From the NCBI GenBank assembly GCA_964057225.1, contig OZ059897.1:7192001-7256000 (forward strand): a DNA stretch of 64,000 nt, in the 5' to 3' direction. Under the pieces are notes generated by a model. It made no database searches. It worked only from the letters and a program-made list of their open reading frames with translations, and had not been told where the DNA came from. The position numbers were made by a program, and so were the translations under genes. This DNA is from Auanema rhodensis (Eukaryota; Animalia; Nematoda). This document shows positions 1 through 64,000 of the stretch, in pieces (the stretch's first letter is position 1; each line of letters opens with the position of its first letter).

Positions 1-2
1 CC

Positions 3-2431
3 CTGCTTGCCATCATCTCATGTGCTCTAGCCAATCAGCGCTTACACGATCTGCCACAACCTGATATATGTAAGAATGGAGGAGAATTTGTTGGAGTGAG
101 TTTTCATATTTTTGATTGAAACAATCACTTTCTGAGTTTTACAAATGAAATGCGGGAGCCTAAGAAGAGAAGCATAAAGCATTTTTCCTCTGATTACTTC
201 AAACTGTTTCTTCAACAATGAAATGTAGTCAGTTGAAACAATTTGATATATCCTCTCGATTGGCTCAATTTTCTTTCGGTCACTAAACTAACGAAGTGCC
301 AATCAGAGGGGTTAGGGGTAAACTGGGAGAAGAAGAGGTTGAAGAATGAGGACGAGAGTTGAGACAACAACGAGAATTGCGAAGAAACCAATTGATGTCT
401 TCGTCATTCTCTGTCAAATTTTGGATTTTATTCAAATCACTCACAAACGAAAAGTCTTTATATAGTAGTTTCGATTGAATACATTAATCTTTTTGACATG
501 ATAAGTCATTACAATCCAGATGACAAGCCTAATCTCTAGATAGTAGAAGAGGAGAAAGGGCGTTATGTGCTCTTCCTCTAGCTGACAATACTGATCTGAA
601 TGGAAATTATTAGCCGACGATTAAGCATGAAATCAAGAAATTTCATTTAAATAATTAAATCGAAGATAGTTAACTATACATATAGTAATGTATATGTTAT
701 ACAAGCTGTTTAACTTAATTTCAATCTTACACGCATCATCATTAGCATTGAAGTTCATGATCATGCGTTCAGCAACATCTTGAATGTTATTCAACATTTG
801 ACCTTGAATCATAATTTTCTTGAGAACAAATTAGGCTCTTCAAGTTACATCTGGCTGTCTAGTAAGCAGGTGACATGTCTTGAATCCAAAAAAAAAAAGA
901 AAATCCTTACGAGGTCGAAGTAAAAACAGTTACTCTATCTAAGAGAAAGAACACACTTCAATCACCTCATATGCATATGTTATTCAAAAAAATCAGTCAG
1001 ACGAGTGGAGATTCAATAATCAGATCGTAAAAAACCTAAAATACAGTAAAGTGGTTCACATAAGCGCAGGTTAATCTCCAGAATACAAGACCCTCAGTTG
1101 GAGATTGGACTAATCCCTCTAGCCACTATCTCTCAACAGCCTACTCAAACGCATGTATGTAGTGTAACCTCGACAACATGCGCTTATCTCGTCCTCCTGC
1201 GATGCCATTGAGACTGAGGAGACATCGTTGTTGTATTAGGGTTGCACCTCTTCATGTTGGAATCGTGCTGTGACCATATCTGACCGGAATTTAGATGATT
1301 CTGACATTCAATTACATGTTCTCTCATCTATCTTCTGCTCAGCTTTTTTAGAGCGTTGTGATGATTCAACTCCAGATGGTCATATCTGTTAGTGGAAACA
1401 CTAACAACAGCTTAACTATGCTGTCAGATTGCAAGCTCATCAGACATCATGCATAGTTCAGAGGTTGAAAAGCCACTTGAAGCATAGTTTTTTCTTCCCA
1501 ACTGACGTAATACCACTCTCACCAAACAATTCATAAACAGAACAGTAGCATTAAGACAATGAAGGATATTAAGAATATAATTTGCATATCTTCATGTATA
1601 TGGCATATATATACTTAACTATGCTATATAGTATTTACTATATCTTTGATATTTCAGGGCAAATGTGAATGTACACTTCGTTATGAAGGAGAATTCTGTG
1701 AAGAAGAGAGATGCTTGAATGGTGGACGTCGCTTTAAGCATAGAGGAAAGGTTGGCTGCCGTTGTCCATATGGATTAGCTGGAGAGAGATGTGAGAAAGT
1801 TACTCAATGTGAAGCTGGAAAAGGTAATTTGTCTTTCAAACGTCTCTAATATTCATACTGTAACCGTTTTAGGAAAACTTGTTAATGGCAAATGCGAATG
1901 CTTCGAGAGAAATACTGGAATTTTCTGTCAGGAACGTCTGTGTTATAATGGAATTCCAACGGGTGGAAACGATGGACTCTGCCTCTGTGACGTTGGATTC
2001 ACTGGACCCTTCTGTGATGAGCAACTAATTTGCGAGAATTCTGGATCAGTTACAGCTGTAAGTTAGAAAATCTATTCATTATCACCAATGAATGAATCTA
2101 TGTGATATGGGCTCTTACTCCTGTTGTTTTACAGGAAAACGAATGTGCTTGCCAAACCGGATATGCCGGAGAACGATGTGAGCTATGTGCCCCTGGCTAT
2201 CTCATGGAGAAAAATTATTGCGTTCCTGAAGTCTCTGAATCATCTCTTCTGGCTCACACCGGATCTCTAGCTAACCGTCCCTATGCCTGGCCAATCGTCT
2301 TGATGGGATGTGCTGCTGCTCTGCTTGCTGCTGTTGTAGCTGTTGTATCTGTAATGATCTTACGTAAATGGAAGTCAAAGCCATCCCGCGTCAGTTCCGT
2401 ACAGGGAGATCGTGAAGGAACCGACGTCTAA
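3..2431 (+). CDS. EGF-like repeat single-pass membrane protein (5' end outside window); exons <3-95, 1658-1823, 1873-2057, 2135-2431
   Basis: GT-AG splicing with consistent phases gives a signal-peptide end (LLAIISCALA), short EGF repeats (CKNGG..GKCECTLRYEGEFCE, CLNGG..CRCPYGLAGERCE, CLCDVGFTGPFCD, CACQTGYAGERCE), a hydrophobic TM (WPIVLMGCAAALLAAVVAVVSVMIL), a basic stop-transfer (RKWKSK) and a tail ending EGTDV*. Confidence 0.88.
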
Positions 2432-3613
2432 AGCATAAGGCTTTATACATTCATATAGCTTAAAGTTTATATTATTTGCCTCCAAGAGGTGAATAGTTCA
2501 TCTGGTCTGACATTTTGCTTTTCATTGTCTCATTATCATTGTAAATTTAGATTTCAAATTCATTTTTTTTTACAAAAAACAAGAAAATTTTCGAAAATAT
2601 TCGAAAAGCCTATAAAGTACCCCCATTTTCATGCCAACATCAACCTTTCCAATCCCTTTCAGAAGTTAGAACATTACTTGACCACAATTATCCTACGATC
2701 CTTGACTCAGGCGAAGTTCTTTTTCTCTTAAATGACAGTTTTTTTTTGTCTCATGTACAGGTATTCTCTTTATATACAAATTCTTCATTGTTTCTCAATA
2801 TTAATACTTCTCTAAAGCATATTTTCAATACTAATTCCCCTACTTTATTTGCAATTATGCTATGTATTTGTCTCAATTTATGTGATTTATACTATAAGAA
2901 TAGTAAAAATTTACAATAAAATCTTAAATGTATATGTTAACTCAAGTATATAACTTGTAATCTAACTTGTAAAAATAATAAAAAATACAAAAATAATTAT
3001 TTACAATCATACATACATCTATAAATATCATATTATTGATTGAATAATAACAAATAGTTAATAGAATAGTTAATTTATATGATATAATATAACTTTAAAT
3101 ATTACTTAAACTTACTATTTCAATCGATTATAAAGAATTTCGAAAAAACAAAAACTCACATGTTCCATTTACATTGAAGAGAGAGAAAGAAGTGATACAA
3201 CCTGTTCATCGCGTCATTATGTTCCAAATAAGTTTCACGCAAAGTTCACGTAAACAGACTTACTATATTCAAATTAAACGTGAAAATGTAGTTCGAAAAA
3301 TCAAAACAAAAAATTTTAAATGAATTTATTAAGCTGATGGTTAACTATATTCATATAATTTAAAAATTCACAATATTTATAACTTGAATGAGATTTAAAA
3401 ATTCTTTTTTTTTTTTCATATAAACATATGATATAGTTATAAATTTAAAAATTAAATTGAATATGAATGAATTATAGTATAACCGTTTCATATATTCACA
3501 AAAACAAAAAAAATGAAGAAAAAAAGATGATGAAGAACAAGTTTTCGTTGTAACGATTTCATGTCAGCTATGAACTATCATCAATCGAAAGCCAATTTAC
3601 CGAAAATCCTCAT

Positions 3614-4583
3614 ATGATTGTATCGAAGGTTATATTCGTCTTTTTCATTTTTTTAATTTCAAATTATAATTATGTGTATTCCATAAACTTATCTGAATAT
3701 GCTTGTTCAACTAATAAATATAAATGGGCTTGTGGTAATGAGCAATCAACTCATCGCTTAACTCGAGCTGGTATAGCATTTGAACTATCAATCTAACATT
3801 CATTTATATTTATTTATTTCAGAAACTAAAGAAGAAAAAGAAGAAAAAGAAGAAAAATCAGGTGATTCAGATGATGATCCTGTAAGTTTGTAAACTTTTT
3901 TTATTTTATTTTCTTGTTTAAAGGCTTGTAGAAAATTGAAAAAAGATTACGATGTTGTATGCTTTACTCCACCACCAGCAGAAGCATTCATTGAAACTAA
4001 AGCTTTCTGTGAAGCTTTTATTCAATCCTGTAGTCACATATTGAAAACAAACTTATTTACAAACCTTGAGTAAGCTACTAGGACTCATACTGTGCATGTC
4101 TTACAACTTCTACCTTAGATCGATTGAAGTTGATTATCGAGCTTACTGTGCAAAACATTCTGAACGATTCGGTTACGTTTGTCCAGATCCACTTCGATTT
4201 CATGCTCATAAAGACGATGTAACGTTATTACGACCTTCAAACATTTTAAACCTTCATGACTGTTTAGGCTGTAGAATTCTGTGCCAGATACAAGTATAGA
4301 TGTCCAGCTGTTGAACTACCTAACGAACCACTCAAGTTTAAAGATCCGGTAAGATTCGGGCAGAAAAACAAGCACAATAAATTGAAAATCTCATTCACAA
4401 TTACAGGATGAAGGTCACATCTACATACGTGAATGGGCATCTCCGTGTGGAAAAATGAAACGTTTTGCTCGAAATTACTGTACAGATTTGGATTTATTAA
4501 AAGTTCCCAAGTATCAAATTCCATGTGCAACATACAAATACTTCTGTCTTGATCTCCAAACTCGTGTCATATACGGTGGATAA
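3614..4583 (+). CDS. Secreted Cys-rich protein with three 4-Cys repeats; exons 3614-3770, 3823-3881, 3924-4069, 4119-4218, 4268-4348, 4407-4583
   Basis: Signal peptide MIVSKVIFVFFIFLISNYNYVYS; six exons join in frame across short GT-AG introns to TAA at 4581-4583; three C-x10-C-x14-16-C-x6-C units. Confidence 0.85.
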
Positions 4584-5335
4584 ACTCACTGAATCGCTAC
4601 GGAATTTAATAAACGTTTTGATCTGTTTGTCTGTCATATAGAAACATCATAATTATAGATAATCTTGTTTGTATCTTTATTATCAATCAGATGTTTTATT
4701 CTTTATTCAGGTTTAGGTTCAAGTCCAAGTTTAACAATAAACTGTCAAAAATCAAAGATAGATATAAGAAAGATTAACTGAAATTTTAATTATAACATAT
4801 GCCTTTGTCCATGAAAACTATATGTAAAAGATTATAAACCATATATTAACTTGAATGGGAATAAGCTCAATTTCATTAACTTTCAAGAGAATTAATGGGA
4901 GAACAAACTATCTGAACAAGGCGCTTGTATTGAAGAGAGTTTGCAGCGTATTTCATCTATTTTTCTTCAATTTTCTGTTCGTTTTATTTCGATTTCTCTC
5001 TTCTATCAGAAGCACTGAAGATTTCTTATCGATAAGGTCAAACGGGTTAAACCAAGTTTAATCATTATTACATCAATTGAATGTTTAGTCAATTGCATCT
5101 GCTTACATGCCTTGGTCACATTTTGGCAAGCTTCAGCTGAAAGTAGGATTTGTTCCTTGTCGTCGCCGTCGTCGTCACACACACACACACACACGTATAC
5201 ACTTTCTCTTATCTTTTTCATGTGTCCAAAATTGTAGTTTTTTGAAGTTAACTCGAGATTATTTCGTGCAACTATCGTGGCCACGCCTCGGATGTTCTTA
5301 TCATTTTCATCATTTTTTCACAGAATTTTCAAGAA

Positions 5336-7719
5336 ATGATTTTACGATTGGTATCAATATTACTAATATCAATATTACCTATATTCGTTGCGCAATTTGT
5401 TCCAATAGACAGGTAAGAAACTCTATGTTCGTGTTATTTCTATTCAAATAAGCATATATGAAGCCATACTGTTTATTCTTTTATCATAACTCTTTAGAGA
5501 TTTAACTACAATTGCTCCACCTATAGCTAGAGCTCATCGAGATTTTGTACTTGGACGACGGAGAAGCCATCATCATCACCATCATGTGTGAGTTTCAAGT
5601 TGTTTCCATTCAATTTAAGCTTAAAAAGTGAACATTGATCAACATCAATATCATCATTATTAGTTTTTGGTCAAGGTTATGTTGCAACATTACGTATTCC
5701 CAATATTATCTTCTGAACAATTGCATTTGCAGAGCTCGTCATCCAACTTCGGAACAGAGTCGTAAGGCTCATGAAAGTGAAGCAGCTTACTTACGCAAGC
5801 TTGAAGCTTATGAGGAACAAAACGAAAAATTTGAAGAACTTAGAAAAGAAACTCATGACAAATACTATGAGGACTATTTCAATCGTATGCGAGCTTATGC
5901 AGTTGAAACGCATATCAGGCGGTAAGCTCACGAACCTGTCTAAGCGCCATACTATTAATATTTTATCACAGGTACAATCAACTCTTGCAACAACAACAAG
6001 CTGAACGAGCTCGTTTTTCAAAAGTTATGAGCGAATTCGGAGTACGAGAGGAAGACGTAATTCGACAAGTTGGTAGTGGAGCTCAGTTCGTACCAACACA
6101 ACCAGAACCTGTTAACGTACCATCGTAAGTTATCTTTGCGTTCACAATTTATCTTTTTATCATTTGTGTTCTTGTAGAAATCCTTTCGGTGACGTCAAAA
6201 ATGTCCATGACATCATGGACGGGCCAGCTTCAACAAAGCCACGTGCGGGAGCTGTTCCTGTTCTAGAGGTTTGAACTGAAATGTTCTCTTGATGCTTGAT
6301 TAAAGAAAAGCTGTTTTTGAACCCAAAGCAAAGCATATTTCATTCGAACAAGGACAAATCTATCAATGTTTTAGAGATAACTTGAACTTAACTTCCCCCC
6401 TCTGAGAATTTTTTCTTTTTTTTTCTTTCGTTTTAGCGATAGGCGGAACTAGCTACCTACCATACAGCTATGCTACATCAAGAATGAAAATCAATCATAA
6501 AGAAAACAAAATAAAAAATAATTTATTAGTATTGAATGCAACCGATCATAATTGCTTAAAACATAAAAATGACACGTAAATACCAGCTTACGTGACACGT
6601 GAATAACGTAACCCACGTCACGGTAGCTTATACTCACGTGATATGCTAATTCGATTTCAGCCTCAACCTCCGTCAAATATTGAGCCACGTCCAGAGAATC
6701 GTGATGTTCATAGAAAAGCTATAGCTTTAGAAACATTATGTGCAAAGTAATTATATGATATTATATAGTTAAACTTATAATTATTTTAGATTCATAAATA
6801 CAGTTCGTCAACATTGTACTGGAAATAAGACAGAAGAAGCATATGTTAAGAAATGTGAAGGATATTTTAAAGTTTATATTAATTATATTAATTATAATAT
6901 TAAAAAAATATATTATAGGATTGTGGTGGAATGATACCAAAAGCTGATCCATTATATAGTATTGCTAATTCATTCAGTTCACAAGTTGGAATTAATGTTG
7001 CTACTGTAGGAGTAAAGGTATAGAAGAAAGAAGAAGATTCTTCTCTAATTGTCATTTCAAGGGAATTCCTTATTATCCAATTAATGAAGAAGGTGCTATT
7101 GAAGTAGGAAGAGAGATTGGAGTACCATTTGGTTCATGGGGTGGAGGATATACTGATCATGCTGGTGTTCGGTTCGTAACAATAAGCTTTTTTAGTTTTT
7201 TTTTCCAAATTGTAAACTGCTAATTGTAATTGCAATTTCCTTTCTAGAGATTATTGGTCACAAACTACAGAAGTTGGAGCTAATTGGTATGAAGGAAAGT
7301 ATGGTTATAAGGGTGGATGGAGTGTGCCTCTTGTTCAATCATTAGGAATTGAAGGAGATACTCATGCTGTGGTTAGTTAAATGGTTCAACTTTTTGAATA
7401 TCAAAAATATAATTTCAGGTATCAGTACCAGTGAAGCCTGGCGAGCTAGGTAAACCTATCGGAGTTGATGTTGGCGGAGGTGTTGGACCATACTATCAGC
7501 AAAATCAGCATGTTGGAGTTGATTATATGAATGGCAATGTAAGAAGAAAATACATAAGATGAAATCAATGAAACACAAAACTTAATTATAAAAGATACTT
7601 GCCTATTTGAATTTCAGGTTGGAACAAATTTCGGCGTTGGTGTACCATTTGCCGGAGTAGGAGTCAACACAGGAATCGGTATCAAGTTTCCATCAGTTAA
7701 TGATGTGATTGGAAAATAG
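5336..7719 (+). CDS. Secreted protein: His tract, charged helical region, one 4-Cys module, Gly/Val/aromatic-rich C-terminal domain; 12 exons (5336-5412, 5498-5587, 5733-5921, 5972-6124, 6178-6268, 6661-6746, 6790-6871, 6919-7017, 7062-7171, 7248-7371, 7419-7538, 7618-7719)
   Basis: Unpaired acceptor (ttttttcacag) before ATG 5336; signal peptide MILRLVSILLISILPIFVA; all 11 introns are GT-AG with matching phases; ends VGTNFGVGVPFAGVGVNTGIGIKFPSVNDVIGK*. Largely missed by the ORF track. Confidence 0.85.
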
Positions 7720-8662
7720 ATTGTATATAAATATATATATATATATATATTCACTGACTGTAAAGAAAGGTCAATTTAATAAAAATAAAAATATTTCAAA
7801 TATAAAAATATTTATAAACTTAAGAGAATTCTTGTTTTTTATTCAAAATCACCATGTTGTAACAACAATCATAGAGCAACTGGCTCATTCTCCTCAATTT
7901 TCATGGCAAATAGATAAGAAAATAAAGAAATTATCCTTTCTTTTCCTTCAAAGCTTGTATGAAAAAAGATTAAAGTTCATCATGAATTCTTCTTATTTTC
8001 AACTTATTTGGAAAGAATTAGAGAAGGAAAACGAAGATTATTTCTAAAAATCATTAGAGACATCATATAAAGCAGCGAATTATTTATAAATTAACTATCA
8101 ATCGATAAAATAATATAAATATACTTTTAATCTCTTATTTTTGATAATTAATATTATAATCTTAACATTATTTTGTATTTGTAAGATTTTATCAACATTT
8201 CACTTTTGGCTTATTTGTTCCGTTTTGGCACGTTTTGATCGCACCTTTACAAGGTTCGTCAAAGAGTTCAAAGTACTTGTTATATATTATTCTGGTCTTA
8301 TCAATTTTCTTTTCTTTATCTATTTCTGTGTCTCTTCAACTCTATTAGTGTTTTCATTTTCTAAGGTAGAACGGGGTCGAGACCTTTGTCTTTTGGATTC
8401 TTTCTCTCTATATAAATTTCTTTCTCTCTCATTTACGTTCTTCCTCTTTATTTCCCTCTATTGCTATCACTCTTTCTTTCTTATTCTCTGTCTATCTCTC
8501 TCTTTATCTTTCCATCTCTTCTCTTTTCTTTTATGTCATACAGAGAGAGAGAGAGACACAACAAACTTCTTTAGTACTTATATCTTATCCTTCTAAGTGA
8601 AACTGACTTCACTACATTCGCAATACAACAACCGATTTCAGTATTTTCTTTGAAAACTAACT

Positions 8663-10565
8663 ATGCTGCCAATTTTTAAACGTCGGTAGGTTGTTTTCTT
8701 TTTATAAATTCCAAATAAAGATGTACTTTGGATGTTGTTTTCATTAAAAACATTTTTAAATAATCGATTAAACTTTCCAGTTTTTGTCATGTGGTGAGTG
8801 ATGCTATCAAGTTGGCAAGAGTTACGGAAAATGATCGTATTATCAGCATTAAATGGTCTGATGGTGAGCACATTAATCAGAATTTTCATTTTTAAATCTG
8901 ACAATTTGAAATAATTAATTATTTCCCAATAGCATATTCAAAAAAATTTAAGGCCATGAAGCTGACCTGCCTGTTATATGGCTTAGAGACACATCACCTG
9001 ATCCAAAAACGTATACATTCAGCCCAGCAATGACAGCTAGGTAGTACAGTAATTGAAGTAGCCGTACACGTCTAATCTTTAGAAATCTTGTTATGAATGA
9101 ATTTGATGTCACTCAATCACCAACAACTATTAAACTTGACAAAGAACGAAATGAGCTTGTTCTAGAATGGCCTGGAGATATTCATAGCAGGTTGCTTCAA
9201 GCTCAGACAATGTTTTAATATGCTTGGTATTACAGATATCCGTCAGCTTGGTTACGTTTCCGTAATCCATCATGTCCATCGGCACGACTTAATCGTCGTT
9301 TAAATTATTTACTTCCCGAAACAACATGGTCGAAAGATGATATGGAAAGTAGATTGCAATCGTTTAATCACGACGAAGTGATGAATGACGATAAGGTTAG
9401 TTAGTACATCTAGACATCAAACAACAAAACATGAATTCCATTAAAATGAACACAAAAACCTATTTAATTACTTCAGGCTTTACATGACTTCTTAGAAGCT
9501 GTATGTCTAGATGGTCTAGCTGTGATTAGGAACGGACCAACTAATGGAGGAGAAGGTGTTGTTGAAGCTATTGGTGATCGTATTGGTCTCATTCAGAACA
9601 CACATTTCGGGTAATTACTGCTGATTAATAATATTTTCACTTAAAACTTTAAATTTCAGAAAAGTATTTGAAGTTAAAGCTAAGAAAGATGCTAGCAATA
9701 AAGCCTATGCTTCAACATCGGGCTTGCCATTCCACACCGACTTTCCATCCCTAAGCAACCCACCCCAACTTCAGATGTTGCATATGGCTAGACAAGCTCA
9801 AGAAGGTGGAAACAGCCTATTTGTTGATGGTTTCCACGTTGCTCAGATGGTGAATATCATATCATGCAGGTTAAAACGCAAAGTGTTTTCAGTTGAAACT
9901 CTCTCATCCAGAAGCTTTTGACATATTAACTAAACACAGTATGGAATATATTGAAGAAGGATATGACATTCATGAAGGACCAGACGGCTTACCTAGAACG
10001 TTTGATTTCTACATGAACGCTAGACATAAGGTTATCAAGTATGTTCAAGATTTCGGGATGTTATGAACTTCTAAACTTTTAGACTTGATGACCAGGGACA
10101 TGTAATCAAAATACAATTTGGAAATGCCATGCGTAGTTGGTTCTACGATTGTGATCCAAATAAAGTTCAAGATATTTATGAGTGAGTATAAAACACAACC
10201 GATTTTCTATGCGCATAATATCAAAATGAAAGAGTCACGCCATGATTAGACGTATATGCTAATTAATTCTTTCAGTGCTATGAAACTCTTTACGAACTAC
10301 TGTTATGATGAGAGCAACGTTTTCAAACTCCATTTGGAAGATGGTAATGATAGCAACACTTATTAAATTTGATAATTTTCTTACTCCAGGCGACACTGTA
10401 CTTTGGGCTAACACTAGAGTCCTACACACTAGAGACGACTACACTGATGCACCAGGGCAACAAAGAACGTTGAAAGGTTGTTATTTCACGTGGGACATTT
10501 TGAAATCTAGAGTTCGTGTAATAAGAAAGCAACTGGGCTTACCCCAGCATCAACCATCAGCTTAA
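8663..10565 (+). CDS. gbh-1: Gamma-butyrobetaine dioxygenase (Fe/2-oxoglutarate, TauD-like), multi-exon
   Basis: Spliced translation contains [51 protein letters not shown] (HxD), [26 protein letters not shown] (distal His), RTLKGCYF, and ends QPSA*, matching C. elegans GBH-1 as I recall it. A TTTCAG acceptor ends at 8641, before the ATG. Confidence 0.92.
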
Positions 10566-10956
10566 TAAAAATGTATATTTAATAAAAATATATTTAGATT
10601 CTTTACAAGCTGTTATCATTTTTGTCTGCAAAATTTAAAAAAATACCCTTTCACAGACTAGAAAAATAAGAACGACAAAGGTCAATGAAAGAGTTATACA
10701 TCCGGAGATACTAGTTGTGAGAAAAATATTATATGTGGTGAAGTAGAAATGGATTGAAAAGAAGAAACAATAGATTAAATTAGTATGAATCTTACTATTT
10801 AAAAAGGACACTCATTGAAGCTCGAATTGATATTCCAAACAAACAAGTAACAAGAACGGTATATAGCTAAATCTTTTGATGACATCTTTCTCATACACTA
10901 TCTGAGAAGTGAATTTTCAAAAATTGATACAGTGATACATAACTAGAGAGATAAAT

Positions 10957-11640
10957 CTATTGTGGTTGTACTACTTTCTTCTCTTCTTCACCATCATATG
11001 TGGAGCCAAAGAATGTAACTCCGGCAACTAAAGCTGTCACTGTAAAGAACTGGGCCATAATACGGTATTGCATATACTTCTGTGCTCCTAGCTTATCTCC
11101 AAGGAATGAAGATCTGAAAATCATGTTGTATTTAAGAGAAAAAACATCAGATTTAAGTACTTAAACATTCCAAGTAAAGCCATAGTAGTTAATCCCATAC
11201 CAAGAATTACAGCGGGATTACTGGTAATATTACCGACAACCCCACTCTTTTTTTTGCCGGAAATATCCTTACCAGATTGGTAACCAATATCTGTTGGTAT
11301 GGCAGGAATCTAATAAAGTATAATTATACATACATATAATAACATAATATTTAAGAAAAAAGTGTGTAAAAGTAAAATTAAAAATATAAAAAGTAAAATA
11401 TAAATAATTTAGAAATAAAATAACTAACCCCACTATACCGGTCCTTATTGTCACTAGTTCTACTCATCTGATCTTTAGATAAATGCTCTTTTTTCCATTC
11501 ATAACTTCCCTTTTTGTGCTGAACAAAATGAATATAAAGTTTAAAACCTAAAGTATCGAACTAACCTGCTCAGCAGCTTGCTCGTGGTCTGGGACGCCGA
11601 TAGCGGACATAAAAGCTTTGCGAAGGGGAAGAAGGCGCAT
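10957..11640 (-). CDS. HIG1-domain (HIGD/Rcf1-like) mitochondrial inner-membrane protein; exons 11640-11566, 11518-11429, 11309-11161, 11113-10957
   Basis: Spliced translation contains NPAVILGMGLTTMALLGMFKSSFLGDKLGAQKYMQYRIMAQFFTVTALVAG, the HIG1 signature (NP..P/LG...G....Q..M..R..AQ..TV). An acceptor AG directly precedes the ATG. Confidence 0.88.
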
Positions 11641-11751
11641 CTTTAATAAAACATATGAACAAATAACAAATATAAATACATAGAAAGTAGAATTTAATCG
11701 ATTAAAACGATAATTACATGCAAAAACATGAAAAATATTTAATGTTTTATT
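11641..11751 (-). promoter_or_regulatory. Operon intercistronic region: AATAAA, Ur-like element (short stem + UACUUU), trans-splice acceptor
   Basis: On the - strand: AATAAA (11751-11746), palindromic TTTAATCGATTAAA (11706-11693), TACTTT (11689-11684), a U-rich tract, then ttattaaag|ATG at 11640. Total span is ~110 nt. Confidence 0.65.
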
Positions 11752-11824
11752 GCATTAAGCTATGCTATACCCTTTTAAGAATAATTTACAAAGTGTGTGC
11801 TGGAGTCTATTAGCAGCCCAAGGA

Positions 11825-12420
11825 CTACATTTTGGTCACAACAACTCCATTATCTCTATCTCTGGCAATACGTCTAGCAGTGATTGATTCACCAATATAG
11901 AAAATAGTGAAGAATCCAAGACATCCAGCCAGAATGAATACAACACGCAGACGGTCATGCATGCGATTCATTGTGCCATTACTGAGCATAAGAAAATCAA
12001 TAGTTTCAAGCTACTTGAGAAACATACCTGACAATCTCTGGAATCTCAGCTTTACTTTTGTACAGCTTGGTTAAAACTAGGAAGTTTCTTTGCATTTTTG
12101 TTGGACGTTGGCCAGTTTCTGTATATCTAATACTTAGAAGAAGGCTTTCAAAGTTAAAACGAACCTACTGAAGCATTTTGATACCGATTGGCTATCAACT
12201 GTTTCTGAAAATTTTGTCGAGTAGCGTAGACTGGTTTATGTCCTTCTACGGAGGAGCTCTCAGACTATACATCATTCAAATACACATTAAAAGCAAAAAC
12301 AACAAAACAAACCTTTGCTGAGGTACCAACATCAGAAGCATTTCCTTTAACATCAGAAGATTGTCGTCTGAAAGGAAGTTTGAGTGATGAAACTCTCGTA
12401 CCGCGTAATAACGAGTTCAT
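11825..12420 (-). CDS. FAM162 (DUF1075) family mitochondrial membrane protein; a possible additional upstream exon starts at ATG 12544
   Basis: Spliced translation MNSLLRGTRVSSLKLPFRRQSS (presequence-like) ... RPTKMQRNFLVLTKLYKSKAEIPEIVSNGTMNRMHDRLRVVFILAGCLGFFTIFYIG...; follows the FAM162 pattern PT..QK..L.....K...EIPE.VS..M......RV plus a TM segment. Not present in the ORF track. Confidence 0.8.
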
Positions 12421-12778
12421 AGCCTAGAATGTGAGATCAAAAATAAGACTGAAACAAGAAGATCCACAAGAACGAAATATAAGCAGATGAAAACGTGACC
12501 TTCTGAAGAATTGAGAATTTCAGTGATGAATGTAAACACCGCATTGTTCGTAAACGACGTACAGCAGTGAGATCATTGGAAGCAACTACGTGAGAAACAG
12601 CATTTTAAGTTTCACTGTGGTGACACTTCACTTTGAAAAATCTTTATTAGCCAAAAATATGAACATTACCCGATAATTGAGTATATTGATTACATTGTTC
12701 TAATTATACATATAAAAATTGTTCAAGTTATTCTGAGTTTGATAATAATGTCAGCTTCTGAAGCAGTCTATAAGCAGC

Positions 12779-15700
12779 CTAAGCAAGAGCATCATAGTTC
12801 TCGGACTCCTGAATGAGATTTTAGTATGTAAAATCATTTTATACTATATTCTATTTACCTCTTCTATATCTGCAAACCGTGATTTCTTTTTGAGTGCAAG
12901 AGAATCGGGTGAGCACAAGTTTTTGATTTCTAACAAGCTTTCGCGAGTTCGCACAAGAGATTGCTCATCAAATTTGTCGGCACCATACTCGTTGAGTACG
13001 TCCTTCTTCTTTGGAACTTGTCGGATATCTTCTTTACTGAACATGGGTTCATGTTGTTTTTCTTTTCTACTATCTAAAACCAGATGCAAATAAGCGTTAA
13101 GTCAAAACTTATATGTAGCTTACCATCACCTTCGAATACCCAATCTTTCTCACATTGTTCACCTACTAATCGCATGGAGTTGCAACTATTGTTTTGCTCT
13201 TCACGGAATTTCATGGCTTTAGTAGTCTAAATTGTATTCTTAATAACTAGTAAATCCTATCGAATACAAACCACGTCATTGAAATAGTTTCGCAATTCTT
13301 CAGCTTCATCTGTTATGCTGGTTTGTGCTCGAACATTAGCTGATTCTCCAGTCTGGAAACAATTCAAATAATTTTAAATTTAAATTTTTAAAAATACCTC
13401 AATGAGTGTTATTTGATTTCGAAGATCAGTATCTGCTAAGGAATATATATTGTCTCTAAATGCTCCATATGTGCTGATTAACTGCTTGTTACAGTCTTCA
13501 AGAACTTGAGATCCAGTATTGTTTTTGTCTGTGACCGTTTTTCTAAATCAGGTTTGTCAATAAAACTGTTGGTTTCAAATACTACTCACGTTAATTCGCC
13601 CGTGTTTGATGCCACACATTGAGCATTGACTTCTATTTCGCCGATAACTTCCAAAATGTTATCTTCAGATCCTTGTACTGTACTTCTTAGTCGTTCATCG
13701 ATGTCAGCACAATTATCAACAAGATTAACGTTAAGTTCTTGAAGTTTGCTTAAATTCAATAATATTAGTTACATTTAAAGTTATTTTGTTCAAAACCTAG
13801 TTTTTGTATCCACAGCAGATTTGAACGTGCTCAAAGCTTGCATTCCTTGTTCATAAAACGATTTAAGCATATTCTCCATTAAAGCTTTATGCTCATCTGC
13901 AGTTGTACTCATGCTCTGTATTACATTATTGTGTTCTTCAGCATATTTTCCAACGTGTTCACGGTTATCAGCAACCTGAAATAATATTCAATTACCCGAG
14001 AAAAGAATTACTTGAAACATACAATAGCTTCTGAATCTTTAACTAAATCATTTGTTAAAGATTTTATTCGATTAACCATATCATTAAAACTATTTGCCAA
14101 TTCAGATGTTTTTACAGCATGTGATTCAATCGCTTGTCCAACCTACAATCAGATATCTGATTTTGTATTAGATAAGAGTCAACTTACATCGGTGAAAAGT
14201 GAGCTCATTGTCTTGGATTTCTCGGCGACGATAGTTTGAATATTAGATTCAGTTGTTTCAACACTGTTTTTGATATTAGTGTTGAATTGATTAATATTAG
14301 AGCTAACATTCTTTAGAATAGAAGTAATTACTTCAAGATCAGCTTGAATTGAAACTTGGAATGATTCTGCAACAAGGTCATAAGGTCATAATTGAAAGCA
14401 AGACGTTTTCGTGTTTTTTGCATACCTGAGTCAATCAACTTATTTTGGGCGGATTGTGATATGTTATCAACAAAATTACTTGCAACATCAACTGACATCG
14501 ACAAATAGCTATACAACTGCAATGTTCAGAATACATGTTTTTTATTAAAAAAATTAAAAAACAAATACCTTTGCAAAAGAGCCGAATACAAGATCCTTAT
14601 TAGTACTTGCTAACTGGACCATTTCCTCGTCTTTTTTCCATAATTCTTCGATCAGTGCACGTTGCTGTCCAGTGACTTTACATGCCTACGAATTCATTAA
14701 AATTTATTCAAGTTTGTGAAGTTTAAAAAAAACCTGTTTAGCTTGCTGATGACAGCTCTTAGCTACTTCACTGAAATCATCTAGAGCATACTGATAAGCA
14801 CTGAGTTTTTGCTGGCATATTGCTAAATCCTTTTTGGTTAAATCGAGTTCTTGAACACGTGTTTCAAGCTTAGATTGCAATCTCTTATTAGTTTGGTAAG
14901 CAGCCATATATTGTTCATCCATCATTTCCATATCTTCGATAAACTGAAAGAGAAATTAATTATAACAACCTTTTGAATCCAAGTTGACATACCCTTTGAA
15001 GCTTGGCTACCATAATATCCATTTTAGCAGCGAGTTCATTCTTGACAGCAATATCCTTCTCCATATCACTGAAATAAGCTTTGGTTGATTGAAAAGAAGA
15101 TACCAAACACTCACTTATAAGTTTCCTCACTAATGAAAATTCCATTTTTCTCCCGAGCCATTCGCAAATCTCGTCGAAGTTTTTCAATTTCAATGTTATA
15201 TTCCTAATATAATAGATAATATTCACAAAAACAAAATTAATTAATACCTTAAGCAATGCTTTTCTGGAAACTTTTTGATTGCATTCAGGATGATTGCGAA
15301 TAGATTTAGCTCTCATAGCATAATCCAAAGTTGAAATAGATTCTTCATAGTTCGATTGTGATGGAGACATTGTGGCAATAATAGCTGTGATTGTGGAACC
15401 TCCTAGCGAATCTTGGAGAATTCTAGTCAATTTTGACTCTCTGAAAACTCCAATTAACAAGGAAAAGCCTCCTTAAAGTGTACCTGTATGGGATATGAGG
15501 CCCAGATGATGTTAAAGCCGTGATAACTCTGCTAAGAGTTAACAAAGACTGGTTGATATTTCCTGTAAATAGCATATTTTTTCAAATTTGAAACGAAACT
15601 TGTTACGCACCTGCTTCTTTCATTCGTTTTCCCTCAGCCCCAGAACGGCCTATATTCTCAGAACCAGCAAGATCGACAAGATTCAATTTGCCCTATGAAC

Positions 15701-16704
15701 AAATCTTATGTATGAGTTACAACTTTGCTATAAACTTACGGTTTTAACTAATTCTTCACCGCTTTCAGTATTTTCTCTTATTACAACAGAAATAGTAAAA
15801 ATAGAATGAGATCTACTAGAAGCGGTGTTCATCAGAGTTGCAGCTGTAGTTCTCTTATCTGTTCCTCTTTTAAGAATATCATAAACTTCTTTACGAGAAC
15901 GAACGGGAAGTTCTTCAGCTCCAGATACAATGACTGCTCCCTTGAATCAGATCATATAACCATTAACATCTGAATGATGGCTTACCTTCTTTGAAGGATC
16001 ATCGAATATACGCAATTTCTCCCTCTCTTCAGTACCTGATGATAGCAAATCATATATTTCCTCGTTGTATAATTCCAAATATGATACTCGAACGGAATAC
16101 TCTTCAACTCCCTGCAATATCATATTGAACAGTTAAAGGGATGAAACCACAAAATTACAGCATTTTCCAATTCGGCAAAGATAAGTTCAACAGCTCGGGG
16201 AGTCATTCCTGTGTGCACATCAGCTTCAGCAGAATCAGATTCTGCATGCCCTCCTTCCATTGTATAAGTTTTACCTGTTCCTGTTTGACCATAACTAAAT
16301 AAATATATTGCAATGAATTAATCAGAATCAGAACTAACGCGAAGACTGTGCAGTTGAATCCAGCAAGAACTTTTTTAACTTGAGGCATACACACATTTTC
16401 GAAAACATCAGATTGTGTTGAAGATGGAGGATAAACCTAAAGGCAAAGAACAGTACGATTGTCAAACAAATTTTCAAAATTACGTAGTCAAATGGTCCGA
16501 ATTGTTTGTTCTTACAAGATATAAGCTTAGTTATAGTATCGGCTTTAACAACATTTTGACTTTTAGCCCTCTCCTCTTCATTTAGTGGACTAAAAGAAAC
16601 AAAATACCAAAGAAAAACTAACAATCATACCGAACTCTTACTGCAACAAGAACATTGAGCTTCTCTGATGAATTGCTGCCTTTTCTGGGCTTGGTATTAA
16701 TCAT
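12779..16704 (-). CDS. bmk-1: Kinesin-5 (BimC/Eg5 family) motor with coiled-coil stalk, many short introns
   Basis: N-terminal motor motifs [126 protein letters not shown] (kinesin-5 neck). Acceptor ttttag lies just before ATG 16704. Confidence 0.93.
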
Positions 16705-16850
16705 TTTCTAAAATAAAAGATAAAACCTACATGTATATATATGAAAATAATAAAATCTTTCTTTAACAGTCTGATCCAATAAAAGTAAACAACCTGTTAA
16801 GGATAACTAAGCAAGTTGCATTAACGCTTAATATGCTAATGAGTTCAGTA

Positions 16851-16901
16851 TTCAAAATTATATTATTTGGCGCCTATTTTCAACGGGGCGCGAATGCCCC
16901 G
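16851..16901 (-). promoter_or_regulatory. Candidate E2F/DREAM promoter elements of bmk-1
   Basis: On the - strand, TTCGCGCC followed 3 nt later by TTGAAA, and GGCGCCAAA followed by TTTGAA, 150-200 bp upstream of the ATG in otherwise very AT-rich DNA. Confidence 0.5.
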
Positions 16902-18687
16902 ATCTATAGCCAGTGGTATTGCCCCTGCATATGTGAGAAGATGAACATTAGATAGATATAACCATCATCTTATGAACAATGTGAACTTATAAAGTTTATC
17001 GAAAAAGAAACGTATGAGAGTAATACGAGCCTTTTCACAAGAGTGTACTTTAAGTGTTTTACAATAAGTTTAATTGTGTCTATTACCGTACTCCTCATTA
17101 ATTTACTAAATAAAAATCTAAAAATTTATTTTTTTAAATACTAATAAGATATTAATCTTTATTCTTAAATACATTTTCAAATACATATTTCGGAATAACC
17201 CTGGCTTTCAATTCAATTTTTTCCTGAATGTTTAGTAAAGCGGTTGCATTCATTCTTCTATCGTTAATTTTTTTTTCTTCGGAAATGTGGAACTTCATTA
17301 ATTTGTTCTTCTTGCTATGAATACGTTTTCAAATTAAATAAGAAAATTCTATGTAATCACTTCATGGAGCCACATGTTTCATCTATTTTTGAACTTGTAC
17401 ATTTAATTAATTAAAACAAAATTGTTCATGAAAGACTCGTGGTAAGTACAAAGGCATGATACATTTGTAAACTTCAATATCGGTGTGATATTTGAAAAAA
17501 AAAAACAAAAAAATTAATAAAAGAAGGAAATTTTTGCTCGAATTGAACAACTTTATTATCACAGGACTAGTTGAAAATAGCATAATCGAGTATGATAAAT
17601 CTACGAAGAATAGGTGAGTGGAAGAGAAATATAAAAGAAAGAAGAAACTTAAAAGATAAAGTGGGAAATACAAGAAAAAAACAGTACAGAGTGCATATAA
17701 AGCCATGCAATTAAAAAAAACATGAAAAATGAAAAAAAAAAACAAAATAAGTATAAGTATAGAAAAAGCTCAGCTTATAAATGAAGAAAATTATGATAAT
17801 ATTTTCATCAGATGATGTAATGATGAATGATGTGAATGACAGCTAAGTATAAATGCTGAAAAAGCATATAAGTATCATCATCATTATCAACATCATACAT
17901 GAAAATAGATGATAAAGCAATTAAGTCAAAGGGGGAGGGAGGGGGGGGAATAAAAGTAAGAAGCAATCAACTAATGAAAAAAGATTCGAAAATAAAGCAA
18001 GTGCATTCATAGATTACTAAAATCATTAAATACATCACACATATATATATATATATATAGATTGGAAAAAAAAAGTTTCAAAAACAGAAAATACGGTTTA
18101 GGAAAAGGAAGAAGAGTGAGTGAAGAGAAGCTGCATGAAGGAAGATAATCCATTTCTTGAGCTTGTCTTCGAAGTGCTGGTGAAAATGTCTGTGACAATT
18201 AGAAGCTGCTCTTTCCTTTATATCGAAATTACTTAAAAACACATAATCGAACATCATATGTTGATCTTCACATATGATATAAGCATGTGTATTAATGCAA
18301 TTTTGAAGGATTTTGATCTTATAGATCGACTTATTATGCTATATGTGATAGCTGACACTGTCAGTCTATGTACATATATACGAGCGAGAACAAATTAATT
18401 TAAAAGAACAAAATACAAAAAAATTATAAATCATATACTTTAAAATCAAATAAATTAGCTAATTATCTGTTATACTCTGGTCACAACACTTAGAATTCGG
18501 GTCGTTCCCGTGTAAGTTTCTTATATTGAATGTGATGGTGAGAGAACATAGAGATTGTATATGATGCTATTATTAAGATTATTATGATTCCGAAGGACCA
18601 TTGTGTATCGTAGTGTTGAAGGAATTGTGGATGAGTGCGTATGATTGCTTCGAAGCGTATTTCGTTGCCGAAGTATTCAAAGGTGTT

Positions 18688-21600
18688 TTAGATGCCTGAT
18701 TTCGAGAAAGAAACCCGTAGATGAGCATTTTCAGCCAACTTATAGTTGTGCATATGAATTAAGCCTTCAATAGCTGTTTCGACATCATCCAATTGCATCA
18801 GAGCCATTTTGTGGTCTTTTCTGAAAAAAATAAATTATGTGATTTCAGATGAAATGTTTCAATTTTTTATCAATTCATTTCATCTAATTCTCATGGAATT
18901 TTCAATTTGAATTATAAAAAGGAAAAACATATATGGAATACGTTAAAGATTAATTATAAATGAAACCTACGGGAAGAATTTGAATGCTTTCACGGAAAAT
19001 CCATTGTTTTCAAATGCCTCTGTCAATGTCTGTTCTGATACATTTGGTGGAATATTGGATAGATGAAGTGTTGCAGATGGTGGATATATATTCATATAGT
19101 TTTTACTGAAAGAAAAAAATTATATTTGAAAATAAAGAGAGAGAGAGAGAGAGAGAGGGAAAATTTCATGTTTGATCACTCACCTTCCAGGCTTCTTAAA
19201 GCGATGTAATGGAGAATGAGAGTAGTCCCTAGTAAGACCAGCATCTGGTTGTCCTATAAATAATATAAATAATATAATAACATTATAGTTAATAATAGAA
19301 ATTAATTTAATTTATATATTTGAGTTTTACTATATATTATCTTTGCTTACCTTCTTTAGGCATCTGAACATTTGTATGCTTGGATGGAGCCACACGTATA
19401 ACTTTATCGTGCCAACGAACTTTATCCAAATGTTGTAAGGCTGAAAAATAAGGAATAAAACTTTAAATAAAAAGAAGAATGAAAATAAATACAACCGATT
19501 GTGCCGTTTGCAATACTATCAATGAAAGTTTGACGTGACTTTTCACGTGTAATTAACGTTTTATGCCAATTGATTAAGCTATGCCAGAGAAAGTTTAATA
19601 TAAACTCGAAAACGAATGAAAAATAAAAATAAATCACGTTTTACTTCTTGTGATTTGCAATAACGACTGTGCAGGAAAAAGATATGGAAGTGTTAAAACA
19701 GAAAAAAAAGCTTGAAACTACATACCTAATTGAGCTTGTTGAGGCTCACTATATTGAATTAAGGCATTATCTTTCTTATTATAAAGAATTTTTACACGAA
19801 GGACATCTCCATAAACCCCTAAATATAGAAGAATAATTAGTTTTCAATCAAAAAATGTCAAGGAAAAACAGAAAAATTGAAAAACTATAGTATGACATAC
19901 CGAATAGAGTGAAAAGAGCATCGGGTGATACTTTCTGAAAAATAAAAACTATAATTCCAATAATACTATTAATTCAAATTATATGAATTTTTAACTAAAT
20001 AAGCTCGTTTAGACAAGATATTTCATCAAAATACATTTAAATTTTGGATGAATATTCAATAGAAAATCTGATGAAAATTCTATATGAACTTGATTGTACA
20101 ACTTAGTTTGGTAGCATTTTTTTTTCGTTGTTGGAAAAGAAGCATCATTGTGATAGTAAAACTTACATTTTCATCCAAATTTGAGACCAGAATAACTGGT
20201 GTTAATCCTAACACATTAATAGGAAAACGAAGAGCATTAATGGCATTTGCTGGTCCTAAAGCGCTTCCGGTTAAAGCTCCAAGACTTGGTAAATAGGGTG
20301 AAAGAGTAGTTTGACTGGTGTCACCTAAAATAGATTTATAAATAAAATTGAATTAAAAGATTGATTAAGATTAAGGAAGCAGAAATAGGCTTATTCTCAA
20401 ATGTGATTATCATCATCATTCTCATTATGTCATTTGGAACCTCACCCTTTCTACACATATTACTCTGTGCTGCCTCCCCCCCCCCTTCCCTTCATCGTTG
20501 CAGCATTACTTCCCCTACAACTTGATACATATCTCACCATCTTTCAATAAATAGCTATTTCTTCTATATATATATACATATATATACGTTGTGTTTAATT
20601 AAGAATTTTCATGGCTGATTGTTAAAACATAACTATTTCTATTTATCGAAAATATAAATTATATATTGAATTGATGCATATTTAATTATAAAATCATGCG
20701 CATTTATTTTTTAGTTTTATAGATATATAGTTAATCGAATAACTGACCAGCAGCTGCGACCTGTTGTTGAAGGAAAGCTGCAGCCGGATTGGCAGCTCCG
20801 AAAGCAAATGAGTATGGAGAAGCTGCTGGTAGAAGCGAATGAAGTGCTGGAATTCCACCGGCTGAAATGAATTATAATGAATGAAGAGAGCTCCAGAAAC
20901 TGATGATGGAAATGCGGACAAAGCAAGAAGCTGCATAACTAGATGTGGAAAAGAAAAGAAAGATACATATAGTATATAGATATATCGATATATATATAAC
21001 GGCTATTACTACTACTTACTTAGTCCCAACGTTTGCTCAATAGTTATTTCGCCGGAGGGCAACGATGGATTCGTATAATCTCGGCTTTTGTCGTTATTAT
21101 ACTTAACATTCAATGTGCTCAATTTGCTATAGTCAATACGTAATGTACAGCATCTGAAACAAAAAAAAAATTAAATTTCAGATTATCCAAGATGAAAGAG
21201 AAAAGATGACTAATACAGATAGACGTCTATGAGAGACAATGAGTAAAAATGAGAACAATAGGAATTACATTTGAACTTACCCATTGTACACGTTTTGATT
21301 CTCTAAATTCTGTTTTCCAATTTGGGCAGAAGTAGCTTCGTTCATTTGAATAAGAGCTTGGAATGTATCTTAAAAATAAAAATAAAATTTAATTCAAAAA
21401 GTAAAGATTAAGAGAGAGAGAGAGAGAGAGTCAAGATATCAAGCCAAACATAGGGCGAATCCAAATGATCTCCCATCATCTCACATGTCTAATGACAAAA
21501 CCATTTTCTTGATGACATCAAATATAATATACACTATATCATATACTATACTAACTCTTACTTCATTCTTTCATTTCTCTTTCAAAAATTTTAAAAAAAT

Positions 21601-22342
21601 TGAAGGAAAACGCAAAGAAATAAAAACAGAAATGAAGTGAAAGATGAAGATATCATACAGTGATAGTTAAGGCATTATAATAGTCAAGAAAAGAGTTTTT
21701 TTAAAATATAATTATAATAAAATGTAAAAGTTTGATGTTGTTATAAATTACTGAATTAGCTTTAATTCCATAATATTCAGTGCTGATAATAAGTTGTTGA
21801 GTGATGATTTTTGGTAAAAAAAAAGTCTTCACACATGTAACATACACACATATAATTTATGAAAGTTTAAAAGAAACTTAACTTGAAATATTAGAGCATA
21901 AAGTATATGAAAAACTTACTATTTTTGTTGAAAGTGATGATTCGCAGGACTTTGCCATAGCGGGAGAAGAGCTAGAAAGGTGAAGATAAGAGATAGAAAA
22001 GATACAGTAATCGAGTTAGAAACTAAAGGAAATATGGGGAAGATCTGATAGGTAATAGCTTTGAAAGCTCTACTTGAGAGATCTAACTTGATATATCTAT
22101 GTCTATTTAGCTGTCAAAAAGAATTAAAATTAACTTTTTTTTCCGGCATCTTCTCTCTCTAAGCTGAGCTTACACATGCTCACAAGTTATCTTACCCCCA
22201 TCCCTATTTTTCCGTTTTCAGAAGTGAATTTTTTCGTTTTCATTGTTATTACATGCAATTTTCATATAATTTCAATTAAGAAGACGAATCAAACTCAACA
22301 ATATGTATAATATTAGATAGATAGAAAGATAGATAAAAAGAT

Positions 22343-22404
<62 letters not shown>

Positions 22405-24754
22405 AGAAAGAGAGAATGTTATATAGACAGTAAGACACACAAGCTATTAAACGGGTCTTTAATGATTTGTCTCAATAATTTCCGCAATTTTTTACATCCT
22501 TTAACGCTCATTCTATGCATCTAATATCTATGTTTCATGCAAATTTACTGATAAAATGAGTCAAATATGATAGAAAATGATGATAATGGATAGAAAAATT
22601 GAAATCAAGCAAATGTATAAACACAAACAAACAAGTGAATGTGAATTGAAAATCAAAAAATCAAAGATTTCTTTCGTTTTTCTCCTCCATCATCATCATC
22701 ATCATTTCATCAGCTTCTTATTCTTTATCTTATTCTATTTTCCATCTAGATAGACGATAGTAGAAGCTATTGCTTTAACTTACTGAATGAAGAACATCTA
22801 ATGTAACAGGATAGACCATATTCTCAATGATAACCCGTAAGACGCTGCTAGGTTGTTGCTGAGTTCCACCCGTAATATCCAATTGAGATACTGAGGAACT
22901 TCCAGCTGTTCCTGAACCATTCTGTAGCACGTGATTCACCTGCAATAACGATAAGATTACTTGAAGATTCCTCATATAAGTTATAAGTTTGATTTTGCTT
23001 TCAACTTCATGTTTACCTTCTCTCTCATTTTCCCTCTTTCCCACCCCTCTCTATCTTTCTCTTCCCTCTAATCTACATACCACATACTTTTGTCTTTGGT
23101 TGAGCTTACTCAACTAGCCGAACAGCTAATTTATCTTCCTATAGTATTCCAAGCACGGTTTTTCAATTTGTTTTTTCTTAGCAAATAAGAAGAATTTCAT
23201 ATTATTCACGGATTATAACATCTATTTGACTGAATTCTTCCTCCTTTCTTCTCAAAAACTAGCCACAATTATCAAAAATATAATTAAGAAACTTAACTAT
23301 ACTATATGAAGATATTGCCATTTATAATTTTGTTTATTAAAATAAAAATAATTGTTTTTCTATTACGTTTATCTACATTTTTTATTTCTTCACTACTATT
23401 TCATCTTTTTCTTCTTCTTCTTTTTCTGGTCTATCTTCCTCTTTTTCTTCTTCTTCTTCTTCTTCCTCATCATCATCATTCTCCCCATCCTCCTCTTCCT
23501 TTCAACCCAATCGTCACAACCGTAGAATCCTTCATTTTTTCTATTTCTCTCTCTCTCTCTCTATCTATTTATCTCTCTCTCTCTTCCATAACCCTTTTGT
23601 GTTACAATTTGCTGCTCGCATTAAACGTTTTCCTGTTTTTGTGTCTTCCAAGATTTTCCTAACTAGTCACTCTATAATAAGAAACTTGTTTTTTGCTACA
23701 AATAACATATTCAATTGAAATACTATTCAAAAATTATAATTATATTATAGCAAAATTCATAATCAAGCTTCAATTCTTCTTCAATATAAGCATCAACAGC
23801 AGTTTAGTATGCTTATACTCATCTGCTGAATGGTGAGGATGGATACTATCGAGCTATATCTGCTTGATGGGTGATGATGGCACACTTCGTAGACCCAGAT
23901 ATGAGAGTTGAAGAGAAACCTCCGAAGTTTTCTTCTATTCTTCCACAATCTTCACAACTTTCTACCCCGAAGTGCGATTAGGTGTGATCATTCAGACGGA
24001 ATAATGTGATTATCTTTCCGTGTGGCCAGATAACGTGAACCAAGGACTGTCAACTTGTGTCAGAGACGAATCTCATGGATCTCTCGACAACCCCCGATCT
24101 ATACGTAATCCGAATGGCGTGTCCTTATACACACACCTAACAGGGATAGCAACTATTCAGCTAATATACGCAACATGTTTTGGCAAACGAACGTTGATTT
24201 CAAACCTGATGTTCAACTCGAAAAGCATCGTACTGTTGGTACGCTTCAGACATCACCTGAGCAGCCATTCTCTTGGCTTGAACTGCCGTTGTGGTGTCGA
24301 GGGCGGTACACGCCGATCGCTTCGTTGTACTGTAGAGAAAGATAAGTCAATGAAGAATAATGAATGAACGAAATTGAAAATGTAATAGATTTAGAAAAAA
24401 AATTTAAATGAAGGGAATACTTGATCAGATTTTACGATTTAAGAGAATAAAAAATGAAAATTCTTCAATGAAAAACGAATAAGCCAATCGCTATGCAACT
24501 GAAAGCAGATAGTAGGAGATGAAGAAAAAAAGAAAAAATTAGTTAAAAATATTTATTGAGTTGATGAAACGGATGATGTTGATGAAGAAGTCTACTACTA
24601 CTGCTGGATACTGGAAGAATAGATGGAAGATCCTTGAGTATGAGCTAACCAATGTTGGATTACGTGTTAATGGCAACAAACAGACGTACATGAACACATA
24701 TAATGTGTTGGAGGTTAACTAGGAGCTCAGTTTGGATGACAAATAGAAGGAAAT

Positions 24755-24804
<50 letters not shown>

Positions 24805-25802
24805 TGGATATATGGAAGTGAAGACTAAGAGCGATTCACTCTAGTAGTACGGCGTCAACTAACTACTCATCAACATCAAAAATAAAATAAATGGATGGAT
24901 ATAGATGGTGGAAGTAACGATGGTAAAGGCTGATGAGAAGGATGATGTCATGTTAAATGAGAAAGATCACAAACCTAGGCATTGATGCTATAGTTTTCTG
25001 AGTCATTTGACGATTTCACATTATGCTGCTTCTCCGTTGGAATAACTGTGTAAGGGATTGTCTGCTAGCGAGCTGGAGCTACGTGGCTAGAAGCAACAGA
25101 AGACAATACACAGACGAAGTACAGGATACAGATGATGATTATGATGATGAACGAGAAATAATTGGGGGTAGACAAGAGATAGCTAGTACGTAGAATTCGG
25201 TAGTATGTGTTCAAGGGTTTCAGAAGACACACACATACACGCACACGCTCTGTCTCTTTTTTTCTCTTTTTGTGATGAGATGGTAGAGGAGAGTATGACG
25301 ATGAATAGCAGAGATACTATGTAGTAGAGTGAAAAGACAAGATATCTATATATATTTATATGTAGATAGATAGAGAATGAGAGAGAGAGAGAGAAAGAGA
25401 GAAAGAGAAAAAGAGAGGTGGAGAAAGAGAGAGAGAGAACGCGGGTTATGGGCGGTCCAATATTCGCATTCACATAGGGCTTGATTGGCTAGGGCCACAA
25501 CTGAACGATCGAAACTACAACGACAACATCAGGTTGATGACGTCGGAAAACAGATGTCTTCACGAACTAGACAGTATTTTCAAACTTAGTATTAAAATTT
25601 TAATGAATGATATCTGAAGAGGCTAAGTTGGGTCGGAAAACAACATGAATCAGGTGGGGAGAGGGTGAGAGGGTGAGGAAGGATGATTGAGGAGAAGAGG
25701 ATTAGAATCCTCAGATAAAATAGGCTATACTAGAAAGTAGAAAAAGAGAGGGATAGTGATGTGCTGAGAGAGAGAGGGGTAGAGATATAGATATATATAG
25801 AA

Positions 25803-25861
<59 letters not shown>

Positions 25862-26715
25862 ATACAAATAGCAAAGCAAATTCTATCAGAAGAAAGAGAA
25901 AAAGAGGACAATAGAATTAGAAAATGAGAGATGAAACTGTTACTCAGGTAGCCATGAACATAATCATCAGACAGACTACATGATGTCCCGCCGGGGGTGG
26001 ATGTGTAACTGATCTGTTCGCATCTTTCATTTCCCATATTTTCCATTTTTAATGTCATTCTTCTACCTCAAATTTCTTTCTAAATCTTATATCTTGTTAT
26101 GAAAAATGGCCCTATTCAATCCAAAACGGGATTTCACTTGTTCTTCTTGCCTCGTCCTCCTGTGCAAGGAGGACCGACGACGCCGACAACGCTGTCGACG
26201 ACGATACAACTTCCTAGACCGAGGTCGAAAAGCGACTGTCAACCAGCTAAGTACCCCTAATTTTGTCTATTTCCCTGTTATTTCCAGTTAAATAAATGGT
26301 TGAATCTAGCATTTTCTTGTAAAATTTTTGCATTTTCATGACTTGATCCGTTGACGTACGATGCTTAGGAAGAGAGCACAGAGGGGGGGGGGGGGGAGAG
26401 AGGTTTATATTGAGAAATGGTTTGTAGGATACAGGAAAAAAGGCTTAGTGGCCACTAACAACATAAACAGAATCCATTTTTAACGCATTGCTTTGAAAGT
26501 ATCAAAGATCTAACAAGCCATGTAGACAGATAATTTCCAATGAAATTGAAGGTTAACAATGAAAACGAAAAAAGAAAAGTAATTTGTCATAAAAAATGTT
26601 GAAAGAACATTTGGGTGATGAGTGGCATCGTTGATTGTGTGAGGTTATAAAGCTGCTGAACGTTCCAGCTTTTATGGTTTCCAAGCAAGAAGGAAAGCGG
26701 GCATGATACTTTTTT

Positions 26716-26762
<47 letters not shown>

Positions 26763-27853
26763 CCGTCTCTGTCATGGTCTGCTGGATATTTGAAGAGAAA
26801 ACGAAAAGTAGTTGTTGAAAAATTGAAAGAAAATAAAGAAAATAGCTGACATTTGATCTAATTCGATAATTATATTGAATGCAGAATGAATGAGAAGAAG
26901 CATATGCTTTGATTGGATTACATACTATCAGCCAGTATCTTAATCCAGCATATTCTGATAAAGCATGAAAGCAGGGTAGCTGGGGGGCTTTGTTGATGAA
27001 CAGAGAGAGAAAGAGAAAGATAAAGGGGCGAGAGGGAATTCAAACTTTCTTATTTTTTTGAAAGAAAGGGGGATATGAGCTTCATTAGAAGAATGAATAA
27101 AAAATAATAAACTAAACATATGAATTAGATGAAGTGTTACTCTGTTTTATTGACTGATAAATATATACATAGTTAGTTTGGAGAGAAAGTAAAACAGAGA
27201 GAGAGATAGAGAGAGATAATAAATTTTAAAAAAATATATATGTACATCACATTTAAGAGAGACGGACGGATGTGATCTCTCTGCCTAATGTGGCCAGAGG
27301 GCTCTATATGTCCTGAGGGTGATATCAACTAATGAGACTATGAGCATGGATATATAGAAAATGCGAAGGAGAGATACAGCGTAAGGTTTCAAATTGAACG
27401 CATAACAGCTAAAGGAGTGAGAGTGTGAGAGAGACAGAAAGAGAAATAGAGATAGAGAGATAGAGCTTTGACTTGCACGAGCAAAGCCTGAGAGGGCAAC
27501 TAGCTTTACGTGGAATAGTAAGAGGTGAGAAAGATTATTATAGAAAAAGAGAATAAAGGTAAATTTTAGAAAAAAATAAAGATTAAGCTGAATATGACGG
27601 AGGGAGAGAAGGAGGCTCGATGAGAATAAAAAGAGCTCATATAAAAGGTCTGAAGGGGTGCTCAGCCAACAGCAGCAACACGTATTAATGTCTCTTTGAC
27701 TGTGTGCATTTTTCCTATTTTCAGCGTCATTTTCAATATAAGTATATGTCCAAATATCGCGAATATTCACCTCTTAAGCTAAATGAAATGCACATTTAGC
27801 TTTGGAACACAGAGAAAAAGGGAAAGAATTGATGATATAAAGATATAAGGAGG

Positions 27854-27906
<53 letters not shown>

Positions 27907-28726
27907 AGGCAAATGACTAGGTGAGCGAGGAACCAAATTAAAGATAGAAATAGACAAGGCAGAACAAGGAATATTTGTGAATAAAAAGGAAATAAGAGAT
28001 AAAAGCTGAAAAAAAGAAAGAAGAACCCAAGAAAAGATTAAGGAGGAAGACAAAAAAACAACACATTTGATGAAAAAAATGAAAATTGAAAGTTGAATTT
28101 GCTCATTTTACACTTTACTTTTCTCTTTTCTCCTCTTTTTTTTTCTAGAAAGGGAATATCATAGAAAGTAGAGAGTTGATGATAGATTCAGACTTCGTTG
28201 AAGGCTTTGTTCATACGTTCTCGTTTATCTATCTCTTGTCTTCTGCTTATATTGCAAAACTGAATGAACTTCAGTCAAGCGATTTCGAACTGCAGTATAG
28301 AATGCATAATTTTCTATGATTAATTAAATATATAATATAACTAGTATTAAGTTAGTGGAAATGTAGTTAATAATATGGAATAAATTATTACTAAAATTAT
28401 ACTTAAACTAAAGGAAATTAGTACTAAAGTAAATGAATAAATAAACAGTGAGAGTTGACTGACTGAGTGACTGACTATGCTACTTCGCTTTTACCCTTGC
28501 TTGCCCTCGTTTGCCTCTCTCAGTCGAGAATAAGTAGCGAATGAATGCAACCGCTTACTTTGTTATTTTACGTTGAAAATAAAACATCAGCAGACACCAA
28601 TATGAGGCTATACGTGGCATTTCACGTGATGTCATGTACGTGAACGTGAAGAAAGATAGAGTCAACGAAAAAGTATTCAAGTCTCCTATACATGGTTTGC
28701 ATTGAGAAAGGATAGAGAGAGAGAGT

Positions 28727-28776
<50 letters not shown>

Positions 28777-30990
28777 GAGAGAGAGAGAAAGGGAGAGAGA
28801 AAACGGCTATACACACCAGGTGGGAGATGCATTTTCATGTATACGTTGGCTTTAGTATATTCAAAATTATTATTCTAATCTATAATTTGCATAATTAGAA
28901 TAATAATAATAATAATAATAAGATAAAAGAGCAGTTTCGCCATAATATTGGCAACAAAATACCTCTCGTTCGACACGAAAGCTTCGTTTCATTTATTGGC
29001 GATGACAGAATGAATTGATGTTGCATCTCTGTTTCAATGTCACCAATTGAACGGGCTGAAGCTCTCAAGCGCTGACTGAACCAGCTGAGAGCTTCGGCTT
29101 GACATTAGCTTCCATATCGACGACAGCAAAATAACAGCAATGATGCTACTGCTATTGCTAACTGCTGCTGTGTTGGCTCAACATGAACGACAACGACGAC
29201 GACGATGCAAGCATCATCGAAATGTGTGGTGTAGCGTGAAATGATCATCCGATTTTATCCTGACTCATAATAAGGTGTTAGGTGTGTGTGTGTGTATGTG
29301 TGTGTGTGTGCAGCTTGACTAGATAAGTATAAACGACATTATGTTATTTTTAGAAAATAATTTTTGAAAAAAAAAAGAGAACGAGACGTAGATGATCACA
29401 AGGAGGGCGATAGCGATAACGACGACGACGACGACAACGACGTTGATGAATACGACAATGACGACGTCAACAACGGATTGATAAAGAGTGTTATAATTGA
29501 TTATAAACTGAGCACAGCATATCAACCGGATATAGATAATCAATGGTGTATCTGATGCTGTAACGTGAAAACACGTGATATGCTTGATTGGGCATAGAGG
29601 GTGAACGATAAAAGAAGAAATGAAACTGAGAATCAAATTAAAAGAGGAAAGAAGGCAAAAAGCTGAGAACAATTTGAACATGTAAGAACATACACATAGA
29701 GATATGTATATGGATCGTCTTGCTTCACCTGCTCAAATTGAATATGTTGTTCAATCAAGCTTTAACGAAATACAGAATAGCTAATGAAAATGAGCTGAAA
29801 AAGTAAAAATAGATGTACCAATAGTATAATATAATATTTTAGTAAACTATATACATATAGTTAAAGTTTAATATTATATATTATTTGAATGAGAAGTATC
29901 AAGAACAATATTAGAAGTGCGAAGAAACGACAGAGACGTATACATTCACATCCAAAATGATAATTTTGACAAAGTTTGTTCAAACAACAAACATTTTTCA
30001 ATACAACTTGAAGCTTATTCGTGTGCTCCTGAAGTACTTCAAACTACTGAATGCGATTTCTCTCATTAATTCTGATTTGAGGTCGGAGAAAAGCACATAC
30101 TTCTCATTCTCACTACACATCGACTTCATACTATACAAGGTGAAACAGAGATAGCCAGATAGAAGGACGCCAAATGGAAAAAAAAAACGATAATTTCCAA
30201 AAAACAAAACAAAAATATATTCACAGCAATATGAAAATGAGCTAAAGCAACAAGAGCCATATCGCCAGCTGTCTGTTGACCAAATGACTGGCCACAAAGC
30301 TAATTGGTGATGAAATTTCGAATTCTTTGTTGTGCCTGACAACGACGACGAGCGACAGTCACGGCAGCAGCAGCAGTAGCACTAGCAGTGAAGGCGCAGT
30401 AGCAGCAGCAGCAGCAGCAGCGGCCACACTAGCCATGGCATGCTCACTGCTGCATGTCGGCAGCCACGACGACGACGAGGATGATTATGATGATGAAGAT
30501 GAGCAGGATGAGACATCAATAATGGCCAACGTCTACATTTAATTCAGTGTGCATCGTCATTTGTCATTGAAACGAATATGAAAAATGTAGGAAAAGGATG
30601 TAGAGGTAATGAGGGTAGAAGAGATAACGATTAGACGTTTATGGAGATAAAACCTAGAATGAGTTGTGAGCTTCCAGCTGCAACTGATGACGACGATGAT
30701 GGAGATAGTGAGGAAGAGGATGATGAGCATGATGACGATGAAGCAGCGGCATATCTACGTTGCAAGCCGACGCGGACAAAATACTCATAAACATCCGATA
30801 GACAATTACAAATTGATTCCACATAGGAAAGAATAAAAAAAATTGAAATAAGCTTCTGATGAATTCAAAATCTTTTTTTTTTTGATTCTTGAATAAGTCA
30901 AGGCAGTCGATTGTTGAGAACATGCGATAGGTGGTTGGAGACAGCAAGAACCATTCAGATGAGAAGAGATCTAGAGGCGATGTAGAAAAT

Positions 30991-31077
<87 letters not shown>

Positions 31078-32205
31078 TCAGTAGCATACGTTCCATATAG
31101 CTCAGCTTCTCAATCATCCTCATTTACAATTTTATTGTGGTCATTGGAAGCTAGCGAGAGATCATGTGAAGAAGTGAGATTGTCTCTTCCGCTCTTCAGA
31201 CCTTTTCAAAGCCTGGAATCATTCATCCGTATAAGGAAACGAGGGAATCTCACACGGCCGTCGCTGATGCTGAGCTCATACCGCAGCAACTTGCTTTACT
31301 CATCTCTCTTGACGTTCTATGTTAGTTATGCTGATTATGAAAACAGATATGTGATCTATGAAAACCTAGAATCCAAAAAATGAAATGCGAAGAGAAGTAG
31401 AAGAAGGTTATAAGTCTGACGTGCCAAGCACCAAGCAGCAACATGAAGAGAAGTGGATAGAAGTGGAGAGAAGGAGGGGGGGGGAGATTCAGAAGAATCT
31501 TGATTTGACAGGTGCTCTTTCATTTCCAGCTGTCTAATATCTCTTCTAATTTAATTATTTCATTTAACGTATTAAAATGAAGTTTATATGAATATTAAAG
31601 TCATTTTATGAATTATCCAACTATGTCGATTGAAATTTCCGGAAATATCCATATAGTTAGAGTTAACTATATGTTTCAAGCGGAAGTAAAAAAGCTTTCA
31701 TAAAGCTTAAAAAGGCTTATCATGCTGATGTAACGAGTTAATAGTAATTGGATGAAATATAACTTATGGTATGTATGTGAATATCTAAAATAAGAGGAAC
31801 CAATTTGGATTAGATGTCATTGTAGATCATAAACACAACATATTCTGATAAGCTGTTCGTATTTCGTGCCAATAGTACATAAACTATTGGAGAGAAAAAA
31901 TTGAAAATAAAGCTGATTTTCATATAGAAGAACACAGATAATGCTATTCGTATAGAGGAAATGAAGTATAATTAGTGATATTTTGCAATAAATGATGAAT
32001 AACAATGAGCATAATGTTATCTCATTTTACCTTCTATTCACCTCTCTTTACCTCTCTCTTTACCTCCCTTTCTAAAGCTTTCTCTGTTTTAAGCTCAATT
32101 TGTCTCTTTTTCTTTTACTTCAATTTATAATCAATTTTGGTATTCAGAACTCTCGTGTCTCTATACAAATGTATTATATGTGATAAAAATAGAGAGAGAG
32201 AGAAA

Positions 32206-32266
<61 letters not shown>

Positions 32267-32599
32267 AGAGAGAGAAGCGAATGATAGTAATGGAAACACA
32301 GATGAAGTAGAAGGAAGTGAAATGAAGGAAAAGACACAAAAGGATTTTATGCTTCTACTGCACAACCCACATAGAACGTAAATTAAGCTTAAACCTTGTA
32401 TACTTCGTGTGGAGGCGACAAAAAAAATTAAAATAGGCGGAGCTTAAACATTGTGCTTCAAGCTCAGTGACTACGATTTCAATTGCGGTCGTTGAGACAG
32501 CAAATTTCCTGAGAGTTCGACGACGCAGAAATAACTGGTATGTAGCTAATTAACCGGATGAGTAGTCGATTGGAGCGTCATTTCTTGTGAGAGTTCTAT

Positions 32600-32662
<63 letters not shown>

Positions 32663-33872
32663 CATAGAGAGGGAAGTTGATACATGAATACAGGTTGATA
32701 TAAGACTCTATGATCACCGACAGAAGCATTGTTTTTCAATATCAAAGCTAACGACGACAATTATGTGGAGAGCTGTACCGTTTGACAGAAATCGAAGATC
32801 AGATGTGTTTGCGACTATTCAGTTATCAGAATAAGAGATGAACGGTTGAATAGCCAGATAAAGGTGATGAAGTTGAAAGGAGAACAGATCAACAAGAGGA
32901 GAGAAGAGAGAGCAAAAGGATGATTGAGAGGAAGAACGGATAGATAGAGAAAGCATATGAAACTCTTGTTTACTTGGACGTTTTTTATCTGGCTATTTCA
33001 GTCTTGATACTGAAGCACACATGAAACCGGCTGACGAAAACATACACCAACCATCGATGGCCAATGCCACGACAACGTCGTCGAAGGGAGTAGAAAAGGG
33101 TATATAGAGAGAAGGAGGTAGCCGTCGAAAGCCTCAGAGAGTTAAGATAGCACGAAAAGATAGATAGAGAGAGCGAGAGGGAGAGAGAGAGAGAAAGGAG
33201 GGGGAGGGGGTAAAAAAGCTATGACATAAACAATATCTGAAATTATAGAAAACGAAATACGAATTTAGAGACATGGAAGATGATAGTTGATGACTAGAAC
33301 CACATGAAATGCAGAGCATTTCATTGAGCAGGATGGGTGGAGCTAAGAGGGACTGAAATCATCTGGTGTTTTGGAAAGCTAAGAAGCAACATATGAAGCA
33401 TTATAGATTATTCATAATACAATAAGATATAGAAATCTTATAATGACGTTTGAAGACGGTTAAGCATGGATACTCTCATTGAATATAACTGTAAGCTCAG
33501 TAAAAGGTCGTTATGATATGATTGTAATATATAATATAACAAACAGGTATTTTTATGATATTTATTCAGCTGAGTGTATGAATGTCCAGATATTTGTCTA
33601 TCTACGAAATTTATTCCTTTTTTTCTTTTAAATTTTTTGCTCAAAAAATTTAACAAAATCGACAGATATTTGCAAAATATTTTAAACATGATCGAATACA
33701 TATCATATCGAAGTTGAAATTATTTCAAATAAAGTCTGTGAATGATATGAGAGATTGAAGAAGCATCGGTTGATGTTGCCTTCTTTTTAAGTTCTGAGCT
33801 ATATTAAAGTTCGGTAAAGCATACCGACTGTAAGCCTATGTTCTTTTGCGTTCTGGAGAGATGAAAGATACA

Positions 33873-33930
<58 letters not shown>

Positions 33931-36431
33931 AAGAGGTTATGAGATCGAATGTTGTTGAGAGTTATCGTATTAACTATATTCTATACAAAAATCTTTCAAA
34001 CAAAAAAAACACAACTGAAGTTGAAAGAAAGTTTTTTTTTTGAAAAAGGAAATAAACACAGACATACATAGCCATGTAGACAGACGACAAAGTTTTGAAT
34101 GTGATATTGAGAAATGATGGAATACAAAGTGGTTATTATGCTACAAGCTATGATATTGATAAAGAAAATATAAAAATATATAATTTATTCTATATTATAA
34201 GTATAAAATTTAATTTATTTTCTATTTCTATCTACATACATGCATAGATCGCTATTTTCTAAATTCATGAAAATATTATACATGTACAAGATAATTTATG
34301 TTGATTATAAATTTTTTTTCTTCTAAAAAATGATGAAAATGATGATCCAAATAATGTATTTTTCTTGATATATACTATATACTATATGTATATATAGAAT
34401 AGATACTCTGAGTTAGATGATGTAGCTGAATGATGGTGCATCATAGTGCTTCTGCCTTCATCATTCTTGAGTTATATCTTTCTTTCTTTCTGGACTTCCT
34501 TCTTCGGAATGAATTAATTGAAGAATTTATGGATGAAACTTCATGTAAATAGGATTTTCTCTCTATCTTTCTATTTTAATAGAAAGAGAGAGAGAGAGAG
34601 AGATAAGTAGAGAGAGAGAGAAAAATACCCTTATACGTATACGTTACTTGGCTTCTTTTTTACGATTTTTGACAAACGTATAACTATGTTATTCTTATAA
34701 TTTTTTTTCCATTTTTATTGTTTTAAAAACGATAAAAACTGAAAATAAAGAAATATATAAGAAATATTATAGTATCTATCTATCTATATTTCATATAAAT
34801 TATAATTTTAAAAATAAATATAAAATATTCAAAGCCAATATAGTTAGATACTTTTATGGTGACTTGATGATAATCAGTACAAATGTATCAATTGAGAATA
34901 ACCACAAATTATGGAGAATAAGGAAGAAAAGAAGAAACATTAGTCTTTTTTCATCTTTTTTTTTTCTCATTTCTTTTGACTTCCTTGCAAGTTTTATGGA
35001 AAATGGGAAAAGATGGAATAATGAACTATGGAAAATCTTTTAATTAATTTCATATCAAATACAAATCTTTCAACTATATTAGTAGATTGAGAAAATGGCT
35101 TGCAATGAAATAGATGAGATGAGACTCTTGGAAGCTCAACCAACGGAAAAAATGAACAGACAGAGAGAGAAGGGGGATGGAAGAATGGAGGGAGACAAGC
35201 AGGCCAAAACCGCAATATGGAGAGATTGCACGAGGACAAGAAGGAAAAGAAGAATGAAGAGGAAGGGAAGAAGAAGGAGGAGGCAGATGGACCGGAATTT
35301 CATATCTGGCCTCCATATAAGGTGAGGAAGCTATATGGCTACACTATGCCATCTTCTGCGATTCTCCTAATACCAAATGATATTTCGTGTCATCTAAATG
35401 GCCCAACTGCCAACAGCTATCTGTCCCATGGGCAGAAGTAAAAGCCGTCAGCGCTGTCATTAATATTCTCAATTAAGCTCAGAGCCTTTTGCATAGGCAG
35501 GGGTCTGTTGGGCTTGATCGCTAAGCAGACGTTCAAAGCTATATACGGACAAATATATTAAAAAGAGAAAAGAAGTTTCATTAGTTGAGGTGGGGATATA
35601 AGATAACATGTTTGATGTATAGAAGATGAGATGAGATACATACGTTTTAGATATGTGTATATAATACATACATACATCTATGCAGATACAACTGTGTGAG
35701 CTTAGCTGAAAGCTCATTCGACGTCTGATGCAGCATCAGATGCACACAAAGTTGGGATGACATGCCGATGGGCTTTTCACTCGGTGTCGCCGTCATGTCT
35801 CAGTCGCAGTATAGTCATTCAATCGGGCTAAGGGCAAGTCTACTTTGCGGCACTGACACTCACACATCAGCACGAACTTTTCATTTTTTTCATTTCAGAG
35901 TTATTCAAAAATATGAAAAGAATAGTAGCAAACAATAGTTTAGAAGTTTCAATAAACTATTTTCATCAAAAATAACATAATTAGCATAATTAAGTATATT
36001 TACGTGAACTAATCACGTGATTTACATGATCACTAATTATTTCATTTTAAGTTCTCAGCACTAGAAGGGCGGTTGTTTTGAAATCAACACAGTCAAGAGA
36101 TTCATGAGTAAACTACGTACAATAGTATAAAGAGAGAATGTATATTCTCTCTCTCGTTGTTCATTTTTTGAGTGAATGTATTGAAAGTTGCAAGTTCATG
36201 ATGTGTAATCTGATTATACTAGCGATCGCGTTGCCAAATGCCTATTTTCAATAGTGAATTTAGGCGTTAAGCACTCAGATTAATTAAGCGGGTAATGCGT
36301 AAAATTCTTGTGGAAAAAGCTAAAGCTATATAGGCTTTACCGTAATCGAGAGAAGAGCATTAAAGGCAATTAAATAGATTGCAAGAACAATAGCAGAGAG
36401 TAACATAGAACATACAAAGAAGAATAAGACT

Positions 36432-36474
<43 letters not shown>

Positions 36475-36818
36475 AAAGAATGAACGAATACAGAAGTGTA
36501 TTTCATGAAAGGAACGTTGTGAATTGAACTTGCTGAGGACAGTCTATCTACATATCTGATTTGATAGAAAATTTTCAAAGAAATGAAATATTCAGATGAT
36601 GATGAGCTAAGAGAAGCATGTTACTGGTGATAGAATGAAATATGAAATTTATGTAGAATGATGTCATGTTAATGGCTAAGACAAGAGTAGCGAGGTTTTA
36701 CTGAATGCTATACTCGCTCACATTTCTCATTTTGCATGTGATATCTATAATTCTGATAAAACTTGAATAAGATGAAGTTTGAGCATCTAAGGAGGGAAAT
36801 CGGAAAAGGAGAGAAACA

Positions 36819-36865
<47 letters not shown>

Positions 36866-37308
36866 GGGAAATAAAGAGAGAAAGGAGATGAGCAAGATGA
36901 AAGGAGAATACTAAAGAGGAAAAGCAGGAGAGGACCGAAGACAATATGTACAAGATGATGATGATGAGATTGAAAGGCAGAAGTGTCATATTACTTTCAT
37001 TAGTCTTAGATATTTAGCTTTTAATTAATATAATTATTATTGTCCTGATATATATATACACATGACATTTCTAAATTAAGTCTCAGTAGCAATATTGCGT
37101 CATTATTGCTTTGCTGTCAAAGTAGTTGTTGAAGTGGACAAAACGAATTATCTGACAGACAACTGACAGGACGGATCAATGAGTTGTGGTCGAATCGACG
37201 ACGACATCGATGGTCTCTCTTCCTCTGTTTTACTGAAGATACATATTCAGCATTTAGCTATTCAAGGGTCATCCCAAAGATTTAGAGAGAGAGCGAGAAG
37301 GTAAGTAG

Positions 37309-37376
<68 letters not shown>

Positions 37377-38339
37377 TAACTGGATAATTTGTTGTTAAAT
37401 TCTCTTGTTTAAGTCTGGTATTCAATGACTATAATCTATTTTAAAATAGTCAAATGTTCAAACAAGACTTAGTAGAAAAGCTGAGCATAATATACATATA
37501 GTTAGAATTATGGGATTGTAGTTTGAACAGCTTTCAGCAGTACAATGTAAGCACTAGAGGTTGTCAGATACAGGATGTTCGTTGTGCATGAATGAATGGT
37601 GTCTGAGAGCATCATCTACATATATGTGTTCGGAAAATGAAGATACATGAACATATAGAATGTACATGTACGTCTACATATACACCGACTGAATAATCAG
37701 ATGGATTGCTAACTTCAATCTCAATAATGAAAAGGACCAGACAGAAGGATAATTCGAATAGCCTTGGTTATATAGACGTCGTCTGCAATTCTTCATGGTC
37801 ATTTTAAAGATTTTTCATCTGAATTTTCAATGTTCACACATTCATATAACATGAGATACGTAAATTTCAAAAAAAAAGTTGTCAATATGAAAAGTTTGTG
37901 AATGAGTTGAAATGGATATGACGGATATCAGAGATTAAACAACATCCTTTAAATAGGATGAGTATGATATTTCAATAATTAACTAACTATATGGTATAGT
38001 TAGTGCATACTTGATTTTCAGCTCATTTACTTAGTTTGGAAGCAAATTCCAAAAACATTAATTGCTTCCAAAAAAGATTGTATGAAATCTTTAAAATGTC
38101 CTACGATTTCCATAGGAAAATGGCACATTAGTCAACAGCTTTTGTTACCATCTCAAGATGGCAGACGTCGAAAAAGAAAGGATATAGAGAGAGAGAGATA
38201 GAGGGAAAGGTGGAACAGAGAGAAAAAGAGATAGAGGGGAACACAACAGCTTGGTAGCTAATGCGTTTGAGACACAAAACCTTAAGACGTATGAAAATGA
38301 AGAAGAACCAAAGGAGGACTTTAAAAAAACATAGAGAAG

Positions 38340-38384
<45 letters not shown>

Positions 38385-39882
38385 AAAGGAATTCATTGCT
38401 AACGAAGTGAGAAGGACAATTATACATGAAAACCTGTAAGATATGCTCTCTCTCTCTCTTCCAAATGTTTATTTCCTAGTCTTTCGAAGTATATTGCCTC
38501 AATTCAAGCTTTTCTACATATGTACATACATATGAAATTATCTTAGCCTTTTGTGCTGTGCTCATCATACAAATATGGCAAAAGCAGATTTTCATGTAAA
38601 TGAGTAGCAAGCAAATGGTCATAGAGAGCATAAGAGGGAGAGAGAAAAGAGAGAGAGAGAGAAGGACGAACAAGCTGGTAGAGGTGGTTTTCGATTAAAA
38701 GAGGTTAGAACAATAACATACATCTCATATAGTCATTGCCGTCTGCTGTAGAGAATCTTAAAATCATTTTCTCATTCTGATTCTCTCTCTTTCTAATTCT
38801 CTCTCTCTCTCTGTATCTTTCTCTTTCTTCTTCTCATCCTTTTCTCGTTTACAATCTTTTACTCTCAAAGGTTGTTTCATGTTCGTCCTAAATAAGAGAA
38901 CCAAGCACATGAGAGCAGATTGAATGAAAATGAAATGATTCTTTCTCTTCTCTCTCTTCTATCTCTCTATCTGTATGCAAAGAAAGAAGAGAGGTTTTGA
39001 AGAGTAACGAAGAAGATAAGCAAAGCCTTTACTATAACTTCATTATAACCAGATGTGCCCTCGGGTAATATATAGAAATAGAAGAATGAAAGAGATGCAA
39101 TAACGTCAAGGATTCCTCGAGATCCAATCAAAATGTATTTTCGTCTAAGTAGGAACTGAAGACTATGTAAGTTTTAATTCGAAATATACAAGGGATCTCC
39201 GGTTTTCTGTTGCAGACGGATGCCAAAAAAACTGCAAATTCAGTACATAACTGAAAGATTAATCCGGAAGAATTAAAGGAAAGCCAAAAAAAGAGCTCAT
39301 GAAGATGTTGGGATTACTAAAAGCTGCCTTCATTACATGTTTTGAGGGAAAAAAGAGAAAAGGGTCGAAGACGAAAGATGAGAAGAGATAACTGTTCGAA
39401 AGCTAAATGAAGCGGTCAAATGAAAATTCATCATCAATGCCTGTGTATGTGGGAAACAGCAAGCCGACATACGAATTGCATCTTTCCGTGAAAGATGTAA
39501 CTTGAAATAGATTGAAAAAAATATTCAAAAATCTGTGAAATCTCGATTGGATTGGATTGAAAAAAATCTGTTGGCAAGCAGCTGTTAGAGATTATGCTGA
39601 ATGTCTCAGTTTGAACATTTGAATTTCGAATAAATAGCCTCAATCATTTCAATAGATATTCATCATTTCTAAGTAAGTTACTCCCAATGTAGCTTGAAAG
39701 CTCGTTGATATGAACTGATGTATTTCATATCCAATATAGAAAAGCTGATATGTGATAAAGAGCTTATAGCATTTAGGCTTACAGCATTACGAGAGAGAGG
39801 GAGAGAGAAAGAGAGAGAGAGAGAGAGAGTAAGAGTAAGAGAGAGAGAGATAGAGAGAGAGATAGAGAGAGGGAGAGAGAGA

Positions 39883-39932
<50 letters not shown>

Positions 39933-40261
39933 AACATGTATGAAGCTGATGGTTCAGTGGATAGTTCTCGCTCTCTCAATAAATCAGGGCGATCTGGGAA
40001 TTGCTAGTAGTAGCTGAGAAAAGAAATTTCACATTCGCACGACGTTTTTGTGAAATCATTCTCTCTATATATTTATAATTTCCAAAGCTATTCAGAAGTC
40101 TGAAGAAGAATTTTTGATGATCACGAAAGAAACGAAGAGAGTATTCACAGTCTCCTACTATGTACATATGTGCATGAGTGGTATGATTGAATGAAATATA
40201 TAAGAGAGAATTAAGATGAATATCATAAAGAGAGAATAAAAGAATTTCAAGAAAAAGTTAG

Positions 40262-40336
<75 letters not shown>

Positions 40337-41222
40337 AAGAGAATACCGACGAACGCGGGCGGGGGGGATGTTTGCAAAAAAACGAGCCAGCCGGAAGAGA
40401 TAGACTTTGATATTTTAAGGACAAAAAGACAATTTTTTTCAAAATAATACATTTCATATATTTATATATGTAGTATAACCATTGATTCTTTATTATATAT
40501 ATAGTTTAACTGTTATTGAGAAGAAAATAGTCTAATACGCATAATTCATGAAACAGCGTAGAAGAACAATGAGGAAAGGTTGTCAATGAGATGCATGCAA
40601 GTGGGCAGTATCATTCAGGCTAGTACCATTAATTCTCAAGATAACTTGAAAGATAGATAGTTACAAACTCATTATTCAGCTCATTTGTTTTAATTTTTTG
40701 TTGAAAAAAACGAAAACAAAAAAGGCTGAGAAGTAGTTATGATGATGTTATCGCAAGTATCATCTCATAGACAAGAAAGAAATAACATCATTATGCTAGC
40801 TCGAACTCGATTCATTGCCTTTCTATAAGCTTAGACTTTATTTGAAAAATTATAAAAGATTTCAAGCATATTCTACAGTGTTAGTCATCAGATTATGAAA
40901 ATAGGGAAATGAGCTGGGAGGCAAAAAGAAAAAAAGGATGGGAAAGAGACAATTTTGGACGGGGTGGCCATCAACAATGAAATTCAATGAAAGGTACCAC
41001 GTTTTTTTTCTTTTTTAGCTTGAAGTATGTACCAGCTACAACATCGTTCGTTTCAATTTCGTTCTATTATGAAAGGCAGCAGGAAACATTGGCAGGAACA
41101 AAGAACGATTTCAGAGCTTTTGTGAGTATAAGCAACTTGCAAAAACTTGGATGAAGACACGTATTTTGAAAGAGATAGAGAGGGGGAGAAAGAGGGAAAG
41201 AAAGCTAGAGTGGAAAACGTGT

Positions 41223-41271
<49 letters not shown>

Positions 41272-44200
41272 AGAACAACAAGAGTTTCAAGTTAAGATGC
41301 TGAAGTGGAGGTTCAATTTTCGATATTGTCATTGATGACAATTCAAAATTAGACTTTCATTAGTAAGAAATAAAAAACTTGGATAGTGAAAACATATAAG
41401 ATGAAGACAATAAACAAGATGAATGTTTGAAAATACAAAAAAAAGATTAATGAAAGTCGTGTTTAGTTCATGAATAGGATCATGATGGAAACACAGAAAG
41501 TGGTGGTGTGGTGATGTAGAGAGAGGGGAGGGTTTAGTTGGTTCGTAGAAAAGAAATGTAAAACGCCAGATGAACAACTTTGCCTTTCTTCATGCCTGGT
41601 ATGGATCCAATTTCGAAGATCAGGCAACAAGCTATGACGACGACGACAACGACGACTGCCATCAGAATGTAATGTTGTCATCTCTGTTTTAGGAAATTTA
41701 AATACGAACACACATACATATACAACCAACACAAAATGTGTATGTGTATATTATGTATTTGAAGTACAAATAATGAAAGAAGAGTAATAGATGATTAGCA
41801 GGATTTGAAGTATATAATCTATTCTAATAAATTAATATATAGGCAAAAATATCTGAGATAAAATTCTACTAATATATATATATATATATATATATCGATA
41901 TATAAAGCTAAAATACATTTATATTAAACGGTGGTGGTGGTGGTGGTGGTGGTGGTAGTGGTGAAGAGAGGGAGGGGAGGGGAGGGTGTTTGTGGTCAGA
42001 AATATATGAAAAGCATATGAGAATAGATGCTTACAAATGGGAAAATGTAGACAAAAAAAGGTTCAGAGAGAAATGAGAATACAGGAGAAGAGAAAAAGAT
42101 ACAAAACAGCTTTACGTATATAGGTGATATGCTGAGAAAATGGTAACGAAACTCTTTTAAGTTTTCTAACAAATGCATGACATGAAGCCAAAATGATTGC
42201 TAAAGCGCATATCAGGTTCATTGTGTACATCTGACGGCAGCATAATGATGGTGATGATTATGATTTACGGATTTTCATGAGAGCATGAGGATCGAGAGAA
42301 GTTGGTAATATGGCGTATTCTGTCTTTCTTCTCATCCATTTGAGACCATTGGTTGGTTAGGGTTTTTGTGGCTGAGTGCCAGATTAATTATTAAAATGTG
42401 TCCAGAGGCCAAGTCTAGTAGAGACAAACGCAGAAAGAGATTTAAATACGAAGAACAATGTGTTGTAGTAGAGGTAGCACAGAATGATGCCATAATAAAG
42501 AGGAAAAATGGAAAGATAGAAGGACAGAAAGGAGAGAGAATAGAAGAAATACGCTGGCGATTTGAGAATTAGACAGCGAATCATGGAGAGCATTGTGTGG
42601 TGGCTGACGAAAAATAGCCAGCTTTCCATAAACAGCTTTAAATCCATGAGGTCAGAAACGAAAATCCGAAGTAAACAATGCTTTATCCTAGATTCTTCAA
42701 GTCTACCTCTGCCTTTGGTTTCATCTACCCAACACTCTCGTCAATTTGCTCCCCTTCTCTCTCCCTTTCTAGCTTCTACTCTCTACCCTGAAAGCCTCTT
42801 GGGTTTTCAACCTCAATGAATGTTCTTGAGTGCCAGTCACTTTTCCTTTTTCGATTCCTATTTGTGTGGGCCGTCTCATTTCTCTTCATTCAGTTTTGTT
42901 TTTTGACTTCAAATTCATCTTTTTTCCTCAAATTTTTAAGTCTACAAACAGCCCACCTTCATTTCAAATATTTCTATATATTTTTAGATTTTGTGAGTAT
43001 GTAAGTATGTAATAAGAACAACCAACACCTTCTCATGTGATTATATAATAGACATTGCCTTCTATTAAGTTCATCTAATTCCCACATATGAGTATGTATA
43101 ACATCATACAATTACCAATTAAATTATTATCCAAAGCAACTTATTTTTCAACTTATTCTCAACTTTTTCACCCGAAAATGCATTAAATGAACTAACCTCC
43201 TCGCCACTAATTTCCCGTTTCTTTTCTTTATCCATTTTTAATTCTTGATGTTTGCTAAACTGACAAAATATAGTTTGTCCACGGATCTTAAGAAACAAGT
43301 TAACAATGCATTTAAATAAAAAAAAACATTAAAAGTCAAATAGATTGGCATACAGACTCGTACGAGTCTGTCTGAATTCGCCTATTCTACGTTTTCACGC
43401 ACCTGTACTGGTATAGCTGTCATTGCGGCAACAAATCCCTGAGCTGCACTTTCATCTTCAAATTCAACAAATGCCTTCAATAGTATATCGATTATGTTTC
43501 TATGCAATAATCTTTCTTATTCACCTGGCTTTTGCCTTTGAGCATCATATAATTTCCAATAGAACCATATGGAGCACACAGCTGTAGAAGCTGTACATCA
43601 GCCATATCAAGAGGAATATTTCTACAAATGTGTTTTTTGAATAACAACAACAAGAAAACAAAACAAAATAATAATAATAATAATAATAAACATAATAAAA
43701 GAAAGAAAGAAATACTATAAGTGTTTAATAAGTAATTAAATAATTTATATAGTATATGAATAAAACATACGTATATGTATCTCTTACCTAATATGAACTA
43801 CTCGTGATACTGTAGTATTATTTGAACCATTTGATGATTGCATAGTTGAACCAGCAGTAGTTTGACCACATGGTACGTTCTGAATCAAGCTTTTTCAAAC
43901 ATCTTTCATGAACCAAAACCGTGTTTTGATCAAAATTGCTATCAAACTTTGATGTTAATATACGTGAAAACTTGCATACGACCGTTCATCTTTGCTACAT
44001 TTTCGTGAAAATGCAAATTTCACGTAAAACGCACTATTGGCGTGGTAAACGAGAGCGTGAGCGCTAAACGTCAATTTTTAAAAAAAAAAAGAGAGAAAGC
44101 GTTCGTATTCGTATCGATATAAACGTTTGATCACATACATTTTCTAATGATCAAAAGATGGTAAAAACTCTGCGAAATATCTTTTAAATCCATTTTTTTT

Positions 44201-47200
44201 ATAATTTTTATCGGTTTTATGATCTAAAATGCATTTTTCTTTTGTAAAATTTGAACTGAATATAGCGACATAACTTGGAAAATGCGTGAGAATTGAAACA
44301 TTGGTCATGCTAGACCATATCATGAATCCAAATATTTCATAAACTTGCTTTAGTTAAGTAAAGAAAAACGATTATAATAAGGGACATAGTAGCTAATAAT
44401 AATCTTACATCTCTCTCTATCTCTCCCTCTTTCTCTCTATCTCTTATATATTATTTTATGTTTATTCTCATTCTATTATAATAATACTATTTCATAATAT
44501 AATCATTTCATATCTGACTGAAACATACACATACCTGAGTGATTTGAGCTAATGGTGGTCCGGTAAGCAAGTGGGCTGTAGCATTCATCTGCGTATAATA
44601 CTGGTTTAATAGAACTGCTGGATCTAACTTGGCCTAAACACATTGTAAATAAGAAACTGTCAAACTTTAAAGAAGCGTTTTCTGAATCAATTTTCTGTTC
44701 AAAAATGATTGTCTTTTTGCTTTATTGGTCATCATATATTACATATTGATTGTAAAACTATGATAGAAATATTATTTCATTATATCATATATTGTATGTA
44801 TGCTGATAATATGGCCAAATTTGCATGTAAATTTAATTATTACATATATCAAATTACTAATAAATTTCATTTTAATTTAATTTTTCTTTTTTTTTTTATT
44901 TAAAAATAAAATAGTAGAAGAAGTAGTGAGTAGGAAGCAGTCGAGGTAGGAGGAGTAAGAGTATGAGTACTAAGGATGATAACCAGAGATGGTGTAGGTA
45001 GACTAGTTAATAAAAACCTAATATATACATATATGGTATAGAATATAGTATAAAATAATTAAAAAAATATAATAAATATAATCTTTTGAGAGATAAATAT
45101 AAAAAAAAATTAAAATATTTTTAGTAAATTTGAAAAAAAAAGGAAGTTTGTTTTCAACTATACCAACTAGAACAGAGAATAATTAGCATAATATGTATAC
45201 ATGTTATAAACATTGTTTTATATTTTAATAAATATTATTATTATTATTAAATATATATATATAACTATGATAATTACCTTTTTAGCCTCTGAATCTACAG
45301 TCATAACTGAATTCAGAAGTTGAGCATTCAACGGCGTTAGTATGTCTTCTGCACTTCGCTGAAAATTAAACATTAAATTTACTGAATAACAATATGATTA
45401 AAGGTCAAAAATTCGTTTTTTTTTGTTGAAAAATTGAATGTTACAAACTGGAAAGAAAAGGTTTTTCTTCGTTTTTTTTTTGTTTCGATTTGTGTTGATT
45501 GAATACAACATTTATTCATTTTTCTATATTCTTTCATTCTTTAATTTAATATTTTAAATATTTATATTTTAACTATATAGAATGTATAGTTAAAGCGTCG
45601 TTTTTTTTAAAATAAAAATTTTTTGAAAAAAAACCGAGAAAAATTGATGATGATGATGATGATATATGAATGATTTGAATGTATAGATGATCGATTCTGA
45701 GGAACGGAAGAGAGAAGTTTTTCTTTGATTCGGTTCAAGACGATCAAGACTACATCATGATAACAAAGCCGATATTTCGTCAAGTTTGTAATCATAACAT
45801 CCTTTCCGACTATATGATGAATGGTAAAATTGTATTACAAAAACGATGAGAGAAAAGAAGAAGTTTGAGAGACAAAAAGAAAAAAAAAAGAAAAGAAAAA
45901 TGGTTCTTAAGAAAGGTTTTGATGAAAGGTAAATCAGATGAATTGTGAATTGTACTGATAAATATATTTGAACCTCTCCTCAATCATATATGATTAACAT
46001 AGAAACATCTATCTATATATACATGTTGAATGAATTGAACACCACCTTATTTATGTTTTTTTTTTTCGAAAAATCTTATTAACAGAAAGGAAAGAAAATT
46101 TCTTTTTTGGAAACTAAGAGTGATCTACAATAGAATTTTGACTAACATTAACACGAGACAGAATGACTTTGATTGGAAGTTTGACGTCGTTGTCGACGTC
46201 GTTGATGATGGAGACAACCGATGACGACACCATCAGTTCAGTCGATTTCAACTAGTACTATTCAGACTCCCAGCCAACCCTACACACAACTCTCTCTCTC
46301 TCTCTCTCTCTCTATCAATTTAACTCTCCAAACATACCATTTTTCATTTTAACTCAGATCAGTATAGAAGCTTCGTCTCAATTCCCTCTCTTTGCTATTT
46401 TTTTTTTCAAAAAAAGAGAATAGAGAGAGAAAGAGAAAGAGAAAGAGAGATACAGAGAGTTGAATTAAAAAGTTAAAAAAAAGAAAGAAAATTTGAAGAA
46501 AAACTTGAAGAGACAAACTTTGCGAATTTGCAGCGGAAATCCAGTATAGAAATCCATCTAAGCTAACAATATGTATCAGTATATGCCCCTGGACATTGTG
46601 CTTGCTATTCTCTCTATCAGCATATCGCTCTCATCTCACCACCCCCCTCCCTCCCAACCAAAACGCCTTTTCTACCCCTCTCTCTCTTTCTCTTTTTCTC
46701 TCTATCTCACTCTCCCTCTCTCTCTTTCCCTTTCTATGTATATATCTTTTTTCCTTTTTTTTTTCGATCAACACCTATCTATCTATATCTCTTCTACTTT
46801 TTTTTTGCTCTTCAAATTTCATCCTTTGATTCCTTATATTCTAAATGATGTTGTTTTCTGCTATATATGGCTAGTTAAATCACTTTGAAAATCAATAAAT
46901 TTTTGAAAAAAAAAATTGGAAAAGATATAGAATCAATGTTGCAAATCTGATAATTTCCGAACTATTATCACAACGATATTTTGGTCCAAAAAATATTGAT
47001 GAAATAGAATAGAAAAAGAAGAGAGAAAGAGAATGAATGAATAAGAGAGAGGAAGAGAGGGAGAGAGAGAGAAAAAAAAAGAAATAGAAAGTAAAATATA
47101 TAAATATAACATGTAATGTATCTATATATGTATTAATCTATATATATATATAGATGAAGAGAGCGAGAAGTTTATAAAAACTCTTGATATATTTCAAGTT

Positions 47201-48693
47201 TGAAAACTTTGAGAGGGAGAGAGAGAGAGAGAGATAAGTGAGGTGGTAATGTGTGATACATTTTCTAAACATGTTCATCTTATATAATCAAATTAGTAAA
47301 AGCCAATAAGAATTTCAAAACTTTCATGTTTGTATAACTAATATCTACTAAAAATTGAATAGAAGAAAAAAGGAAATAATGATTGTAGGCATGAAAGACA
47401 GCATAAACTGCTACATAATGACCAAAAAACTCGGATATTTCAAGACATGAATAGAGAGAGAGGAAGATAGAAAGGTTCAGATTGAAAAAGAAAGAGCTCA
47501 GAAAAAAAATAGAGAGAGAAAGAGAGAGAGCTCAGAGAGAAAGAGAAAGAGAGAGAAGATGACAACTAATGTATGCGAGAATATCAGGATACGCTTTCAG
47601 ATAATAGTAAATAATTGTTGTGAAGAATGATCATTTGAGATGTAAATGAGTTATCCATATCTTAGAAAATGAAACAACAAACGATTGAAGCAGAAGCAAG
47701 AAGAAGCAAAAGCAGAAGAGCATTCAATACTTTCATGTGTCTACTCTTCCTTGATCTATCAAATTAATTTGTTAGAATTAGAACAAAAGCTATATGCGAG
47801 AAATATCTTCTAAACATGATCAAAGGGCTAAATAAGCTTGATTAAGAGCTTGTACAGACACTTGATTGTAGCTTCCATACAGCATTACTCACTTCCGGTA
47901 CTTGAGATAAACCATGTGCATCATTGGGTCAGTTCATGACAACCGGAATAAGTTATTACTCAGAGATATTTGTTAAAGAACAAAGACAAAAGAAATAACT
48001 GTTCGATTAAAACAGAGAGAGAGAGAGAGAAAGAAAAAAAAGGATAAGAGAGAGGCAGAGAGAGAGAGAGAGACAGAGAGATTTTTTTTTGGCACAAAAC
48101 AAGAAATAAAATATTTCGTGTTCCAACATAGAAAAGAAGAATCTCTCATCTTAAAAACGGAAAGTCATAGTAAGGTTGACTATAATTGTCCAGATTATGA
48201 CAAAAAAAACTTTCGCTAACCATTATAATACAAAAATTGTTGTTTAAAATTGAAAAAAAAGAAGATTTCAACTTCAGCATTATTAACCAGAAAACTTAAG
48301 TTGTATTAGTTTAGTAGAGTTCTAACCAAAAAAAGATTTGAAAACACAAGACGATAACACTTTCTGAGAGTCTTGGCACACCAGACTCAAAATCGATGAA
48401 ATACAATTTCTTTTCGAGTCCTAATCCTCTTAATTATCAACTTAATCGTAGCTAGAAAGTCTGTTAAAGCTGAAGTCCGTGTTTCAGAGACATTTCCTTG
48501 CCCTTTTCTAATTGAATTTCAAAACGTATGCTCAGAATTGATGATTGAATCGTGTTAAATTAAATAAATTTTTTGTTAAAATTCGAATGAAAAACACAAA
48601 AATAGAGTTGAAGGAGAAAGATATTTCAAGATTATAATCCAAAAGAAAGAGAAAGAAAGAGAGAGCGGGAGAGAGAGAGAGCGGGAGAGAGAA

Positions 48694-48766
<73 letters not shown>

Positions 48767-48823
48767 ATGTGATAAATATTCAAATAACATATTTTTTTCT
48801 TATACTGATCTTACCTTGGACAT
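18688..48823 (-). CDS. ptb-1: Polypyrimidine tract-binding protein (4 RRMs); exons 48823-48815, 45358-45278, 44633-44535, 43879-43788, 43621-43525, 43474-43403, 43286-43197, 22939-22784, 21971-21920, 21368-21281, 21153-21020, 20861-20748, 20324-20167, 19934-19901, 19818-19726, 19440-19351, 19253-19184, 19105-18971, 18820-18688
   Basis: In-frame spliced translation: MSK|RSAEDIL..DSEAKK|AK (PTB-type bipartite NLS); RRM1 [31 protein letters not shown]; RRM2 [65 protein letters not shown]; RRM3 [30 protein letters not shown]; RRM4 [24 protein letters not shown]. The 9-nt first coding exon is the least certain part. Confidence 0.93.
25440..25545. promoter_or_regulatory. Candidate internal promoter or enhancer in the large ptb-1 intron
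   Basis: GGGCGG, CCAAT, ATTGG and TGACGTC motifs within ~100 bp of locally GC-richer sequence flanked by GA tracts. Confidence 0.3.
26719..26759 (+). repeat. (TC)n tract in the minority orientation
   Basis: Directly visible, ~20 units. Confidence 0.95.
30993..31073 (+). repeat. Longest perfect (AG)n tract, ~80 bp
   Basis: Directly visible in the sequence. Confidence 0.95.
43352..43371. repeat. Perfect 20-bp palindrome ACAGACTCGTACGAGTCTGT in a ptb-1 RRM1 intron
   Basis: ACAGACTCGT is the exact reverse complement of ACGAGTCTGT. Confidence 0.9.
48697..48764 (+). repeat. (AG)n tract ~50 nt downstream of the first ptb-1 coding exon donor
   Basis: Directly visible; reads (CU)n on the ptb-1 pre-mRNA. 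Confidence 0.95.
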
Positions 48824-51800
48824 TAAAGTTGTATAAATTAGTAGAATTTCTGTCTGTAAGCTCTAGGGCATAGCTGAAAAATTTATCAGCTTTAACACAT
48901 ATGAACTCAAGAAGTTAGCAATTTCAATAAAAACAACAAAAAAACACGAAAGAGAATAATGAAATAGGGAGAGAATTGGAAGGGTGAAATTGATATAGAG
49001 GGGGGATCAAGAATAGGAAGAGGGGGAGGAGACATAAGAAAAGAGAGAGAATGAGAGATTATGAGAGAGAGAGAAAGAGAGAGAGAGAGATTATGAGAGA
49101 GAGAGAAAGATAAAAATAAATTGAAGAAAAAGGTAATTTTTGATCAATAAATGACAATTTTTGTTTCTTTTTCTATGCAGACAATGATTTCAAGTCAAAA
49201 TTTATGAAAATTAGAAATAAGAAATGATATTATTTAGAAAATTCGTGACAAATAAATAAATAACTATACATATAGTAAACGAAATATTAAATAAAGATTG
49301 AAAAACAGGAATATATAATATCTTCTTAAAACTGGTAAGAACGTTGTTTCAAACCCTATTGTCGCCCTGATTGTATTGTATTTGTGTTGTGTCGAGAGAT
49401 GGTGGTGGACGCTGATGAACGACAACCAATCTTCTTACTACCTTGATGACTATGAAGACGACATCGTCTAAGGTATGTTTCAGATGAGGATAGTTAGCAA
49501 TACAACGACAACGGCGATAGCGAGGGAAGAAGAGTGAAGACGATGAAGATGAGGATGATGTTCATGATGATGAGAAACGAGAGTAAGAAGGAAGAGGTCG
49601 AAGAGAAACGAAACAAGTGATCATAGCCGGAAATAGAAAATGAATTGGTCAGGACTTTAGAGAAGAAGAAATGACGTCGTTTAGCGCTTGAGGCCGGATA
49701 TTGTTTAGGAGAGAGGAGAAGTAAGAAAAACCGTTAAAGACATATATAGCTTTCAAATTAATATTTTGTATTGACTAAAGATTCAAAAGAAAAGTAGAAT
49801 ATTCTTTAGTCAAGTTAAGCATAAGTTAATATAAGGCTGAGGCCTGATCCTATACAAAAATACCATGAATGAATTAACAAAGTTTATGAAATCAGATAGA
49901 AAAAGAAGATGTTTCACGTGGAATATGTGACTTGAAATTCAAAATTTGAAGGTAGAAAAACCAAAATTGAAGAAAAAAGTTTTTGAAACCTTCAAGAAGT
50001 GCAACAGTAGCCAGTGAAGAGGACAATGAGGTTGGCTGGAGAGCTGGGATTGAGAGATTTAGAACAATTGTAGGGTGGGGTTAGAGGGGAGAGGTAGCTG
50101 CGGATGAACTGATGAAGTTTGCTGTACTCCCCTTTCCTATCTCATTTCTCTCTCTAAGTTTTTCTCTGTCTCTGTCACGTTTTCTTGTTATGAGACTGTT
50201 TCGCTCTCACAATCTCTTGTACCCTCCCTCCTTTTCTCTTCTCGTCTCACAGCTATTGCTGCTTTCACGATAGTAGAAGAACGATCTCTTTCTCTCTTCT
50301 TCTTTCTCTACACGTAGTTCATTCTCAATTTCCTTCTCTCGTTTTCGTCTTCATCATCTGGTGTTCGATTCGGTCGATAGATCGGAAGCTACGAAGCAAG
50401 AGCTAAGGCTACTTTTCTTCATCTAACTACGACCTCAACCAGGGCTTGCTGAAACGACGAAGACAACGGCGACGGAAAAAAGAGCAAACAGACGTCCGGT
50501 CGACGAGGTGTCAAGAAGCGCGTGTGTGGAGGCGGAAGGGCTTCTATATCTCTCTCCTTCTTGCACTCTCCCAGAATGGTCGACAGGTACAGTAATTGCT
50601 CATTTAATAGTTATAGAAGATAAGAGACATTGAGAGAAATATAGAATTTAGAGAAGACAGTTAGTATAGAAAGTGAAAGTTATCTTACCTGTCTATTTGA
50701 CTATTGACAGTTCTGTTGAGCGTTAATAATGTGAGACAATAAAGAGAAAAGGAGAGAGGAAGGTGAGCACTGAACGGGACTAAGAGATTGACAGAGAAGG
50801 TGAGGGAAGAACGAAGCCCTTAAGCAGGAAAGTTAAAAGATTGAGAGATAATAAGAGAGAAATATTAACCTAGAAAGCATATCTAATATGCTACTTGAAT
50901 AGTCTCAAACTGCCATCACAGGGATAGACGGTGGATATGCAAACCACCTTTCTCCCTCACCTTTTTCCTTATTTGAGAAAAATTGATGGAAAGCAATATC
51001 TATATATCAATCTCTTATACTATTTACTATTTGTATATTATATATGCTAATTCTGATTCTTAACTATAAAGTTTTAAATAATAATTCAATCAATAATTTC
51101 AAAATATGTGCTTTTCAACAATGCTGCTGGTATGAAATGACAAAAACGACGAAATAACGATATAGTTAGCCAATACATCACTACAATACAGAGAGAGACA
51201 GAGAGAGAAAGAGACTGAATGACTGAAATAGCATGAGACTCAAGAGATTAGGACAAGAAGAGGTGAAAGGTGAAGGGGGGGGGGGGGGGAGGAGGAGGAA
51301 GAAAGAATGAAGAAGAGGCCAGAAGAGAAGAAAAACGTATTTTCAATCTATTCGATTGAGAATATTTTCTATTGAATACATATATATTCAACCTACTTCA
51401 ATACCAACCAACTTACAACTGATCTCTAACAACTACTGCGAGACTGTTATGTAATGGCTGATGTAGCAAGAGGTGGTAGGAGCAGTTTTTCTTGTTTTTG
51501 TCTGGTCAACCGTCCAAAAAACGTTCGTAAAACTGTTCTTGCAATGATTCACAAATGACATTTGTTTATTTAAATATTTGAAGAAATGAATGTTGCGAAC
51601 GAGAGAAGCACTGTGATGAAAACAAAAGAAGTCTCATTGCTTACCTCCCTCCTTCCTTCTCCTCTCATCCATCTTTTCTACGAATTTCCTTCACGAAAAA
51701 GCCAGATTATTAGAAGTTGAAGAGAATCTCTTATAATTGATAGATTTACAGACAGTAATTCAGTGAGCAATGCTCATATATCTGCTATCTCGTCGCAATC

Positions 51801-52493
51801 TATCGAGGTGTGAGTGAGCTGTCATCAGATAGATCATCTTCATCCTTACACACATACAGTGCTATCTCGTCAATCCAAAGCAAAAAATGCCTGCTTAAGC
51901 AACCAAAGTTCCATCTTATTCATTTCATTTTTGCCTATAAAAAAGACAAAGAAGCCCTGTTCTTTCGTTTTTGTTCCCGTCACGTAACATCAGAAAAGGT
52001 AGAAGAAAATTAGGAAGACGAAGCATATGCAGTCTCAAAGAGGGCACAGGTGAAGAAGAGAGAAAGATGGAGATGAGATAGATTGGTTTAGAAGATCAAA
52101 CATAGCCTCAACTGGTCAGCCAGATAAGGACATTAGTTGGTAAAAAAGAAGGCAAAACTATTCAAAACGCCTAGCAGAGAAGTTGTCAAACAATCAAAAA
52201 AACAATACGAACTATTCGTAAATGGAGCTCTTTGGACTGAAGAAATGACAAACGGATGGTCAAGCAAATCGTCTTGTGTCAAAGTATTTCCTTTCATCAT
52301 CCTATTTCATCGTATTGTATGCTTTTGCTAGTATGATTAACAAGTACGAGGATAAGGATGTGAAACTGATACGTTATATACTATTCAGTTTACTATTCTT
52401 TGTTGAACGAGACAAAATAAAAACGAAACCAACCGTTCCATGCATCTAACGAAAATAAAAATGAACTTTAGCGCTCAGCGGACACACGTGTAT

Positions 52494-52550
52494 TCACGTG
52501 AGATATGACGTGAGATATGACGTAAGAAATGACGTGAAAAATGACGCGTA
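52494..52550 (+). repeat. 12-bp tandem repeat, consensus TGACGTGAGATA, ~4.5 copies
   Basis: tcacgtgagata tgacgtgagata tgacgtaagaaa tgacgtgaaaaa tgacgcgta. Confidence 0.85.
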
Positions 52551-55015
52551 CTTACTTAATTAAGAAAAATAAAATAGAAAAGCGTACTAAACGTAAATTT
52601 CGTTTCAATAAAGTAATCATTTAAAGTCACACAGTCATTTAAGTTCAATGATCTGCTTAATATGGAAGATGTTTCTCGCTCATAATCCGCAAATATTGAT
52701 ACAGCGCTGATGTAACCAAATTCAATAAAGCTCTTAGCTTCTACCTTTTCTTTATATTTTCTTAAGTAATTATGTGAAATAGAAAATATATGAAATCTAA
52801 AAAAATTGTTTCAAGATATTGTGACTAGCAATACTCAAATCAAATGTCTCATCATACGGCATATTGATTGAAATGAATGCAAATAGAATTGAAGATGTTG
52901 TTACAAAAATGAAATGGCAATATACTTCAATATACTAATTAATATCAAATTAAATTAAATTTTTTAAAATATTTCTTGCATTTTTTGTTACCAGATTAAA
53001 CCTTATAAATGCATAATGCATATAAACGGTCCTTGTGAAACATACATTTTCTTCCAAAAAATTGAATAGGCTGTTGTAGAGAAAACAGAAAAAGATGAAA
53101 AGACTATTTGAACATCATCAATACATGAAGGATATTAGTGTATGCTGTTGAAAATGGCAATGGCATTACTTTCGGCTTTCGAAATCAGATGATTGTATGC
53201 TTCAGTAGCTGATGGTGAAACCTAGCAAGATTTTCAGGAAGCACTATAGTCCACCATTTCATTTAGTTCAATTAAGAGCCAATATATGAATGTGATATAG
53301 ATTAAAAATAGTTATTTTGTTTGTATTTGAATGAGATATGAAGATAAAAACTTCATTTTGTTGATTATCTGGTTCTTTTTTCTTTTACAAATATCACTTC
53401 CGCCATCAACTGTACAGTTTTTAAATGAAAATAAAGAAAAGAACACGATTAGAGATATGTAAAAAGGTTTTCCAACTCGTATATCATTGAGCCATCCCAA
53501 TACTATATGTAATAATTAGTAAATTGAACTAACCTTCAGGTTGCCCACTGCACGGAAATAAACTTGAGGTGCATAGTCTGGGTGCATAACTGCTGACATC
53601 TCTCTGTCTCTCTCTTTGAGCTGAATTTCGTATTTCACAGCTTTCGCTCTTTGTATTATTTCTGCTTTCAAAACTGAAAAAATAACAATTTCTTGGAAAA
53701 AATCCTATGTTTTCGTCATAAGAGTTTAAGTAACAATCTGGTTGACGAATACATAATGATATAGATGAATATAATAGCATGAAGTTAATGACAAAGATGA
53801 GAACATGAATTCGAAATTTGAACGAGGATGAGAAAAATAGTTGAAGGAATAAGAAAGAGAAAGAAAGAAAGAGAGGGAGTATGTGTGAAAGAGTAAGAGA
53901 GTGACACAGATATATAGATAGCAGAAAAACAATTGAGAATATAAGATTGCCATGAAGAAGAAGACTTTTTTTGGTTCCATCTTTCATCTCTCTCTCTCTC
54001 TCTCTCTTTCTTTCTCCCTCTTTATCTTTCAGCTTCAAATACATTCTCAGCAAGTGACAGACTGTTTCAGATATAGTCGGCTGACTGACTGCTAACGTAA
54101 GATTTACAGAAGACAGATGAACGAATGAAAGTACCATGAGGACGTCAATTAGTCCTCCTCACACTTCAACATCAACGTCTAACACAACAACTAACCGAGG
54201 TCAATTTTAATGGATTTATAAGGAATACATTAAGATAAAAGAAAAATTAAAGAAATGGTTAAGAAGTTTAAAGGTTAGATATACGTATAAACACTGAGAA
54301 CATAAGAAATTTCTTTAATTATATGCATTTGTCGCCGATTTGCTGTTGTACGTTTAGGAAAAATTGCGTTTATGGCGTGGTAGCTGAAGAAAATTTTTTA
54401 AAAGTTAATTGAAGAATTGAATTATCCCTTGATCAATATTGATTTTTCTGGTTTCAAACTCCTTAAGCGGCGATAAAAACGGTTTGAAACAGGTGTGAGG
54501 AAGATGGTCAAAGGTAAAATTAGGAAAGACAGAGAGATGAGAAGGAGGGGGAATTGGAAAATATGTGTAAGATAAGACAGGTGAAAATGATAATATGAAA
54601 TTTTAAAAAGTAGCAATAGAGAAGTTAGATCAATGAAAATCTAAATTGAAAAGACAAAAAAAGAATTTAACTAAAAAAAGGAAACGAAGGTGGGGAGGAA
54701 ATAAAGGAAAACGGATACAATACAAAATCAGCTGATAAATCAAGTTATGGATGTTGAAGTTATAACTCGAATGGTCATATACATGAGGCAGGGATTTGAT
54801 AAAATGATCAAAATTTCTTCGGAACCGTGTGAACAATTATTTTCTTTGAATTATTTTGTAATAATAATGAAGAATAGAAGAGGGTAGAGGATAAAAAAAC
54901 CAAATATTAATTCAAAATATTCGGTCTGTTGGTTTAAAATGGAAAAGTTCTTTTTGGAAAAAAAATTATGACGAAAATCTATGAGATGAACAGATCACAG
55001 AGAGAGTGAGTGTGA

Positions 55016-55051
<36 letters not shown>

Positions 55052-57101
55052 ATAAAGTCAAATGAGTCAGAAGAAAAGAAAGTATGGAAATTTGGTTAAT
55101 GAATCATCGCATAATAATCATTCAAGTTGGACAAGTTGGTGATCATCAGCTAGATGATGACAATGTATATACATATATAGATGAACTGAAACATGATTTG
55201 ATAAACAGTAAAACGTGAATATGATAGATAATAGCTTGAAATATAATGAAAAGCGTTCCATAAAACGTTCAAATATGGTGAAATCAAGAGAATATATATG
55301 CAGAAAAGAGGCGAATATGGCTAACATGGAAAAAAACATTATATTGTGAGAGAGGGAAAAGATAAAAATGGAAGAGATGGAGGAGGATGAAGAGGTGAGA
55401 GTATGAAGAAGTTCTCTGACTGAAGAAAAGGAGATAGGGCAGAGATATGCTTTCTTTCAACTCTCTTTCTTTCTCTCTTTCTCCCTCTCTCTCTCTCTCA
55501 TGCCGCTTATTTCTGATAATAAAGGAGCCGTTTCCATGGATACTAGAACCCGCAATAGGCTTAAGAGAATAGAGAGATAAAACGTTTTCGAAGAGGGAGA
55601 TCGAGGAAATGAAAGGGGAAGCTGACAGATAGAGAGAGAGAAAGAACTACAGATACCTGTGTGTGAAAGAAGAAGGGAGAGAAAGAGAAATTAGGAGTGA
55701 GGAAGAGAGAAAGGAGAGAAAATTTAAGTAAAAGATAGGTGGAGATTGCGATTATTTCTCAGATTATTAGTAATATCATATACAGCTCCGATCAGTGATC
55801 ATGCGCTTGTAAATCACTTTGTCTATTCTTCTAATTCCGAAACGACTTCTTTGTCTTGAAGGTAAAACGAAAAAGAAAAAGAGAGAGAGGAAAAGAGAAA
55901 GAGGGAGGAGAGTACGAGAGAAAGAGTCCATCTATACCTAATTTAGTCGATGTGCCAGTTGATAATCCTAGCAGTGTCAGGGTAGCAAATCAATTTTTGT
56001 AGAAAAAAATATTTCGCTTTTGCGTGAAAAAACATACTTTTTGGATGTAAACACGAGAAATGAAGATGAAAATAGAAAAAATGATCTTAAGATAAGTTAA
56101 AATGAGAATAAATTTGTTTGTTTATAATCATATTTTGTGTACTGTTGGTGTATATGGTGGATAGCTTGAAGCTGAACGCCAATTGCTTAACATCATATGA
56201 GCTTCTTCACTCATCACGTCCTGAAAGCATGATATCGTGTTCATTATAAACACAAAATATGATAGATAGATAGACAAAATATAATATTTGAATAATAATA
56301 GAAGAAAGATTTCAAATGTAATTCAGGAATGAAAAAAGCTTTTGATTTACACGTATATTATACAGGTGGTATGAGAGACAATTATATTAAATCGCGTAAT
56401 TATATTTGAGATCCGCGACGAAAAAGTTGGCAAAGTTCCGAAAATCGCGATTAAGACAAGTAGAAAAGCGAAGAGGTGCGAGGACAGATAAAATCACAAT
56501 GCTAGTTGAAGTCAAACACAAAACAAAAGGAAGGAATTATTGAAAAATGAGAAAGAGCTACAGCTCAGACGACTGACTGTACGAGAGATCGGAAATGAGA
56601 AAAACACAAATAATTAGAAGGAACGATAATCTGTGGAAGAAGATTAGAAGGTTAGTAGCATGTTTCTAACATTTAGAGAGAAAAGGTTGTTGTTGTGAAG
56701 GTGCATACATCGAGCAGTAGCAGCAGATGTTGAGTCATCTATCCCAAATCACAAAGGGGAAGAAAAAGTCGAAAAGACTAATAGCATCGATAGAACCTTT
56801 ATGGCAGATTGTGTGTTTGAAACAGAAAAAAAGGAAAAAGAACAAGAACAAGAGGAGGCAAAACATTGATTGTGAGTGTTGTGCTGTGGTGATGATGATG
56901 ATGAGAAGAAGAAAAACTTTAAATACAGGGATGAAATGGGCATTTGGAGGGAAGCAATATGGCTGCTGATTAAGAGATTTACATGTATATACATGACATT
57001 AATGAAAATCTTATCAAAAAATGTCTAATAACTAGTAATAAGTTTAATAACTTCTTTGAAACTGAGAGAGATAGCGAGAGATAGGGAGAGATAGTGTGAG
57101 T

Positions 57102-57134
<33 letters not shown>

Positions 57135-57685
57135 TCATAGTAACATACATAGATGAATGATAATGATGAGAACATTACATGATGATCGTGAACGCATGAA
57201 CGAAATGAACAGGAATGGAGCTGACTTCAGGAAGATGAGGACACACCAACAGAGCCAGAGTGAAATGACCGAAAGACGTTGTGTCCGTTGGGCACACATA
57301 ATTATAAGTAGCATTAACGTATTAACAGACATAAAAGAGAAACCATCAAATGCGGATCCTTATACGTTTGCTTCTCATCTGCTAAGCCTAATTAAACCAA
57401 TTGGCTGATTCTTTCCTCCATCCTTCTACTACAACTTTTTCGTCACCACTCTCCTTCTTTACCTCTCTCTCTCTCTTTCTCTTAAAAGCTAATTAAACTC
57501 CCAGGGCGAGAGTTTAGCCGGGTAGTTATGTATGTTTCACCTTAATCATATAGAAGAAGAACTTTACATGATAGAGTTTAGACTTTCAATTGCAACTATA
57601 AAATAACTATGAAATAAGATTATTTTCATAACATTCGATAACCAAATTTCTTGAAAATACATTGAGTTCAATAATGATGAGATGA

Positions 57686-57759
57686 TGAAGAAGAAGAAGA
57701 AGAAGAAGAAGAAGAAGAAGATGATGATGATGATGAAGATGAAGATGAAGATGATGAAG
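57686..57759 (+). repeat. Compound (GAA)n(GAT)n trinucleotide microsatellite
   Basis: Directly visible in the sequence. Confidence 0.9.
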
Positions 57760-59517
57760 ACTGCTCAACCACGAATACTCGATTGCTTACGGCCACATCT
57801 CCCCTGAGCCAAATTGCCTGACCGAAGTGCTATGACAAGCCTGTCTAACTTCTGCTCTGACTGCTCTGACAGTAGTTCAAGATGACAGAACCGAACAGTC
57901 CATAGCTGAGAAGTGACCGAGCAGCATCTGGCACACATACGATTTCAATAATTCTAAGATAAATCGAGCAAGTTGCAATAGTTGTCAGGAATATGGTATT
58001 GGAAAAGCAGGATCTGTTTGGCGGCTATAAACGTGTAAAACATCTGCTGAACTCACAAAAATCGTTAAAATCACTTCAAATGTCACTAATCCATGTTCTT
58101 ACAAGCATGAGCAAATACACGAAATGCTCAGATGATTGAAGTAAAAGAGCTGCAGGGATGAGGTGGGTGCGAAGAGCGCACGATCGCCAGACTTCGTTCG
58201 TTTGCTCGAAGTTCTACAGCTGTTAGATGTGGTCAGAGAGAAATCGAACGATGACGTGAGTTATATAGCATAGCTATGACGGGAAGAAAGAAGCTATGTA
58301 ATCGACAAGGAAAAGTTCAAAAAACTTTCCGGAACATGGGTTCGCTAAGAGATTCTGAAGTAATGATAAGATGATGATGATGTTGATGATGATGATGTTG
58401 ACATGAACAAAAACAGACATGTAGTCATGAAGTGGTATTCGGGTCTAGTTTTAATAGTTATTAGACACTTGATTATCATCTGACGACATTCAAAAAAGAT
58501 GTCAAAGATCAGAAGATTCAGCTTATGATTATAGTTTAGTTTCTTTGATTACAGCAATTTCAAAAGGGGGGGGGGGACGGACGGCGCAATTTCTTTAAGT
58601 ATGTTCAGCTAGCGGGCATTTCAAGTTTGACATACGGATTTACGACGAAAAAGTTGTAAATATCGAGTCAATCTCAATAAATTAAAGAAAAGAGTTCTGG
58701 GGTATCAATTCCATACGAACTCATGTCCTATTAGGTTGGAGAGACAGAAACATGTAGAATTAAAGAAAAACGGAAGAAGAACAAAAAAAGAGAACGAGAA
58801 TGAGGACAAATAAGATGAAATGCAGTTACATGCTGCAGATGAAGTCGAACATCGGCTATATGTCGTATTTTACCATAAATGGTACTGAATGCCTAGACTT
58901 TCATGAGGCGAACAGACATAGATAGGACAATGAACACGACAAGCACGATGATCCATCCAAAATAAAACGAAAAGAGAAGAATGAGATAACGAATACGGAC
59001 AGGGATTTGAGGGAAAAAGATGGTCAGCAGAAGAACGCATAGCATAGAAGTGGCCGCTAAGCCTGACCGTGTATAGGAAAACTTGAAGACAGCATGTTTA
59101 ATCGAGACGCACTAAGAGACCGTCAATCCCAAAATGATGACGATGATGACGAAAACGATGAGAATTCATTGAAAGGCGGTTATAAGCATAAAAACCATAA
59201 GCAAGATATAGATTGAAGACGGTCATCCTGACACGACGATGAAAACGAAAACGACTCGAGACTGAACATGAACAGCACACGAGATACAAGCAGATTGGCT
59301 GTAAAAGGTGCAAAAAAAATTTTGACAGGAAAAACTGCTTCAGAAACGGGAATTGGGCGTATAGTAAAAGTTATCAGAGAACATAATAAAACATAAAACA
59401 TTCAATAATGAATCCAATTTTAAATAAATTGCTTGAAGTACATTTGGAATCAAATATGATTTAGTTAAGCATATTATATACTACTTATATACATATATAT
59501 AGAGAGAGAGAGAGAGA

Positions 59518-59565
<48 letters not shown>

Positions 59566-62500
59566 AAGAGAGAAAAGAAATGGAGGGAGAGCGTTCTTAG
59601 ATCATTAATGGAAAAACGATGATGATAGGGAGGGTCTATTCCTCTACTTGTCCTACTACCCCCTTCGGCCTTTTCTACTCCACCCCTTTCCTATCCTTTT
59701 GCTATTTTATGGGGCCCAAGGCACAGCAAGAAAACATTGAGAGGATATAACCAGATGTGAATTGGCGGAAAGTCCGTCATCTTCTTATACAATGAAAACA
59801 CGTGTGTCTGCTATGGCTTACAAAAACTACACGAGAACAGAGAGTTGAACAAGAGCCAGCTGCTGGTAGGATGAATGTGATAAAGTTCTGTCAATTAGAG
59901 ATGGCAATAGAGAAACTAAGACAAAATTGGAAAAACTTATTCTAGCGACAGCGACAATAAAAAAATGAAAAAGAAAAAAGCTTCGATGAAGTTTTATTAA
60001 CAAATTTAGAACTGATAAACAGACAAGGGAAGGAAGATTGGAACACAAAATTTGATCAGACACAGACATAAAGTAGGAAAAGCAGCAGGATGATAACAAA
60101 GTACAGGAAATTCACGGAAATTCCGATGACAGGGGTGTGGACAGGAAGCTAAACCAATGAAATGAAAGACAACCGTTCACACCGTCCGTTTTGCGGAAAA
60201 TGACATGTCTCTTCAACGTTTAGGTCACGATAATGGATAAGCTTCGCCTCATGTCTTGAATGATATGAAAAAGAATGGAGAATAAGTGAGAGAATGAATG
60301 AAGAAAAGCTGAGATGAGAGAATGTTTATGCGCATCTGCGGCTTCTCCTTTTCTTTTCCTGGCTCAAGGGAGACCCAAAAGTAATCAGACAACGCTCAGA
60401 TCTCATTCAACGCCAATCATTGCAATAACACACGGACGAGACGAGAGCCAATCTATCTAAGCTTTTCCTCCTATCGTCAACCACTTATCCATTTTAACTT
60501 GCCTATTACTTACTCTCAAACACGGAATAAGACTCGTGAACAAATCGAAATTGGATCGTTCGCTAGCTAAGAAACATGAAAACGAACAGAGAGGAGAAAC
60601 ACACAAAGTTCAGTATGGATAGCCAATTACGACAATTAGCCTTAGTCTAGGTTGTTTGGATGAAACTGTCACCGTGTTATAAAAGTGGATCTGATATACT
60701 AATTCAATAATTAAGAAATGAGAATTTCAGAAAATAGTTACAACCAGCCTAAAACTCATGAAAAGAAAATTGAATGGAAGCATTAGGACCTTGCCTCTTC
60801 CTTTCTCATCAAAGCGCAGGAAATAAAAGGAAATGAAAATGTACGCCTATTTCAGCTGGCACAAATGCCCTGTTTGAGGTGTGCAATCATCAGAAAATCA
60901 AAATAAGAAAATCTTCTATGACTCATAAAATCCATGAGATGGGGTTAACTCATTACGAGGTTTAACAGCGAATTCTCATTTCAGTCACCAGCAGCAGCAG
61001 CAGTTTGAACAAAGTTCAGCTAGCCGGTCAAGCGTTTCCACGCAGTATTAATTACCGCAAAGATTTTATCATCAAATTAATAGAATTCTAAAAGGCAAGA
61101 GGAGAAAGCATATAGAGAAGGACGAAGGATGTTGGTGAAAGTCGAACAGCAAGTTGACCAACAGAAGATAATTCAAAATCACATTGCTTATACCGGATAG
61201 AGCATGAAGCATCTTGCTGGATAAACAAAATATGCACAAAGTGAAGGATAAATTGAATAAAGAGAAAAGCAGAACGAAGAAGAGAGAGAGAGAGATGTGA
61301 GGAGCTGTAAGTGAAAACGAGGTATAAGTTTAATTAAACATGTGAAAGAGCCAAATAAAAAAGAAAGGACATACCATCAGTAAAGTAATGACATCCCACC
61401 CGCATGCCAAACAATAGAAATTTTGAAAACAATAAAATTCTGTGCTATGATGGATGGACGCCAAAATAAATGAAGAAAAAACTCTCTCAACTGCTCATTG
61501 CTCATTGGTTGTATTTTATATTCAATACAACGTATACAGTATCCAATTTAAATTAATATATCGATATATTGATTAAGAAAACTTTCTTTTTTTATTTTTT
61601 GATGACATTAAGGAAAAACTGTTTTAGAAAACATAACTTTACATGAGGCTCATGTGATTCAGCGAATATGTTAGTCAACAAAGCTGTTGCACTTGTTCAA
61701 AGGTTAACAACAACTTCAAGATATTTCTACAAACTTTACATTTGTTCTAAGAAAATTACAAAGTAAAGTAGATGGAAGTCACAATATTCTTGAACATTTC
61801 TATGTTATATATACTAATAATATTAATAATACGAACAATAATATTGCTTTATAAAGAAAATATTTTAAATAGATGAATAATATTAGATGGAGTGAGTGTA
61901 TGAGTGAGGGAATGAATGGATAAAAATGTTTTTTAAATGTTGTACATATCAGAAAATGTATAGGAAATGTATATGAAAACCTGTACAATTAAAACTTTAT
62001 ATATTCAAAAATAGAAAATAGTATTATCGAGAAGTGATTATACTAAAAACATTGAGTGAGTTCCAATCAGTGAAATGCTTCTTTTGAATTTATACAGTTT
62101 GTTGAACCTATGATGCACTGAATTCCATGTCCAAAAAGAGTTTCTCCAACCTTGCAGCAATTTGCAACTTGGCGACAGCTATATGTATGTATATATCAAT
62201 GTTACTGGAAACAGGAAAAATTGAGTTTAGGTTTAGTGTGCCTACGATGTAACCTGAATGTTTCTATTTCATTTATTTCAATCTTGAGGTAATATCAACG
62301 ATATACGATATAAAACACATAAACTATCTTAAAATTTGGAAGTTATTCAAATTAAAAGTGACAGTTCAGACATGCAAAGATACAAGGTTACATATACAGT
62401 ATTGTAGAGTGTCAGTCAATATCTCTAAAGCTTATTATTAAAATCAATATAATATGGAAAAATAAAGTTTATTTCGTTATATTTATATTTAAAGAACTAA

Positions 62501-63073
62501 AATATTGCCTATTGTCCCATATTTCTTCTGAAGCTTTAGTTTTAACGCTTATATGATACATGAAAACATATATTTACCTTTATATTTGATAATACCTGAT
62601 AAATTTATCGTAAAATTCAATCACAGAATTCATAAAGTTTTATAAAAGTTGTTACAATATTTCGAAAGTTGAAATAGCTATTACTATATATGGTATTCTA
62701 ATACGTGGACATTCTCGTCTACATGTAATAGTAGTACCAATATTATGCACTTGGTAGTTCATCAAAAACTTTAAGAAAAAAACAATGACCAAAAACAATA
62801 TAAACTGATTATCCGATAAGCATGTAAACAGAGAAAAACAAAAAAATGTGATTAAATAACTACGTAATGAGCTAGAGAGAAGACATTTGTTTATGTATTA
62901 AACATTTGAAGCTGATAGCTTGGAGTAAAGACAATAGTTCAAATAGAGGAACCAAAAAAGCATAGGAATATCCAAAAGAAAATGATAAAATCATGACGAG
63001 AAAGCTCCCAGAAGCATAACAAAGAAAAACATTTTAACGGACTTCAAGATTTAAAGATAAGGTTGAATTACAT

Positions 63074-64000
63074 TTAACAATCGTTGGCCCAATCATCATT
63101 GATATCATCCGTATCGATGAATTCGTTATGAACTTTATCTGTAAGAACATATATGTGAACATTCAGAGTAAACTCAAACTTACGGTTAGCTAAGACCTTC
63201 TGCCGTGGAGCAATAATACAATTGCTGACATCAGCTCCATCTTCGATTTCAACTTCAGAGCACAAAATACTATTGGTAACAATAGCTCTTAAAGAAAAAA
63301 ATATTTTAAGAAAAATTGCATGAATGCCTACAATTTGCCAATTTTTACACCTTCCATTAGTAAACTGTTTTGGACCTTCGATCTTTCATCAAGAACACAT
63401 CTAGCTCCTATGGAGCTTCTCTTAATTACACTTCCAACAGAAACCTTAAAAGTGGAAATAACAAAGAAGAATAGTGGTAAACTAACTTGAGCTTCATCAT
63501 CAATTCTGCTTTCAGCAACTGATATTTTAGTACTTTTATATTCAAAAGTTTGTCCAACACTTAATAGAGGAGAAACTCGAACCAAAGATTTAATGATCTG
63601 TAGGCAAATACATGAAATTGTCATAAATGTTTCAACAACGTACCGCTTTATTAGCTTCGAAATAAGACGCAATGTTATTACAATGTGCTGATACAGTTCC
63701 ATTTTCATGAGGAAGAACATAAGCCAAACATTTAATTTTATCGTCACTCTCTGAAATAAAATGAATAAATTTCAATAAACTAAATTAAGGACAATATGAT
63801 ATGCAACCGTTCGCAATAGAATTTTTGTCGAAAATGAAATAATGTGAGCAAGGTGAGTAATGTGAATAAAGACTAAAAATTTTTTAATTAAATTTTAAAA
63901 TTTATTAAAAAATTTTTGAATTTCAAATATTAATTTAGTTGTAGCATCAGGATCATGACTTACTTGATGCGTTTTGTTGTTCAAGCAAATAAGGGATAAA
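63074..64000 (-). CDS. ppp-1: Translation initiation factor eIF2B gamma subunit, 3' part; exons >64000-63964, 63750-63644, 63597-63487, 63444-63332, 63287-63184, 63138-63074
   Basis: FIPYLLEQQ..DKIKCLAYVLPHENGTVSAHCNNIASYFEANKA followed by hexapeptide left-handed beta-helix repeats (VIKRSSIGARCVLD..VQNSLLMEGVKIG..VTNSILCSEVEIEDGADVSNCIIA) and an acidic tail, matching C. elegans PPP-1 as recalled. Confidence 0.88.

Follow-up and report, generated by a model that had tools for sequence, protein, structure and literature searches.

Does the PTB gene of Auanema rhodensis carry the 34-nt exon that vertebrate PTBP1 and PTBP2 use to hold down their own expression, and if so, is it likely to be used in the same way? 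The question was raised by a first-pass annotation of a 64,000-nt stretch of genomic DNA (contig OZ059897.1, positions 7,192,001 to 7,256,000; referred to here as the window), in which a short exon of ptb-1 was read as a negative feedback switch shared with mammals. The mammalian precedent invoked for this reading, that PTBP1 exon 11 and PTBP2 exon 10 are 34-nt exons whose PTB-induced skipping leads to NMD, agrees with the work of Spellman et al. (2007; PMC1940037), who described PTB-induced skipping that yields an NMD substrate, with PTB dependence shown in HeLa cells. The switch is also already known in nematodes. Tomioka et al. (2016; Nat Commun 7:11645, PMC4876481) reported that exon 11 of C. 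elegans ptb-1 is a 34-nt cassette exon forming part of RRM3. Isoforms lacking this exon were stabilised in smg-2 mutants, with percent spliced in going from about 77.5 to about 65, and were not detected in ptb-1(gk347274); the authors concluded that PTB-1 represses exon 11 in its own transcript. They further stated that the position, size, and autoregulatory role of the exon are conserved with mammalian PTBP1/PTBP2. Read counts in C. elegans (5,439 joining exon 10 to exon 12 versus 28,758 joining exon 10 to exon 11) put skipping at about 16% (Tourasse et al. 2017; PMC5741048). The window holds the expected copy of the exon of this known switch in one more species. The broader point, that the mammalian feedback switch is very old and that its length has been kept base for base across animals, was likewise made for C. 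elegans in 2016. The additions reported here are small: the exon and the same post-skipping stop are present in nematodes of clades I, IV, and V and in a wasp, a mosquito has the exon as well, and the pyrimidine richness of the flanks is not conserved.

The ptb-1 gene of the window

Exon mapping with canonical AG/GT borders placed a PTB gene with four RRMs on the minus strand of the window, and all of the gene features given below lie on that strand. A single open frame of 595 codons covering RRM1-4 runs through all mapped exons, 12 of which lie in 22939-18688 and six in 45358-43197. The upstream six encode the N-terminus and RRM1 (45358-45278, 44633-44535, 43879-43788, 43621-43525, 43474-43403, and 43286-43197) and are supported by the open frame that runs through them; their summed length of 531 nt matches the 532-nt upstream part of RNA contig X3. 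An intron of 20 kb (22940-43196) separates them from the exons for RRM2 and the following linker (22939-22784, 21971-21920, 21368-21281, 21153-21020, and 20861-20748), which were identified from RNA contigs and matches to the TIGR01649 profile. Next comes exon A (20324-20167, 158 nt), which was defined by its splice sites and RNA contigs, covers linker and the start of RRM3, and ends in phase 0. It is followed by the 34-nt exon, called exon B here, and by exon C (19818-19726, 93 nt), which encodes the RRM3 core and was placed by RNA contigs and by alignment to PTBP1/2 RRM3 and to TIGR01649. The end of RRM3, a further linker, and RRM4 are encoded by exons D (19440-19351), E (19253-19184), F (19105-18971), and G (18820-18688). 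The normal stop codon, TAA at 18690-18688, is in exon G, and the 3' UTR (17713-18687) is covered by RNA contigs without a break.

The translations of four exons matched TIGR01649 (hnRNP-L/PTB/hephaestus family) in colinear order, at profile positions 182-223, 322-351 (exon C), 406-449, and 451-492 of 493. The E values of these matches ranged from 2e-18 to 1e-10; the profile and structure searches used single-exon translations, and the whole-protein cut-off of 287 bits is out of reach for any single exon piece. RRM3 matched the PTBP1/2 structures 4CQ1, 2MJU, 1QM9, and 2ADC; in the crystal construct of PTBP2 RRM3-4, exon C aligns to residues 26-55, and it aligns to the equivalent segment of PTBP1 as well. 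Across the C-terminal 418 residues, identity to the orthologues from Caenorhabditis tropicalis, Acanthocheilonema, Steinernema, Pristionchus, Halicephalobus, and Bursaphelenchus is 64-71%. Identity is 71% over 425 residues with the C. tropicalis orthologue, the closest of those retrieved from Caenorhabditis, 67% with the Pristionchus protein annotated as ptb-1, and about 50-53% with the Trichinella orthologue. By sequence, the gene is the nematode PTB (ptb-1), as indicated both by TIGR01649 and by the four RRMs together with the identity to orthologues.

When the 44-residue RRM2 piece was searched against representative proteins, the top match was a 3,779-residue protein (P0001) with 16 separate matching stretches; this is a PTB-like giant made of tandem repeats or, alternatively, the result of merged gene models. 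The neighbor downstream of ptb-1, at about 14960-16700 on the minus strand, is presumably a kinesin motor, judging from the motifs in its ORF fragments.

Exon B and the consequence of skipping it

Exon B (19934-19901) is exactly 34 nt long; it encodes 11 residues of RRM3 and contributes the first base of the Gly codon that follows. It is bounded by the acceptor tttttcAG and the donor GTATGT. The splice sites and the alignment to PTBP1/2 and TIGR01649 agree with the first-pass annotation on the length of the exon, its coordinates, and its place in RRM3. When exon B is skipped in silico, 20167 is joined to 19818, and the sequence ...GAT GAA AAT is followed by GGG TTT ATG GAG ATG TCC TTC GTG TAA, a shifted frame that reads GFMEMSFV-stop. 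The premature TAA lies at 19794-19792 in exon C, is in frame only upon skipping of exon B, and has four exon junctions downstream of it. This is the outcome foreseen from the initial reading of the sequence, which had placed the stop four exons before the last, with D, E, F, and G still to come. The frameshift emphasized in that reading is real, but it is not a special property of exon B, as the length is not divisible by three in 9 of the 17 internal exons mapped (e2 to F). Exon B also contains the pyrimidine run that had been pointed out as a feature of the exon, CUCUUUUCACUCU. Because this run encodes the conserved residues A-L-F-T-L-F, and because synonymous positions within it vary freely between the species compared, it does not amount to independent evidence of a regulatory element.

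RNA data were available from four RNA-like runs of one 2019 study, all in the form of assembled contigs, which were placed on window positions 17600-23100. The four runs hold 35% of the words of a mixed exon/intron stretch as compared to 84% for a stretch made up of the last two exons and the 3' UTR, which is the pattern expected of spliced RNA. The contigs confirmed all model junctions downstream of 22939, with 10 of them listed as joints. Both junctions of exon B, 20167 to 19934 and 19901 to 19818, were found in contigs of all four runs, and the exon is included in the main mRNA of each. The first-pass annotation had proposed the 20167-to-19818 junction as the diagnostic for skipping. This junction was absent from the contigs of the four RNA-like runs; contigs drop rare variants, and NMD would deplete the isoform. 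The contigs therefore report the inclusion form and say nothing about a minor, NMD-sensitive one. The exclusive recovery of the inclusion form would fit a reading in which exon B is a constitutive relic of inherited gene structure, with its regulatory elements lost and no PTB feedback operating through it, although the same inability of contigs to reveal rare isoforms weakens this argument.

In all four runs, a low-depth contig departs from the window sequence at 19619, within intron C-D. Its further letters (up to 136 in two runs and 12 in the other two) are absent from the whole 64-kb window, and it could be a chimera, another allele, or the product of an unknown splice partner.

Conservation of the exon and turnover of its flanks

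PTB loci from Halicephalobus sp., Pristionchus pacificus, Trichinella murrelli, the mosquito Culex quinquefasciatus, and the wasp Polistes fuscatus were compared with the window; for C. elegans and mammals, the correspondence of the exons was taken from PMC4876481 and PMC1940037. A 34-nt exon encoding [K/M]V[T/S/N]PD[A/D]LFTLF plus the first base of a G codon was present in all five loci. In each of them, the preceding exon ends in phase 0 after ...VSNLxEx, and the AG/GT borders fall at identical places. An alignment of exon boundaries across nematode ptb-1 orthologues had been put forward as a check on the first reading of the locus, and the shared borders in Halicephalobus, Pristionchus, and Trichinella agree with it. 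Two mammal-type representative proteins (P0126 and P0146) were without a match to the pattern used for locating the exon region. Going by these genomic sequences, the 34-nt exon is common to nematode clades I, IV, and V and to two insect orders. Exon B is almost certainly orthologous to exon 11 of C. elegans ptb-1, as well as to exon 11 of PTBP1 and exon 10 of PTBP2 in vertebrates.

Skipping of the exon leads to a stop at the same ninth codon in the window and in Halicephalobus, Pristionchus, Trichinella, and Polistes; the exon after the 34-nt exon could not be located in Culex, and the comparison covers the other four loci and the window. The sequence R-V-K supplies this stop, through its Val codon (GTA or GTG) and its Lys codon. 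The preservation of the stop position across species argues against exon B being a mere relic. So does the phylogenetic bracket around A. rhodensis, with a working switch in mammals on one side and in C. elegans on the other.

The Val codon of R-V-K (window 19796-19794) is GTA or GTG in all five species, such that the shifted frame always yields TAA or TGA; with five species this comparison has low power, and further stops occur soon after in the shifted frame.

The sequences around the exon tell a different story from the exon itself. In vertebrates, the branch points of the two exons are distant (up to 389 nt upstream), their AG-free zones are long, and their flanks, which are conserved or ultraconserved, are dense in PTB sites (PMC1940037). 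Exon B resembles PTBP1 exon 11 and PTBP2 exon 10 in its 34-nt length and its place in RRM3 (Wollerton et al. 2004; PMC1940037), and the frameshift and premature stop that follow from skipping are the same, as NMD of the skipped product would be. On the other hand, its AG-free zone is only 12 nt and its flanks are ordinary A/T-rich intron. The upstream intron A-B (19935-20166, 232 nt) is 52% pyrimidine and 12% C, and it is poor in UCUU and CUCU. It contains 1.7 UCUU/CUCU/UUCU motifs per 100 nt, as compared to 0.7 to 16.7 (median about 4.4) in other ptb-1 introns, which is the third-lowest density among the 11 introns measured, and its AG-free zone is the shortest in the gene. The downstream intron B-C (19819-19900, 82 nt) is U-rich with few UUCU or UCUU motifs, and its 4.9 motifs per 100 nt are average for the gene. 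With these values, the U/C-rich flanking introns described in the first-pass annotation could not be substantiated: relative to the other introns of the gene, those flanking exon B show no enrichment for PTB motifs or pyrimidines. The CU-rich PTB elements and distant branch point that are the hallmark of the vertebrate exons, and that have been described for vertebrates only, were not found at exon B; such elements may not be what defines the exon in nematodes. Its acceptor is a perfect match to the nematode consensus UUUUCAG. In short, the local sequence carries nothing that marks exon B as regulated, and the case for its regulation rests on homology rather than on the local sequence.

A weak donor was considered as a mark of regulation and rejected; the donor of exon B fits the consensus at 6 of 9 positions, and those of the other exons fit at 6-8.

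In P. pacificus ptb-1, pyrimidines make up 76% of the intron that precedes the 34-nt exon (locus 6001-6225), and this intron contains 26 CUCU and 10 UCUU motifs in 225 nt. It is far richer in such motifs than the corresponding intron of Halicephalobus or of the window, where intron A-B has no CUCU and two UCUU in 232 nt. The Pristionchus intron is a candidate PTB landing pad, although not a conserved one, and its 26 CUCU motifs indicate that flanking CU elements turn over. Pyrimidine-rich flanks, the presumed mediators of repression, are thus not a conserved feature. The contrast with Pristionchus, along with the consensus acceptor, the 12-nt AG-free zone, and the low motif density of intron A-B, is what a relic that has lost its regulatory elements would be expected to show. 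However, the cis-elements of the C. elegans exon are unmapped, which makes the absence of CU tracts weak evidence, and taking this together with the conserved stop and the phylogenetic bracket, we regard it as unlikely that exon B is a constitutive relic.

Probable autoregulation of ptb-1, and the 20-kb intron

By homology with C. elegans and mammals, feedback through exon B would proceed as follows. Abundant PTB protein would repress the splicing of exon B in its own pre-mRNA, such that exon A is spliced straight to exon C, with a change of frame. Translation would then stop at the TAA at 19794-19792 after 8 foreign residues, upstream of four exon junctions and roughly 1.5 kb of RNA. The resulting A-C mRNA would be destroyed by the SMG/NMD pathway, and PTB levels would fall. 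Skipping, NMD sensitivity, and PTB dependence have all been demonstrated in C. elegans; for A. rhodensis, we infer that skipping occurs, that it depends on PTB, and that NMD degrades its product. The original proposal that the same feedback switch operates in this nematode is supported by homology to C. elegans and mammals, and we consider it likely that A. rhodensis PTB controls its own level in this manner. Several observations count against the model: an A-C junction is missing from the contigs, the flanks are not enriched for PTB motifs, the acceptor is consensus, and the donor is not weaker than those of other exons. Of these, the missing CU-rich flanks make the mechanism a little weaker.

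Skipping at a low rate might also be splicing noise, with NMD cleaning up the products and PTB having no control over the event. At 34 nt, exon B is close to the length where exon definition starts to lose efficiency, and the lack of clear PTB motifs beside exon B would be in keeping with such an origin. However, the skipped form went undetected in the C. elegans ptb-1 mutant, which argues for active repression in a related species, and we hold noise to be an improbable explanation. We favor PTB-dependent skipping of exon B. Many other splicing-factor AS-NMD loops rely on poison-exon inclusion or on intron retention in untranslated regions, whereas the PTB switch is the skipping of a coding micro-exon inside a domain. 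What it would share with the loops of SR proteins, hnRNPs, and the C. elegans hrpf-1 and rsp genes is the control of a factor's own level via unproductive splicing and NMD (PMC2265522).

The 20-kb intron between the RRM1 and RRM2 exons contains no ORF above 161 codons, and those present are of low complexity. It does contain 29 sense-strand (CU) runs of six or more copies, totaling 881 nt, versus 5 on the antisense strand. Such runs number 15 versus 3 in the 17.6 kb upstream of the gene, with only one in the 17.7 kb downstream; these counts take the gene flanks within the window as their background. CUCUCU is a preferred PTB-binding motif. One could imagine that the 34-nt switch exon was already present in the ancestor shared by nematodes, insects, and vertebrates, that the PTB-sensing elements have moved and possibly do not flank the exon here, and that the (CU)n tracts of the 20-kb intron sense or soak up PTB, but as a whole we view this scenario as a long shot. 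No description of a 34-nt exon in insects or of such (CU)n tracts was found in the literature searched.

The same intron also contains an alternative first exon. In three of the four runs, a loose contig end at 22942 was traced to 24206 inside the intron. The coding part of this exon (24206-24268) begins with an in-frame ATG at 24268-24266, has a donor after 24206, and is spliced to 22939, which predicts a PTB isoform lacking RRM1. C. elegans ptb-1 has both the 34-nt exon in RRM3 and an alternative first exon giving an isoform without RRM1; the predicted isoform parallels PTB-1b, which is made from a second promoter (PMC4876481). The two genes differ in layout, in that the 34-nt exon is the 11th in C. 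elegans and at least the 14th in the window, where the gene is far more fragmented and has the 20-kb intron.
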